From assembly GCA_016206085.1 (NCBI GenBank), contig JACQSF010000002.1:1-54262 (forward strand): 54,262 nt of DNA, given 5' to 3'. The translations under genes were made by a program, and so were the position numbers. Origin of the DNA: Candidatus Uhrbacteria bacterium (GTDB taxonomy: Bacteria > Patescibacteriota > Patescibacteriia > UBA9934 > GWF2-40-263). The notes below the pieces were generated by a model. That model saw only the letters and a program-made list of their open reading frames with translations, was not told the origin of the DNA and did no database searches. Shown one piece after another: positions 1 to 54,262 of the stretch. Positions within the stretch are counted from its first letter, which is position 1. Each line of letters begins with the position of its first letter.

Positions 1-11
1 ACTGACGATCA

Positions 12-34
12 CGCAGGCTGAAGCCTGCGGCTAC
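12..34 (-). repeat. GTAG-tagged REP-like hairpin
   Basis: Minus strand reads GTAG-C-CGCAGGC-TTCA-GCCTGCG. Near-identical copy at 52334-52356; related doublet at 31428-31480. Confidence 0.7.
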
Positions 35-144
35 CTCAGCCTACAATCCACGCCATATTACATCTGACTCATCTCCCTCTTGAGGACATGGAGCTGAATA
101 ATTAATGGTGACAAGTTGCTGAATGACTACAGAAACGGGAGAAC

Positions 145-176
145 AAAAAAGACCGTCTGATGAGACCGTCTTTTTT
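145..176. terminator. Intrinsic terminator downstream of tRNA-Met
   Basis: AAAAAAGAC-c-GTCT-gatg-AGAC-c-GTCTTTTTT, a hairpin with A/T tracts on both sides, immediately 3' of the tRNA. Confidence 0.65.
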
Positions 177-252
177 GGTAGCTGGGGTGGGAGTTGAACC
201 CACGACCTCGGGCTTATGAGTCCCACGCTCTAACCAACTGAGCTACCCAGCC
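176..252 (-). tRNA. tRNA with CAT anticodon (elongator Met or Ile2)
   Basis: Minus strand GGCTGGGTAGCTCAGTTGGTTAGAGC...CT-CAT-AA...GGTTCAACTCC...CCCAGCTACCA; 77 nt with encoded CCA. Position 1:72 is G:U, so it is not initiator-like. Confidence 0.95.
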
Positions 253-266
253 ATGTGAAATTTGTA

Positions 267-371
267 AAATTGGCGAGCTGCTTGCTCTTCAGTCGGAAAC
301 TCGCTCGTCGTAGGATTTACCTACGTCTTGCGAGATTTCCGACCTCCAGAGCGGCGCATCTCATCCAATTT
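267..371. repeat. ~105-bp rod-like hairpin element, copy A (tRNA-Leu/tRNA-Met spacer)
   Basis: The first 24 nt (AAATTGGCGAGCTGCTTGCTCTTC) and last 28 nt (CTCCAGAGCGGCGCATCTCATCCAATTT) are identical to 46481-46583. The central 53 nt form a different hairpin. Confidence 0.9.
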
Positions 372-385
372 AACAAATTTCATTG

Positions 386-472
386 TGGTGCCGCGGGAGG
401 GAATCGAACCCTCACATGGTTGCCCATACAGGATTTTGAGTCCTGCGCGTCTACCAATTCCGCCACCGCGGC
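386..472 (-). tRNA. tRNA-Leu(CAA)
   Basis: Minus strand GCCGCGGTGGCGGAATTGGTAGACGCG-CAGGA-CT-CAA-AA-TCCTG, long variable arm, GGTTCGATTCC, CCGCGGCACCA. Confidence 0.96.
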
Positions 473-500
473 AAACCTCCTTCTATGAATGGGCGACGAA

Positions 501-529
501 ACAATATCAAAAACATCCTGGGCTGTCCA
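501..529 (-). promoter_or_regulatory. Putative sigma70 promoter of the tRNA-Leu/tRNA-Met unit
   Basis: Minus strand TGGACA-17 nt-TATTGT with a TGn extension. Confidence 0.5.
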
Positions 530-546
530 GCAATCGGTCTCTCGAA

Positions 547-837
547 TTATTCATTCTTCAACCCTGCGAAGCCGCCCAAAATAGCACCGACGAGGGTTCC
601 AAGACCCATGCCTAAAAATGGAGCAATGACTTGTGGACCCTCCTCAAACACATCCGGTAGGATGATGATCGAGATATATTTAATCGCGACTCCCAAGATG
701 AGACCCGCGATGAGACCGGCGATCGCGCCACCAACGGAGTCGCGAAGCATGTTAAGGAACGGACTAATTTGTTTTGCCATAAGGAACAAAGATAAGAGTA
801 TACAGACAGCATACTTCTTTCGATGTATTTTTTCCAT
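547..837 (-). CDS. Small Gly-rich membrane protein (hypothetical)
   Basis: 96-aa ORF with two hydrophobic GxxxG-rich helices. Start uncertain (783 is an alternative). Confidence 0.55.
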   Translation of the reverse strand: MEKIHRKKYAVCILLSLFLMAKQISPFLNMLRDSVGGAIAGLIAGLILGVAIKYISIIILPDVFEEGPQVIAPFLGMGLGTLVGAILGGFAGLKNE

Positions 838-864
838 GCATCAGGTATAATGATTCCACTCCTT

Positions 865-1638
865 ATGGCGCATATTATTTCCGTAGTTAATCAGAAAGGA
901 GGTGTGGGGAAAACAACGACGGCTTTGAATTTAGCCGCGTTTTTAGCTTCTGCGGGGAAGTTCATCTTGCTTGTCGATCTTGATCCTCAAGCCAATGCGA
1001 CGTCTGGTGTTGGTATTGATCACAAGACGTTACCCGCTGGTGTCTACGAGGGACTGGTTGGTTCTCATGCTTTGCGTAACTTGATTCATCCGACCGCGCA
1101 CGAAGGATTGAGTATCTTGCCAGCAACTCAGGCTCTTGCGGGAGCAAGTGTGGAATTGGTGAATGCGGAAGAACGCGAACACTTCTTACGCAAGGCGCTT
1201 CTAGAAGTCCGCAATGACTACGACTACATCTTCATCGATAACCCGCCCAGCCTTGGCATGCTGACCATCAACGGGCTTGTCGCGGCTGACTCGGTGCTTA
1301 TTCCGGTTCAGGCCGAGTATTTTGCCCTGGAAGGTCTCTCGCAATTACTCAACACCGTGAACCTCGTGCGCGACAACATCAAACCAGATTTGGACGTCAT
1401 GGGAGCCGTGATCACAATGTATGATGGTCGCACACGACTCTCCAAGGAAGTTCTCGAAGAACTCTACCGATACTTTCCTGATAAGATTTTCCGCTCCGTC
1501 ATCCCGCGTTCGGTTCGTCTGGCCGAAGCCCCGAGTTTTGGGAAAACCATTTTGGGTTATGACCCGGCGTCGAAAGCTGCCAAGGCGTACGAACGTCTCG
1601 CTCGAGAATTTTTGTTACGTGAAGAAGGTCGCATTTAG
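865..1638 (+). CDS. parA: Chromosome partitioning ATPase ParA/Soj
   Basis: Deviant Walker A QKGGVGKTT, DLDPQAN, DNPPSLG, IPRSVRLAEAPS. Start refined to MAHIISV. Confidence 0.96.
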   Translation: MAHIISVVNQKGGVGKTTTALNLAAFLASAGKFILLVDLDPQANATSGVGIDHKTLPAGVYEGLVGSHALRNLIHPTAHEGLSILPATQALAGASVELVNAEEREHFLRKALLEVRNDYDYIFIDNPPSLGMLTINGLVAADSVLIPVQAEYFALEGLSQLLNTVNLVRDNIKPDLDVMGAVITMYDGRTRLSKEVLEELYRYFPDKIFRSVIPRSVRLAEAPSFGKTILGYDPASKAAKAYERLAREFLLREEGRI

Positions 1639-1640
1639 CT

Positions 1641-2498
1641 ATGACACATTCTGCATTAGGAAGAGGGCTTGGTTCCCTGATTCCACAAAAGCAAAGCATC
1701 ACTGAACAGATCATTCCACAAGCTCGCACACAGGTTCTTGAAGTTGGCGTGAATGAGATCGTAGAAAATCCCCGTCAGCCTCGCCAACATTTTTCGCCGG
1801 CTGAGCTTGAGGATCTCATCGCCAGCATTAAAGAGCATGGCATTTTACAGCCGCTCATTGTGACGCGCGCAGACGGGAAGTACGAACTCATCGCGGGTGA
1901 ACGACGCCTTCGTGCCTCTCGAACCCTGGGACTCAAGTCGGTGCCTGTGATCGTGCGCGATGCGAATGAACAGCAGAAGCTCGAACTGGCTCTCATCGAA
2001 AATATCCAACGCCAAGATCTCAACGCGCTTGAAGAAGCGATCGCCTACAAGGCGCTCATGGACGAGTTCAATCTCACCCAAGACGAAGTCGGTAAGCGGG
2101 TAGGGAAGAGCCGCTCCAACGTGGCCAACATCTTGCGTCTTCTTGAACTCCCAGAAGAGATGCTTCACGCACTGCGCGACGGAAAGATCACGAAGTCGCA
2201 TGCTCGCACGCTCTTGGCTGAGTCCAATGAGGTGAAGCGTGAAGCGTTGTTTGGAGCTATGCTTCATGGTGGCGTAACCGTGCGTGAGGCAGAGGCTCGG
2301 GTCACGAGTGATCCTCGGAAGAGTTCATCGAAAGTCTCACGCAAAGATCCCAATCTCCTTGCTCACGAAAAACGTCTACGGGAGATTCTTGGAACAAAAG
2401 TTGAAATTAAGGAGGCGGGCGGCAAGGGAAGTATTTCAATCGCCTTTTACTCACGAGAAGAACTTATCGATCTTCTGGATCGACTGAGTGGATTTTAA
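1641..2498 (+). CDS. parB: ParB/Spo0J partition protein
   Basis: ALGRGLGSLI N-terminus, NPRQPR, IAGERRLRA, ENIQRQDLN, HTH; follows parA directly. Confidence 0.96.
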   Translation: MTHSALGRGLGSLIPQKQSITEQIIPQARTQVLEVGVNEIVENPRQPRQHFSPAELEDLIASIKEHGILQPLIVTRADGKYELIAGERRLRASRTLGLKSVPVIVRDANEQQKLELALIENIQRQDLNALEEAIAYKALMDEFNLTQDEVGKRVGKSRSNVANILRLLELPEEMLHALRDGKITKSHARTLLAESNEVKREALFGAMLHGGVTVREAEARVTSDPRKSSSKVSRKDPNLLAHEKRLREILGTKVEIKEAGGKGSISIAFYSREELIDLLDRLSGF

Positions 2499-2522
2499 AA
2501 CAGGTGAAAGCCTGTTTTTCCT

Positions 2523-3203
2523 ATGCGAACGTTTTCTTCATCCAAGTTCCTTCTCTGGATTATTCTCGTTCCAATGCTTCTGTTCCAGTTGTTGGGAGCG
2601 ACACTTTACTTCTTTGCTCTCCCAGGACTTGCAGAGGTGCTCTATCCTGCGACGAAGATTTTGATGATCGTCTGGCCGGTGCTGTGGTTTGCTGTAGGAT
2701 TCCGCCCGAAGACGTTTGCTGATCCCAAAAGCGGTCGCTGGTTGTTTGGACTTTCTTCTGGAGCTGCATTCTCTGTAGTCATTGCCCTCGTGTTCCTTCT
2801 CTTTAAGGATTATTTTGAATCCCTCGCACCGGCTCTTGAGGTAACCGTTCGAACGTTCGGAATTTGGGATTGGTACATTCCATTCGCTGTCATACTTTCG
2901 TTGGGCCATTCCTTGTTTGAGGAGGTCTATTGGCGTTGGTTCGTGTTTGGAGGCCTACGTCTACTCATGCCTGTAGGTGCGGCCATGGTTGTGAGTTCGC
3001 TCGCCTTTGCCAGTCATCATGTTCTTATTCTGTGGCTTTTTTTGCCTTGGCCACTCGCCATGTTCTTTGGTCTGTGTGTAGCGGTAGCCGGGATGTGCTG
3101 GTGCATGCTCTATCAAAAAACCAACTCGCTTATCACGAGTTGGTTGAGTCATATCTTGGTAGATGTGACGATCCTTGCGATTGGGTACGGCATTCTTTTC
3201 TAA
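2523..3203 (+). CDS. CPBP (Abi/CAAX protease-like) intramembrane glutamic metalloprotease
   Basis: Multi-TM protein with EEVYWR, FASHH and HxxxD motifs. Confidence 0.85.
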   Translation: MRTFSSSKFLLWIILVPMLLFQLLGATLYFFALPGLAEVLYPATKILMIVWPVLWFAVGFRPKTFADPKSGRWLFGLSSGAAFSVVIALVFLLFKDYFESLAPALEVTVRTFGIWDWYIPFAVILSLGHSLFEEVYWRWFVFGGLRLLMPVGAAMVVSSLAFASHHVLILWLFLPWPLAMFFGLCVAVAGMCWCMLYQKTNSLITSWLSHILVDVTILAIGYGILF

Positions 3204-3207
3204 GACA

Positions 3208-4707
3208 TCATTTCTTTGCCTTCTCTCGTCCTTTGAGAACCTCGGCGAACCATCCTTTGACGGTGTGACGTGTTGAATCTTTAATTTTGCTGCGCGCATG
3301 GCGAGTCTTGGCGAATTTGAGCCAGTCCGGGTTAGGACCGCGTCGGTTCTTGTCTGTGATGACCTCGACGATGTCGCCTGATTGCAAAGGAGTGTCGAGA
3401 TTGCGCATGACTTCGTTTACACGAGCCGCCGTACATTTGTTGCCGACTTCCGTGTGAATCGCATAGGCGAAGTCCACAGGCGTCGCTCCTTCAGGCAAGT
3501 CGATAACGTCTCCTTCTGGAGTGAAGACAAAAATGCGATCCTTAAATACATCAATCTTCATGACTTCCAGTTGTTCCATGAAGTCTTTTTTGCTTTGGAG
3601 TTCTTTTTGAATCTGAGCGAGTTCTTCCATCCAGCGGGTATTGCGCATGGGTTTACTGGATCCTTCCTTGTATCGCCAGTGTGAGGCCACACCGTACTCG
3701 GCCAGCTCATGCATTTCAAGTGTCCTGATTTGAAACTCCACGATTTCGCCGTTTTGTGTAAAGACCGTTGTATGGAGTGATTGATAGCCGTTGGGTTTGG
3801 GTTGGGCGATGTAGTCCTTGATACGCCCAGGAACCGGCCGCCAATGTTGATGCAACAACCCAAGAACCATGTAGCACTCCTCCACGTCTGAGACGATGAT
3901 TCGCACCGCAATGAGATCGTAGATTTTGCTTAAGTCTCCTTGATACTTGTTGAGCTTTTTGAAGAGGCTATACAAACGTTTAATGCGCCCGTGCACTTGA
4001 AAGTCCTCAATGCTGGTTGTGGTTAAAAGCTTTTCAACCGAATCAATAATGCGACTGGCATAGGCTCCTTTTTCACGAACCTTAATGTCCATGATGTTCT
4101 TCATTCGTTCAAACTCTTTGGGGTGGAGATAGGCGAAAGATCCATCCTCTAGCTCTCCCTTGAACTCGCTCATCCCCAGGCGTCCGGCGATCGGCGCATA
4201 AATTTCCAACGACTCACGCGCGATGCGTTCCTGTTTGTGCTTGGGTTGACCGTAGAGCGTTTCCAGGTTGTGGAGGCGATCGGCAAATTTCATAAACACG
4301 ACACGGACATCGCTTGCCATCGCTAAAAACATCTTACGCATGTTTTCCGCGTAGCGTTCCGCCCCGCGATACTTGATTCCGTGTTTGAGTTTCGTTACGG
4401 CCTCGACGAGACCCGCGATATCTTCCCCAAATTGGGTTTTAAGGTCCTCAATGGTGACAGGAGAATCTTCAACGACATCATGCAAAAGTCCCGCGACGAC
4501 CACATTGAGATGGAGTCCCATTTCTGCGAGGCGATACGAAACGGCAAGTGGATGCGTAATGACCGGATGTCCGGTGAGACGCACCTCACCCTTGTGCGCC
4601 TTGTCCGCCAACGCAAAAGCGCGTCGAAGCGTTTCGAGATCCGGATTCTTGTACGTTTTTTCAACGAGTCGTTCAAGCTCGCCGTAGGTGCGGACAATTT
4701 CACTCAT
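3208..4707 (-). CDS. rel: RelA/SpoT homologue (HD hydrolase + synthetase + TGS; lacks ZFD/ACT)
   Basis: LHDVVED, KFADRLHN, GRIKxLYS, NGYQSLH, EFQIRT and TGS motif VDFAYAIHTEVG; 499 aa. Confidence 0.93.
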   Translation of the reverse strand: MSEIVRTYGELERLVEKTYKNPDLETLRRAFALADKAHKGEVRLTGHPVITHPLAVSYRLAEMGLHLNVVVAGLLHDVVEDSPVTIEDLKTQFGEDIAGLVEAVTKLKHGIKYRGAERYAENMRKMFLAMASDVRVVFMKFADRLHNLETLYGQPKHKQERIARESLEIYAPIAGRLGMSEFKGELEDGSFAYLHPKEFERMKNIMDIKVREKGAYASRIIDSVEKLLTTTSIEDFQVHGRIKRLYSLFKKLNKYQGDLSKIYDLIAVRIIVSDVEECYMVLGLLHQHWRPVPGRIKDYIAQPKPNGYQSLHTTVFTQNGEIVEFQIRTLEMHELAEYGVASHWRYKEGSSKPMRNTRWMEELAQIQKELQSKKDFMEQLEVMKIDVFKDRIFVFTPEGDVIDLPEGATPVDFAYAIHTEVGNKCTAARVNEVMRNLDTPLQSGDIVEVITDKNRRGPNPDWLKFAKTRHARSKIKDSTRHTVKGWFAEVLKGREKAKK

Positions 4708-4755
4708 AAAATTGAGGATACCTTGTCAGAGGCTCCTCGTAAAGGGAAAATCCCG

Positions 4756-4784
4756 TTGACGGCGAAGAAATTTTCTGCTATATT
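4756..4784 (+). promoter_or_regulatory. Putative sigma70 promoter
   Basis: TTGACG-17 nt-TATATT with a TGn extension. Confidence 0.6.
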
Positions 4785-4807
4785 TGGAGCAATTCACTAG
4801 AATAGTT

Positions 4808-5587
4808 ATGGCAATAAAACCACGACGTCTCCCAGAGGGAGGATCAGATCGATCACCAGAGGAAGTCATTCCTTCTCGACGCGCAGAAGCAGAGGCTTCA
4901 CCTGGAGCAGCTCCATCATCTGAAACAAGAAGCTCGTCAGATGCTGTTGACCCTGTGGCGATTGAAGCGGCACGAGCCCGAGCAATGGCATCAGGATCAT
5001 CGCGCACAGAAGAACCAAAAGAAGACAAAAAAACATGGTTTGATTTTTCAAAGGATGTGGGGTCGCGAGCCGAAAAAGTCGGGAAGGGAGGACTTCAAGT
5101 GTTGGGAGGGTCTCTGGTGGTAGCCGGGTATCTTGGCTATCAGACCAGTCGTCCAGTGCTGTTTACAACCGCCCGCGCCCTGGATTGGATTGGACACAAG
5201 ATGAACAGCTTGGCAGACAGGCTCATCGACAAAAAATTTCCTCTATTGAGTTGGATCGTCAACCCGGCAGTCTCATTACTTGATTCGTTTGCCAAGTCGC
5301 TTGGGATCGATAAGGCCCTTGCTGAACATTTGAGAAAGAATAGGGAGGATCGCAGGAAGCTCGCGGAAAAGGTTCTGAAAGAATATCGAGCTTCTGAAAC
5401 AACGTGCGAGAAAAAAATCGACGATGCTGCCTCGAGAGCCAGACGTCGCAGAGTTATTGAGGAGAAACTTGGAAAAGATGTAGCGGATGCACTTGGTGAT
5501 GATGTCGATGCCGCAGCCACAGCTGCAGCCGCCGGTTCAAAAGCGACAGAAGCACCAAAACCTGTGGAAGCAGTGAAGACAACATAA
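4808..5587 (+). CDS. Hypothetical protein (disordered N-terminus, amphipathic middle, coiled-coil C-terminus)
   Basis: Long ORF between a promoter and a terminator. Start moved to the ATG at 4808, downstream of the predicted promoter. Confidence 0.75.
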   Translation: MAIKPRRLPEGGSDRSPEEVIPSRRAEAEASPGAAPSSETRSSSDAVDPVAIEAARARAMASGSSRTEEPKEDKKTWFDFSKDVGSRAEKVGKGGLQVLGGSLVVAGYLGYQTSRPVLFTTARALDWIGHKMNSLADRLIDKKFPLLSWIVNPAVSLLDSFAKSLGIDKALAEHLRKNREDRRKLAEKVLKEYRASETTCEKKIDDAASRARRRRVIEEKLGKDVADALGDDVDAAATAAAAGSKATEAPKPVEAVKTT

Positions 5588-5608
5588 AACGGGTAATGCC
5601 CGTTTTAT
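5584..5608. terminator. Bidirectional intrinsic terminator
   Basis: ATAAAACGGG-taatg-CCCGTTTTAT between convergent genes. Confidence 0.7.
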
Positions 5609-7890
5609 TTTTTGTGTGGTTTGAATTTTCCTTTCTTGGCCTCGAGTGCGCGTTTCTTTTCCAGGATCTCGATCGCGGACTCACGGGTGACTTCTGCCGG
5701 GTTACGTTTTTTGCCAAGTGACGCGTTCGTCGTTCCGTCGGTGAGGTAAGGACCGAAACGTCCGTGCTTGAGAATAATCTCACCACCGCTTGTTGGATCG
5801 GTTCCAAACTCGGCAATGGGTGTGAGCATCTTTTTCTTGAGCTCGGCAGATTCTTTCAGGATGATGCGCGCCGTTGCTTCGTCGATCGAGAGGGGATCAA
5901 GGGGTTCCTTGATGCTCGCGCTCACTTCGCCGGCTTTGAGGTAGGGACCGAAACGTCCCACAGCCGCGACAATTTTTTCACCACCTTCTGTCACGCCCAC
6001 ATCGCGCGGAAGAGAGAGACACGCAAGCGCTTGCTCAAACGTCACAGATTCAACGTTCATGCCCTTGAGGAGTGACGCGCTTTTTGGTTTAGGCTTTCCT
6101 TCTTTCTTGTCTTCCTTGCTGTATTCACCGATCTGCACAAAGCCCCCGAAGCGGCCGGTCTTCAGAATGACAGGGAGACCTGAGTCTGGATCTGTTCCCA
6201 GCACGCGGTCTGGCATGATGTCTGCGCGGTCAAGTTCCTTTGTTTTTGTTTCAAGGTTCTTGTGAAACGGTTCGTAGAACGCTTCGAGCGTGGGCACCCA
6301 TTCAACTTTTCCTTCCGCGATTTCGTCCAGTGTGTTTTCCATCGTCGCGGTGAACTCGTAATCGACGATCTGTGGGAAGTGGCCTACCAGCACATCGTTC
6401 ACGATCAAGGCGATGTCGGTGGGAGCAAGTTTCTTGTTGTCATCACGTTCCACGTAGCCGCGATCGATGATGGTTGAGATGGTTGGCGCGTACGTGGAAG
6501 GTCGGCCAATCCCGAATTCTTCGAGTGTCTTCACGAGGGTCGCGTCTGAATAGCGGGCTGGAGGTTCAGTAAAGTGCTGTGAGGGAAGGATCGATTTTGT
6601 GACGACCGCATCGCCCTGAGCGAGATCAGGGAGGATTTTTTCTTTTGCCGACTGGTAGACCTTCATGAAACCCTGGAAGGCGACGGAGGAGCCAGAGGCG
6701 CGGAAGAGGCAGTGCTTCGCCTGGATGTCGACGGTCGTTCGGTTGAGTTGCGCAGACGGGAGCTGTGAAGCAACCGTGCGGCTCCAGATAAGGCTATAGA
6801 GTTTCCACGCGCGTGGCTCAAGCGCGGAGCGGAGCGACTCAGGAGTTGCGGTGACTTCTGTTGGACGGATGGCTTCATGCGCTTCTTGGGCGCCTTTTTT
6901 GTTGGTTTTAAAACGTCGTGCACCTTCCGCATACTTCTCACCAAACGTCGTGCGGATATAGGTCTGGGCTTCATCGAGGAATTTTTCGGCCAAGTTCATC
7001 GAGTCCGTACGCATGTAGGTGATACGACCGGTCTCGTAGAGTTCTTGAGCTAGACGCATGGTCTGCTTGGAGCTAAATCCGAGTTTCGTGTTCGCATCGA
7101 TCTGCAACGTTGAAGTCGTGAGCGGCGTGGGAGCGGCTTTCTTTATGAGCTTCTTCTCGACCGCGGTGACACTCGCCGCAGCTCCAGAAAGACTCTCGAC
7201 GATTGTCTTCGTACGTTGTTCTGTTTTGAGATCGAGTTTGTCGATTTTTTTCCCGTCGACTTCCATCAGCTTTGCCGGAAAACTGATTTCTGACTTCTCG
7301 AATTCCGCGTCGATGGTCCAGTACTCTTCAATGTTGAAGGCTCGGCGTTCGCGTTCGCGTTCGACAATAAGACGCATCGCGACAGATTGCACGCGACCAG
7401 CGGAGAGACCGTAACGGATTTTCTGCCAGAGGAATGGTGAGAGTTCGTAGCCGACAAGACGATCCAGGATACGGCGCGTCTGCTGGGCGTTCACGAGGTT
7501 TTGGTCGATGGCTCGTGGATGGGCAACGGCTTCCTCCACGGCAGCGCGGGTTATTTCGTGAAACGTGATGCGGCGAGTGTTCTCGGGTTTGAGTTTGAGC
7601 GCCTCCATGATGTGCCAGGCGATAGCCTCTCCTTCGCGGTCTTCGTCCGTCGCCAGGTAGACCATGTCGGCATGTTTGACCGCGGCTTTGAGCTCGGTCA
7701 CGGCTTTCTTGCTTTTGGGTGGAATCGTGTACGTTGGCTCAAAATGATTCTCGAGGTCTACACCGAGTTTGCTTTTTGGAAGGTCACGGATGTGACCAAA
7801 AGAGGAAAGGACTTTGTAGTCCGAACCTAAGTATTTTGAAATGGTTTTTGCTTTCGTCGGGGACTCGACGATGAGTAGATGGTGCGACAT
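5605..7890 (-). CDS. topA: DNA topoisomerase I (type IA)
   Basis: LIVESPTKAK, ATDEDREGEAI, SAGRVQS, catalytic ITYMRTDS. C-terminal GRFG/GPY repeats in place of zinc ribbons. Confidence 0.97.
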   Translation of the reverse strand: MSHHLLIVESPTKAKTISKYLGSDYKVLSSFGHIRDLPKSKLGVDLENHFEPTYTIPPKSKKAVTELKAAVKHADMVYLATDEDREGEAIAWHIMEALKLKPENTRRITFHEITRAAVEEAVAHPRAIDQNLVNAQQTRRILDRLVGYELSPFLWQKIRYGLSAGRVQSVAMRLIVERERERRAFNIEEYWTIDAEFEKSEISFPAKLMEVDGKKIDKLDLKTEQRTKTIVESLSGAAASVTAVEKKLIKKAAPTPLTTSTLQIDANTKLGFSSKQTMRLAQELYETGRITYMRTDSMNLAEKFLDEAQTYIRTTFGEKYAEGARRFKTNKKGAQEAHEAIRPTEVTATPESLRSALEPRAWKLYSLIWSRTVASQLPSAQLNRTTVDIQAKHCLFRASGSSVAFQGFMKVYQSAKEKILPDLAQGDAVVTKSILPSQHFTEPPARYSDATLVKTLEEFGIGRPSTYAPTISTIIDRGYVERDDNKKLAPTDIALIVNDVLVGHFPQIVDYEFTATMENTLDEIAEGKVEWVPTLEAFYEPFHKNLETKTKELDRADIMPDRVLGTDPDSGLPVILKTGRFGGFVQIGEYSKEDKKEGKPKPKSASLLKGMNVESVTFEQALACLSLPRDVGVTEGGEKIVAAVGRFGPYLKAGEVSASIKEPLDPLSIDEATARIILKESAELKKKMLTPIAEFGTDPTSGGEIILKHGRFGPYLTDGTTNASLGKKRNPAEVTRESAIEILEKKRALEAKKGKFKPHKK

Positions 7891-7923
7891 GGCTTCCATT
7901 AGTAAGGGTTCTAAGAAAATTCG

Positions 7924-9006
7924 TCAAGCATGACGCGTATAAAATTGCCCGCCTTCGTGTGTGATTCCTCCCTTCATTTCCATGAGCGTGAGGGTGCTCA
8001 TGAGCTTGGAAGTGGGAAGTTGGGTGGAACGGATGAGTTCGTCTACATGCAGAGGCAGGCGTGAAAGTCGTGACCAGATGAGGGTCTCTTCTTCGTTTGC
8101 TGGTTGGTACGCGCTCACGGGCGCGGGCATCGGTTCGATCCCGAAGATGTCCTCGGGTTTGGTGACCGGTGTGGCGCCGTTTTTAATGAGTTCATGAGGG
8201 CCTTCCGAGAGAAGGGAATGGATGGGGCCGGGTACGGCGTACACGTCACGATTACTGTCCATGGCCGACCGTGCGGTGATGAGCGAACCAGACTTGATTC
8301 CCGCTTCCACAACCAAGGTGCCGTGACACAATCCTGCAATGATACGGTTACGCATGGGAAAGTGTTGCTTTAAGGGTGGGGTGCGTAACGGGAGTTCAGA
8401 GATCAAGGCTCCTCCCTGTGCGATGATGCGAGACGCGAGTGCTCGATTGTGCGAGGGATAAATACTTTCATGATCCACACCTGAGCCCAGGATCGCGAGC
8501 GTCGTGCCGTCTGCGCGTAGTGCCGCATCATGGGCGGTTGCATCGATGCCATACGCGAGTCCGCTTACGATCACGACGCCCGCGCGAGCAACGGGTTCGA
8601 TCAGCTCGTCTGTCACGCGCAGTCCATAGGGTGATGCGCTTCGTGAGCCGACAACAGCGAGATGTTTACGATTGGGATTAGGAAGTGCCCCACGTACAAA
8701 CAGCACGGCCGGAGGATCGTAAATCTGTTTGAGGAGCGGCGGGTAAATCTCGTCTTGAATCGTGATGGCTTGAACGCCATGGATCTCGAGTTCTCGGTAG
8801 AGCGAATCGGGATCGATGTGGAGACGTTCCTGCAGAAAGCGGCTCGCAATTTCAGGTTCGATTCCAGCCTCGGTGAGCGCGAGAGCACTTGCTCCAAAGG
8901 CATCCTCCATGGAGGGGAATCGTCGCGCGAGTCGTGAGATTCGCACTGCTCCAAATGGATGAAACGCGGTGAGTGCGACCCAGTAAGGACGATCAGACTC
9001 GGTCAT
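7924..9006 (-). CDS. dprA: DNA-processing protein DprA
   Basis: YPPLLKQIYDPP, AVVGSR, VSGLAYGIDA, FPMRNRIIAGL, SGSLITA; adjacent to topA. Confidence 0.96.
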   Translation of the reverse strand: MTESDRPYWVALTAFHPFGAVRISRLARRFPSMEDAFGASALALTEAGIEPEIASRFLQERLHIDPDSLYRELEIHGVQAITIQDEIYPPLLKQIYDPPAVLFVRGALPNPNRKHLAVVGSRSASPYGLRVTDELIEPVARAGVVIVSGLAYGIDATAHDAALRADGTTLAILGSGVDHESIYPSHNRALASRIIAQGGALISELPLRTPPLKQHFPMRNRIIAGLCHGTLVVEAGIKSGSLITARSAMDSNRDVYAVPGPIHSLLSEGPHELIKNGATPVTKPEDIFGIEPMPAPVSAYQPANEEETLIWSRLSRLPLHVDELIRSTQLPTSKLMSTLTLMEMKGGITHEGGQFYTRHA

Positions 9007-9599
9007 ACCTTACCTTTGTCATTGCGAGGAGACGAAGGCGACGAAGCAATCTTTCGAAGGATTGCTTCCCGCCACGCTTCGCTCGCGGCTTCGGCGGCGC
9101 TCGCAATGACACCAGCTAATGCCTTCTCTTCCGCCTCTGTCCATCTCCCCAATACGAATTCATCCAATGGAATGTCTGGATGCGTCGGTCGTCCAATGCC
9201 AACCCGAATGCGAGCCACGGCGGTTCCTTTCGGAAGAGATTCGATAATTGACTCCATACCACGGTGACCAGCACTGCTTCCACTTTCTTTGTAGCGAACA
9301 TTGCCAAAGGGGAGATCAGCGTCGTCATACACAACCAGGACATCGTTGATCGTGACCGGGTACTTGGACATTACAGCACCAAGTGATCGACCGCTGGCGT
9401 TCATGAATGTTTGCGGTTTCACAAGGAGCACTCGCTCTCCCTCGATCAATACTTCGGCGATGTCTGCCTCAAGTGAGCGTTTCGAGGAGAACGCACCTTC
9501 GTAGCGCTTGGCGAGTTCATCCAACACCAAAAAGCCCACGTTGTGACGTGTCTTTTCATACTCTTTGCCAGGATTCCCAAGGCCGAAGATGGCTTTCAT
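9003..9599 (-). CDS. pth: Peptidyl-tRNA hydrolase, with a palindromic element encoding most of its C-terminal tail
   Basis: GLGNPGKEYEKTRHNVGF, KPQTFMNASG, VVYDDADLP, SAGHRGM, RIRVGIGRP. Confidence 0.96.
   Translation of the reverse strand: MKAIFGLGNPGKEYEKTRHNVGFLVLDELAKRYEGAFSSKRSLEADIAEVLIEGERVLLVKPQTFMNASGRSLGAVMSKYPVTINDVLVVYDDADLPFGNVRYKESGSSAGHRGMESIIESLPKGTAVARIRVGIGRPTHPDIPLDEFVLGRWTEAEEKALAGVIASAAEAASEAWREAILRKIASSPSSPRNDKGKV
9018..9110. mobile_element. 93-bp RPE-like palindromic element inserted in frame in pth
   Basis: Terminal IR GTCATTGCGAG/CTCGCAATGAC, internal IR GAAGCAATC/GATTGCTTC; exactly 31 codons. Confidence 0.8.
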
Positions 9600-9600
9600 A

Positions 9601-10965
9601 CTATTTCGAGACGGATGAGGCAATGCGAATGTTGATCCGAAGTGGTGTGCCCACGAGGTTGAATTTTTCACGAAGTCGGTTTTCCAGGAAGCGGATATAG
9701 GCGATCGAGAGCGCGTCTGTACGCTTGGCTTTCATGATCAGATCGAATTCTGGTGGTTCACTGCGTGTCTGTTTGAATCCCAGGAGCTTGGGCACGCTCT
9801 GCCCCGCGCCTTTCATTGGCGCATGTTTCGTCTGGGCATCCTTCAGGAAGCCCGCGAGGTCTTGGTCGGAAATTTTCATGGAACGATTCGCGACCACGCG
9901 GTCGATTTCATCAAAGAGCGTTTGCACGCGCTGTTTTGTTTTGGCCGAAACGAATAACACCGGTGCCCAGGTAAGGAAGGGGATCGTGCCGGCGATGTAT
10001 TCGCGAAACCTGTTGATCGTGTTCGTTTTCTTGTCCTGGATGAGATCCCATTTATTGGCGACAACAATGACAGCCGACCCGGAGGTCTTCAAAAATCCGG
10101 CTAACGTTTTTTCTTGTGCACCTAGTGGCTCATTCGCGTCGACAACGAGAATCGTTACGTCGGCGATTTTCACAAGGTGTTCGTTGCGCCTAACCGCTTC
10201 TTTCTCCAGTCCACCCGCTTTGTTCACTTTCCCTTGCTTACGCATGCCGGCGGTGTCGATGAAGATGTAGCGTTTGTCACCGCGCGTGAGGAGCATGTCG
10301 TTTGGTTCGCGTGTCGTGTGGGCAACCGCAGAGGTAATGAATCGTTCCTCGCCAATGATCGCATTGAGGAGGGTTGATTTGCCGACATTTGGTTTGCCGA
10401 TGACCGCCACTTTAACGCCGACGGTTTCCTTTGGATCCGTTGCTGGCTTACCGGCCTCTGCCAGCTCGTCATAGACGCGATCGAGCAAATCCCCAACGCC
10501 CATACCGCGTATAGCCGAAATAGCAACGGGTTCAGAGAGACCCTGAAATCTCCATTCGGCATTTTCGACACTCAAGCGCTCGGCAACTTTTTCTGCCTTG
10601 TTGGCGACAACGATGACAGGCTTTCCGGACTTGCGCAGTCGTGAAGCGAGAATTTTTTCTTGGGGCATGGCACCGACTTTGGCATCGACAACAAACAAAA
10701 TGAGATCCGCGCGATCGATCGCGAATTCCGCTTGTTTCAAGATGTTCCGTTCGATCTCGTCCTGGAGGTTCACATCCATGCCGCCGGTGTCCACCAGTCG
10801 AATCACGCGTCCGCGCCACAGACAATCGCCCTCATTGCGATCGCGGGTAGTTCCAGCAACAGGCGAAACAAGCGCCTTCTGAGTTTCCAGAAGGCGGTTA
10901 AAAAGCGTTGATTTTCCGACATTGGTGCGTCCAACAAGCGCGACAACAGGTGGGTGTTCAGACAT
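9601..10965 (-). CDS. der: Ribosome biogenesis GTPase Der (EngA)
   Basis: Two G domains (GRTNVGKS/DTGG/NKAE and GKPNVGKS/DTAG/NKWD) plus a KH-like C-terminus. Start refined to MSEHPP. Confidence 0.96.
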   Translation of the reverse strand: MSEHPPVVALVGRTNVGKSTLFNRLLETQKALVSPVAGTTRDRNEGDCLWRGRVIRLVDTGGMDVNLQDEIERNILKQAEFAIDRADLILFVVDAKVGAMPQEKILASRLRKSGKPVIVVANKAEKVAERLSVENAEWRFQGLSEPVAISAIRGMGVGDLLDRVYDELAEAGKPATDPKETVGVKVAVIGKPNVGKSTLLNAIIGEERFITSAVAHTTREPNDMLLTRGDKRYIFIDTAGMRKQGKVNKAGGLEKEAVRRNEHLVKIADVTILVVDANEPLGAQEKTLAGFLKTSGSAVIVVANKWDLIQDKKTNTINRFREYIAGTIPFLTWAPVLFVSAKTKQRVQTLFDEIDRVVANRSMKISDQDLAGFLKDAQTKHAPMKGAGQSVPKLLGFKQTRSEPPEFDLIMKAKRTDALSIAYIRFLENRLREKFNLVGTPLRINIRIASSVSK

Positions 10966-10996
10966 GTGAGCCCATTGTACGGGAAAACTGGATAAA

Positions 10997-11025
10997 TTGA
11001 CAAAAAGGGAGTTTTGGCGCATTCT
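10997..11025 (+). promoter_or_regulatory. Putative sigma70 promoter
   Basis: TTGACA-17 nt-CATTCT upstream of the lipoprotein gene. Confidence 0.55.
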
Positions 11026-11091
11026 TGAGCGTCGATTCTTTGCCGAATCGTTCGACTCGACACCGAACCACTGTACCAAGGAGAAGAACCC

Positions 11092-11442
11092 ATGATCCGA
11101 CACGTCCTGTCCGCCATTGCCATCCTGACCCTCGCCGGCTGCGGCGGACCCATGTCGCTCGACGATGCCGAGGTCAACGAAGTCTGCCAGCATGTCAACG
11201 ACCAGAACTGGCACTCGCCGGTCTGGAACCACTCCGCACGGGAGGAGTGCGAGCAGTCGCACATGAACATCGCCGACGAGCAGGTCCCGTGTACCTTCGG
11301 CGGCCTCCCGGGCTGGTGTCGTCTCGATTCGAGCGGTTCGGCCATCGGCTACCACCGGGGCATCAGCACGAACTGGATGGACATCTCCCCCACGGAGAAG
11401 TCCCTCACCGACGGTCACCTCGTGATCCTCAGCGGGTGCTGA
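11092..11442 (+). CDS. Small Cys-rich predicted lipoprotein
   Basis: Signal peptide with LAGC lipobox, SD AAGGAG upstream, strongly C/G-ending codons. Confidence 0.8.
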   Translation: MIRHVLSAIAILTLAGCGGPMSLDDAEVNEVCQHVNDQNWHSPVWNHSAREECEQSHMNIADEQVPCTFGGLPGWCRLDSSGSAIGYHRGISTNWMDISPTEKSLTDGHLVILSGC

Positions 11443-11475
11443 GACGCTCCCTCCTGGGCTGAACAAGCCAAGCTG

Positions 11476-11539
11476 ACCCCGCGGTCGGCGAGAAACTTCC
11501 TCACTTGGAAGCTCGCTGACGGTGGGGTTGTTTCTTTTT
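11476..11539 (+). terminator. Long hairpin plus T-tract terminator
   Basis: Nested pairs ACCCCGC/GTGGGGT, GTCGGCGAG/CTCGCTGAC and CTTCC/GGAAG, followed by TTTCTTTTT. Confidence 0.6.
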
Positions 11540-11653
11540 AGGGATACTTTTTTTCGCAGGTGAGAAATTTTGTGACCTTTTTTGAACAGACACCTTCCTA
11601 GACCGCAAATTGCCCAGGTGAGCCATTTGTGTCACATCTAGATTTGAAAAAAA

Positions 11654-11690
11654 CCCGCCTTCGCTCCTGCGGAGCTACGGGCGGGCGGGT
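11654..11690. repeat. CCTTCGCT-[hairpin]-AGCTACGG palindromic repeat at the 3' end of the LCP gene
   Basis: Same frame sequence as 46011-46036 and the reverse complement of 51999-52036. Confidence 0.65.
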
Positions 11691-11707
11691 CGACCTTGCG
11701 GTCGATT

Positions 11708-13414
11708 TTATGGAATTTCCTCGGTTACCTCGGGTGACGCTCCGATGGCGAAGGAGCCGGCGGTTTCGCCTAGGATGATGAGGAAGTCGATATCATCTTG
11801 GGTTGTAAGATGCTCGTAGTCACTAGAGGAAAATGTGATTTCTTGTGGAACAACATCCCCGCTCAACATCCATCCGGTCGCAGAGAGCGTCACATCTGCC
11901 TGGAGATAATCACGCAGCGCCTTGAGCTCTTCGGAGCGTTGTCCGTTGGTGAGATCGTAAATGACCGTGTGTTCATACCCGCGACTCACCGCGTTGCCAA
12001 CCTTCACAACATCAAACCCTTGGCCATCCAAGAGCTGAGACGCGCGGAAGGCGAGTCCTGTAATGTTCGTCCCGTTTTGGATTTCGACTTTCACGAAGAG
12101 GGGTTTTTGTTCTGGTGCATCAGCGAACTGTGTATTGAGCTCTGAATCCGGAGTGAAAATGTTTTCGGCGATGCGTTGAAGAGCTGACCAATCATCGTTC
12201 TTTGGCAGGAGCACGTACGCGCCATTGAGAACGGTCGCATACAACGGAGAAGCGTCGGAGGCATCGATCACGTGGTGGACGATCTCCCCAGCACTGAGAT
12301 CCTTGAACTCTCCCGCGAGCCGTACGATCTCCCACACGTCGAGGTTGGTCGCGATGTTGTCTTTAAGTGTATCCATCATTTTGGAAATGCGTGATGGATT
12401 CAAAAAGGTGGACGCCGAAAGAACCTTATCTTTCACCGCGAGGATAATTTTCTGTTGGCGTTCGCTTCTTGCAAAGTCCGAACCTTCGCCGTTGTTTCCG
12501 TGCCTTGAGCGTGCAAACTTGAGCGCGGTCTGACCGTCCATATGTGTCCATCCTTCATAGAAGGTAATGGACTCAAAGCGACAGGAATAATCAGGGATCA
12601 CCTCTGGCTTGTTTTCTTCTTCAAGAGCCTCCTCCAAGATGCCTTGCTCTTCTTCTTGATCGATCGCGAGAATTTCCGCGAGCTCACTGGAAGTGTTGGC
12701 GACAGCTGGGCTGTTGGCGACAGAATCACTGCTGGTTTCTGACGACGTGTTCGTTTCTTCATACCCACATTCGTCGTACTCTTTTCCTTCGATCGGATAA
12801 TTTGAGTCCGTAAATGCATTCTCTATGTAAACGTCGACACCACCGATCGCATCGATAAATTCTGCAAACCCGGCGAAGTCCACACGCAAGTAGTAGTTGA
12901 TTTCTTCATCAAGCACATCCCCAATCACTTGTGAAGCAAGCTCAGGACCAGAACCCGGGTTGTCCATTTCACCGTAGGCATTGGCGTGATTCACTTTTCG
13001 GTATCCATAGTTAGGAATCGGCACGGTCATGTCACGCGGTAAAGACATCATGGCGACAGAACCATCAGATGGTTTGAAACTGGTGAAGATAATCGTATCG
13101 GTGAGTTGTGGACCGTCATGACCCTCTCCACCGATTCCAAGCAAAAGAAAATTCACACGGTCTTCCTCTTCTCCGTCGAGTGCTTTATCACCAGAGGAAA
13201 CAAGATGTCGGATTGTAGAAAAGAGAGAGATGGTAGGAAAGTTTCCAGAGCTTTCCGACGTTGTGCTGACTTGATAGGAGAAGATGATCCCGATGCTCGC
13301 GAGCGCGGCCAGAGTGATAAAAAGACGTCGTCCAAAAAAAAGCGCGGGCGATCGCTTTGTCGCTCGCGGGGTGTGATGGCGTTTGAGCAAATTGACGTGC
13401 GGTTTCTCAACCAT
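11708..13414 (-). CDS. LCP (LytR-CpsA-Psr) family cell-wall polymer ligase with C-terminal LytR_C domain
   Basis: N-terminal TM, LTDTI, SLPRD, KVNHANAYG, ALKFARSRH, SDFARSERQQ; VEIQNGT in the LytR_C domain. Confidence 0.92.
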   Translation of the reverse strand: MVEKPHVNLLKRHHTPRATKRSPALFFGRRLFITLAALASIGIIFSYQVSTTSESSGNFPTISLFSTIRHLVSSGDKALDGEEEDRVNFLLLGIGGEGHDGPQLTDTIIFTSFKPSDGSVAMMSLPRDMTVPIPNYGYRKVNHANAYGEMDNPGSGPELASQVIGDVLDEEINYYLRVDFAGFAEFIDAIGGVDVYIENAFTDSNYPIEGKEYDECGYEETNTSSETSSDSVANSPAVANTSSELAEILAIDQEEEQGILEEALEEENKPEVIPDYSCRFESITFYEGWTHMDGQTALKFARSRHGNNGEGSDFARSERQQKIILAVKDKVLSASTFLNPSRISKMMDTLKDNIATNLDVWEIVRLAGEFKDLSAGEIVHHVIDASDASPLYATVLNGAYVLLPKNDDWSALQRIAENIFTPDSELNTQFADAPEQKPLFVKVEIQNGTNITGLAFRASQLLDGQGFDVVKVGNAVSRGYEHTVIYDLTNGQRSEELKALRDYLQADVTLSATGWMLSGDVVPQEITFSSSDYEHLTTQDDIDFLIILGETAGSFAIGASPEVTEEIP

Positions 13415-13447
13415 AGTTCGCGTTCATTCTAGCGATTCTTCGCGCTC

Positions 13448-13476
13448 TTGAAAAGGGGATAGGAGCGTGATAACGT
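13448..13476 (+). promoter_or_regulatory. Putative sigma70 promoter driving GIY-YIG + tRNA-Val
   Basis: TTGAAA-17 nt-TAACGT with a TGn extension; only 7 nt separate the GIY-YIG stop from the tRNA. Confidence 0.55.
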
Positions 13477-13489
13477 TTCGCTCGCGGAT

Positions 13490-13738
13490 ATGTTCTTTGT
13501 CTACTTGTTACAAAGCGAGGTCGATGGAACGTACTACATCGGGAGAACCAACGATGTTTCTCGTAGACTCGACGACCATAATAGTGGTCAATCTTTTTAC
13601 ACAAAGAGAAAAAGACCCTGGAGGTTGGTCTACTACGAGGCTTACGATAATGAGGATCTCGCTAAGGAGAGGGAGAAGAAATTGAAGAAGAGAGGATCCA
13701 GTTACTACGGTCTTCTTGAAAGGTTGGGAAGAAAATAA
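13490..13738 (+). CDS. Stand-alone GIY-YIG nuclease (82 aa)
   Basis: FVYLLQS...YYIGRT...RRLDDHNSG...YTK..RPWRLVYYE...AKEREKKLK. Confidence 0.92.
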   Translation: MFFVYLLQSEVDGTYYIGRTNDVSRRLDDHNSGQSFYTKRKRPWRLVYYEAYDNEDLAKEREKKLKKRGSSYYGLLERLGRK

Positions 13739-13745
13739 AATAACA

Positions 13746-13822
13746 GGGCGTGTAGCTCAGTTGGTTAGAGCGCTGTCCTCACACGACAGAGGTCAGAGGT
13801 TCGAGCCCTCTCACGCCCACCA
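13746..13822 (+). tRNA. tRNA-Val(CAC)
   Basis: GGGCGTG acceptor, CTGTC-CT-CAC-AC-GACAG anticodon arm, AGAGG-TTCGAGC-CCTCT T arm, CACGCCCACCA. Confidence 0.96.
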
Positions 13823-13824
13823 AT

Positions 13825-13856
13825 AAAAGTATCTCAAAAATTGGGATATTTTTTTT
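13825..13856 (+). terminator. Putative terminator after tRNA-Val
   Basis: AAAAGTATCTC-loop-GGGATATTTTTTTT. Confidence 0.5.
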
Positions 13857-13877
13857 GGATAAGCTCAGTTGGTTAGA

Positions 13878-13901
13878 TCCCCCCGCTCGCGAGCGGGGGG
13901 A
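13878..13901. mobile_element. 24-bp perfect palindrome TCCCCCC-GCTCGCGAGC-GGGGGGA
   Basis: Flanked by a TAGA direct repeat (13874-13877 and 13902-13905) that occurs once at this site in the intact tRNA. Confidence 0.85.
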
Positions 13902-13931
13902 TAGAGCGCTGTCCTCACACGACAGAGGTCA

Positions 13932-13955
13932 TCCCCCCTTTCGCGAAAGGGGGGA
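13932..13955. mobile_element. 24-bp perfect palindrome TCCCCCC-TTTCGCGAAA-GGGGGGA
   Basis: Flanked by a TCA direct repeat (13929-13931 and 13956-13958) that occurs once at this site in the intact tRNA. Confidence 0.85.
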
Positions 13956-14071
13956 TCAGAGGTTCGAGCCCTCTCACGCCCACCAAACCAGACGCTTCCG
14001 GGCGCCTGTTTTGTTTGTCACCGCCGTCCCTTGCCCCATGTCCATTTTCTTGATACGCTTGGAACATCTTT

Positions 14072-14677
14072 ATGTCATTACGATTTTCCCAGTTTGAAGA
14101 GAGATTGTATGACCGGTTTGGACCGGTGGGTGGCGCGGTTGCTTCCTTTTTGCTTGAGATCATCCAGATCATCCTTATCTCAAGTGCGATCATCATTCCG
14201 ATTCGTTACTTCTTGATTCAGCCGTTTTATGTAAAAGGGGCGAGCATGGAACCCAACTTTTACGACCAGGAGTACCTTATTATCGATGAATTGACCTACC
14301 GGTTTCGTGAACCGTATCGAGGAGAGATTGTTGTATTCAAGTATCCTCGCGATCCCAGTCAGTACTTCATCAAGCGTGTGATCGGGTTGCCAGGGGAGAC
14401 GGTCGAAGTCACGGGGGGAAATGTCATCATCTATAACACCGAGCATCCAAATGGGGTCGTGGTTGAAGAAGATTACTTAGACGAATCCACGACCGGCAAA
14501 GTCCGTGTGACACTCGGAGAAGATGAGTACTATGTCTTCGGAGATAATCGTGATTCATCACTGGACTCCCGGAGCTTCGGTTCTATTACTCGTGATGATG
14601 TGATCGGACGTGTGTGGGTCCGCGGTCTCCCCCTCTCTCGTATTACAACGTTTGACCTTCCCACTTACAATCTCTAA
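14072..14677 (+). CDS. lepB: Signal peptidase I
   Basis: TM helix, VKGASMEPN (Ser), RGEIVVF, FIKRVIGLPGE (Lys), GDNRDSSLDSR. Confidence 0.95.
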   Translation: MSLRFSQFEERLYDRFGPVGGAVASFLLEIIQIILISSAIIIPIRYFLIQPFYVKGASMEPNFYDQEYLIIDELTYRFREPYRGEIVVFKYPRDPSQYFIKRVIGLPGETVEVTGGNVIIYNTEHPNGVVVEEDYLDESTTGKVRVTLGEDEYYVFGDNRDSSLDSRSFGSITRDDVIGRVWVRGLPLSRITTFDLPTYNL

Positions 14678-14685
14678 TTGATCCT

Positions 14686-16107
14686 ATGCCATTCAAGAGA
14701 AAAGCTCTAGCCAAAGAACCGGCTCCAAAAAAGGTTTTGAAAGAGGAGCCTAAAAAAGATCTCGATGAGGAGGGTGAGGGAAAATCCGGGAAGACATTTG
14801 AACTGCTTCGTGGATTTCGAGACATCTTGCCGGAGGATCAGGGCAGATGGAACCTTGTGCGTGATACGATTCGTTCAATTGCCGAATCCTACAGCTTCGA
14901 TCGTATCGATCTGCCGATTTTGGAGCGTTCGGATTTGTTTCAGCGAACCATCGGCAAAGGAACCGACATCGTCGAAAAAGAGATGTACGTCTTTACGGAT
15001 CCATCCAATCGTTCTGTGGCGTTGCGTCCGGAGGCGACCGCCAGCGCGGCTCGTGCCTATATCAGCCACGGCATGATTGAGCGGCCACAGCCGGTGAAGA
15101 TGTGGTATTTAGGTCCCATGTTTCGTCACGACCGTCCGCAGGCCGGCCGTTATCGCCAGTTTTATCAGGCGGGATTTGAGAGTTTTGGTGTGGCCGAACC
15201 GATTGTGGATGCCCAACTCATCGTGATTGGTCATCAGATTTTTAAGTCGCTTGGTTTGGACGTAAAAGTTGAGATTAACTCGATTGGCACCTCCGAGTGT
15301 CGCGCCGCGTATCTTACTGAACTTGTCGCGTACTTCCGCCAGCATCGCAATAAACTTTCCGAGGATGACAAGCGGAGACTGCAGAAAAATCCCTTGCGCA
15401 TGTTGGACAGCAAGGAAGAGGTAACCCGTGAGCTACTGCAAAGTGCTCCTCAAATTCTTGATTGGTTGGATGAGACGAGCAAGGAGCACTTCATGAAGGT
15501 GCTTGAGTTTTTGGAAGAGGTGGAGGTGTCCTACCAACTCAATCCCTACTTGGTTCGCGGGCTTGACTACTACTCACACACCGTTTTTGAGTTTACGCTT
15601 CAAGAAGACGTCGGCGACTTGTCGCAAAGTGCGTTGGGTGGCGGCGGACGATATGACGGGCTTGTGGAGATTCTTGGTGGTCGGCCGACACCGGCGTGCG
15701 GATTTGCCCTGGGAATTGAACGCATCGTTCGTGCGTTGGAAGCAAAAGGCGTCAATCCACCCGAGCGTCCACCCGCCCTGGTATTTTTTGCTCAGTTGGG
15801 TGATGCGGCTCGTCGTGTGGGACTGAAGTTGTTTGAGGAGTTTCGACAAGCGGGTGTTTCCGTTGCAGAAGCGTTTGGGAAGAATGCCCTCAAAGGCCAA
15901 CTGGAGGCCGCCAATAGGATGGGGGTAAGACTCACGCTCATTTTAGGTCAAAAGGAAGTGCTCGATGGGACGATTATTATTCGTGACATGGAGTCAGGGG
16001 CGCAGGAGATTGTCGACGTAAAAAAGGTTGTGGGACTTGTGAAAAAGAAGCTCCTCCATGAGGAGGGGGTGGCTCTCCAGAGTCAGACGCCGGTTGTGGA
16101 AGCTTAA
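14686..16107 (+). CDS. hisS: Histidyl-tRNA synthetase
   Basis: RGFRD, LRPEATA, FRHDRPQAGRYRQFYQ, LVRGLDYY, GGGGRYDGL, GFALGIER. Confidence 0.97.
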   Translation: MPFKRKALAKEPAPKKVLKEEPKKDLDEEGEGKSGKTFELLRGFRDILPEDQGRWNLVRDTIRSIAESYSFDRIDLPILERSDLFQRTIGKGTDIVEKEMYVFTDPSNRSVALRPEATASAARAYISHGMIERPQPVKMWYLGPMFRHDRPQAGRYRQFYQAGFESFGVAEPIVDAQLIVIGHQIFKSLGLDVKVEINSIGTSECRAAYLTELVAYFRQHRNKLSEDDKRRLQKNPLRMLDSKEEVTRELLQSAPQILDWLDETSKEHFMKVLEFLEEVEVSYQLNPYLVRGLDYYSHTVFEFTLQEDVGDLSQSALGGGGRYDGLVEILGGRPTPACGFALGIERIVRALEAKGVNPPERPPALVFFAQLGDAARRVGLKLFEEFRQAGVSVAEAFGKNALKGQLEAANRMGVRLTLILGQKEVLDGTIIIRDMESGAQEIVDVKKVVGLVKKKLLHEEGVALQSQTPVVEA

Positions 16108-16110
16108 AGC

Positions 16111-16139
16111 TTGACAAAGTTGGCTGTTTTGAGCACAAT
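16111..16139 (+). promoter_or_regulatory. Putative sigma70 promoter of rpsU-yqeY
   Basis: TTGACA-17 nt-CACAAT. Confidence 0.6.
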
Positions 16140-16182
16140 CTTTCCGCCCATTCTTAATTCGAATTTCTTATTTCAAAATCTT

Positions 16183-16431
16183 GTGGTTAATGTCAAACGT
16201 AAAAAAGGCGAGAGTTTTGAGAGTCTCTACCGACGCTTTTCTCGACGTGTCCAACAAAGCGGAAGCATGATTCAGATGAAGAGAACCCGCTTTCATGCAG
16301 ATACGCCCAATAAGACGAAGGTCAAGAAGAGTGCTCTGCGCCGACTGGTCGCGCGTACGCGACGTGAGTATCTCATTCGGGTTGGACAGCTTGATGAAAC
16401 CGTGCGTCCTTCGAGCGGTCCTCGCCGCTAA
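16183..16431 (+). CDS. rpsU: 30S ribosomal protein bS21
   Basis: VKRKKGESFESLYRRFSRRVQQSG; basic; upstream of yqeY. GTG start inferred. Confidence 0.88.
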   Translation: MVNVKRKKGESFESLYRRFSRRVQQSGSMIQMKRTRFHADTPNKTKVKKSALRRLVARTRREYLIRVGQLDETVRPSSGPRR

Positions 16432-16440
16432 ATTCACGAT

Positions 16441-17196
16441 ATGTCCCTGGCAGAGAAGATGACCGAAAACATGAAGGCTGCCATGAAAGCCAAAGACAGC
16501 GCAACGCTTTCCACGTTGCGTTTGTTGATTTCTGCGTTGAAGAATAAAAAGATCGATGTTCAGCACGAACTTTCCGAGACGGAGGTGATGGACGTGGTGA
16601 AGAGTCAGGTAAAGCAGTTGAAGGATTCGATTGAGTCGTTCAAGACAGGAGGACGTGAGGACTTGGCTCAAAGTGCACAGGTGGAAGTCACGGCGCTTGA
16701 GCAGTACCTCCCAACGCAGATGAGTGACGAAGAACTCGCCCAAGTTGTCCAAGAGGCCGTTGAGAAGAGTGGAGCCACCAGCCGCGCCGATATGGGCAAA
16801 GTGATGGGTGTGGCGATGGCAGCCGTTTCTGGACGTGCGGATGGATCACGCGTGAAAGAAATTGTCGGAACGCTCTTGTCTGCGTTTGTGCCCGTGGTGG
16901 TTGGTCTCGGACTTTTTACCTTAGACGCCCACGCAGCCGTTCCTCTCATCGATAATTTCACCACGGGAACATCGTACTTCGAGTTCATGCTACGGATCGT
17001 GCGAGTGCTCGTTTTGTGGATGGGGGTTGTGGCTATCACACTTATTTTAAGTGGAGGATTTCAGTATATGAAGGCCTCCAACAATGACAACGAACATGAA
17101 ATAGCGTTGGCAAAAATAGTTAAAGGTCTGTTTAGCACACTTGCCGTCGGAGGCATTTTTGCTTTTTGCACTATTTACTTGGAGCGACTCTACTAA
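16441..17196 (+). CDS. GatB/YqeY-domain protein fused to a C-terminal TrbC/VirB2-type pilin-like membrane domain
   Basis: About 145 aa of YqeY (MKAAMKAKD...LRLL...EQYLPTQMS...MGKVMG...ADGSRV), then a hydrophobic segment, AHA, and two TM helices around GGFQYM. Confidence 0.85.
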   Translation: MSLAEKMTENMKAAMKAKDSATLSTLRLLISALKNKKIDVQHELSETEVMDVVKSQVKQLKDSIESFKTGGREDLAQSAQVEVTALEQYLPTQMSDEELAQVVQEAVEKSGATSRADMGKVMGVAMAAVSGRADGSRVKEIVGTLLSAFVPVVVGLGLFTLDAHAAVPLIDNFTTGTSYFEFMLRIVRVLVLWMGVVAITLILSGGFQYMKASNNDNEHEIALAKIVKGLFSTLAVGGIFAFCTIYLERLY

Positions 17197-17310
17197 CTAC
17201 ACGGAGGATACTATAATGGGGTTTGGTTCACACCATCCTTTTTTATTAAAGAAAAGAAAAAGGCGACAAACAATATGTTCATCGCCGTCGTTGTCAGTAG
17301 CCACCACTAC

Positions 17311-18267
17311 CTACGGTGAACAATCCTTCTGAGGTTCGCAGCGACGGTCATAGTACGGTTGGCACTTGTCGGTCGGTGAGCAGTCCGGACGGCAGCTTCC
17401 GCGTGGTCTGCAGTCGGGTCCGCACTCTCCGTCAGTGGCGCGCTCCGGGTGCTCCACGTTGAGCCTTTCGAGGAAGCGCTGCATGGTGGCACCTTCGGCC
17501 AGGATGGAGAGGCCAGTGTTGACATTTCCCAGTTGTGTGAACTTGGAGAACACGCACGGGTAAACGTCCCCGTTGTAGTCGATGGCCATCTTGGTGTTGC
17601 CGCAGGCGCCGCAGAGCTCCTTGAAAGGATCGCGGATCGCGTCCAGGCTCACCACGCCGCGGCCGAAGCCACGCATGCGATCGGAGCCAACATTCTTCAC
17701 GCCCAGGGCGCGTATCTGCGCGATCGTCGCTTCGATGGTGTCGTCGTTGACGCCAGGGATCTCGATGACCCCGACACGAACCTGTAGTCCGAGCTCGACG
17801 GCTCGGATGATCGCGGCGCGTGTCTTCTGGTGGCTGCCCTGGCGGGTGGTCACGACGTCGTGGATCTCAGCTTTGGTCGCGTAGTAGGAGAAGGCCATAC
17901 GCACGTTGTTCTGGGCGAGCACATTCCACAGCTCGTTCTTGATGGTCGTCCCGTTGGTGTAGATGCCGACGTTGATCCCAAGCTCGGTGGCGGTCGCGAT
18001 GAGCAGGCCGATGTCCGGGTGGAGCGTGGGTTCACCGCCGATGAAGTCGACGAACTCGACACCAAGGTTGGCCGCTTCGGTCAGGACACGGATCCAGTCC
18101 TTCGTTGCCATGCTCCCTAGCAGGGGTAGACGAGGGTCCGATTCCTCGTAGCAGTGTGTGCACTCGAGGTTGCACTGACGAGTCAGCTCCAGCCACAGGA
18201 AGGTGAGCTTTGAGTGGTTTGTGTCCAGGTCGGTGATGTCTTGAATGGCGTTCGCGTCGACACGCAT
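17311..18267 (-). CDS. Radical SAM enzyme with Twitch/SPASM-like motif and a CxP-repeat tail
   Basis: CNLECTHC, IGGEPT, TNG, CGACG...IDYNGDVYPC; seven CxP motifs at the C-terminus; SD AAGGAG before ATG 18267. Confidence 0.92.
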   Translation of the reverse strand: MRVDANAIQDITDLDTNHSKLTFLWLELTRQCNLECTHCYEESDPRLPLLGSMATKDWIRVLTEAANLGVEFVDFIGGEPTLHPDIGLLIATATELGINVGIYTNGTTIKNELWNVLAQNNVRMAFSYYATKAEIHDVVTTRQGSHQKTRAAIIRAVELGLQVRVGVIEIPGVNDDTIEATIAQIRALGVKNVGSDRMRGFGRGVVSLDAIRDPFKELCGACGNTKMAIDYNGDVYPCVFSKFTQLGNVNTGLSILAEGATMQRFLERLNVEHPERATDGECGPDCRPRGSCRPDCSPTDKCQPYYDRRCEPQKDCSP

Positions 18268-18457
18268 GTCGACTCCTTGGGTTTGAGTATGGAGGTTGGC
18301 GATCTTCTGCCGATTTCTTAATAGCATAAGAGGTAATCGATGTCGAGAGATCCAGGTGTCTTCATCGATACCGCCTGTTCTTTTGTTTTGTCCACATCTT
18401 TTCGACGACCGTTGAACACAAATACGCTACAATAGAAGCACGCTGAGACGGACCCAC

Positions 18458-20341
18458 ATGCATCGACCTCTCACGCACCCAACCATAGAGTCTTTTGTAC
18501 GTGCGCTCATTCTTTTGATCGTGGCGTTTTGTGTTTTTGGTTTGCTGATGGCCGCTGTGCCAGCCTTGGCGCAAGAAACAGCCTTTGAGCAATTCGGTGA
18601 TGCTTCGACTCTTTCTCAAGACTCGATTGCGATTATTATCGCTCGAGTTATTCGTGTCGCGCTTACGCTTGTTGGGATTATCTTTACTTGTCTTATTATC
18701 TACGCAGGGTTTCTCTATCTGTTGGCTCGTGGAGAACCAGAACCGATCAAGAAGGCGAAGAATATTTTTCGACAGTCCATCATCGGTCTTATCATCATTT
18801 TTTCTGCATACTCGATTGCGACTTTTATCTTGAACCGATTGCTAGATGCGGCCTTTACTGGAACCTCTGAAGCGATTGCCGATGCCTACTCCGAACCGCT
18901 CTCCGGTTCTCTGGGTGGGGGGATCCTTGATGACCACTATCCTGAGCGTGACGCGGTCGACATCCCGCGCAACACGCGAATTTTTGTGAGCTTTAAGGAG
19001 CCAATCGATCCTAAGTCGATTATCAGTAATTATGACGAGGATACTGAGACGGCAGATTATTTGAATACGGACTCAATTATTATTTACCCAACTGCAGAGG
19101 GAGTGGGTTCGGCGCTGGGTGAGACAGAAGTCGTTGTGAGGTATGACGAGGACTTCGAGATTTTCGTCTTCGACCCTGTGGAATACCTTGGGAGTTCACA
19201 GGAAGACACAAACTACACCGTGACGCTCACGAAAAAAATTCAAAAGGCAACAGGCTCCGCTGCATTCTCGGGTATGTACGCCGACGGCTATTCGTGGACG
19301 TTTGAAGTGTCTACCGAGATTGATCTCACCCCTCCGTACGTCACAAGCATTGTTCCGGCTGCGGGCGCAGATGAGCCACGCAACGTGACCGTCGAGATTA
19401 ACTTCAGCGAGGCGATGGATCCCGTTGCAACGACGGGCTCCTACATTGAAGACGAAGACAGTTTCTTTACGAATATTCAAGTACTGGATTCGACTCTTGA
19501 AGTCGTCGAAGGAACATTTGAGATTAGCAACGGGTATCGCACGATCAGCTTCACCACGACAGACGCTTGTGGAGAGGATCCGTGTGGGGACACCATCTAT
19601 TGCTTGCCGACGAACCAACTTATTTCAGCCGTTGCCAAAGCTGCCACGCTTAATGAAGAGGAAATTCCTCAGGCGGAGCCAACGGGATACACGTTTGATG
19701 GGGTCGTGGATGCGGCCGCCAATTCGCTCGATGGGGACAATGATGGAAATGCCTGTGGATCTGAAACTGACACAATTGAGTGTGAAGACGGGGATGACAA
19801 TGACAACTACGAGTGGAGTTTTACGACCAATGATGAAATTGAGGACACCGTTCCGCAGATCATTGAGGGCGGACTAGACCCAGAGATCAAAGAAGACGAG
19901 ATTAGCACCAGCGCAGACGTGGAGGTGACGTTCAATACTTATCTGAAGTCTTCGACGGTCAAGACCAACAGCGTCTCGCTCTGGCCGGATCCGTATTATG
20001 AGTTCTGGTTTGCAATCCGCAAAGACAATGATGATGAGAATGAACGAACGACCGTCCTTATTGAGCATCCGTCCTTGGTGAGTACTGCTGAGGGTGGATG
20101 GGATTATTGGCCTGTCTTGAACAATGAGATCAAGAGCGCGTATCAGATTTGTATGTACCCAGCGATTGGTCCGGGAGCGAACTGCGTGGAAGGACGAGAC
20201 CAGGAGCGTCCTTACTGCTGTAACGGAATCGCCTCGGATCAAGCTTGTCAGACCCAGGTGCAAGAATCCATTGAGGAGTATCCGATTCCTGCCAGCATCT
20301 CGGATTACAACCTTCCAGATAACACCGAGACTGAATTATAA
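18458..20341 (+). CDS. Surface protein: T4SS-pilin-like N-terminal membrane domain plus Ig-like domains
   Basis: Signal-like segment ending ALA; IIARVIRVAL...YAGFLY...IKKAKNIF..SIIGLIII pilin-like hairpin; Ig-like repeats (IFVSFKEPIDP, VEINFSEAMDP, VEVTFNTYL); very acidic. Confidence 0.85.
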   Translation: MHRPLTHPTIESFVRALILLIVAFCVFGLLMAAVPALAQETAFEQFGDASTLSQDSIAIIIARVIRVALTLVGIIFTCLIIYAGFLYLLARGEPEPIKKAKNIFRQSIIGLIIIFSAYSIATFILNRLLDAAFTGTSEAIADAYSEPLSGSLGGGILDDHYPERDAVDIPRNTRIFVSFKEPIDPKSIISNYDEDTETADYLNTDSIIIYPTAEGVGSALGETEVVVRYDEDFEIFVFDPVEYLGSSQEDTNYTVTLTKKIQKATGSAAFSGMYADGYSWTFEVSTEIDLTPPYVTSIVPAAGADEPRNVTVEINFSEAMDPVATTGSYIEDEDSFFTNIQVLDSTLEVVEGTFEISNGYRTISFTTTDACGEDPCGDTIYCLPTNQLISAVAKAATLNEEEIPQAEPTGYTFDGVVDAAANSLDGDNDGNACGSETDTIECEDGDDNDNYEWSFTTNDEIEDTVPQIIEGGLDPEIKEDEISTSADVEVTFNTYLKSSTVKTNSVSLWPDPYYEFWFAIRKDNDDENERTTVLIEHPSLVSTAEGGWDYWPVLNNEIKSAYQICMYPAIGPGANCVEGRDQERPYCCNGIASDQACQTQVQESIEEYPIPASISDYNLPDNTETEL

Positions 20342-20347
20342 ATTTCA

Positions 20348-20426
20348 GGGGTCAGGTGCTACAGGGAAAAAATTTCTTGCTGGCAAAGCCGGGCCAATAA
20401 ATTTTTTCCCTGTAGCACCTGACCCC
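20348..20426. repeat. Perfect 28-bp inverted repeat with a 23-nt loop (MITE-like)
   Basis: GGGGTCAGGTGCTACAGGGAAAAAATTT (20348-20375) and its exact reverse complement (20399-20426). Confidence 0.9.
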
Positions 20427-20433
20427 AGCATTC

Positions 20434-23400
20434 ATGAGACGACGATCAACATTTTTTGCCCTTTTGCTTGCACTGATCCTCAGTGTCGGGATTTTTGTCG
20501 CTCTTCCGACGTATGCACAGGACGTCGACTTTGAATCATTCGCTGAAACAGCAGGATTTTCTACCACCGCCAGTATCACGGTCATTATCGCGCGACTCAT
20601 CCGCACCGCAATCACGCTCGTGGGTGTCGTGACGGTCGTATTCCTGGTGTATGGGGGGTTTGTGTGGATGACCTCAGGAGGAGATGCCACGCGACTGAAA
20701 AAGGCCAAAGACATTATTACCAACGCGATCATTGGTTTGCTTCTTGTATTTGCGAGCTTTGCGATCGTCTCGTTTGTGTTGAACGCGCTTGTAGGCGCGA
20801 CTGGTGGAGACATCTCCGGAAATAGTGACTCGGGCTCGGGTTCGTATTCCGATGGAGGCGGAGGATCCTCGTTTTATCTCAGCTCCGTGAATACCGAGTG
20901 TGCCGAGGCGCTACAGAATTTACAGCTACAGTTTATTTTTTCGAAAAAGGTTGATGCGGATACGATCGAGGAAGGAATCGTGATTGAGGACGCGGGGGGT
21001 GGAGTTGTCGAAGGAACGTTTTCCACCTCAAGTCGCACGGTTATCTTCACCCCTTTACAAACCTGCGACAGTCCATACGAAGACGAATTCTGCTTTGACG
21101 CGCTTGCGAGCTACACTATCGACGTCGATTCGACCATTATTGAATCATCGAGTGGCGCATCGCTCACCTGTACCACAACCTATCCTTGTAGCTTTAGCTT
21201 CACCACGGGTTCTGCGATCGACATCGACGACCCAACTGTTGAGATGGATGCCCCCGAAGATGGGGAGAGCCTCTATGTTGGTTCGATTGAACTTGTACAG
21301 GCGTTGACAGCAGACGATAGTGGTGTTTCTACTGTCGATTTTTACGTCGTTGTTGATGATGAGGCGATTTATTCTTCGGGCGTTGACTATTCCAGCGCGG
21401 GAACCCTTACGGGCGAGAATGTTGAGAACGCGTTTTTTACAGACACCGCAGAAGAATGGGACACGGAAGGCTATACCACCAACGAAGAATACGACATTTG
21501 GGCCACAGGATATGACTGTGCCGGTAACACGGATACGGCAAGTCGTGTCACGGTCGTGCTTCGAGCGGCAAACTGCAATAACGAAGTGCTTGATGAGGAC
21601 TTAGGAGAGACCGATGTTGATTGCGGCGGGGACTCAAGCAGTGCGTATTATTGCGGATCCTGTGACGGGGATTCGTGTACAGAGAATTCTCAATGTGCGA
21701 GCGGCCAGTGTGTGGATGGACAATGTGTCACGACCCCAAAGATCGAGGGCGTTTCGCCGGGAGATGGAGCCGTCGATAATCTCATCACGATTTCTGGAGA
21801 AGGTTTTGGGGGTGAAGAAGGCGTTCTTACATTTTTGGGAACTGAGTTAGGCGACGAGGTGGATGTGAGCGCCTATGAGTGTAACGCTGAAGTTCAGTGG
21901 TCAGATTCAGAGATTATCGTTCAGGTTCCAGGTGCCGCCATCGATGGTCCGATATCCGTGACAACGTCCGAGGATGAAACCGAACGGACAGATGATGACT
22001 ATGGTCCATCTATCGCCGACTTTGACGTGAACGCCATTGCGCGGCCGGGGATTTGTCTACTCGATCCAAGCGCAGACGATTATGGAAGTCCCATTGATGT
22101 GTATGGCAACAGTTTTGGTGAGGAACAGGGATCGTCGACATTCTATTTTACCAACTATGAGGCTTCCTCGTATGTATCCTGGCTGGATGACCAGTTAGAG
22201 GTGGTCGTGCCGAACGTAAACTCTGGATCATATCGGACACAGGTTTTCACGGGTGACTTTGTGTGTATCGACGCTGAGGGAAGTGCAACAGCCACGACCT
22301 GTTCCGACGATACCGACTGCGATACCGAAACGGGAGAGAGTTGTGCAACATCATGGTGCTCCGAGACACTCGATTATTGTGAGACCGATGATGACTGTGG
22401 AGATGAGGAGGGAAGTTGTGAATCGATTCGCGTTGGATCCAATGAAGTCTCCTTTACGGTTGCAGACGTCTCAAGTGATTCGACACCCATTATTTCCTCG
22501 ATCGACTCAGGATGGAAAGCCTGTTCTGACGACAACACGCATTGTGGAGACGATGACGACTGTTCCGAGGGGGCAACCTGTGATGACGCCCCCAACTGGG
22601 GACCACCAGGTCAGTACATAACCATTTACGGGACAGGATTTGGCACATCAACGGGGTCCATCTTTTTTGAAAATGAATCTCTTGGGTACACCGCGCTGGG
22701 TGACACGGATTTCCCCGATGCCTGTGGCGATGATTTTTGGCATGACACCTACGTAACCGTAAAGGTGCCGGAAACCTATCAAACAGAAAGTCTCGATGCG
22801 ATTGAAGCTATTGAACACGCCTTGACGCTTGAGCGCGCGGATGGTGTCGATTCTGCCTCCGTGGACTTTGTTGTGTTGGACGACACTCCAGGGCCAGCGA
22901 TTTGTGATGTTGATCCCTCCGCAGGGCCTGCGGATACGGAGGTGACGATTTATGGTGAAAATTTTGGAACTGACGATGGAACAGTGACGTTTTATAGCAT
23001 CCAAGAAGCTGACTATTCTTTGTGGGAGAATGATGAGATTTCCAGCGTTGTTGTGCCGGATGAGGCCGCAACAGGACCTGTGTATGTGGAAGAAGCGGAA
23101 AATGGGTACTCGTCCAATTCGATCACATTTACGGTCGGCGACTGTCGAGAAGAAGCAGAGTTATGTGATGCTGAGGAGGGGACGAGCTGTTGTTCGGATG
23201 GCTCGTGCTCATTTGATTGTGGTGAAAGAGATGAAGTGGAAGCGCATTATGCGTTCATGATTACGACCGGTATCACGCCCAACACGCCAAATGTCATTGT
23301 GTCTTGTACGGAGTCAGGAGTCTCGCCAACGCCGTGGGAAGGCTGGAGCCAACCGGAAGACGTCTGTGTGACCGCAAGCGTGGAGGCTGAGTTCGACATG

Positions 23401-26400
23401 GCCATGGATCAGGATACGATTACAACGTCGACGGTTATTGTGCGAGCCTGTACAGCGGAGTTTACCGCGGAGGAAGAAGAGGCTGAGGAGACGATCTGCT
23501 CTTTTACAGGTACATCTTGTGATGACGATGATGATTGTACACAGGAGGATGAGGAGTGTCTTGCTCCTAGAGAGGGTGAATGCAAAAACTGGGAGGCGGT
23601 GAGTGGAAGTGTTGCAACCGATGAAACGGGTTTTGCTTGGTCGCCGACAGATTCTTTTGAGACGTCCACGCTCTATCGCGTGACCCTCCAAGGAGAGGAT
23701 CAGATTGCCAGTGAGGACAGCGGATACATGGTAGAAGACTATACCTGGGAGTTTACGACCAGTTCCTCAGGAGCCCCCTGTGAGGTTGGTGATGTGAACG
23801 TGCGTCCAAGTGAATATACCGAAACAGAACAAACAGACGTTGACTACTCGGCGCAGCTCATTGCTGCTAATGATTTGTGTGTGGCCGTGAGCTGTACAGG
23901 CTATACGCTTAACTGGGAGTCTGATTTTGATGGCGCGACGATCGCCACGGCTGAACCTGGGGCAGGAATTTGTACGAATGAAGTTTCGGCGGTTGATGAG
24001 ACGCCTGCTAATGATCCAGCACGTATTACCGCAACGGTGACGAATGCGGAAAATGATCCGTCGGACGATGGCTACTTGACGATCAATTTCCTCGATCCAG
24101 AAATTGACGACTACTTTCCGCAATGTTCGACTGCCTGCGTGAATGCCCTGCCCTGGGGAGAGTTTAATACGGTCATGTCCGATACGACGATCAGTGCGAG
24201 CAGTGTGACGCTGTATGAATGTTTGAATTCCTTGTGTGAGACATCGGGTTTGGATGAAGTCGATTTTGTTGATTCGATCAGTTACAGCTCGACGACCCAG
24301 AAGTTTTATATCAATTTTGAAGATGAAGAGACGATGGATCCCAACACCTGGTATCGGGTCGTCGTCGATGGGGATGCTGTTCTTTCGTATACAGGTGTGG
24401 CCTTGTCAGAATCTGGATCAAACTACGGAACCGACGAGAACCGCTATTTTGAAGATGATTTTTCTTGGAGATTTAAAACGAAAGACAGTTCTGTAAGCTG
24501 CGCGATTGATTCCGTCACCCTAGACCCAGAACTCGCGACCATGACGTACATCGGGGAGCGAGCGGAATTTGACGCAACCGGACAGGGAGCTCCGGATGAT
24601 TGTTCTGCGGCCGGCCAAACGCTTCAGTCAGGTTCGTATGAGTGGGAAGCATGGACCGCAACAGACTCACCCAACAATGTGGGAGGTACGTCTGGTAGCG
24701 AGTCCGCGCAAGATGAGATCGTGGCATACATGATTTCGGATGGAGCCATTGGGCTCACGAGTTCGATTCCTACTTACTGTACGGCCGCGTGTCTCAATGC
24801 TGGTGCGCCTGTTACAACGGCGGAAGGCGTTTGCGGAAATGGAGACATTGAGGATTCAGAAGAATGTGATGACGGGGGAGTGGAGGATGATGATGGATGT
24901 TCGAGTGTTTGTTTGAATGAAGGATCGAACTCGACCTGTGGCGACGGGGACATCGACGATGGGGAAGATTGTGATGACAGCAATACCACAGGAGGCGATG
25001 GGTGTTCGTCGATCTGTTTGAACGAAGGTTCTCGATCCATTGGGGCAACTTGCGGAGATGGAACACAAGACTGGGTGGCGAATACAGGAGGAGAGGATTG
25101 TGATGACGGGAACTCAGCGGCGGGTGATGGATGTTCCAACAACTGTCTGCTTGAGGGATCTACATCCGAGGAAGATGTGTATGCGGTCTGTGGAGACGGT
25201 ACGGTTGACGACGGAGAGGATTGCGATCCGGGAGATTGGAGCGCAGAAGGAGATGGCTGTTCCGCAAGCTGTCTGTATGAAGGAACGAGTGCCTGTCCGA
25301 CGAGCGCGTCAACAAAGTGTTGTGGAAATGATGACGTAGAAACAGGCGAGGAATGTGATGGAGAGGAAGGATGTTCTTCAAGATGTTTGTGGGCGGGTTC
25401 GTCTTATTCCTATTCGACTTCTTCGTTTTGTGGAGATGGCGATGATACAGGGATAGGTGAGGAGTGCGATGCCCTTTCTACAGCCACGCTTTCTGTTGGG
25501 GATTACGGAGTCGGTCAGGTTGCCACTGGGGCACCGGAAGAAGTGAACGAGTCAACGGGATACGCCATCTCGACTGTGTCAGTAACCGTGGATGGAGATG
25601 TCACCGGAAAGGCAACGCTCCAGCTTCAGTGTGCCTGTACGACAGACGCGTCCTGTGGGGTGACCGGTATTGGATGTGGAGACAAGAATTGTTGCTATGA
25701 ACGGCCGACACTTGTGGATGGCCAAGTTTATCCAGCGGAAAATTCAGGCACCCTTGAGGCAGGTGGGGATGGCTATTGTCGCAACACGGCCATCTGGCTT
25801 GAGTTTTCGCAGATGATGGATGAGGCGACGTTTGATGAGACCGTCGATGATGATGGCGACGGCATTGATGAGACGACCGATGGCGATGGAATTATTCAAC
25901 AGAATGAGTTTGACGCGAATCTATATCTTGATCTTGTCTCGGTCGATTCCAACGGCGACGGAACCCAAGAAAAGATTGATGAGATTGCCGATTGTCCAAC
26001 CGGCTATGACGGGGCGTCCGTGAGTTCCGCAACCAGCGCTGGGGCACGATTCTGGCATTGGATCAAGTCGCTGGTGCTTGGGGTATTTGGACGCGAGGCC
26101 AGCGCAAGTGATACCTTCGCCTGCCATGTTCCTGTGACCTATGAGATTTCGCAGAATACTGATGGCAGTATGCGCGCCTACTTGCGGTACAGTACGCTCT
26201 TGGAAGAAAACGCGGTTTACCGACTTGTGGTCATTGGAGATGATAATGCGACAGACCTGATAAAAGATGGGGTCTTGAGTGAGGATGCCGTCACGCTGTG
26301 TTTAGGGGCGACGTGTGGAGACGATGTTTTTAATCAGAAGTTTGAAATTGGTGAAGACATCTGTGATTTGGATCGCGTCGTCGTGGAGGATCTTGGAGAT

Positions 26401-33901: not shown

Positions 33902-35161
33902 ATGTCTGAAGAAGTTTACACAGGGCTTGATGTAGGAACTTACGCGATTCGGGTCGCCGTAGGCAGACTCGTGCCCTCACCAGAAGGCGCCGAACAAATC
34001 CATATTATTGGTGCTGTTGAAGTTCCCTCGGCTGGAGTGAGCAAGGGGACGATTACGAATCTTGAAGACGCCGTTTCGTCAATCTCACGGGCACTGGAGC
34101 AGGCTGAGCGCATTACAGGAGTCCCCTTGAGCAAAGCCTGGGTAGGGATCAATGGGAGCCATATTCTTTCTCAGGAATCCCGAGGCGTGATTGGTGTTGG
34201 ACGTAGTGATGGAGAAATTCGGGACGAGGATGTGGAACGATCTATCGAAGCTGCTCGGACGGTCGCTACGCCAACCAATTATGAGATCATTCATGTCATC
34301 CCCAAGAGTTTTACTGTGGACGGGCAGCGTGGGGTGAAAGACCCTGTGGGGATGAATGGCATCCGTTTGGAGGTCGATGCGATTATTATTCAAGGGTTGG
34401 GTTCCCAGATTAAAAATCTCACCAAAGCAGTCTATCGTACAGGACTAGACATTGAAGATTTGGTATTCTCGATTCTGGCGACGGCAGAAGCGGTTGTTTC
34501 TGAGCGGCAAAAAGAGCTTGGAGTCTGCGTGGTAAATGTTGGAGCATCAACAACAAGCTTGGTTGTTTACGAAGAGGGAGATGTCTTACATACAGCCGTA
34601 TTACCGATCGGTTCTGATCATGTCACGTCGGACATTGCCATTGGGCTGCGGACTTCCATCGAGGTCGCAGAACAGGTCAAACTGCATTATGCAACCTGTC
34701 TTCCCGATGAGGTTCAGAAGAAAGAAGAAATCAATCTGGGAGAACTTGGGGCACTAGAAGAGGAGATGGTAGGTCGTCGATTTGTTGCGGACATTACCGA
34801 GGCGCGCATTCAGGAAATTTTTGAGCATGTCGACCGTGAACTCAAGAAGATCGATCGCTCAGGCATGCTGCCGGCTGGCATCATTCTCACCGGAGGTGGG
34901 GCAAAGCTTAGTGGAATTCTAGATGCCGCTAAGGCCGCATTGCGACTGCCTGTTTCACTGGGAACACCCATCGGTGTGACCAGTGTGATTGACCGGATGA
35001 ACGATCCAAGTATGAGTACGGCTATAGGGCTCGTGCTGTGGGGTCAGCACATACGTGGTTCAGGGGGACGTGGAGGAATGGGAGATTTGTTTTCTCACTT
35101 TGGAGACATGAATAAAATCTCTTCTAGAATCAGAAAAATTTTTCAGTCACTGAAACCCTAA
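33902..35161 (+). CDS. ftsA: Cell division protein FtsA
   Basis: GLDVGT, VDGQRGVKDPVGM, NVGASTT, GSDHVTSDIA, LTGGGAKL. Confidence 0.96.
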   Translation: MSEEVYTGLDVGTYAIRVAVGRLVPSPEGAEQIHIIGAVEVPSAGVSKGTITNLEDAVSSISRALEQAERITGVPLSKAWVGINGSHILSQESRGVIGVGRSDGEIRDEDVERSIEAARTVATPTNYEIIHVIPKSFTVDGQRGVKDPVGMNGIRLEVDAIIIQGLGSQIKNLTKAVYRTGLDIEDLVFSILATAEAVVSERQKELGVCVVNVGASTTSLVVYEEGDVLHTAVLPIGSDHVTSDIAIGLRTSIEVAEQVKLHYATCLPDEVQKKEEINLGELGALEEEMVGRRFVADITEARIQEIFEHVDRELKKIDRSGMLPAGIILTGGGAKLSGILDAAKAALRLPVSLGTPIGVTSVIDRMNDPSMSTAIGLVLWGQHIRGSGGRGGMGDLFSHFGDMNKISSRIRKIFQSLKP

Positions 35162-35184
35162 GGAGATAAGGGGGCTCGAAACGG

Positions 35185-35214
35185 AAAAAAGAGGTTGTGT
35201 ACAACTTCTTTTTT
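35185..35214. terminator. Putative terminator between ftsA and ftsZ
   Basis: AAAAAAGAGGTTG-tgta-CAACTTCTTTTTT. Confidence 0.6.
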
Positions 35215-35220
35215 GTTTTC

Positions 35221-35248
35221 TTGACACTCGAAGGCACGGTGTTAAAGT
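35221..35248 (+). promoter_or_regulatory. Putative ftsZ promoter
   Basis: TTGACA-16 nt-TAAAGT. Confidence 0.45.
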
Positions 35249-35323
35249 GTTGAATGATTTTTGTGCTCAGTGAAGCAAATTTTGAGCAAATTAATTGTTC
35301 AAGCACATAATAATCTTGTTCAT

Positions 35324-36538
35324 ATGGCGCAGGTAAAACCGGATATTGAGACCTTTGCCAAGATTAAAGTGGTTGGTATTGGAGGAGGAGGGGGTTCGGC
35401 GGTTAATCGCATGATCTCAGATAATATAAAAGGGGTTGAATTCATTGTCATAAACACGGATGTTCAGGCACTCAACCAGAACCTGGCTGTGCGCAAGATT
35501 CCGATTGGAAAAACGTTGACTCGGGGACTTGGAGCCGGAATGAACCCTGAAATTGGATCCCGTGCCGCGGAGGAGAACCAAAACGAAATCCGGGAAGCAT
35601 TGTCCGGTGCTGACATGGTGTTTCTTACCTGTGGCCTTGGGGGCGGTACTGGCACGGGAGCTATTCCAGAAGTGGCAAAGCTCGCCAAAGACATTGGTGC
35701 GCTCACCGTGGCCGTGGTGACCAAACCGTTTACGTTTGAAGGAGCTCAACGTCGACGCATAGCGGACGATGGGTTTGATCGTCTCTTACAACATGTCGAT
35801 GCCATTATTACCATTCCCAACGATCGTGTTCTCCAAATCATCGACAAGAAAACTTCCCTCATGGATGCCTTCAATGTGGTGGATGATGTATTGCGCCAAG
35901 GGGTGCAAGGCATCGCCGAACTTATTACCGTTCCAGGATTGATCAACGTTGATTACGCGGACGTCAAAGCAATTATGGAGAGTTCCGGCTCCGCGTTGAT
36001 GGGGATTGGACGCGCGACCGGGGAGAATCGAGCTGTGGAAGCAGCCAAGCAAGCAATTGCGAGTCCGCTTTTGGAACTTTCCATTGACGGCGCCAAGGGA
36101 ATTCTGTTTACGATTTCAGGTGGAGGTGACCTGGGGATGCATGAAGTTGCGGAGGCTGCCAAGGTTATTACCAGTTCCGCGGACGAAGATGCAAAGGTGA
36201 TTTTTGGAGCCACCATTGATGACGGGATGAATGAAGAAGTGCGTATTACGGTGGTCGCCACTGGATTTGATTCCCGCGAGCGTCGAACCAAAGCTCCGGG
36301 CACGGTCGAAGTTCAGGCGCAGAGCACATGGTCTGCCCCACAAAGCCAATACCTGCGTATGCGAGAGGAGGAACCAGCCTCCTTGCGACAAAAGGTTAAT
36401 TTTCAAGCTCCAGTTGAGCGACCAGCTCCCGTGAAAGTGGAAGCTCCACCAAAAGCTCGTCCTATTCCAACACCCATACAGACCAAGGAAGAAGACGAGA
36501 TTGAGATCCCGGCCTTTATTCGCAAGAAAATGATGTAA
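35324..36538 (+). CDS. ftsZ: Cell division protein FtsZ
   Basis: [24 protein letters not shown] tubulin motif, [10 protein letters not shown]-terminal IPAFIRKK. Confidence 0.98.
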
Positions 36539-36544
36539 GAAGAA

Positions 36545-36571
36545 GGCGACTCCGCACGCGGGGTCGTTTTT
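36545..36571 (+). terminator. Intrinsic terminator after ftsZ
   Basis: GCGACTCCGC-ac-GCGGGGTCGT followed by TTTT. Confidence 0.65.
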
Positions 36572-36614
36572 GGTATACTAGTGCAACTGAGAGCTATGTA
36601 TTTGCGATAGACTT

Positions 36615-37079
36615 ATGTATTGCGCTGTTTGTAACCATAAAGATACTAAAGTCGTTGATTCCCGTATTTCCACGGATGGCGCCTCTGTGCGTCGTCGGCG
36701 TGAGTGTGAAAAGTGCGATTTTCGATTTTCTACCCTTGAGGAGGTCGAGCTGTTGGATCTCACAGTGGTGAAGCGGGACGGTCGACGAGAGGCCTATTCT
36801 CGAGAGAAGATGACTCGTGGATTGGAAAAATCTTTGGAGAAACGACCGTACACCGATCAGGCATTCCAAAAACTCGTCCACAAGATCGAGCGTGACGTAC
36901 AGAAAAAGCGCCGTGGTCAGCTCACGACCCAGGAACTTGGGGAGATTCTTATGAAACATCTAAAAAATTTCGACAAAGTGGCCTATATCCGGTTTGCTTC
37001 TGTCTATCGTTCGTTTGAGGACGTGGGGGCATTTGAATCCGAACTTAAGAAACTCAAAAAGAAGACGAAATATGGATGA
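36615..37079 (+). CDS. nrdR: Transcriptional repressor NrdR
   Basis: CxxC...VVDSR...RRRRECxxC, ATP-cone, DKVAYIRFASVY. Confidence 0.96.
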   Translation: MYCAVCNHKDTKVVDSRISTDGASVRRRRECEKCDFRFSTLEEVELLDLTVVKRDGRREAYSREKMTRGLEKSLEKRPYTDQAFQKLVHKIERDVQKKRRGQLTTQELGEILMKHLKNFDKVAYIRFASVYRSFEDVGAFESELKKLKKKTKYG

Positions 37080-38292
37080 GTCAAAAAAATCCGTTACGCA
37101 AACCCTCTTTGTGATCGGGCTTGCGATTTCAGCGATCCTTGGTTCTGTTGCGGGATCTTTGACAACGTTTTTCTTGACCTCTCAGTTGGGATCGTTTGCC
37201 CTGTTTGATCCTTCTTCCACATTGAGTCCCGAAGCGGTTGAGTCCCGTATTGTGGAGTTGATCGAGGAAGAAAGTGCGACCATTGCCGTGGTAGAGCGTG
37301 TGACGCCGGCGGTCGTGAGTATTGTTGTGAAAAAGGAGCGGAGAGAGCTTCAAAGTGGGTCTTCGAGTTTTTTTGGGGGAGGATATTTTTTTACCGAACC
37401 GCTTGATAACTCGAGCGCGGCTGAGTTAGTTGAGATTAGTAGTGGAACGGGATTTTTTGTTACCCAGGATGGATATCTTCTTACCAATCGGCATGTGGTG
37501 GATGAAGAAGGGACTTCATTTTTTGTTGTGACCAATGATGGAGAGGAACTCCCAGCAACTCTTGTTGACGTCGATCCACTTCAGGACATCGCTATTTTGC
37601 GTGTTGAAGGCGACGCCTTTGCCACAGTCACTCTGGGGGACTCGGGTGACATTCGTATTGGTCAGACCGTCATCGCGATCGGGAACACGCTTTCTGAATT
37701 TCGAAATACCGTAACAAAAGGAGTCGTTTCAGGGATCAATCGTCGGGTGACTGCTGGGGACTCATACAATGCCGAGGTGATCGATCAAGCCATTCAAACA
37801 GATGCAGCGATTAACCCAGGAAACTCAGGAGGTCCGCTCATCAATTTGTTAGGCGAGGTGATTGGGATAAACACCGCGGTAAGCTTTCAAGGTGAGTCAG
37901 TAGCATTTGCGATTCCGATCAACGAGGCAAAACGTGCGGTGGAGGACGTACAAACCTATGGTCGGATTATTCGTCCCTGGCTTGGTGTGCGCTATGTGCT
38001 TGTCACACCAGAGGTGGAACGCGACGTTGAAGGGACGTATGAGGTCGGAGCTCTTATTGTCTCAGGTGGGCAACCTGGAGAGGTTGGAGTTTTTGAAGGA
38101 TCCCCCGCCGACTTAGCAGGACTGAAGGAGGAGGATGTGATTTTGGCGATTGATGGGGAGGAATTGACTCAGGATCAAGCCCTGGCGGAACGTATTTCTG
38201 ATTACCGGCCTGGAGATAGGGTAGTGCTTACGGTCTTGCGTGGAACAGAAATCATGGAAGTGGAAGTTCTATTAGCCGAGTACGGCGAATAA
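37072..38292 (+). CDS. htrA: HtrA/DegP-family serine protease with one PDZ domain
   Basis: N-terminal [10 protein letters not shown] (His), DIAIL (Asp), [10 protein letters not shown] (Ser), PDZ. Confidence 0.93.
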
Positions 38293-38294
38293 TT

Positions 38295-39356
38295 ATGACG
38301 AGACGAACGCATATCGTGTGTACGATCGGCCCTGCAAGTGAAAAGCCGATCATGCTGAAAAAAATGATACGTGCAGGAATGGACGTGGCTCGACTCAATT
38401 TTTCACACGCGACACAGATGGATCATGCACGACTTATTCGATCGATACGTGTGGCAGCAAAAAAGGCTAAGAAGCATGTGCCCATTATTGGTGATCTTCA
38501 AGGTTCAAAAGTTCGTCTTGGAAAGCTTCCAAACACAGGGGTTCCCCTTGCGCAGGGAGCATCTGTGACCTTTACGACCGCAACAGAGGCATATGCCGTT
38601 GGAAGGCTCCCCGTCACCTACAAATCGTTGCACAAGGATGTGAAAAAGGGTGAGAGGGTTTTCATTGATGACGGAATGTTCGAGCTTGTTGTAACACGCG
38701 TCATGGGTCGAGATATTCTGACCAAGGTCGTGAATGGTGGAAGGGTGACTTCCTTTATGGGGATGAATTTTCCTGATTCGACTCTCAAGATTTCAGCCAT
38801 CACCGTAAAGGACAAAACAGATGCCGTATTTGGGATAAAAAAGGGAGTGGATTGGATTGCTCTTTCGTTTGTGACCAGTGCTGCTCCGCTGCGCACGCTT
38901 AGGCAACTCATCAAGAAACACACTCCCAAGGGAAAGCCGCTGGCACGAGTCATTGTAAAAATTGAGAAACAACAAGCCATTGAGCATTTTGAGGAGATTC
39001 TGAACGTGACTGATGGGATCATGATCGCTCGCGGTGATCTTGGAGTAGAGATCGACCAAGAAGAGGTGCCTATTCGACAAAAGGAGTTGATTCACGCATG
39101 TCGGCATGCGAATAAGCCTGTTATTATTGCCACCCAGATGCTAGATTCCATGATGTATCATCTACAACCAACTCGCGCGGAAGTCTCTGATGTGGCAAAC
39201 GCGGTGTTTGATTGTGCAAGTGCCGTGATGCTTTCGGGAGAATCAGCCACAGGATCGTATCCGCTGCAGGCCGTGAAGATGATGGCGAAGATTGTGGAAG
39301 AAGCTGAAGCGTCATGTTACGATGATCAATGTGAACATCAAACGGTTGAATTTTAA
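38295..39356 (+). CDS. pyk: Pyruvate kinase, short form (353 aa)
   Basis: [49 protein letters not shown]. Ends shortly after the barrel. Confidence 0.95.
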
Positions 39357-39410
39357 AATCCACCGTTTCATGATGTGAGGACTATCATTGACCGATCTCT
39401 GGGGGATGAT

Positions 39411-39848
39411 CTAAAGATCCTCAATGGAACGGTCAACCGTTGTTCCGCCATATTCATCTTGGGAAATGTACCAGGCTTCGCAGCGTGGATCCAAACAGGC
39501 TTGGAGGGCAAAGACGTATTGCTTTCCGGGTTCCAGTCCGTCCAGATCCAAACTCAGGCGGTCGTGCTCTCCAGATTCTTTACGTAGGAGCGTTCCATCT
39601 GCGTTGCTGATTGTGATGACAAAATGGTTGTATGGTTTTTCTGGTGCGTGCCAACGAAACGTGAGAGTAGTTGAAGGGGAACGTTCAAATGGAAGGATCT
39701 GTATTTGAGGATCCCAGGTATCAGAGGCTTTCTCGTACAGATCCATGTGAATTTTCCCAGTTGAATTGATCTGGGGTTGGGAGAACCACCACGCATAGCC
39801 GGAGATTCCGGCAGTCAACACGATCGCTAAAACAATGAGATATTTCAT
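39411..39848 (-). CDS. Membrane-anchored fibronectin type III-like domain protein
   Basis: N-terminal hydrophobic helix; LTFRWHAP...Y..F.I...LDGLEPGKQYVFALQAC is an FN3-like pattern. Confidence 0.75.
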   Translation of the reverse strand: MKYLIVLAIVLTAGISGYAWWFSQPQINSTGKIHMDLYEKASDTWDPQIQILPFERSPSTTLTFRWHAPEKPYNHFVITISNADGTLLRKESGEHDRLSLDLDGLEPGKQYVFALQACLDPRCEAWYISQDEYGGTTVDRSIEDL

Positions 39849-40344
39849 ACAGGGAAATGTTAGCACTAGATTCTTGTAAAAGAAAACCCTCCTGGTTCAC
39901 GAGAGTCAGGGAGGGTCGTGAGAAGGAGTCCGTGGTGGGGTAGATTGGCGTACCACACCAGTGCGTGCATGGGTCGATTCCCATTACTTGTTTGCCCAAG
40001 GGGGGAGAACGCTGATCCCCAAGGCCATCGCAAACGCTCCAAAGGTCACCTCTGTGTCACGATCGAACAACACAAGGGGTTACGGTTATGGTGCATCCTT
40101 GCGGACGCTCCAAACCGTGCCAGCAACGATGGAGCAACAGAACTCTGGTTCTTAGGAAGAGTTTGGCTACAGCCATGGCCGTGTTTTGGAATAGAGTGGG
40201 AGATTGGCAAGCTCTGGCTGCTCGCGCTACACTCCACACGGTCGTGACCACCACACACACGTTGAGGTTTCCCCCAACCGGACAGCAACGGCAGGGTAAA
40301 CAAAAGGACAAAAAAAAGCAAGGTGGTTCTGGTCGACGGGTTCC

Positions 40345-40373
40345 TTGCAGCGCTTTTTGGGCTATGCTATTCT
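40345..40373 (+). promoter_or_regulatory. Putative tRNA-Asp promoter
   Basis: TTGCAG-17 nt-TATTCT with a TGn extension. Confidence 0.55.
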
Positions 40374-40391
40374 TTTGTCGTTGTTAATGAT

Positions 40392-40469
40392 GGATCGGTG
40401 GTGTAGCCCGGTTAACACGTCTCCCTGTCACGGAGAAGATCGAGGGTTCGAATCCCTTCCGATCCGCCA
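40392..40469 (+). tRNA. tRNA-Asp(GTC)
   Basis: GGATCGG acceptor, TCTCC-CT-GTC-AC-GGAGA anticodon arm, GAGGG-TTCGAAT-CCCTT T arm, CCGATCCGCCA. Confidence 0.96.
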
Positions 40470-40549
40470 GAAAAACACTTCTTCTTTGTAAGAGGTGTTT
40501 TTCTTTTTGGTTGTGTGAAATTTTCGAGTTCCAACCAAAGGTGCTTAGG

Positions 40550-41221
40550 TTATCTTGAGAATATTTTTTTCAAATCACGAACTTCTTTTTCCGTGAGATG
40601 TCGAAAGTTTCCTTCTGGATAGGTTGTAGGCATTTTAAGTGTCCCGATGCGAGTACGCATGAATTCTAGCACGCGATACCCCAACTCTTCACAGGCCTGA
40701 TGGATTTCTCGCTGGTGGTTCTCCCTGACCACGATCGCACATCGGCTCGGGGAGAGGAGCCGTGTTTTCCCGATCTTCCCAAGTCGACCGACATCCACGG
40801 GACGCAGGGATGGCTCAACGTCAACGACGTATTCCTGTTCAATTTGATATTTGGGGTTGATCAGACGACTCGCCAGTGTGCCGTCATTGGTAAGTAAAAG
40901 TAAACCCGTCGTTTGCGGATTCAATCGACCAACAGGAAACACACGTTCAGGAACATCGATGAGCTCCATGACGTTTCGTTCAACCCCACTCTTGGTCGTA
41001 TACCCGATGGGCTTGTGCAGGAGGATGTATAGATTTTTTTTGTGGACTTTTTTATCACGTCCTAGCACGCGCACGTCATCATTTTCGTTCACCACATCAC
41101 CAAGATGTGCCTGTGCTTCGTTAATAAAAACCTTCCCAGCCTTTATCAATCGATCCGCTTCTCGGCGAGAGCAGTAACCATTTTCGGCCAGGTATTTATT
41201 GATGCGTGTGGTTTGAGACAT
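40550..41221 (-). CDS. RsuA/RluB/RluF-family pseudouridine synthase homologue with catalytic Asp replaced by Asn
   Basis: S4 domain RINKYLAENGYCSRREAD, LLHKPIGY, FPVGRLNPQTTGLLLLTNDG. Confidence 0.9.
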   Translation of the reverse strand: MSQTTRINKYLAENGYCSRREADRLIKAGKVFINEAQAHLGDVVNENDDVRVLGRDKKVHKKNLYILLHKPIGYTTKSGVERNVMELIDVPERVFPVGRLNPQTTGLLLLTNDGTLASRLINPKYQIEQEYVVDVEPSLRPVDVGRLGKIGKTRLLSPSRCAIVVRENHQREIHQACEELGYRVLEFMRTRIGTLKMPTTYPEGNFRHLTEKEVRDLKKIFSR

Positions 41222-41310
41222 ATCGGACGAATTGTAGCACACATGAAAATCTATCTCCGTGAACTTCTTGTGATATCATAGGTGCCTATTCATAGTGAGC
41301 CTGTCGAACT

Positions 41311-41661
41311 ATGCCAAGCCTTGAAGACATTTATCATCGCCTTGAGAAGAATAAAAAACGTCGGAAAGAGATAAACAAGATGCTCAAAGATGAGCTGTCA
41401 CACGCTTCTCGCTATCAGGAAATCGTCGACGAGATCAAGACCCTGCGCGAGGAAAAGAAGGGGATCGAGCAGGATGTGCGAGCCGGGAACTCAGACATTG
41501 CCGAGCTTGAGGAGTTGAAGGTGGAGATCGAAACAGATCAAGAACTTCTCGCCGATCAAGCACTGAACATGTACGTCAAAAACGAAACGGTTGAGATTAA
41601 AGATGAATACGACCAGACTTGGTACCCTGTGTTCAAGGTGAATTTTAAGAAGTCAAATTAA
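41311..41661 (+). CDS. Hypothetical coiled-coil protein
   Basis: 116-aa charged helical ORF filling the intergenic space. Confidence 0.75.
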   Translation: MPSLEDIYHRLEKNKKRRKEINKMLKDELSHASRYQEIVDEIKTLREEKKGIEQDVRAGNSDIAELEELKVEIETDQELLADQALNMYVKNETVEIKDEYDQTWYPVFKVNFKKSN

Positions 41662-41701
41662 ATACCACCCTGCGTTGGGTGGTTCGTGGACCTCGTGGAG
41701 G

Positions 41702-42106
41702 TCACTTGGGCTCGGGGTGTTCCTCGAACGCGGACCACACGAAGTGGTCGACCGTGTAGGTGCCGGTGGCGAGGTACTCGCCCTCGTCACAGCGAAGGAT
41801 GTACTTCTCGCCGACCTTCGGCCTGTTGCCGTTCAGGAAGGTGCAGCCGGTGGGGTCGGCCGTGCTGGCTGCGGGTGCCTCGGCTGCGGGAGCGGGCGGT
41901 GCGGCGTCGGCCCCGGGCTCCTTGCTCGCCTCGGCTGTGGGAGCGCCCGGCTCGGCTGTGGACGTGGCGCTGGCCATCTGGGTCTGGTTGTGGCTGTTCT
42001 GCCACCAACCGGCGAAGGCCAACGCGGCGATGAGGAGGAATGCCATTGCACCCATGATCATGGGAATCCAGCTTCCGCTGGAATTGGTCTCGGTCGGGTC
42101 AGACAC
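41702..42106 (-). CDS. Membrane-anchored protein with Pro/Ala linker and a small two-Cys domain
   Basis: SD AAGGAG plus GTG at 42106, one TM, PAPAAEAP linker, GC3-rich codons. Confidence 0.75.
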   Translation of the reverse strand: MSDPTETNSSGSWIPMIMGAMAFLLIAALAFAGWWQNSHNQTQMASATSTAEPGAPTAEASKEPGADAAPPAPAAEAPAASTADPTGCTFLNGNRPKVGEKYILRCDEGEYLATGTYTVDHFVWSAFEEHPEPK

Positions 42107-42176
42107 TTTTCTCTCCTTTTTTTTCGCCTCTTGTTGAGGCGTGGCTGGGGTAAACTCGATATGGAATCGAGCGGTG

Positions 42177-42205
42177 AGACTATCAAAAGTCCCATTTCTT
42201 GTCAA
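42177..42205 (-). promoter_or_regulatory. Putative sigma70 promoter
   Basis: TTGACA-17 nt-TAGTCT with a TGn extension, just after the rplT terminator hairpin AAAACGCC-tccg-GGCGTTTT. Confidence 0.65.
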
Positions 42206-42240
42206 AGGACGTGTGGAACGTAAAAACGCCCGGAGGCGTT

Positions 42241-42585
42241 TTACTTTGTTTTCTCAACGATATTCTTGAACACGACTTCGTGACTTTGCGCAATCTGCGA
42301 GAGGACCTTTCTATCCAGGGTTATGCCGGCTTTCTTGAGACCATCCATGAATCTAGAGTAGCTGGTTCCAAGAGGTCGAAGGGCAGCGTTGAGACGAACT
42401 TGCCAAAGACGGCGATTGATTCGTTTCTTATTGCGGCGGTCGCGGAAGGCGTTGACGCCGGCCTTGAGCATGGCTGGACGGGCGAGACGGATCTTGGACT
42501 TGCGTCCCCACATCATGCCCTTGGTCTTTTCCATCAAGCTCTTGCGACGCTTGACATGCTGTGTTCCACGTTTGACTCGAGGCAT
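42241..42585 (-). CDS. rplT: 50S ribosomal protein bL20
   Basis: MPRVKRG...FRDRRNKKR..RRLW..RLNAA...YSRFM.GLKKAGI.LDRKVL. Confidence 0.97.
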   Translation of the reverse strand: MPRVKRGTQHVKRRKSLMEKTKGMMWGRKSKIRLARPAMLKAGVNAFRDRRNKKRINRRLWQVRLNAALRPLGTSYSRFMDGLKKAGITLDRKVLSQIAQSHEVVFKNIVEKTK

Positions 42586-42586
42586 A

Positions 42587-42787
42587 TTATTGGCTGTTTG
42601 GCATCAGTGTCTTAATCGCTCGTCGGTGGGCGCTGGAGAATGTCTTGTCCTGGCGCTTGCTGCGAGTGGTCTTTCCTGATTCTCGTCCGTTGAAGTGATC
42701 CTGTCCGGCTGTGCGCTTGAGCACTTTGCCAGTCCCAGTGATTTTTACGCGGGAAGAGAAAGCTTTGTGAGTTTTTTGTTTGGCCAT
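42587..42787 (-). CDS. rpmI: 50S ribosomal protein bL35
   Basis: KQKTHKAFSSRVKITGTGKV...AGQDH; lies between infC and rplT. Confidence 0.93.
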   Translation of the reverse strand: MAKQKTHKAFSSRVKITGTGKVLKRTAGQDHFNGRESGKTTRSKRQDKTFSSAHRRAIKTLMPNSQ

Positions 42788-42835
42788 AAGAGGTTTCAAA
42801 ATGCGGCGAAAGTGTATCGATAAGGTGGCTTTGTG

Positions 42836-43387
42836 TCAAGCGCGGGCGACGATCATGGTGAATCGGCCAGCCAGGTACTTTGCCTCTTGCTCGATGCGCA
42901 CAGGATACGTCTCCTTTACCTTTGCAAGGAATTGATCCATGACCTGCTGCGCGACATCGCGGTGAGCTTTCTCTCGTCCGCGCAGGGGGAGCTCCACACG
43001 GATCTTGTCACCTTGTTCAAGAAACTTGAGCGCCTGGTTGAGACGAACTTGGAGATCGCCCACGCCGATACGGACAGAAAGGCGGATGCCCTTGATATCG
43101 ACTTCGGCAGATTGTGCCTTGCGCTTTTTCGCTTCTTTTTCCTTCTGGTACTTGAACTGACCGTAGTCGAGGATTTTACACACAGGTGGCTCAGCCTTTG
43201 GGGAAACTTCAACAAGGTCCATTTCTTTGGCCTCAGCAAGTTTAATAGCTTCCTCCGTGGGGAGAACACCCAAGGCTTCACCCTCGGCCCCGATCAGGCG
43301 GACTTCAGGGGATTTAATCTTCTGGTTCACCCGATATTGGGGGACATCCAGGGTGGGTCTTCGGATCCGATGGCGATGAATACGCAT
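42836..43387 (-). CDS. infC: Translation initiation factor IF-3
   Basis: RVNQKIKSPEVRLIG, DLVEVSP...PPVCKILDYGQFKY, RGRE. Confidence 0.96.
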   Translation of the reverse strand: MRIHRHRIRRPTLDVPQYRVNQKIKSPEVRLIGAEGEALGVLPTEEAIKLAEAKEMDLVEVSPKAEPPVCKILDYGQFKYQKEKEAKKRKAQSAEVDIKGIRLSVRIGVGDLQVRLNQALKFLEQGDKIRVELPLRGREKAHRDVAQQVMDQFLAKVKETYPVRIEQEAKYLAGRFTMIVARA

Positions 43388-43398
43388 AGATGTGGAAG

Positions 43399-43427
43399 AG
43401 TATAAGAAAAAAGATGGAAAATATCAA
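43399..43427 (-). promoter_or_regulatory. Putative infC operon promoter
   Basis: TTGATA-17 nt-TATACT; predicts a very short leader. Confidence 0.55.
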
Positions 43428-43461
43428 GCAATCGACTATACTGATATTCGTTCACATTCAA

Positions 43462-43558
43462 GAGCTGACAGACAAGATTTGTGAACGACGGTGGAGGGGA
43501 GGTCACTTTTTAGCCCGACCCGGCTCCGCCGTCGAGAACAAATTTTGTCTGTCAGCTC
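43462..43558. repeat. ~97-nt imperfect inverted repeat upstream of smpB
   Basis: Arms GAGCTGACAGACAAGATTTGTGAACGACGGTGGAG and CTCCGCCGTCGAGAACAAATTTTGTCTGTCAGCTC. Confidence 0.8.
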
Positions 43559-43573
43559 GAGCGGATTACGTTT

Positions 43574-44020
43574 ATGCCCACACTCGCTATCAACAAAAAA
43601 GCCCGATTCGACTATGAAATCCTTGATACGCTTGAGGGTGGGTTGAAATTGACGGGCGCAGAGGTGAAGAGTGTGAAGGCGGGACACACGCAGCTTAAAG
43701 GGGCGTTCTTGCATATCCAGGGCGGGGAGCTTTGGCTCAAGGGAGCTTTTATCGCTGCGTACAAACCGGCGGGGAAGCAAGAAGACTACGACGCGAACCG
43801 CGACAGGAAGGTGCTTGTTCATCGCCGTGAGTTGAGTCGACTGGTTGGGAAAAAGGGTCAAGAGGGGCTCACACTTGTGCCATTATCGATTTATACAAAA
43901 GGGGATTTGGTGAAACTCGAATTCGCGGTTGCTCGAGGAAAGAAACAGTACGAGAAACGTGAGGCTATTAAGAAGCGAGATATTCAGCGAGATATTCGCG
44001 AGAAACTCAAGGGGAATTGA
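43574..44020 (+). CDS. smpB: SsrA-binding protein SmpB
   Basis: NKKARFDYEI, G.EVKSVKAG, RDRKVLVHRREL, GLTLVPL, ARGKKQYEKRE. Confidence 0.97.
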   Translation: MPTLAINKKARFDYEILDTLEGGLKLTGAEVKSVKAGHTQLKGAFLHIQGGELWLKGAFIAAYKPAGKQEDYDANRDRKVLVHRRELSRLVGKKGQEGLTLVPLSIYTKGDLVKLEFAVARGKKQYEKREAIKKRDIQRDIREKLKGN

Positions 44021-44074
44021 ATGAACCCTTGATTTTTTTGCGAAAAAGGAGTATTCTCACGCTCGGAGGTAATT

Positions 44075-44266
44075 ATGAATCGTGTCTTTCTGGGAGGTAC
44101 GTTGGTCTGTGGGGTCTTTGTTGGGCGTTTTGTCCTTCTCCCTGAGTCTTCCATCCTGGGTCTCGTCCTGACCCAGGGGACGGTGCTCGCCTTCCTGGCA
44201 CTTTGTGCCAGCTGGGAGTTCACCAGGGGCAGCGTCGAGGCGCGCTGTCCCAACGACATCGAGTAG
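44075..44266 (+). CDS. Small two-TM membrane protein (hypothetical)
   Basis: Own promoter-like TTGATT-17-TATTCT (44029-44057), SD GGAGGT, and three hairpins downstream. Confidence 0.65.
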   Translation: MNRVFLGGTLVCGVFVGRFVLLPESSILGLVLTQGTVLAFLALCASWEFTRGSVEARCPNDIE

Positions 44267-44375
44267 GCTGCACTGCGGCCACGCGACCGGCGGAGGGCAA
44301 TCGTGCCCCCGCCAACGGCTCAGTCAACGACTGAGCAAAACAAAAATCCACCACGTTTCTGTGGCGGATTTTTGT

Positions 44376-44849
44376 TTATGCTTCTCCCATATCGGTTGAG
44401 CCTGGAGACCAAAGTGGGTGAGTTCGTGTTGAGTAGGTCTTTCCAGCATCCGCGCCCGTAAGGACTTCGTACGTCTGGTCGCCCATCTCGGCAGAAGCTT
44501 CTCCCTCCGAGAAATCAATTTCAAGTTCCGTGCCCTTGATCGCAACGAGGTTCCCCTGACGATCCAGAGCGAGACCTCCATTGTGGACTTTATCAAACAG
44601 ATTCTTTCCTCCAGAGACAAGTGCCAAGCTTCGGACGAGTTCTATAAGGGCATGCTTGAATCGTTTTGGGTCCTTGAGGGCAAAGGAAAGAGCATCTTCC
44701 ATAAATGCTTCTTTTCCAGCCGTCCGGTCGATTTCCATTCGTTCGTCTTCACCAAGTCCGTCGAAAATGTGCTGGGCAAAATCGTATATATGAGCAGACC
44801 AAACTTCTCGGTTACGCTTTTCGGGTGGGGGATGTTGTCCTTCATGCAT
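44376..44849 (-). CDS. Hypothetical protein
   Basis: 157-aa ORF with typical soluble composition, downstream of the PRTase gene. Confidence 0.7.
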   Translation of the reverse strand: MHEGQHPPPEKRNREVWSAHIYDFAQHIFDGLGEDERMEIDRTAGKEAFMEDALSFALKDPKRFKHALIELVRSLALVSGGKNLFDKVHNGGLALDRQGNLVAIKGTELEIDFSEGEASAEMGDQTYEVLTGADAGKTYSTRTHPLWSPGSTDMGEA

Positions 44850-44909
44850 AGTCCATCCAGTATACCAGGCAAAATGAAAAGAGACTGCTTGGCAGTCTCG
44901 GCGTAGGGA

Positions 44910-45608
44910 TCAGCCGGTGAGCTCGACCCAGTTGTGCTTGGGGCGCACACGTGGAGAGCCCGCGGCACACAGTGGACACTCTTCCGGCGCCCAAGTCTGG
45001 ATGTCGAAGTGGATCAGGCTCACGATGGGCGAACCTTCGAATTCGTGCGTGGGAGCACGGTGCACGAGGCAGGCCACCACCGGGGCGAACTGGACCTCGT
45101 GGTCGTGTGCCCGACGCAGTCCGTCGCGAACGGCCTGGAGCGTTCCGGTTGTGGTGACGAGCTCTTCGACCTGCAACACGACTTCGTCACGCCCGATCTC
45201 GAACCGTTTCCAGAGCTGGATCTTGTCCGAGCCCTTCTCCGTGAAGTCGTGTTGCGCACCGTTGAAGCTCGCGACCGCGAAGGACAGCGTGGCGGCGGCG
45301 TGGTCGGATCCTACGACCCAGTCGACACGCCCGCGATAGGCGTCGTCGATTTTCACGGCGAGTTGTCTTCCCAGGAGTTCGCACAGGTTCGCGTAGCGCA
45401 GCACGCGCAGAACGTCGACAAACCCGTTGCTGCAGCGACCCGAGGTGAGCTCGGCGTGCGGACGGGTCATATCGCCCGAGTGCAGCCAGAGTGCGCTGCA
45501 GGTCTCGAAGATGTGACGGATCTCCTCCGGGGTGAGCCGGCTACTCTGCGTCCGGCGGAGACGCCTCAGGGCAGCGAGGTCCATGTCGAGAATCGGTTGC
45601 TGGGTCAT
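44910..45608 (-). CDS. Type I phosphoribosyltransferase, PyrE (orotate PRTase)-like
   Basis: HAELTSGRCSNGFVD, PRPP loop VLQVEELVTTTGT, C-terminal EECPLCAAGSPRVRP; SD AAGGAG. Confidence 0.8.
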   Translation of the reverse strand: MTQQPILDMDLAALRRLRRTQSSRLTPEEIRHIFETCSALWLHSGDMTRPHAELTSGRCSNGFVDVLRVLRYANLCELLGRQLAVKIDDAYRGRVDWVVGSDHAAATLSFAVASFNGAQHDFTEKGSDKIQLWKRFEIGRDEVVLQVEELVTTTGTLQAVRDGLRRAHDHEVQFAPVVACLVHRAPTHEFEGSPIVSLIHFDIQTWAPEECPLCAAGSPRVRPKHNWVELTG

Positions 45609-45684
45609 GAATTGATCTCCTTGTGAAGAGCTAAATGCAGCCTAATCAAAAACCCGCCCCTGCACAAGTTCGGGATGGGTTTGT

Positions 45685-45933
45685 CTACTTCTGGATCAGG
45701 TGTTTTCTCATGAAGGCAATTCCAGAAGCTGTTTTTAGATATTTTTCAAATTGTGCTGCTTGCTGTTGTGATATGAAAGCAGAGTACCAGATGACTGACC
45801 AGAGTTTGAACTTTGAAGTATGTGGTACTTGTCCAGCGTTATGTTGTTCAAGTCGGTTCCGGAGGTTTGATGTCGAACCTTTATAGATTTGATTTGGGAG
45901 GTTCTTGCTTCTCAGGATGTAGACGTAGTGCAT
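45685..45933 (-). CDS. Stand-alone GIY-YIG nuclease (82 aa)
   Basis: MHYVYILRS...IYKGSTSNLRNRLEQHNAG..PHTSK...WSVIWY.AF...AAQFEKYLKTASG. Confidence 0.9.
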   Translation of the reverse strand: MHYVYILRSKNLPNQIYKGSTSNLRNRLEQHNAGQVPHTSKFKLWSVIWYSAFISQQQAAQFEKYLKTASGIAFMRKHLIQK

Positions 45934-45973
45934 ATCGAGTTGGCCTGTCTCTATATGAAGACGAGCATGGCCT

Positions 45974-46080
45974 GCCATCCGTAGCTCCAGCACAGGACAT
46001 AGTTATACGCCCTTCTTCGCTAAAGCTACGGAGGGCATCCTTCGCCCCAGCAACAAAAAATACTGCTGGAGCGAAGGATG
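45974..46080. repeat. Cluster of CCGTAGCT/CCTTCGC palindromic repeats between the tmRNA 3' end and GIY-YIG
   Basis: GCCATCCGTAGCT...AGCTACGGAGGGC and CATCCTTCGC...GCGAAGGATG hairpins; the latter overlaps the tmRNA CCA. Confidence 0.75.
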
Positions 46081-46471
46081 GTGGAGCTGGGGAGAATCGA
46101 ACTCCCGTGCGGTAAGGTTTCTCATCTTGATGTTTCCAAGCTCATTCACGCCTCATACCTCGTCACGCTCAAGGCGTGAAGCAATACATGACGAGGAACC
46201 GATCGCAACTCTTACATGTGAGAGATCGGTGACCTCACACGCGAAGCTCGATAATATAACACCCGACTGCTGGCTATCGAGCATGACCAGCGCGGATGGT
46301 TCTGACGCTTACGCGAGAACAGGGGCGAATGAAGGAACGCGCAAAGCGTTCTTGATCATTGCCATGACGTTGTTTGCAGTTGTCGTCTTGCATGGGGAAT
46401 ATTTGCGTGCGACCCATGCTCGCACGACTTGATCAAGATGGAAGAGACTCCCGTCGAAGCCTGTCAGCCCC
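46079..46471 (-). ncRNA. ssrA: tmRNA (one-piece)
   Basis: 5' GGGGCTGACAGGCTTCGAC, 3' GGGAGTTCGATTCTCCCCAGCTCCACCA (G:U Ala identity); tag ORF ANNVMAMIKNALRVPSFAPVLA*; smpB about 2 kb away. Confidence 0.95.
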
Positions 46472-46480
46472 GATCTGTCG

Positions 46481-46583
46481 AAATTGGCGAGCTGCTTGCT
46501 CTTCGCCATGAAAACACCTCACCGACCGTTTTAGGTCGCCTCGGTGTTTTCATGTCTCCAGAGCGGCGCATCTCATCCAATTT
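46481..46583. repeat. ~103-bp rod-like hairpin element, copy B (tmRNA 5' leader)
   Basis: Same 24-nt and 28-nt feet as 267-371; central 51-nt hairpin CATGAAAACACC...GGTGTTTTCATG. Confidence 0.9.
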
Positions 46584-46611
46584 CACCAGATCGTGACTCT
46601 TCCATCGCCAA

Positions 46612-46640
46612 AGACTAGTCAAAAAAAGAGGTTTTGTCAA
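46612..46640 (-). promoter_or_regulatory. Putative ssrA promoter
   Basis: TTGACA-17 nt-TAGTCT. Confidence 0.65.
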
Positions 46641-46667
46641 TGCATCTGTGCTATAATTTTTTTGTCT

Positions 46668-47693
46668 ATGCAGCCGCCACAATCGATCAGCATCTCCACT
46701 GCGACTTTCATCAAGGCTGTGCTTATTGTATTGGGACTTTGGTTTTTATGGTTCATTCGAGACATCGTCGCGATTTTTGTTGCCTCGATTTTATTGGCGG
46801 CACTTATTGAGCCGTTTGCTTCTTGGTTTGCCGCCCGTCGTATCCCACGCGGACTTGCGGTTTTGATCGTGTACACGTGTTTGCTTTCGCTCACGGCAAT
46901 TTTTGTCCTGTTGTTTGTTCCGATTCTTGCTCACCAGGGAGGACAACTGGTCGCCAATTTTTCCAACTCCTATGCACAGACGATGGAATCGCTTGGTCAG
47001 GTGAGACAATTTTCTGCTGACTATGGATTTGCCGATAATCTGACCAATTCATTAGCTGCCATCCAACAAAGCATTACCGACTCCTTTGGTTCATTTTTTT
47101 CAACCGTCTGGGGCGTGGTTGGGAGTGTGGCTGCGCTATTCATCGTTCTGGTTCTCTCATTTTATATGGTCGTAGAAGAAGAGAGGATGCGCAAATACTT
47201 CCGTTCGTTGGCGCCCATTGAGTATCAACCGTATGTAGCACACGTAATGAAGAAAATGTCGCGCAAGATGGGGGAATGGCTTCGTGGTCAGATTATTTTA
47301 GGAGTGATTGTCGGGTTAGCCGTGTACATTGGGTTGACTCTTTTGGGAGTAAAATACGCGCTCGTGCTCGCACTCATTGCTGGACTTCTGGAAGTCGTGC
47401 CGTACGTGGGACCCATCATCTCACTGGTTCCAGCTCTCATCGTCGGCCTCGCACAGTCTGCGCTCATTGGTTTGGCTGTGACGATTCTCTATCTCATTAT
47501 CCAACAACTCGAGAACAATATTCTCGTGCCAAAGGTTATGCAAAAGGTCACGGGACTCAATCCCATCATCAGTATTCTTGCACTCCTTGTCGGCCTCAAA
47601 GCTGGGGGGCTGGCGGGTGCTGTTCTGTCGATTCCCTTGGCCATGATGGGGGTGGTGATCCTCGAGGATTTATTCCGTGATGTAACTGAATAA
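46668..47693 (+). CDS. AI-2E (PerM/UPF0118) family transporter
   Basis: Multi-TM; IPRGLAVL, WLRGQ, EVVPYVGP, QQLENNILVPKVM...GLNP. Confidence 0.92.
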   Translation: MQPPQSISISTATFIKAVLIVLGLWFLWFIRDIVAIFVASILLAALIEPFASWFAARRIPRGLAVLIVYTCLLSLTAIFVLLFVPILAHQGGQLVANFSNSYAQTMESLGQVRQFSADYGFADNLTNSLAAIQQSITDSFGSFFSTVWGVVGSVAALFIVLVLSFYMVVEEERMRKYFRSLAPIEYQPYVAHVMKKMSRKMGEWLRGQIILGVIVGLAVYIGLTLLGVKYALVLALIAGLLEVVPYVGPIISLVPALIVGLAQSALIGLAVTILYLIIQQLENNILVPKVMQKVTGLNPIISILALLVGLKAGGLAGAVLSIPLAMMGVVILEDLFRDVTE

Positions 47694-47695
47694 GT

Positions 47696-48118
47696 ATGCC
47701 ATCGTTTCATCGCCACTCATGGTTTCCATTCATTGTCATCCTTTTGTCACTCGCGCTGGGAGGATTGATTTATTGGTCGGCACAAGGACAATCATCATCT
47801 CCCTCTTTGATCTCTCTCCAGGAGGATCAACCTCTTGACGCCGATGCGTATCGCTTCGATTTGGCTGAAATCATACAGACATTTGAAAAGCAGATGGCGG
47901 CGGCTGAGGATGATGCACAGAAACTTCAGATCGTGCGCAGTGCCCTGACCAGTCAGCTTGCCCTGCGTGTTCCAGCAGAGTTTAAGGATCTGCATCTGGC
48001 GTTGGCTGTTGCCTTGAGCGAGATGGAGCATACATTGCAAACAGATGGTCAGGGGATTGATGAGTCTTTGGCGCGTCTGCAAGAGCTCAAACAAGCCTAT
48101 CCATGGCTCGCTCGTTAA
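47696..48118 (+). CDS. Hypothetical membrane-anchored helical protein
   Basis: N-terminal TM; operonic spacing. Confidence 0.7.
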   Translation: MPSFHRHSWFPFIVILLSLALGGLIYWSAQGQSSSPSLISLQEDQPLDADAYRFDLAEIIQTFEKQMAAAEDDAQKLQIVRSALTSQLALRVPAEFKDLHLALAVALSEMEHTLQTDGQGIDESLARLQELKQAYPWLAR

Positions 48119-48124
48119 TTGTGT

Positions 48125-48880
48125 ATGACTCGTGTTGAAAAGAATGCCGCGATGGAACAGCGGCTTGATGACATGCAAGGGGAGATCGTCGGGGAAGTGA
48201 AGCGACGGACGCGAAAATCACGGCCGTGGTTTAGCTGTACGTTGATCCTGTTGATCGCTCTTTTAGGTGTGAGTGTATGGGCACTATGGAATCTGGCGGC
48301 TACGGGATTTTGGCGTATTCCGCTGTTTACCACACTCGCCTATGACCCCCCCTCGCCTACACGGGAGGTGACGCCTGGAGTTCCTGCCCAGACTATTGTC
48401 GAAGAAACGTTTTCGACCACACTCACCCGTCGGCTCTACGAAGGCGGTGGCACACTTACAGATCGATCGATGGAGGTCACTCTTTCAGAAGCTTCTCTCA
48501 CCGCGTCCCTGCGTTCATTTTTGGAAGAAGCGGATCTTGAGTGGATCGATGTATCACATACGCAACTTGTTGTGGATCCAAAGGTTGGGATGGAGTTGTT
48601 CGTGCCTTTTATGGATAGCGAATTGGAAACCGCTGCCACACTTTGGTTTGCGATCGAGGTTTCAGAAGGCCACGTTGTTGTGACCCCAAAAGAAGTGCGC
48701 GTGGGTTCTGCCAAGATTCCAGGATTTTTGATCGCCGCGTTCCTCAAGCCATTTTTGGAAGCCGAGCTTGCCAAGCTCAATGGAACAATGGTTGGATACG
48801 CCACGATTTCAACGATGGAGATTCTCCCGCGCGAATTGGTGATTGTGGGAGAACTTGCTGTGAAAGTTGAAGCTTTATGA
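48125..48880 (+). CDS. Hypothetical single-pass membrane protein
   Basis: One TM followed by an alpha/beta domain; overlaps the next start codon (ATGA). Confidence 0.7.
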   Translation: MTRVEKNAAMEQRLDDMQGEIVGEVKRRTRKSRPWFSCTLILLIALLGVSVWALWNLAATGFWRIPLFTTLAYDPPSPTREVTPGVPAQTIVEETFSTTLTRRLYEGGGTLTDRSMEVTLSEASLTASLRSFLEEADLEWIDVSHTQLVVDPKVGMELFVPFMDSELETAATLWFAIEVSEGHVVVTPKEVRVGSAKIPGFLIAAFLKPFLEAELAKLNGTMVGYATISTMEILPRELVIVGELAVKVEAL

Positions 48881-49641
48881 TTCTTGTTTATCGTCTCTCA
48901 TCATTTTTCGTTGCAAGCGTGGCTGTCGTCGGGTTTTTGGCTTTGTTGTTCACGCGGGTGCATCCATTTGCGATCATGGTGTTGACATCCCTGGTTTGCG
49001 CTCTGGCACTGGCACGACTTCTGGGGTGGCACATTGGCACATTTCAATTTTGGCATCTTTTAGGAACGCCTCTCCTCCTGCTTGTCTCAAGTTTCGGTCC
49101 ATTTCTTCTGTTGGAAAATCAATTTTCTAAATTTGGGCTGGCTGTTCTGGTGGTAGTTTTTCTTTTCCTTTTTGTCGAACACGTCTTTAGTTTCATCCAC
49201 CTGCCGATGGCGTACCAGCCGTTTACCCTTGAATACCTCTCTGGTCTTTTGCATATTATTTCCGTGTTCTTTCTCTCCGTTTTAGGGTTTGGACTCTCGT
49301 TGTTTTTGCAAACGCCGTTGTGGATGCTTTCCCTCGTGTTTTTTTTGATTCTGTTCTTTATCGTGTACGGAACCCTCTGGGCGGGGAAAGTGGATCCTTC
49401 TCGAGCTCGTCCCTACGCTTTTGCTGGAGCCGTGCTCACAACAGAGCTTTTTGCGGCGCTCACGTTTTTGCCAACAGGATTTTATACAAACGCCGCGTTG
49501 CTCGCTCTGGGAGTGTATGTTTTTCTTGGTCTCTCTCGTGCGCATGCGTTACATAAACTTTCTAAGGAAGTATTACGTCGGTACCTGATCGTATTTATTG
49601 TTCTGACACTTGTTATCACTTTGACTTCTCAATGGGTTTGA
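48877..49641 (+). CDS. Polytopic membrane protein (hypothetical)
   Basis: About 8-9 hydrophobic helices. Confidence 0.8.
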   Translation: MILVYRLSSFFVASVAVVGFLALLFTRVHPFAIMVLTSLVCALALARLLGWHIGTFQFWHLLGTPLLLLVSSFGPFLLLENQFSKFGLAVLVVVFLFLFVEHVFSFIHLPMAYQPFTLEYLSGLLHIISVFFLSVLGFGLSLFLQTPLWMLSLVFFLILFFIVYGTLWAGKVDPSRARPYAFAGAVLTTELFAALTFLPTGFYTNAALLALGVYVFLGLSRAHALHKLSKEVLRRYLIVFIVLTLVITLTSQWV

Positions 49642-50732
49642 TGCCCTCACGCTCTATGTCCAATCACTCCTGGTCGCACACCATTCGCATGATCTTTTTT
49701 TCTTGCCTCCTGGGAGGGGTGGCGGGAGTTTTAGGTGCCGCTCTTACCACAGCGTATCTTTCTGATTATGCGATAGGGCTTGGGAATGTGAGTCAGAATT
49801 TGGGACTTTCACAACCGCGGCCACGTATGATTCCTGAAACCTATGCTCAAGCGCTTGATGTTCTGCAGGAGCGCGCGCTTCCAGCAATAGGATCGTTGTT
49901 TTCGGCCTCGAGTATTTCCGAGACTGGAATAACCATCGCACAAGCACAGGCCAGCGTGATGGCGCTCACAAGTGACGGGTGGGTGCTTTCTCAGACTGGA
50001 CGGCTAGGCGATAAAATCGCCTTTGCGAGTCAGACATGCGAAGTCGATGACGCGCTCTTTGAACCTTTGTTCGGTTTTGTATTTTTGCACTGTGCATCAA
50101 GCGATCGACTCGTGGTTGATTTTGCCCCCGGCTATGATATTGAGGCAGGGGACCAGCTGTTTGTGGTCAACGACGGTGAAGTCGTGTTTACACAAGCCCG
50201 AGCGGTTGTTTGGGGGGACGCGGTTCGATCAAGCGATATTCCATCGCGTCGGATTCTGTTGACCAATGACGCGGCTGTACGCAAAGGCGCAGCTGTGTTC
50301 AATGTCTTTGGTGAGTTTGTCGGGGTTGTGCATGAGGGTGACGAGGGAATAGAGGTAGTTCCCTTTGAACAGCTCGCCGGAGCGTTTCGACAAGTGCTCG
50401 AATCGGTCGACACGATTACGTATCCCAGTTTAGGTGTGCGTGGCATTGATCTTGCTCGAACCGTTGGGGTGTCAGAGGACGTTTCGCAAGGGCGTCATGT
50501 CGGATTTGTTCTGTACGGTCCGCGAGCCGTCCCTTTTGGTTCTGCCGCACAAAAGGCTGGACTGCAAGTTGGAGACATTCTGCTTTCTGTAGAAGGTGTC
50601 ACGATCAATGGAACGTACGCGCTTGATGATCTTCTTACGTCATATTCCGCGGGACAGGAGATTCGTGTGGAGATTGAACGCGATGGTTCTCAACAAGAAG
50701 TCATCGTGACATTGGGAGAGTTGGAGATATAA
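49632..50732 (+). CDS. HtrA/S1C-like protein with PDZ domain and degenerate catalytic triad
   Basis: TM, ALTSDGWVL, AAVFNVFGEFVGV and a PDZ (SAAQKAGLQVGDILLSVEG); no His, Asp or GxSGG at the expected positions. Confidence 0.8.
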   Translation: MGLMPSRSMSNHSWSHTIRMIFFSCLLGGVAGVLGAALTTAYLSDYAIGLGNVSQNLGLSQPRPRMIPETYAQALDVLQERALPAIGSLFSASSISETGITIAQAQASVMALTSDGWVLSQTGRLGDKIAFASQTCEVDDALFEPLFGFVFLHCASSDRLVVDFAPGYDIEAGDQLFVVNDGEVVFTQARAVVWGDAVRSSDIPSRRILLTNDAAVRKGAAVFNVFGEFVGVVHEGDEGIEVVPFEQLAGAFRQVLESVDTITYPSLGVRGIDLARTVGVSEDVSQGRHVGFVLYGPRAVPFGSAAQKAGLQVGDILLSVEGVTINGTYALDDLLTSYSAGQEIRVEIERDGSQQEVIVTLGELEI

Positions 50733-50742
50733 CGTATAATAC

Positions 50743-50809
50743 AGAGCGCTGGGGGTTAGAGCGTTGGGGGTTAGTACTAATGCTCTAACGCTCAAATCCC
50801 TAAAGCTCT
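50743..50809. repeat. Inverted AGAGCGTT/TTAGGGA short-repeat arms with no enclosed gene (empty site)
   Basis: AGAGCG(C/T)TGGGGGTT x2 joined at AGTACT to an arm whose reverse complement matches the start of 51458-51491 at 29 of 33 positions. Confidence 0.8.
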
Positions 50810-50814
50810 CCCCT

Positions 50815-51459
50815 ATGCCTCAACCCAATTATCTACGCGACATTGTTCACAACTGGCACACGGTAGCGATGTTTGGATTGTTGGGTCTTGTGCTCGCGCT
50901 CATCATCTCGTTTATTCAACCCCTGAAGTATTCTTCCACCGCACGACTTCTGATTTTGCAAGATGTTGGAACAGGGACGGATGCCTACACCGCTTCTCGC
51001 TCAGAAGAGCGCATCGCGGATAATCTTTCCACGCTCATTTACACAAGCACGTTTTTTGACCAGGTGATGGATGCGGGGTTTTCGATTGAAGAGTCAATTT
51101 TTTCAAATGACCCGTCCAAGCAGCGCAAAGAATGGGGGAGAACGGTGAAAGCCACGGTGGCACGAGGATCAGGGCTTCTGACCGTGACGGCCTATCATCG
51201 CGATGTAGACCAGGCCGAGCAGCTTGTGCGAGCGATATCATTTGTTCTCACCGATCGAGTCGCGGAATACACCTCCGGAGGGGATGTGTCGGCGCGGCTT
51301 GTGGATGAACCCCTGAATTCGCGCTGGCCTGTAAAGCCTAATGTGATTGTGAATGTTCTTTCCGGGTTCGTTCTAGGTGGCTTTGTCGGTATTGCCTTTA
51401 CTATTTTGCAAGTAGAACGCGTCAGACGCAGACATCAGCTGGTGCACGAGGACGTGTAG
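50815..51459 (+). CDS. Wzz/CapA-like polysaccharide chain-length regulator
   Basis: Two terminal TMs, P.KYSSTA.LLI after the first, P.PVKPN...N before the second. Confidence 0.8.
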   Translation: MPQPNYLRDIVHNWHTVAMFGLLGLVLALIISFIQPLKYSSTARLLILQDVGTGTDAYTASRSEERIADNLSTLIYTSTFFDQVMDAGFSIEESIFSNDPSKQRKEWGRTVKATVARGSGLLTVTAYHRDVDQAEQLVRAISFVLTDRVAEYTSGGDVSARLVDEPLNSRWPVKPNVIVNVLSGFVLGGFVGIAFTILQVERVRRRHQLVHEDV

Positions 51460-51491
51460 AGCGTTAGGGATTGGAGCGTTAGAGCGTTGGG
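51458..51491. repeat. Left short-repeat arm of the four-helix-bundle module
   Basis: AGAGCGTTAGGGATTGGAGCGTTAGAGCGTTGGG. Confidence 0.8.
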
Positions 51492-51492
51492 T

Positions 51493-51867
51493 ATGGCATA
51501 TTTGAGCTATCGGCAACTGGAAGTTTGGCAAAGATCGATGGATCTTGTTGATGGGATCTATAAACTCACAAAAGTTCTTCCAGGTGAGGAACGCTATGGT
51601 CTTGTATCACAAATGAGACGATGTGCCGTTTCTATTCCATCGAATATTGCTGAAGGTAAAGCAAGAGGGACGACAAAGGAATACAGGCATTTTGTTCAGA
51701 ACGCCTATGGATCTGGAGCGGAATTAGAGACTCAATTGGAAATTTGTGTACGTCAGAATTTTGTTTCAAGTGAACAAGCAAAAGAAGTTTTTGCGCTTTT
51801 AGACCAAGTCGTGAGGATGTTAAATAGGCTTATTCAGAAGCTTTCCCCCCAACGCTCCAACCCCTAA
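51493..51867 (+). CDS. Four helix bundle protein (23S rRNA IVS-protein/bAvd-like family)
   Basis: YRQLEVWQRSM, P.EERYGLVSQMRR.AVSIPSNIAEG..R.T.KEYRHF...AYGS.AELETQL. Confidence 0.93.
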   Translation: MAYLSYRQLEVWQRSMDLVDGIYKLTKVLPGEERYGLVSQMRRCAVSIPSNIAEGKARGTTKEYRHFVQNAYGSGAELETQLEICVRQNFVSSEQAKEVFALLDQVVRMLNRLIQKLSPQRSNP

Positions 51868-51881
51868 TCCCTAACGCTCAA
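51846..51881. repeat. Right (inverted) short-repeat arm, overlapping the gene's stop
   Basis: CCCCCAACGCTCCAACCCCTAATCCCTAACGCTCAA; shares GAGCGTTAGGGATT with the left arm in inverted orientation. Confidence 0.8.
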
Positions 51882-51998
51882 TTAAAAAGCCCATTGTGAG
51901 AACCTTCTCACTGGCATATCAACACGAGGAGGAGGCGCGTTGATCGCTGCAAGAAGGCCCTCAAAATGGGCTCTTTTCGTTTTCACGAAGTGGAAACG

Positions 51999-52036
51999 AC
52001 CCTTCCGTAGCTCGGCTGAGCCGAGCGAAGGAGGGT
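51999..52036. repeat. CCGTAGCT-[hairpin]-AGCGAAGG palindromic repeat
   Basis: ACCCTT-CCGTAG-CTCGGC-TGA-GCCGAG-CGAAGG-AGGGT. Confidence 0.7.
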
Positions 52037-52125
52037 GTGGAATTCGTTACAAATTCAACGGCAATAGGGTACCAAACTGGCCGTTTCGCGTCAACGGACG
52101 ACAACAGAATCTTTGCCAGGTTCCC

Positions 52126-52154
52126 TTGACAAAAAGTGCCTTCCATGATATCTT
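52126..52154 (+). promoter_or_regulatory. Putative sigma70 promoter
   Basis: TTGACA-17 nt-TATCTT with a TGn extension, about 320 nt upstream of the next CDS. Confidence 0.6.
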
Positions 52155-52333
52155 GCTCCGTTCACAATTACCTTGAGTTCCATTCATTTCAAGTCTATAT
52201 CTGTGTCCTGAAGCGGTTTGATGGCCACGTCGCAACACCTCCTCCTTGTTGTGATGCTGATCATCGAACCACTCCAGTACATGGCTATGCCCATGACTGT
52301 TTGTTCCCTACAACAAGTCTAGGTTAGAGAACG

Positions 52334-52356
52334 GTAGCCGCAGGCTTTAGCCTGCG
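52334..52356 (+). repeat. GTAG-tagged REP-like hairpin
   Basis: GTAG-C-CGCAGGC-TTTA-GCCTGCG. Confidence 0.7.

Positions 52357-54262: not shown

Follow-up and report, generated by a model that had tools for sequence, protein, structure and literature searches.

The tmRNA gene (ssrA) of a Candidatus Uhrbacteria genome is followed, directly after its encoded CCA, by a small cassette consisting of a structured leader and a gene for a predicted GIY-YIG nuclease, and this cassette belongs to a very large family, found across bacterial phyla, whose members adjoin tRNA and tmRNA genes at their 3' ends. The window is the whole 54,262-nucleotide stretch of DNA that was analysed. The best explanation is that the cassette is a selfish, hairpin-dependent element which homes to stable-RNA genes at their 3' ends, a reading given a probability of roughly 0.6; its mechanism is inferred, and no activity, transcript or mobility has been observed.

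All features of the locus lie on the minus strand. The host gene ssrA (46079 to 46471) was identified with ARAGORN and by its match to Rfam family RF00023 (116 bits), and its 3' terminus at 46079 reads ...CAGCTCCACCA. The insert (45685 to 46078) occupies exactly the 394 bp between the encoded CCA and the ssrA terminator and is made up of a 145-nt leader and the gene for an 82-amino-acid GIY-YIG protein. The original prediction held that the tmRNA runs directly into a palindrome whose stem uses the CA of the CCA, and this is the arrangement found. The first helix, H1 (46036 to 46080), pairs an arm X, CATCCTTCGCTCCAGCAGTAT (46080 to 46060), with an arm X', TTGTTGCTGGGGCGAAGGATG (46056 to 46036); the 21-nt arms form 20 pairs with one mismatch, and the helix is closed by the last two bases of the tmRNA, CA (46080 to 46079), pairing with a terminal TG. 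The position after the CA covaries among copies of the cassette, as seen in CATCC/GGATG, CATTC/GAATG, CAGCC/GGCTG, CACCC/GGGTG and CAAAC/GTTTG. The repeat arms also look like the tmRNA 3' end (AGCTCCAGCA versus AGCTCCACCA), a likeness that is weak in the related genome G038.

The leader as a whole (45934 to 46078) carries repeat arms I1 to I5 and is organized as half-sites of about 11 to 17 nt, X = (CCA)TCCTTCGC and Y = CCCTCCGTAGC, along with their complements, in alternating orientation; X and Y are related to each other. The 161-nt leader fold has an energy of -81.5 kcal/mol compared with -49.3 +/- 4.3 kcal/mol for shuffled sequences (z = -7.5), and none of 200 shuffles was as good. A further hairpin pair had been predicted beyond the first palindrome, and two such structures are present. 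One is the imperfect hairpin H2 (46009 to 46036; GCCCTCCGTAGC-TTTA-GCGAAGAAGGGC), which has a conserved core, CG(T/A)AGC/GCGAAG, with G.A and A.G mismatches, and the other is a long-range pairing, CCGTAGCT...AGCTACGG, whose arms (46019 to 46037 and 45973 to 45991) are 84% complementary. The lower stem of H2 covaries in 44 copies, which have 6.18 pairs as observed versus 4.84 with shuffled partners. The H2 pattern used was strict, and its matches in 44 of 110 leaders do not establish how often H2 really occurs. As read from the changes among copies, the H1 and H2 helices are kept by compensatory substitutions.

The leader modules end with the Y' arm and its tail (45968 to 45991; GCTGGAGCTACGGATGG-CAGGCCA), which terminates in CCA. 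The Y' arm is complementary to both the first post-CCA arm and the Y arm (I1 and I2), and arm and tail together form the 3' limit of leader-only units as well as the boundary of a leader-only insert in a related contig (L200, see below). Of 161 genomes of the order, 41 contain a match to a pattern for the Y' arm and tail, and the reversed control gave 0. Between the leader modules and the ATG of the gene is a spacer (45934 to 45967) that contains a second CAGGCCA and has no clear Shine-Dalgarno sequence. A promoter scan found no sigma-70-like site between 46079 and 45933, consistent with the earlier view that no obvious promoter separates the tmRNA from the gene. Within the window, Rfam 15 returned only chance-level miRNA matches for the leader, and in 10 loci from other phyla it returned no family over the leader.

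The gene (45685 to 45933) was correctly placed by the original prediction after the hairpins, and its frame is intact from the ATG at 45933 to the TAG at 45685 to 45687. Pfam, AlphaFold2 and Foldseek all bear on its assignment as a domain-only GIY-YIG nuclease of the Slx1/UPF0213 type. Residues 1 to 70 match Pfam PF01541 with 58.5 bits against a cut-off of 22.6 (E = 9e-16), and in an alignment of 42 sequences the GIY-YIG residues Y5, Y17, R27, N32 and E63 are invariant and H31 is nearly so. The AlphaFold2 model (pLDDT 95.6) has the order strand, strand, helix, strand, helix, helix, and its best Foldseek matches are Slx1 (query TM-score 0.67 to 0.75), with UPF0213 also among the matches (PDB 6seh, 6sei, 1zg2 for Slx1 and UPF0213 together). 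Sequence similarity to Slx1/UPF0213 is weak (E = 0.03 to 0.04), and mean column identity across phyla is 62%. The GIY-YIG domain fills all 82 residues, leaving neither a RING or zinc-finger domain nor a separate DNA-binding module. On the evidence of its sequence and modelled fold, the protein is a bare Slx1/UPF0213-type GIY-YIG domain, for which nuclease activity is predicted and none has been observed. A role in a defence system is not supported, as the single PADLOC match (PDC-S57, E = 0.003, 15 bits) is too weak; PHROGs likewise gave only a weak match, to a family of unknown function.

Evidence that the cassette was inserted comes from comparing this genome (G000) with seven genomes of the same genus (G001 to G007) and two related metagenome contigs (L200 and L201), among which the ssrA site exists in empty, leader-only and filled versions. 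In L201 the site is empty: an ssrA gene 82% identical to that of this genome is followed, after its cca, by ACAAAAAC..., the terminator and then a pyrE-like gene, the product of which has 67% amino-acid identity with its counterpart here. L200, whose tmRNA is 92% identical to that of L201 and whose terminator is near-identical, has 113 nt inserted exactly between the cca and ACAAAAAC, and this leader-only insert ends in CAGGCCA. At the insertion point of the L200 leader this genome has both leader and gene. The terminator alone follows the ssrA CCA in G002 to G007; no cassette-type gene lies behind ssrA in these six genomes, and their sole nearby match, in G006, is about 3.6 kb off and on the opposite strand. 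In G001 the first 29 nt after the CCA are as in this genome, after which the contig ends. Comparison of these alleles establishes insertion at the ssrA site and provides the empty flanks that had been proposed as a check. Fixation of the gene across the lineage without the palindromes, which would have refuted the original prediction, is not what is found, as 6 of the 7 same-genus genomes are without the cassette and palindromes are always present with the gene. This genome holds one leader only.

Immediately downstream of the gene is a hairpin followed by a T-run (45644 to 45684; ACAAACCC...GGGTTTTTGATT), which had been taken for a terminator. Its position and shape are right for one, but it is weak, was not called by the terminator scan and has a fold z of only -0.84. 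A counterpart of like position and form, in which cca is followed by ACAAAAA...TTTTTG(A)TT, occurs in G002, G004, L200 and L201, and from this comparison the hairpin is probably ssrA's own terminator, which the insert has moved away from the gene and which lies outside the cassette. One of the open reading frames adjoining the insert is the pyrE-like gene and another has no Pfam match. About 2 kb separates ssrA from a conserved convergent gene in this genome and is missing in G002 and G004; the idea that this extra DNA is part of the insert was rejected since L201 has the pyrE-like gene, which marks it as a native neighbour in the sub-lineage.

The association with stable-RNA genes extends far beyond this locus. 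Among the homologues from the order, the closest 30 include 26 that follow a tRNA or tmRNA gene on the same strand at a distance of 82 to 271 nt; in six of these cases the gene is tmRNA. Across many phyla, including Rhizobium and Geomonas, 59 of 80 loci are just behind a stable-RNA gene, which is tmRNA in 17 of the 59. Orthologues occur, for example, behind tmRNA in Geomonas paludis Red736 and behind tRNA-Ala in Rhizobium sp. R634. In the order and in many other phyla, leader and gene sit immediately behind the CCA in tmRNA genes and in genes for at least 16 kinds of tRNA, and the leader design is common to them. The cassette starts after the encoded CCA or, in genes that do not encode one, after the discriminator base, and is always on the strand of the RNA gene. 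TCCACCA ends, which are those of tmRNA and tRNA-Ala, make up 28 of 80 host-gene ends versus 2 of the 36 tRNA genes of this genome, and such ends are favoured as targets. Three Rhizobium species have the cassette at the same tRNA-Ala(ggc), an observation that also fits a host function.

Decayed copies are common in the order and take the form of pseudogenes, leader-only copies and solo hairpins, and some genomes have several copies of the cassette. The ssrA-linked genes of G029 and G038 and a tRNA-Ile-linked gene in G046 are pseudogenes, only the cassette ends remain in G034, and leader-only copies occur at L044, L060 and L062 as well as L200. When 30 loci with the motif were sampled, 24 proved to follow a tRNA or tmRNA gene closely and in the same orientation, most of these being solo hairpins without a gene. 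A tally of two tables indicates that 36 of the 41 motif-carrying genomes of the order also have a gene homologue. At L041 a copy of the hairpin lies in frame within a protein-coding gene, and this is a DNA insertion event.

Judged from the protein tree and pairwise identities, inheritance of the cassette is not vertical. The tree, which is based on 82 columns and has many unsupported branches, tracks neither host nor site, with host families mixed and at least three separate origins of tmRNA linkage. Identity of the GIY-YIG protein to that of this genome is 67% where HisRS is 60% identical and 51% where HisRS is 77% identical. No copy was found by tblastn in 50,697 phage records or in the plasmid collection, and for that reason no vector can be named.

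A second nuclease gene in the window (13490 to 13738) is linked to tRNA-Val, and the original prediction regarded the two genes as equal in length yet divergent, and as independent arrivals of one element type. The comparison of the proteins is accurate, as both have 82 residues and they share 32% identity. The inferred relationship fails, since the tRNA-Val-linked gene sits 5' of its tRNA without a CCA-anchored leader, and the proposed phylogeny of both nucleases puts its product with the outgroup rows in a different GIY-YIG clade.

The family behaves like selfish DNA. Copies gained at stable-RNA genes degrade first to pseudogenes, next to leader-only units whose end reads ...TGGCAGGCCA, and then to solo hairpins before they are lost. 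The most likely mechanism can be outlined, each step of which is inferred. The gene would be transcribed by read-through from the ssrA promoter. The nuclease, having no DNA-binding domain of its own, would recognise the imperfect hairpins, and its substrate would probably be extruded or single-stranded DNA at heavily transcribed genes. A nick at or near the ...CCA junction, with TCCACCA ends preferred, would then allow host repair or recombination to copy the cassette into the nicked junction. The original prediction of a palindrome-plus-nuclease cassette that targets stable-RNA 3' ends is supported by the series of alleles and by recurrence after CCA, but the word targets can presently refer only to a pattern of insertion. 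Several observations sit poorly with a selfish cassette. The gene is outside the CCA-to-CCA unit that moves alone in L200, which leaves its mode of travel unexplained. A hydrolytic GIY-YIG domain by itself cannot join DNA, and the conservation across phyla is unusually high for a selfish gene.

It is possible, though considered unlikely, that the cassette is instead a host module acting at the RNA level, with the leader serving as the 3'-trailer and 5'-UTR of an ssrA read-through transcript. The leader might direct or protect CCA processing, or stabilise or regulate the downstream mRNA; the protein might act on tRNA and tmRNA precursors or on its own leader RNA, with solo hairpins as further substrates. 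Strict co-orientation with the RNA gene and an exact start at its encoded 3' end would suit such a role equally well. Also in its favour are a leader without a promoter-like site, an X arm that can pair with X' or Y' in the manner of a structural switch, a purine-rich internal loop of the GUA/GAA type on the sense strand of H2, and the high conservation of the family across phyla. In a 2006 survey, GIY-YIG genes of the Slx1-like kind in prokaryotes were found either as fusions with TrmH or sharing operons with COG4123 methyltransferases, and a connection with RNA metabolism was proposed (PMC1564403). A host module, however, does not readily account for a patchy presence among close relatives, frequent pseudogenes and several copies in some genomes, nor for the in-frame hairpin at L041. 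As this genome has a single leader, the protein would here serve only one transcript. Moreover, the nearest structural matches are DNA structure-specific nucleases, and SsnA, the only characterised single-domain relative that has been tested, neither binds nor cuts RNA (PMC11893778).

SsnA of Neisseria meningitidis, from the Ssn family (cd10448), suggests another alternative, in which the cassette encodes a site-specific nuclease for single-stranded DNA whose cognate hairpins lie by its own gene and scattered elsewhere, and which modulates transformation or recombination without spreading itself. SsnA is a 94-residue single-domain GIY-YIG protein that cuts single-stranded DNA beside the NTS/SRM hairpin repeats flanking ssnA (PMC11893778). 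The cassette resembles it in having a single GIY-YIG domain (about 80 to 95 residues in such proteins) encoded next to a dispersed hairpin family of its own, one that occurs as solo copies in the 41 motif-carrying genomes among the 161 of the order, 36 of the 41 with a gene homologue, and recognition of structured nucleic acid is likely in both. Nevertheless, this explanation is doubtful. The repeats differ: neither strand of 45500 to 46200 contains the SRM, the Ssn repeat motif, which has one match in the 877-kb genome, while the cassette repeats lie only 5' of the gene, are anchored at CCA and are nearly all at tRNA or tmRNA 3' ends; tRNA is nowhere mentioned in the text of the Ssn paper (PMC11893778). 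Among solved structures the nearest are those of Slx1 and UPF0213, and the empty and filled alleles with their seamless boundaries, which point to insertion of the whole module, would be left unexplained.

Integration classically occurs at the 3' ends of ssrA and tRNA genes. The remaining possibility, that the hairpins are REP- or MITE-like repeats moved by another enzyme (such as an IS200/RAYT-like Y1 transposase) or mark a hot spot for integrase islands, with the GIY-YIG gene a passenger, draws on that property, on two PF01797 (Y1 transposase) genes in the genome (C27:47140-47463 and C28:36658-36975) and on the GTAG core that the hairpins share with REP elements, but it is very improbable because the association of leader and gene holds across phyla whatever else a genome carries, both Y1 genes are flanked by unrelated GGGGTCAGG repeats, and the 394-bp insert has one open reading frame, lacks an integrase gene and, apart from the CCA, does not repeat the tRNA 3' end in the manner of att sites.

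The selfish cassette shares features with several known systems without matching any of them. SegB is encoded by a free-standing GIY-YIG homing endonuclease gene in the tRNA gene cluster of T4 (PMC13096335). Like the cassette, Seg genes of T-even phages are small GIY-YIG genes which lie between genes instead of in an intron and are linked to tRNA genes; they are present or absent among relatives and are presumed to spread by cutting of the allele that lacks the gene. Seg proteins possess a C-terminal DNA-binding module, and their genes are phage genes. The 82-residue protein has no such module and no match in the phage records, and Seg genes are not known to have a CCA-anchored hairpin leader or to give rise to non-coding, leader-only derivatives. 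Slx1 and UPF0213 proteins provide the best structure and sequence matches, with the same core and conserved residues, and cutting of branched DNA by Slx1 fits the hairpin-rich cassette site. Slx1 has a RING or zinc-finger domain that it uses with its partner Slx4, and this is lacking here; neither linkage to tRNA 3' ends nor mobility is known for Slx1 or UPF0213 proteins.

IS200/IS605 and REP/RAYT elements, which undergo single-strand, hairpin-guided transposition, resemble the cassette in their imperfect hairpins with conserved mismatches and their short non-coding derivatives. IS200/IS605 elements insert seamlessly 3' of a fixed short sequence, and the cassette unit ends in the same CCA that it follows. 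They differ in that the cassette has a hydrolytic GIY-YIG nuclease and not an HUH Y1 transposase, its structure is all at one end and its gene is outside the minimal unit. Tyrosine-integrase islands share the target class, the 3' end of ssrA or a tRNA gene, while the cassette has its junction exactly after the CCA.

Full-text literature searches found no paper in which GIY-YIG genes are associated with tRNA, tmRNA or ssrA 3' ends, and neither a published description nor an Rfam family was found for the cassette. It can be suggested, only tentatively, that the cassette represents an undescribed class of minimal mobile element, spread over bacterial phyla, in which a bare Slx1-like nuclease of 80 residues without a DNA-binding domain is aimed by its own imperfect hairpins pairing with ...CCA, insertion behind tRNA and tmRNA genes is seamless and favours TCCACCA ends, and the non-coding units mobilised run from just after one CCA to the end of ...CAGGCCA. 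Such an element would choose its target through nucleic-acid structure and base pairing and not by a protein reading sequence.

Small genes annotated as encoding a GIY-YIG nuclease family protein are widespread and their role is unknown; one large GIY-YIG clade is now tied to the final nucleotide of tRNA and tmRNA genes, and also to a structured leader that is conserved. Because cultured Rhizobium and Geomonas strains carry the cassette, the question is open to experiment now. If the cassette serves the host, it would indicate that the 3' ends of tRNA and tmRNA mature, or are quality-controlled, through a step not yet known. If it is mobile, it would be among the smallest self-contained mobile units known, with a new way of choosing its target, and may be a source of compact structure-guided nucleases.

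The window corresponds to contig C32 of the 877-kb, 83%-complete source genome (G000), and ARAGORN and Rfam agree on a standard tmRNA gene (ssrA) at positions 46471-46079 on the minus strand. The original prediction held that the CCA of the tmRNA runs straight into a palindrome whose stem uses its CA, and both features are present at the 46079 junction: on the minus strand the gene ends in ...CAGCTCCACCA and is followed immediately by a hairpin with 21-nt arms (CATCCTTCGCTCCAGCAGTAT and TTGTTGCTGGGGCGAAGGATG), the closing pairs of which include the CA of the CCA. The other elements it expected, a further hairpin pair and then an 82-aa GIY-YIG gene without an obvious promoter, are likewise in place. 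An imperfect second hairpin (GCCCTCCGTAGC-TTTA-GCGAAGAAGGGC) lies 3' of the first, and a more distal arm, GCTGGAGCTACGGATGG, is complementary both to an arm of the Y type (CCCTCCGTAGC) and to the first arm after the CCA (pairs I1 and I2). Over 161 nt, the fold of this leader is better than that of shuffled sequences by 7.5 standard deviations, and a promoter scan found no sigma-70-like site within it. The GIY-YIG open reading frame occupies 45933-45685 on the minus strand (Pfam GIY-YIG, E = 9e-16). The terminator proposed to follow it is there in shape, as a weak hairpin 3' of the stop codon, so that all the described elements are accounted for. The GIY-YIG protein linked to tRNA-Val (13490-13738) is also 82 aa long and is 32% identical to the ssrA-linked protein, in agreement with the suggestion that the two are equal in length yet divergent.

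The limits of the insert were established by comparison with relatives, which supplied the empty sites that had been proposed as a check. Metagenome contigs were scanned with the 23-nt 3' end of the window tmRNA. One contig (L201), whose tmRNA is 82% identical to that of G000, has cca followed directly by ACAAAAACATCCGTGACAAATACGGATGTTTTTGTT and then by a pyrE-like gene 67% identical to 44910-45608; this is an empty site with the same flanks. A second contig (L200), whose tmRNA is 85% identical to that of G000 and 92% identical to that of L201, carries a 113-nt insert that begins exactly at cca with GCCGTCGC and ends in GGCTGGCAGGCCA, before ACAAAAAC and a nearly identical terminator, and is therefore a leader without a gene. 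In G000, cca is followed by a 145-nt leader, the gene from ATG to TAG, and ACAAACCC...TTTTTGATT. The top of helix 1 (CAGCAGTATyTyTTGTTGCTG) is common to the L200 and G000 leaders and is different in every other copy examined, and the half-sites of these two leaders differ by compensating changes. In six genomes of the same genus (G002-G007) the ssrA CCA is followed by a plain terminator alone, while in a seventh (G001) the first 29 nt after the CCA are identical to G000 before the contig ends. Since the L200 and L201 comparison settles the boundaries, the cassette spans 46078-45685, a 394-bp unit inserted seamlessly at the ssrA 3' boundary. Neither the terminator nor the pyrE-like gene belongs to the cassette; both are native to this neighbourhood, and an insert of about 2 kb after the G000 ssrA was rejected. 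The pyrE-like gene (44910-45608, minus strand, 232 aa), which lies downstream of the cassette and neighbours ssrA in both metagenome contigs, matched models for orotate phosphoribosyltransferase only below their cut-offs (TIGR01367, 74 bits versus 150) and has no Pfam match.

The leader is built from half-sites of two kinds, X (CCnTCCTTCGC) and Y (CCnTCCGTAGC), together with the complements X' and Y', in an arrangement that allows X to pair perfectly with X' (helix 1) or imperfectly with Y'. The first helix is closed by CA:TG in all copies, the CA being the end of the host RNA gene, and the position after the CA covaries (CATCC/GGATG, CATTC/GAATG, CAGCC/GGCTG, CACCC/GGGTG and CAAAC/GTTTG). The second hairpin consists of Y paired imperfectly with an X'-like arm; its core, CG(T/A)AGC/GCGAAG with G.A and A.G mismatches, is kept, and its lower stem shows covariation, with 6.18 of 7 pairs formed versus 4.84 with shuffled partners (maximum 5.32 in 1000 shuffles). 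The X:Y' hairpin that occurs alone, read on the sense strand, is this same hairpin type seen from the other strand; the leader therefore has two hairpins of one kind in inverted orientation. Stand-alone units terminate in ...TGG-CAGGCCA, which is CCA again, and the GIY-YIG gene lies outside this unit that runs from CCA to CCA. A second CAGGCCA (GAGACAGGCCAAC) in the spacer upstream of the start codon (45934-45967, minus strand) may be a leftover of another Y' module. Tandem arrangements occur in other genomes: a second GIY-YIG gene ends directly before the next leader (L164), the entire leader is duplicated (L084), or the Y'-CAGGCCA module is repeated (L073).

Within the order, five genomes (G033, G049, G016, G152 and G137) have an intact leader and gene after the tmRNA CCA, and in G157 the gene stands behind a tmRNA scoring just below the Rfam cut-off. 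The ssrA-linked genes of G029 and G038 are pseudogenes with stops or frameshifts, the cassette of G034 is reduced to its first 15 nt and last ~20 nt, only hairpins remain at ssrA in G009 and G078, and ssrA of G024 is followed by a different GIY-YIG clade with different palindromes. One of these genomes, G016, has two full-length tmRNA genes on separate contigs (C84:3225-3697 and C41:16081-16487), one with a cassette, and the tmRNA of G033 (C3:27946-28494) is 549 nt long, well over the usual ~390 nt. The motif GCTWCGRATGGCRGGCCA was found in 41 of the 161 genomes of the order (reversed control, 0). Among 30 sampled motif loci, 24 follow a tRNA or tmRNA gene in the same orientation at a distance of 13-110 nt; CCA passes directly into NCCTTCGC at every junction, and the GIY-YIG gene is missing from most copies. 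In L041 (G041:C18:259-276) a solo hairpin (CCATCCTCCGCCAAGGCTTCGGATGGCAGGCCG) is inserted in frame within an aminoacyl-tRNA-synthetase-like ORF and is read as ...GWPSSAKASDGRPSDF... GIY-YIG homologues occur in 109 of the 161 genomes, with a maximum of 8 per genome. Twenty-six of the 30 closest are 82-271 nt behind a stable-RNA gene, which is tmRNA in six cases and otherwise tRNA-Tyr, Ala, Ile, Val, Leu, Ser, Glu or Asp, and contig ends truncate another two. Every genome of this lineage is a metagenome bin, and the loci sampled in this analysis were those with the best scores.

Relatives are not confined to the order. With one genome taken per species, the clade alignment and one peptide pattern retrieved more than 575, and the best 80 of these come from Saccharibacteria, Gracilibacteria, Peregrinibacteria, Acidobacteriota, Verrucomicrobiota, Planctomycetota, Nitrospiraceae, Omnitrophica, Alphaproteobacteria (three Rhizobium species and Reyranella soli), Geomonas paludis and others. 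In 59 of these 80, a tRNA or tmRNA gene identified by ARAGORN and Rfam lies just ahead of the relative in the same orientation (17 are tmRNA), and several of the remaining loci have an unrecognised tRNA- or tmRNA-like 3' end ahead of the junction. The leader design is the same across all these phyla. Where CCA is not encoded, as in tmRNA genes of Verrucomicrobiota and Planctomycetota (...GCCTCCA), the cassette begins directly after the discriminator base. Both sets together gave 80 host-gene ends. The last bases are CCA at 74 of them, CCACCA at 42 and TCCACCA at 28; of the 36 tRNA genes of G000, 10 end in CCACCA and 2 in TCCACCA. Together tmRNA (18) and tRNA-Ala (15) make up 41% of the pooled sites; the Ala-type acceptor end is common to both, and AlaRS charges tmRNA. 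A full-text literature search and Rfam yielded no description of this association of GIY-YIG genes and leaders with stable-RNA genes.

Several further elements reside in the source genome. At 13855-13990 (plus strand), the intact tRNA-Val(cac) gene is followed by a second copy that lacks its 5' part. Two perfect 24-nt palindromes (TCCCCCCGCTCGCGAGCGGGGGGA and TCCCCCCTTTCGCGAAAGGGGGGA) interrupt this copy, and the insertion points carry duplications of TAGA and TCA; a permuted tmRNA called by ARAGORN at 13890-14694 is a miscall of this region. Outside the window, the C19:24300-25100 region (minus strand) has a third small GIY-YIG gene, encoding 93 aa with 38% identity, ~170 nt behind tRNA-Ser(cga). 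Here too the CA of the CCA closes the first hairpin, CACGTAAAAACACC...GGTGTTTTTACGTG, and the motifs ACGTGG-CAAGCCA and ACGTGG-TAAGCCA resemble the ...TGG-CAGGCCA tail of the ssrA cassette. A fourth gene (C7:6380-6760, plus strand; 96 aa), of a different clade and not beside a tRNA gene, is bracketed by ~35-nt inverted repeats (TGTGTCATTGCGAGGAG...CTCCTCGCAATGACACA), an arrangement that recalls the repeat-gene-repeat layout of Ssn nucleases.

The protein aligns without gaps across 42 sequences from many phyla (62% mean column identity), with Y5, Y17, R27, N32 and E63 invariant and a C-terminal FEKYLKxxSG motif (F62, E63, Y65, L66, K67, S70, G71) mostly so. A second domain is absent. AlphaFold2 gave a confident model (pLDDT 95.6), for which the best matches in the PDB are the Slx1 nuclease domain (TM-score on query 0.67-0.75, 29-34% identity), At-HIGLE and UPF0213 BH0048; sequence searches returned the same families with weak E-values. 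Because of the likeness to Slx1 and the precedent of Ssn, the nuclease is inferred to recognise the hairpins, with extruded or single-stranded DNA as their most likely form. Read-through from the ssrA promoter would express the gene, and a nick at or near the CCA junction would be followed by copying through host repair.

The main rival is a role at the RNA level, in 3'-end processing or mRNA control. The orientation of the cassette and its exact start at the mature RNA end fit such a role, as do older reports that Slx1-like genes share operons with tRNA methyltransferases or are fused to them (PMC1564403). It accounts poorly, however, for the patchy distribution, for the pseudogenes and for the copy found in frame within a coding gene. 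A role like that of SsnA-type single-domain nucleases with hairpin repeats (PMC11893778) is close to the favoured reading, the main difference being whether the nuclease is responsible for its own spread. Mobilisation by the two IS200/RAYT-like Y1 transposases of G000 (PF01797; C27:47140-47463, minus strand, and C28:36658-36975, plus strand), whose flanking GGGGTCAGG-type repeats make them candidate mobilisers for at least one palindrome family of this genome, is unlikely here because those repeats are unrelated to the leader.

An IQ-TREE phylogeny of 36 proteins, based on only 82 columns and with many open branches, has tmRNA linkage arising at least three separate times on well-supported branches, with host families mixed and a total of six switches between tmRNA and tRNA sites. 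As far as so short an alignment allows, it supports the view that the ssrA-linked proteins are not one clade, and it backs no detailed history. The G000 protein is closest to the G038 ssrA pseudogene from another family (67% identity) and to a G051 copy (63%) that lies just upstream of tRNA-Phe and follows the 3' end of a tRNA truncated at the contig start; the HisRS proteins of these genomes are 60% and 80% identical to that of G000. The G058 protein is only 51% identical despite a HisRS identity of 77%, and genomes of the same genus lack an orthologue at ssrA (HisRS of G004 is 92% identical). Inheritance is not vertical, as the protein tree follows neither host nor site, and the 394-bp unit is one that recurs at many stable-RNA genes across many phyla, decays and is lost.

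Follow-up and report, generated by a model that had tools for sequence, protein, structure and literature searches.

A palindromic rod in the tmRNA leader of a Candidatus Uhrbacteria bacterium belongs to a repeat family that docks on the ends of stable-RNA genes

Introduction

In the window analyzed here, a 54,262-nt stretch of a Candidatus Uhrbacteria genome (contig JACQSF010000002.1), a long hairpin, or rod, stands immediately upstream of the tmRNA gene. The locus raises a simple question: is this rod the gene for a small RNA that is cut out of the tmRNA precursor, or is it a DNA element that happens to be transcribed there? The original prediction placed the rod inside the primary tmRNA transcript, placed a second copy inside a tRNA-Leu/tRNA-Met precursor, and proposed that processing would release a structured RNA from both loci, possibly a small RNA in its own right. 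We examined the tmRNA locus against those of relatives and followed the rod as a repeat family through related genomes.

Results

The rod fills the predicted tmRNA leader

The tmRNA gene lies on the minus strand at 46079-46471 (ARAGORN; Rfam RF00023, 116 bits, full length). It encodes the tag ANNVMAMIKNALRVPSFAPVLA and, by local GC skew, is transcribed head-on to replication. Reading the minus strand toward the gene, we found TTGACA (-35, 46640-46635), a 17-nt spacer, TAGTCT (a -10 of the TAnnnT type, 46617-46612), TTGGCGAT, GGAAGAGTCA, and then a hairpin that ends at 46472, the base preceding tmRNA +1. The promoter scan program did not list this promoter, whose -10 agrees with the consensus at only three of six positions. 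We therefore rely on a comparison of the tmRNA loci of 30 relatives. The identical TTGACA-N17-TAGTCT precedes tmRNA in two congeners (G002 and G004), and TTGACA or TTGACC followed by N17-TA(G/T)nnT precedes it in members of four other genera (G005, G010, G012, and G014). This comparison supports the putative tmRNA promoter despite the scan miss.

The same comparison locates the rod. In one congener with the same promoter, the promoter directly abuts tmRNA and there is no rod. In the rod-less genomes G004, G005, and G012, exactly 8 nt separate the end of the -10 from the mature GGGGCTG, so that transcription from the predicted promoter has to begin at the mature 5' end or right beside it. The window's own genome (G000) retains the same 8 nt (TTGGCGAT), which are followed by 132 extra nt (46472-46603) before GGGGCTG. 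The rod thus lies between the predicted transcription start, at about 46604-46606, and tmRNA +1, and the original placement is confirmed. There is no room for a second promoter between the rod and tmRNA +1.

We found that the full rod unit at this locus, copy B, is 123 nt long (46472-46594, minus strand; covariance-model match of 123.6 bits) and that its 3' end abuts tmRNA +1 with a gap of 0. The original figure of 9 nt between the rod and the RNase P site is thereby corrected; it was counted from the conserved core, the "feet" and center (46481-46583, minus strand), and the helix extends past this core through a variable, nonconserved outer stem (GATCTG/CAGATC). Inward of the outer stem are three conserved purine-rich internal loops (GAUGAGAU/AGCUCGC, CUGGAG/CGAAG, and GAG/UGAG), a variable inner stem, and an apical hairpin. 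The predicted fold has -60 to -66 kcal/mol and a z score of about -8, and none of 200 shuffles was as good; the minus (model) strand gives -66.3 kcal/mol and its complement -60.0 kcal/mol.

By comparing tmRNA upstream regions, we also identified a short leader segment, GGAAGAGTC (46595-46603, minus strand), that occurs with the rod; G004, whose site is empty, does not have it. The tmRNA-leader rods of G003 and G006 are preceded by a segment of the GAGTC(A/C) type. In G002, where the hairpin consists of the outer stem only, GTGTCC occupies the position of GGAAGAGTC.

The second copy in the window, copy A, lies at 258-382 on the minus strand (covariance-model match of 130.6 bits, with junction analysis). 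Its neighbors on the same strand are the two members of a dicistronic unit, tRNA-Leu(CAA) upstream at 386-472 and tRNA-Met(CAT) downstream at 176-252 (both ARAGORN and Rfam). Copy A occupies all but 9 nt of the 133-nt spacer, is sense to both tRNAs, and has its 3' end 5 nt from tRNA-Met +1. We scanned the Leu-Met spacer for promoter-like sites and found none; the only one, TGGACA-17-TATTGT with a TG before the -10 (529-501, minus strand), is upstream of tRNA-Leu. This agrees with the original placement of copy A within the tRNA-Leu/tRNA-Met precursor. The flanking segments of copies A and B are 100% identical, and their centers are unrelated in sequence and equally paired. A Leu-Met rod with the same central hairpin is sense in G000 and G002 and antisense in the congener G004; on this comparison, the rod has flipped in place between congeners.

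The rod is a dispersed repeat with a conserved structure

With a covariance model built from three rod copies, we found that the window's own genome (an assembly of 877 kb) has about 11 copies, and one further, longer copy follows its 5S gene. Rods are present in 34 of 60 relatives from the same family and order, at 1 to 24 copies each and with a patchy distribution, and a search of 200 other Patescibacteria genomes found none. A pattern scan of public genomes returned matches almost only in MAGs labeled Candidatus Uhrbacteria, Patescibacteria, Parcubacteria, or Kerfeldbacteria. No Rfam family matches the rod at gathering score in the window, an rRNA-spacer locus with two rod copies (L003) gave nothing at an E value of ≤10, and 20 further rod loci gave no relevant match, including no known RNA gene beside rods that stand away from tRNAs.

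The unit is a noncoding imperfect palindrome of about 123 nt and up to 185 nt. In the consensus, the outer stem is moderately conserved (e.g., TAAAACGTCCAAAATTGG) and is followed inward by GAUGAGAUGCG...AAGCAGAUCGCC, with a bulged A, a U.G pair, and tandem G.A. Further inward come CUGGAG...CGAAG and a variable stem with a GAAA/UUUC block, and innermost are GAG and UGAG on the two sides of an apical hairpin such as ACGUAnn...nnUACGU. Fifteen copies are nested in a further 30-bp palindrome (CTATAGTC...GACTATAG). Across 112 aligned copies, standard pairs fill 91.2% of cells, 40 of 43 pairs show changes on both sides (compensatory), and the covariation score is 0.653, against 0.187 for shuffled alignments and at most 0.137 for slid partners; fitting the alignments to the covariance model inflates these statistics somewhat, but the margin is large. 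The sample of copies is biased toward high-scoring matches.

Rods fold better on one strand and, away from tRNAs, follow replication

For the analysis of position we used 141 distinct copies from about 35 genomes and called a copy linked when it lay within 40 nt of a tRNA or tmRNA gene. In 140 of these 141 copies, we found the more stable fold on the model strand, with a mean margin of 12 kcal/mol over the complement. This margin is alike in copies sense to a tRNA (13.0 kcal/mol), antisense copies (12.5 kcal/mol), and unlinked copies (11.3 kcal/mol). The U.G pair is kept in 96 of the 112 aligned copies, and variable pairs include 152 G.U against 77 A.C. Covariance-model matches on the reverse strand score 60 to 90 bits lower, and orientation calls are therefore reliable.

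On the complete Uhrbacteria chromosome OY970357.1, where GC skew puts the origin at about 1.011 Mb and the terminus at about 0.451 Mb, the model strand is on the lagging strand for 12 of 13 rods, none of which is tRNA linked. In 60 further 20-kb windows, 32 unlinked rods are lagging and 8 leading. When these are pooled with OY970357.1 and G000, unlinked rods are lagging in 46 cases and leading in 9 (46/55, about 84%; P = 4e-7), with replication direction for most copies taken as the sign of GC skew in a 20-kb window. Subfamily 2 of G000 goes against the lagging trend, with five of five copies leading. No replication bias is seen among rods linked to tRNAs (sense copies, 10 lagging and 11 leading; antisense copies, 3 and 7). 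These same counts refute a unified rule that we considered, in which the rod follows the tRNA in the direction of the fork and would be sense where the tRNA is head-on to replication and antisense where it is codirectional. Relative to flanking open reading frames (ORFs), rod orientation looks random (7, 7, 5, and 4 over four classes, from crude ORF calls).

Rod sites are filled in some relatives and empty in others

The tmRNA leader is empty in G004, G005, and G001 and holds the outer stem alone in G002; it is filled, always in the sense orientation, in G000, G003, G006, G007, G013, G039, and G021. The tmRNA of G016 itself contains a 141-nt insert with a rod; the insert sits at a helix loop in the 3' pseudoknot region. 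Two copies (C12 and C33) are identical over 129 nt between unrelated flanks, with 3-nt direct repeats at their junctions. G028 has four near-identical 185-nt copies, also between unrelated flanks, with no target duplication, and we saw no target duplication for copies at tRNA junctions. Judged against a DDE-type MITE, which has terminal inverted repeats and a target-site duplication of fixed length, the rod has an outer stem that acts as terminal inverted repeats, and its junctions are inconsistent.

We examined several candidates for a partner enzyme or a vector. A REPIN/RAYT model does not hold, since the presence of Y1 transposase (Y1_Tnp, PF01797) does not track rods across the 60 genomes: 23 have both, 11 have rods without Y1, 17 have Y1 without rods, and 9 have neither. 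G033 and G048 have 23 rods each and no Y1. RAYT genes are typically flanked by their repeats; in the window's own genome, Y1 genes are not adjacent to rods. A GTAG/CGTC terminal tag is absent from the rod consensus, and we found no conserved target tetranucleotide at the tRNA junctions or at the G028 copies. We also rejected a retroelement copied by tRNA-CCA-primed or template-switching cDNA synthesis: reverse transcriptase is absent from genomes with 20 to 24 rods and has no overall association with rods. Rod-rich genomes (20 to 24 rods) lack Y1, reverse transcriptase, or both. No protein family recurs beside the rods of relatives, and we rejected an autonomous parent element on this ground. 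Two pattern matches on viral contigs, which would have pointed to a phage vector, are chance matches without a rod. The rod does not appear to carry a promoter or terminator: there is no consistent -10/-35 at its 3' end, and no T-run in the outer stems of the tmRNA-leader and 23S-5S-spacer copies.

Mini GIY-YIG (Ssn-like) nucleases were a further candidate partner, and their presence in 54 of the 60 genomes makes the comparison nondiscriminating. In the window's own genome, small GIY-YIG genes adjoin tRNA-Val and tmRNA. None of the rods there flanks a GIY-YIG gene; the nearest is across the tmRNA gene from one.

These genes bear on the idea that rods are not selfish at all and are sites at which a host protein recognizes single-stranded DNA, with orientation to the fork under selection. 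The reader could be a nuclease, a replication-restart factor, or a transformation factor. There is a precedent in NTS/SRM, oriented hairpin repeats that are read as single-stranded DNA by Ssn GIY-YIG nucleases (PMC11893778). The strand-specific fold, the conserved loops, and the replication-strand orientation shared by about 84% of unlinked copies fit this idea, as do the mini GIY-YIG genes in 54 of 60 relatives, which also occur beside tRNA and tmRNA genes. We nevertheless consider it unlikely. Rods do not covary with GIY-YIG genes across the 60 genomes: 26 genomes have no rods, most of these have GIY-YIG genes, and no GIY-YIG match was found in G002 and G021, which do have rods. SRM are about 30 nt long and flank an ssn gene (GIY-YIG of the cd10448 type), whereas rods, at about 123 nt, are four times longer; those of the window's own genome flank no GIY-YIG gene, and no protein family is recurrent beside those of relatives. 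The lack of replication bias among tRNA-linked rods also counts against recognition sites of this kind.

Rods dock by one end on stable-RNA genes

We found that 58 of the 141 copies (41%) are within 40 nt of a tRNA or tmRNA gene, 8 of them between two tRNAs. Copies with a single neighbor turn the 3' end of the model strand toward the gene in 48 cases and the 5' end in 1 (48/49; P = 2e-13). All copies 5' of a tRNA or tmRNA are sense; their 40 junctions have gaps of 0 to 11 nt (median, 6) and often read GTTTTA-CCT-tRNA. All single-neighbor copies 3' of a tRNA are antisense, with the rod abutting the encoded CCA. These account for 13 of the 16 antisense junctions 3' of tRNAs, and six more copies abut the 3' end of 23S, again in the antisense orientation. 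In a rod of the 23S-5S spacer, wobble pairs likewise favor the antisense strand. Several tRNA and tmRNA neighbors that ARAGORN missed obey the same 3'-end docking rule. The retroelement model would have accounted for this rule.

The pattern is two-fold (dyad) symmetric, as a symmetric duplex or cruciform target would produce. The base of the acceptor-stem palindrome would be such a target; a target made polar by transcription or replication would not be expected to give this pattern. Together with the replication data, docking shows that the rod family obeys two DNA-level orientation rules and no transcription-level rule.

So strong an enrichment at exact stable-RNA boundaries is also what one would see if the rod were a cis element that benefits the host in stable-RNA maturation, as a point of entry for RNase III, an insulator of folding, or a block to exonucleases. 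In keeping with this, different genera retain rods in the tmRNA leader and the 23S-5S spacer, either strand forms a long helix (about -52 kcal/mol even on the weaker one), and RNase III is encoded; the intervening sequences of 23S offer a precedent (PMC11270868; PMC4990558). However, such a role leaves unexplained why, regardless of which strand is transcribed, the better fold is always that of the same DNA strand. It also leaves unexplained the polarity of 3'-end docking, the lagging-strand bias of unlinked copies, and the empty sites in close relatives whose tmRNA matches Rfam in full. Rods are found at only a minority of tRNA genes in any genome. We regard a maturation element as quite unlikely.

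Promoter-like sites divide the copies further. A site within 90 nt upstream is present in 19 of 39 sense 5' copies, in 0 of 15 antisense copies 3' of tRNAs, and in 6 of 85 other copies, with 0 to 6% in control flanks; promoter and ORF calls here are simple pattern rules made for this analysis. A position between promoter and tRNA is a general habit of the rod family.

These data return us to the small RNA with which we began. A disguised small RNA gene would be cotranscribed with tmRNA or tRNAs, released by RNase P as a stable structured RNA of about 105 to 135 nt, and active in trans, where its tandem G.A loops might, for instance, bind a protein. Much about the sense copies would suit it. 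They number 40 of 141 and end 0 to 11 nt upstream of tRNA or tmRNA, so RNase P would set their 3' ends; a promoter-like site immediately precedes nearly half of those scanned (19/39); what is transcribed is the folded strand, and its purine-rich loops are conserved; and the tmRNA-leader rods of seven genomes are all sense. The rest of the family argues against it. The 16 tRNA-linked and 6 23S-linked antisense copies are antisense to the host RNA, and those linked to tRNAs keep the strand-specific fold, and none of the 15 scanned has a promoter-like site upstream. More than half of all copies lie away from stable-RNA genes, where orientation is random with respect to ORFs and nonrandom with respect to replication. 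The central part is completely different between copies, and several congeners have no rod in the tmRNA leader. A small RNA gene is therefore improbable, and a small-RNA function of the rod is not supported.

Discussion

We favor the view that the rod is a palindromic insertion element that acts at the level of DNA, is probably mobile, is not an RNA gene, and is passively transcribed at the tmRNA locus. Such an element would be propagated or selected through a single-stranded or cruciform form of its DNA, and a protein may recognize the folded form by its three tandem G.A loops and its U.G (T.G) pair, all of them conserved. The element would target the base of the acceptor-stem palindrome, a feature of the DNA with two-fold symmetry, and because of that symmetry the 5' copies would come to lie sense and the 3' copies antisense.

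At the tmRNA locus, the element would have landed exactly between the transcription start and base +1 and would for that reason be carried passively into the transcript, where it makes a 5' leader of about 134 nt. The primary tmRNA transcript would start about 11 nt before the rod. Cleavage by RNase P at G46471 (G+1) should free a triphosphorylated hairpin RNA of about 134 nt with a helix of about 50 bp, and RNase III and exonucleases would then probably destroy it. Copy A would likewise be freed, by 3' processing of tRNA-Leu and RNase P cleavage of tRNA-Met.

Genes for RNase P RNA (146 bits) and RNase III are present in the window's own genome, and with both at hand the release of a leader RNA of about 134 nt, the first half of the original prediction, is a reasonable expectation. 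The second half, a small RNA in its own right, has not stood up. The rod is a dispersed repeat found either way round with respect to host transcripts, with antisense copies at no fewer than 16 tRNA 3' ends and 6 23S 3' ends and no promoter-like site upstream of the 15 tRNA-linked ones that were scanned, and the copies away from tRNAs are oriented by replication, not by neighboring genes. Copies A and B and about 40 others do lie where a leader-derived small RNA would lie, in the sense orientation, downstream of the transcription start and ahead of the RNase P site. Orientation across the family as a whole speaks against rods having a general role as RNA. In the rod-less close relatives, tmRNA genes match the Rfam model in full, and nothing singles out the rod leader RNA as functional.

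Several observations speak against an insertion element. None of the mobilizing enzymes sought across the 60 genomes (Y1 transposase, reverse transcriptase, and mini GIY-YIG nucleases) tracks the rod. Rods are highly divergent with full compensation, and they occur at the tmRNA leader and in the 23S-5S spacer across genera and families; such persistence and compensation could reflect long-term purifying selection for a host function. The better-folding strand is on the leading-strand template, the opposite of the classical IS200/IS605 arrangement. Target-site duplications are inconsistent, with 3-nt repeats at C12 and C33 and none in G028.

The insertion-element view can be taken further, to a specific proposal that we hold only tentatively and think less than even in its chances: the rod would be an undescribed enzyme-less element, either mobile or maintained by the host, that is read as folded single-stranded or cruciform DNA. 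A structure-specific protein would recognize the scaffold of three tandem G.A loops. Integration would take place at DNA structures of two-fold symmetry, namely the base of the acceptor-stem palindrome, the 23S terminus, and other hairpin tips, and elsewhere integration or survival would be coupled to replication and strand specific. If this were true, the 5' leaders and 3' trailers of a large fraction of stable-RNA genes would, as a side effect, have been rewritten across a whole order.

Among known repeats, ERIC/IRU, Correia (NEMIS), BOX, and RUP are noncoding imperfect palindromes of about 100 to 150 bp, intergenic and MITE-like, with tens of copies. They lie in both orientations to genes, are often cotranscribed, and are patchily distributed among related strains. 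Their transcripts form long hairpins that can be RNase III substrates. These families are the closest in kind to rods. In contrast to them, rods dock precisely and with polarity on the termini of tRNA, tmRNA, and 23S genes and show a replication-strand bias. Rod conservation is structural (the G.A loops and the U.G pair), with stem sequence almost free, target duplications at rods are inconsistent, and rods have neither sequence similarity to these families nor a known parent IS.

Other repeats share features with rods. The intervening sequences (IVS) of 23S rRNA and other rRNA insertions of CPR bacteria are sporadic hairpin inserts in stable-RNA units, and their removal is attributed to RNase III (PMC11270868; PMC4990558). 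Like IVS, a rod can sit at a helix tip (the G016 tmRNA) or at the base of an acceptor stem. IVS are inside mature rRNA and necessarily sense, whereas most rods are outside mature RNA. Many rods run antisense, and over half have no RNA gene beside them; the only rod that is a sense insert in a helix of a mature stable RNA is that of the G016 tmRNA. The Rickettsia palindromic element (RPE) is also close in kind, and R. bellii has an RPE within its tmRNA gene (PMC1458961). Rods resemble RPE as a palindromic repeat family in a reduced genome that also enters RNA genes (the G016 tmRNA). They differ in being seen only in noncoding DNA and tmRNA, where RPE are typically in frame in protein-coding genes; the sequences are unrelated, and no docking polarity is described for RPE.

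Rods share hairpin-based, strand-specific organization with REP/REPIN-RAYT and IS200/IS605, elements that leave no target duplication. REPINs are doublet hairpins with conserved flanks and a variable center, built from palindromes of 20 to 40 bp paired as inverted doublets, and the rod is by contrast a single unit of about 123 nt. For IS200/IS608, an orientation bias relative to replication has been attributed to single-stranded DNA at the fork (PMC3971601). The better-folding strand of rods is on the leading-strand template and not, as in IS200/IS605, on the lagging-strand template. Of the features of an IS200/IS605-derived element (PATE), rods show a strand-specific fold and a replication bias (46 versus 9), the latter with the opposite polarity, but no fixed target tetranucleotide and no co-occurrence with Y1.

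In the literature on Patescibacteria, we found no element described that combines a conserved scaffold of loops and freely varying stems with polar docking on the termini of stable-RNA genes and, elsewhere, a lagging-strand bias. If our reading of the rod as a DNA-level insertion element holds, leader hairpins of this kind should not be annotated as small RNA genes or as regulatory elements of the neighboring gene, and an order of ultrasmall (CPR) bacteria would carry a repeat that chooses its landing sites by DNA shape and not by sequence. It would be a testable case of structure-directed insertion, in which we found no element-encoded or co-occurring enzyme. The tmRNA and many tRNA precursors of these bacteria would carry long hairpins for RNase P and RNase III to clear, and the rod would help to explain why the stable-RNA genes in these CPR genomes are so cluttered with inserts.

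Rods at 5S rRNA and tmRNA genes

In the genome that contains the window (G000), we found a subfamily-2 rod of the longer type 3' of a 5S rRNA gene. The 5S rRNA gene occupies positions 443-551 of contig C29 (locus L003/L006), and the rod follows on the plus strand at 611-737. Beyond the rod, the 3' end of the 5S rRNA is repeated as gatggtagtgcgtttgcgcgagagtaggtcggcgccaggac (C29, region ~443-860); that is, the inserted rod is flanked by a duplicated 5S terminus.

We also observed rods at a tmRNA gene of a relative. The tmRNA of the related genome G016 (positions 1501-1973 of locus L043, on contig C84) is 473 nt long and carries a 141-nt insert with a rod, in sense orientation relative to the gene, within a helix loop of the 3' pseudoknot region. 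A second rod at this locus is antisense and adjoins the CCA end of the tmRNA. The tmRNA of G045 (locus L050) is 549 nt long, and its insert differs from the rod insert of G016.

Composite rods, orientation, and distribution

At 15 loci, among them L028, L100, L009 (G000:C9:38738-38856), L037, and L156, the rod sits inside an outer palindrome of ~30 bp (CTATAGTCATCACACCGTGAAATGGGACT...GGAGTCCTGTTTCATGGTGTGATGACTATAG). The outer palindrome also contains wobble pairs, which lie on the same strand as those of the rod, and the two together form a 185-nt composite element. At another locus (L110, contig C12 of G035), the 15-mer GCGAACGTACATGTA occurs in four tandem copies immediately 5' of a rod at ~60068, whose 5' end starts with CGAACGTAAAACG. 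A further rod copy (L106) has a truncated rod 5' end upstream. The tandem 15-mers and the truncated end look like scars of slippage or abortive insertion.

We used local GC skew to compare rod orientation with replication in G000. The better-folding strand of the subfamily-2 rods was on the leading strand in all five cases (contigs C12, C33, C15, C2, and C29, the last at position 611), and the subfamily-1 rods were assigned to the lagging strand (7 of 7). Rod orientation relative to replication may be subfamily specific.

Rods are also present in several MAGs deposited as TPA records under the title "uncultured Gammaproteobacteria bacterium" (CAZPQJ01, CAYRMN01, CAYSAI01, and others). These titles look mislabelled.

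Other calls in the window

ARAGORN called a permuted "tmRNA*" at 13890-14694, directly after a tRNA-Val. This call had no Rfam support and is probably false. Downstream of tRNA-Met, a direct repeat (GACCGTCT...GACCGTCT; 141-178) lies between an A-run and a T-run. The stretch resembles a terminator only at first sight: it holds no inverted repeat, and a terminator search there found none.

The tmRNA promoter region

A membrane-protein gene that starts at the ATG at 46669 is divergent from the tmRNA gene. We found an extended -10 element, TGcTATAAT, on the plus strand ~10 nt before this ATG (within 46630-46670); it and the promoter region of the tmRNA gene overlap in a back-to-back arrangement, which suggests that the two genes have divergent, overlapping promoters and that the membrane-protein mRNA is near-leaderless.

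In rod-less relatives (loci L061, L070, and L052; compare 46604-46617 in the window), the -10 of the tmRNA promoter ends exactly 8 nt upstream of the mature 5' G. From this spacing, the tmRNA in those relatives would be transcribed essentially without a leader, and there would therefore be little or no 5' sequence for RNase P to remove.

Follow-up and report, generated by a model that had tools for sequence, protein, structure and literature searches.

A conserved operon junction in the genome of a Candidatus Uhrbacteria bacterium holds a small cassette, which consists of a four-helix-bundle protein gene and two inverted arms made of short repeat units. Alignments of orthologous loci show that gene and arms together form an exchangeable allele that has been swapped between lineages by recombination, with crossovers located on one side in the conserved 3′ end of the neighbouring Wzz-like gene and on the other within the right arm or beyond it. 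Taken as a whole, the explanation that this is a cassette similar to an rRNA intervening sequence (IVS), lying in an mRNA and moved by recombination in its flanks and arms, is in our judgement fairly probable, and its structural and evolutionary parts deserve considerably more confidence than that.

The window, by which we mean the whole stretch of 54,262 nucleotides that was analysed, comes from Candidatus Uhrbacteria (Patescibacteria), an ultra-small bacterium of groundwater-type metagenomes with a genome of 877 kb. All sequences compared in this study are metagenome assemblies.

The cassette and its host operon

The positions of the cassette and of the surrounding features are given in Table 1. 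The four-helix-bundle gene is bracketed by inverted arms of 34 nt on the left and 34-36 nt on the right, both composed of 7-8-nt units, and the right arm runs over the stop codon, with coordinates and sequences as they had been given in the preliminary description. The left arm starts within the TAG stop codon (51457-51459) of the Wzz-like gene and ends 1 nt 5′ of the ATG at 51493. Joined through a short linker, the two arms folded with -52.6 kcal/mol (z -10.3), and none of 200 shuffled sequences was equally stable. As is typical of an IVS, terminal inverted repeats form a long stem around the ORF of the window cassette.

Table 1. Positions of the cassette and neighbouring features in the window
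Feature	Position	Strand	Remarks
PDZ-domain protein gene	49632-50732	+	Pfam PDZ_2, E 3.1e-10; first gene of the local co-directional run
Promoter-like site TTGGGA-17-TATAAT	50712-50740	+	Pattern match, consensus scan 10/12; directly 5′ of the gene-less hairpin
Gene-less hairpin of cassette units	50743-50809	.	L1 50743-50775, centre AGTACT 50773-50778, R1 50779-50809
Wzz/GNVR-like (polysaccharide chain-length-determinant-like) membrane protein gene	50815-51459	+	Host gene between both sites
Cassette left arm AGAGCGTTAGGGATTGGAGCGTTAGAGCGTTGGG	51458-51491	+	Units AGAGCGTT, AGGGATT, GGAGCGTT, AGAGCGTT, GGG
Four-helix-bundle gene	51493-51867	+	124 aa; PF05635/TIGR02436; last 7-8 residues encoded by the right arm
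Cassette right arm CCCCCAACGCTCCAACCCCTAATCCCTAACGCTC	51846-51879/81	+	Complementary to the left arm; includes TAA stop 51865-51867
Conserved structured-RNA-like block, loop AGGAGGAGG	51884-51982	+	Right boundary of the cassette slot

The encoded protein matched PF05635 with a score of 130.5 bits (cut-off 33.8) over profile positions 1-105 of 106, and TIGR02436 with 125.8 bits (cut-off 24). The nearest solved structure is that of XCC0516 (PDB 2GSC), a homopentameric four-helix bundle (phmmer E 1.4e-27, residues 5-117), and together these matches uphold the family assignment first made from the letters of the sequence. The Avd profile PF22296 was matched with an E value of 5.1e-05, and the Avd equivalog NF033474 scored 25.2 against a cut-off of 80. 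The window protein is presumably pentameric and Avd-like. The PADLOC analysis returned no defence-family match for the cassette protein or the Wzz-like protein.

The cassette gene is under purifying selection (dN/dS 0.13). A close homologue of the window gene, which would point to a recent move, was sought among 5.8 billion proteins and none was found, the best match being 63% identical; among the copies sampled in the relatives, no two were more than 61% identical. Since no sampled relative shares more than 63% identity with the window's copy, the exchange events described below concern sister lineages at the same slot and not the window's own cassette.

The Wzz-like gene was present in 32 of the 40 relatives, and the PDZ gene is kept upstream of it. 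Its product gave weak matches to Pfam GNVR and Wzz, below the cut-offs, and a match to TIGR01006 (5.9e-09) that was also below the cut-off. A TATAAT or TATACT box is conserved at the promoter-like site in the relatives and lies 10-12 nt before the ATG where the hairpin is absent. Compared with five relatives, the RNA-like block behind the cassette showed an identity of 85-99% (91-99% for those of the genus), the neighbouring coding sequences reaching about 74-82%. An Rfam search over positions 50500-52600 gave only two sub-threshold chance matches, with none for the block and no rRNA at E ≤ 1.

The first terminator-like site after the promoter-like site lies at 51956-51972 and is followed by a T run. 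On this pattern evidence, the gene-less hairpin, the Wzz-like gene, the cassette and the conserved block are predicted to form one transcription unit. Alignments with relatives lose homology precisely over 50741-50811 and 51460-51881, and on the cassette side the match ends at 51459 and restarts at 51882-51884. The cassette fills exactly the last gap of this unit, from the stop codon of the Wzz-like gene to the conserved structured RNA.

Repeat arms and gene-less hairpins

The presence of arms was surveyed for 66 PF05635 genes from 40 genomes of the window's order by scoring the complementarity between 100 nt around the start codon and 120 nt around the stop codon. A score of at least 14 was reached by 49 of the 66 genes (74%) against 3 of 1859 control ORFs, these being ORFs of at least 100 aa from the window's genome, with the window gene itself as one of the three. 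The preliminary description had named, as fatal to its reading, arms never associated with other four-helix genes together with a lack of presence/absence polymorphism among relatives; in the relatives an association of arms with such genes is the rule. The arms abut the ATG, often enter the 3′ end of the ORF and consist of 6-9-nt near-repeats. Their sequence varies between copies, so that the six copies of one genome (G019) carry six different arms. Some protein clades nevertheless share a unit type across genomes, e.g., the GTAGA-type arms found in six genomes (clade SH-aLRT 95%), and in another protein clade the arms have reversed polarity.

Upstream of the Wzz-like gene, the hairpin at 50743-50809 is made of the same units and encloses no gene. 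It is inserted between the -10 box and the ATG and folds with -37.8 kcal/mol (z -5.4), a stability that none of 200 shuffles equalled. The arms do meet directly at AGTACT, as had been noticed earlier, and the arm match first counted as 29 of 33 positions became 28 of 31 when the right half of the hairpin was aligned with the complement of the cassette left arm. A search of the 877-kb genome with the 31-nt arm, allowing up to 7 mismatches, returned exactly one other match, which was this hairpin, and no match was obtained at the same threshold in three mononucleotide-shuffled genomes. A third site with cassette units, likewise gene-less, is found on another contig (G000 C10:36635-36701). Its comparison with a filled site in G012 was only suggestive of orthology, as the neighbouring GC-rich genes belong to a multi-copy family, and it was set aside.

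Most relatives have nothing in the gap between the PDZ and Wzz-like genes. A hairpin occupies it in the window, G001, L101, L107/L108, G036 and G037, whereas G004 carries a MITE there and G027 a second cassette. The hairpin at 50743-50809 is absent in G002, G003, G005, G006, G007 and G012, and at its position G001 has a GGTGG-type hairpin and G004 a MITE-like palindrome. Judged by the relatives that do not have it, the upstream hairpin is an insertion, and no sign was found that it marks a site vacated by a gene.

In the window, L101, L108 and G036, the units of the upstream hairpin are those of the resident cassette, and the four unit types differ from each other. In the recombinant L107, which is described below, the upstream hairpin still matches the displaced L108-type cassette. 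Likewise, G012 contains two gene-less GGTGGA hairpins and, 3.4 kb away, a cassette with GGTGGA arms. From this agreement of units the upstream hairpin appears to be a local inverted copy of the arms of the resident cassette, or to have been gene-converted from them. It speaks against the preferred explanation that G001 has kept its array hairpins although no PF05635 gene was detected in this genome, which is 87% complete.

The best complementarity was often observed between the right half of the hairpin and the left arm of the cassette, which have the Wzz-like gene between them; it amounted to 28 of 31 positions in the window, 35 of 40 in L101 and 36 of 38 in G036.

The mispairs between arms were examined at 353 non-Watson-Crick positions in 49 cassettes. 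Of these, 63 were G·U, 82 were A·C and 208 were of the transversion type; for the most part the mispairs reflect different unit variants. There was no excess of G·U on the sense strand, and hence nothing in these counts favours selection on a sense-RNA stem over selection at the DNA level. The complementarity of the arms probably results from DNA-level copying, with which an RNA function of the duplex would be compatible.

Exchange of gene and arms at the Wzz-like slot

The relatives present several states at the junction 3′ of the Wzz-like gene. It is naive in L163, in which the stop codon is followed by 1 nt and then by the conserved RNA, and it contains a small terminator hairpin in G003 and G006. 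An armed cassette is present in the window, L101, L107, L108, L117, L131, L118, L120, G024, G036, G027 and G037. The other states are a gene-less array hairpin (G012), a complete hairpin followed by the gene and a second C-rich arm (L150), a single arm (L110), arms with a MITE instead of the gene (G001) and MITEs alone (G004). The filled and empty states postulated in the preliminary description were therefore both recovered, together with a naive one, at one and the same junction. The order of elements in L150 (L, R, gene, R′) suggests that a filled site could become empty by deletion between the two direct C-rich arms, with a clean hairpin as the product.

An IVP gene directly follows the Wzz-like gene in 11 of the 44 orthologous loci with a readable junction, a count in which some loci represent the same genome twice and to which two contigs ending inside such a gene and one genome-collection locus are additional. 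In sister genomes, the same junctions are contested by MITE-like palindromes.

Two mosaic loci document the exchange. In the first, L107 and L108, which come from different projects, are 100% identical over 2.6 kb upstream (pS of the Wzz-like gene 0.0) and identical again over the last ~115 nt. Between these stretches, i.e., from the third-last codon of the Wzz-like gene through left arm and cassette gene into the inner right arm, the identity is only 55-73%. In most windows of 60 columns, the cassette of L107 instead shows 93-97% identity to its L101 counterpart, a single such window falling to 77%, and the left arms of the two differ by one mismatch in 43 nt. Between L107 and L101 the cassette gene has a dS of 0.345, and the adjoining Wzz-like gene has a pS of 0.73 and a dS of ~2.8, i.e., its synonymous sites are saturated. 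The mosaic junction of L107 recurs base for base in two further assemblies, giving three in total.

In the second swap, the L101-type sequence of L131 extends to ~50 nt before the Wzz-like stop codon and resumes behind the conserved RNA. Enclosed by these flanks are a Wzz tail of the window type (94%) and a relative of the window's cassette, with a protein identity of 63% and arms in which GGTGG units are combined with the window's GGGGGTTAGAGCG motif. As the breakpoints of the two swaps differ and lie in the conserved flank or in the arms, they point to homologous recombination and not to a site-specific enzyme. Compared with the naive junction of L163, no target-site duplication was found at the cassette borders. 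The mobile unit proposed earlier thus stands in so far as gene and arms can move together, as both mosaics indicate; this movement is a replacement of alleles by recombination and not transposition or excision, because the cassette has neither a target duplication nor an enzyme gene.

These mosaics also bear on the possibility that the hairpins are independent intergenic repeats of the host and that only the ORF arrives, inserting into their loops with the arms as its target. Gene-less hairpins at the same junction in G012, and in G001 with no detectable PF05635 gene, would fit such a course of events, as would the way in which the arms abut the ATG and enter the 3′ end of the ORF, so that the conserved part is essentially the ORF. 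In G027, moreover, the two sister genes that flank the Wzz-like gene are 60% identical and their arms are unrelated. rRNA IVSs sit at helix tips, a position of the same kind. However, in the first swap the left arm arrived with the gene, since it matches the donor type and is unlike the resident one, and the six different arms of G019 do not resemble one host repeat family. Neither the unit types shared by protein clades across genomes, such as the GTAGA clade, nor the upstream hairpins, which in four lineages have the same unit type as the cassette of the locus, agree with an independent origin of the arms, and we consider this possibility unlikely.

The common descent of the cassettes in the slot was assessed with the AU test. 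The test set was fixed by genomic context before the tree was built and comprised those cassettes of five genomes from four families (G000, G037, G024, G036 and G027) that immediately follow the Wzz-like gene. The slot cassettes did not form one clade, and forcing them to be monophyletic cost 180 log-likelihood units (p 1.8e-55). Vertical orthology of the slot occupants was therefore rejected, and the tree shows that different gene clades have, as far as phylogeny can tell, reached the same slot independently in different families. The nearest relatives of the window protein (47-53%) are mostly located in other genomic contexts.

Still less probable than an ORF arriving in host hairpins is a host regulatory module passed on by vertical descent, with a protein that regulates this one operon by binding RNA, arms that serve it as operator or processing site, and a presence/absence pattern due to loss alone. 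Purifying selection on the gene, its place within a predicted transcription unit and its recurrence directly 3′ of the Wzz-like gene in the 11 loci are what such a module would lead one to expect. The rejected monophyly speaks against it, as do the foreign contexts of the window gene's nearest relatives and the divergence of the cassette, which is decoupled from that of the flanks in both directions.

The homology of the family to Avd (PMC10053308) raises the question of a diversity-generating-type (DGR) role, with the protein as an Avd-type accessory factor for the reverse transcriptase (RT) of the genome and the hairpins as retrohoming-type targets. An Avd-like ORF does lie beside an RT-like ORF on contig C34 of the window genome, but this RT-like ORF thus has an Avd-like neighbour of its own, and the cassette protein stays below the NF033474 cut-off. 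Reading of the ORF list and of the sequence around the cassette revealed no RT gene and no obvious template/variable repeat pair beside it, and the same architecture occurs in many genomes, which leaves this role very improbable. That the cassette is an assembly artefact or a set of chance palindromes is hardly credible: only metagenome assemblies are available and repeats can mislead assemblers, but dozens of independent assemblies contain the architecture, three assemblies agree in the mosaic junction, no long stretch common to resident and donor types, such as a mis-join would require, was seen by eye in the alignment at the left breakpoint, and arms and folds exceed those of shuffles and control ORFs.

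Proposed mechanism and relation to known systems

According to the preferred explanation, the IVS-like cassette in an mRNA, the element would be the operon-junction counterpart of an ORF-bearing 23S rRNA intervening sequence. After transcription, the two arms would pair into a 25-30-bp duplex and be cut by RNase III, which would split the RNA into the mRNA of the Wzz-like gene, that of the cassette and the RNA downstream, in the same way as an IVS is removed from pre-23S rRNA. The insert would thereby do little harm to the host operon, and the pentameric, Avd-like protein would act on the repeat arrays.

Cutting of the arm duplex by RNase III is a possibility to which we give somewhat less than an even chance. 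The window genome encodes RNase III (TIGR02191, 221.6 bits). An RNA stem of the arms that loops the gene out of the mRNA, as had been suggested from the sequence of the window, is thermodynamically plausible. Two observations weigh against it, the lack of a G·U excess among the arm mispairs and the folding of the whole transcript. In equilibrium folding of the latter, nested pairing of the hairpin and cassette arms (R1:L2 and L1:R2) was better than two simple hairpins in the window, L101 and G036, i.e., in three of four lineages. Based on summed duplex energies, the nested pairing was clearly preferred in L101 only, marginally in the window and G036, and the preference was reversed in L108.

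More tentatively, IVS proteins and unit arrays might together be one self-maintaining genetic system. Each pentameric protein would recognise its own 7-8-nt unit, and DNA-level copying or gene conversion would keep the arms complementary and would seed nearby hairpins or convert them to the same unit, giving rise to the gene-less copies. Deeply diverged cassette alleles would be shuffled between lineages in fixed slots beside highly conserved RNAs. If this were true, the classical intervening sequences would be those members of such a system that lie in rRNA.

For some thirty years it has been asked where rRNA IVSs come from and what their conserved ORF does. To these questions the Wzz-like slot adds a graded series of states at one orthologous junction and two natural recombinants in which a gene under purifying selection moves between lineages together with its arms. 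The question is thereby made testable with regard to the binding of the protein to the arrays, the cutting by RNase III and the upkeep of divergent alleles in circulation.

The presence of the PF05635 family in CPR rRNA inserts and heptamer direct repeats before start codons have both been described in the literature; a hairpin-wrapped gene cassette in operon junctions was not described in the literature searched. The closest likeness is to the 23S rRNA IVSs of Leptospira and the helix-45 IVS of Coxiella burnetii with its S23p ORF (PMC4990558), which have the same protein family and an ORF within a long terminal-inverted-repeat stem. Tandem heptamers stand directly before the ATG in both cases (GACAGAT in Coxiella), and in Coxiella RNase III excises the stem-enclosed S23p ORF with its tandem heptamers (PMC4990558). 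The position inside a transcribed unit, which is predicted here, the sporadic distribution and the proposed horizontal transfer are also shared with rRNA IVSs. In contrast to these, the window cassette has a protein-coding gene on one side and a small conserved RNA on the other instead of lying in an rRNA helix, the window-type arms are unit arrays on both sides, and gene-less copies occur nearby. The cassette ORF is under purifying selection, whereas that of Coxiella is decaying and probably untranslated (PMC4990558), and for the cassette the exchange between lineages is documented by the mosaics at the Wzz-like slot.

Inverted pairs of G-rich intergenic heptamers are known from Xanthomonas (GGGNATC) and Nostoc (GGGGA(C/T)T) (Rehm et al. 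2015, PMC4692102), and the excerpts of that paper used here give 70-75 convergent (inverted) pairs per Xanthomonas genome and state that the repeats are transcribed. As in these excerpts, the units of the cassettes are 7-nt sequences with G runs (here AGGGATT and GGGGGTT) and lie between co-directional ORFs near stop and start codons. The cassettes differ in having a gene between the arms and a tie to PF05635, neither of which the excerpts name for the heptamer pairs. In further difference from the heptamers as presented there, each window arm has two G runs, too few for a four-tract quadruplex, and the arms go with one gene family.

The fold of the cassette protein is homologous to the four-helix bundle of Avd (bAvd, PDB 4DWL), the nearest solved relative, 2GSC, being a pentamer. 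Unlike Avd, the protein scores below the equivalog cut-off, and neither an adjacent RT nor template/variable repeats were noticed in the ORF list and the sequence around the cassette. With REP/REPIN-RAYT systems and MITEs the cassettes have in common that they are short palindromic intergenic elements with gene-carrying and gene-less forms in the gaps of operon junctions. In contrast to REPIN-RAYT, however, the only ORF between the arms encodes the 124-aa four-helix-bundle protein, and the cassette contains no transposase or nuclease. Unlike a transposon or MITE, it has no target-site duplication, its arms are not common to the copies of one genome, and the movement seen is homologous replacement. 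The cassette is thus built like an ORF-bearing rRNA IVS and would work like one, minus the defining location in rRNA, and it is neither an Avd, a TIR transposon or MITE, nor a REPIN-RAYT system.

Hairpins, arrays and MITE-like palindromes

The features described here are located in the table. At locus L150 in a related genome, the Wzz-like stop codon is followed by a complete GGTGG hairpin with arms of ~70 nt, then by a four-helix-bundle gene and, behind it, another C-rich arm. Such an L-R-gene-R' order may represent an intermediate step that connects filled with gene-less hairpins. The lone CCACCT array on contig C10 of the window's genome (G000) is of the unit type found in the cassette of the related genome G012. 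Both this array and the adjoining hairpin lie upstream of a GC-rich gene, and the G012 homologue of that gene has an armed cassette at the corresponding position.

The MITE-like palindromes take the forms CTCGTCATTGCGAGG...CCTCGCAATGACGAG and TGTGTCATC...GATGACACA. Two copies bracket a glycosyltransferase ORF on C15, and in the sister genomes G004 and G001 such palindromes fill the exact junctions where the window has the hairpin and the cassette.

Locations of the features in the window, in its genome (G000, contigs C10, C15, C30 and C34) and in related genomes
Feature	Location	Remarks
Conserved RNA-like block 1	window 51884-51982	loop AGGAGGAGG; 3' end a terminator-like hairpin
Conserved RNA-like block 2	window about 52126-52300	preceded by a TTGACA-17-TATCTT promoter (sequence pattern)
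G+C-rich island	window 52400-53900	contains ORF 52478-53866
L-R-gene-R' arrangement	L150 2143-2745, JAGVQB010000007.1	after the Wzz-like gene stop
MITE-like palindromes	G000 C15:200-1600; junctions L005/L099 (G004), L006/L098 (G001)	two forms
Gene-less GAGCGTT-type hairpin with adjoining lone CCACCT array	G000 C10:36635-36765	
174-aa ORF	G000 C30:60433-60957	hairpin GGAACATAAAGTTCACGATCG copies on either side
DGR-like pair	G000 C34:520-1000	Avd-like ORF and adjoining RT-like ORF

Region downstream of the cassette

Block 1 is 85-99% identical across the five relatives compared (91-99% inside the genus), whereas the neighbouring CDS reach only about 74-82%. Block 2 contains CCUCCUCC, which is complementary to the block 1 loop. 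Neither block had an Rfam match at E<=1. The island has a G + C content of 70-75%, against 51% for the whole genome, and its ORF encodes a protein of 462 aa with a signal peptide and zero matches in NCBIfam; paralogues with D/T/A/S repeats are present on C10 and in G012.

Repeat-flanked and DGR-like ORFs elsewhere in the genome

MITE cases aside, the 174-aa ORF is the sole ORF in G000 besides the cassette gene with a high flanking-repeat score. Judged by eye, its product resembles Cas2 or PaaX (VAFDFPE...QLSVW).

The Avd-like ORF (C34 569-868, minus strand) matches PF05635 weakly, and G002 and G006, two related genomes, also give weak matches that agree with it in length and in the part of the profile covered. 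On visual inspection, the N-terminus encoded by the adjoining ORF, MSDIFDQIVSYENLFAAWQEFRRGKR, looks like that of a reverse transcriptase.
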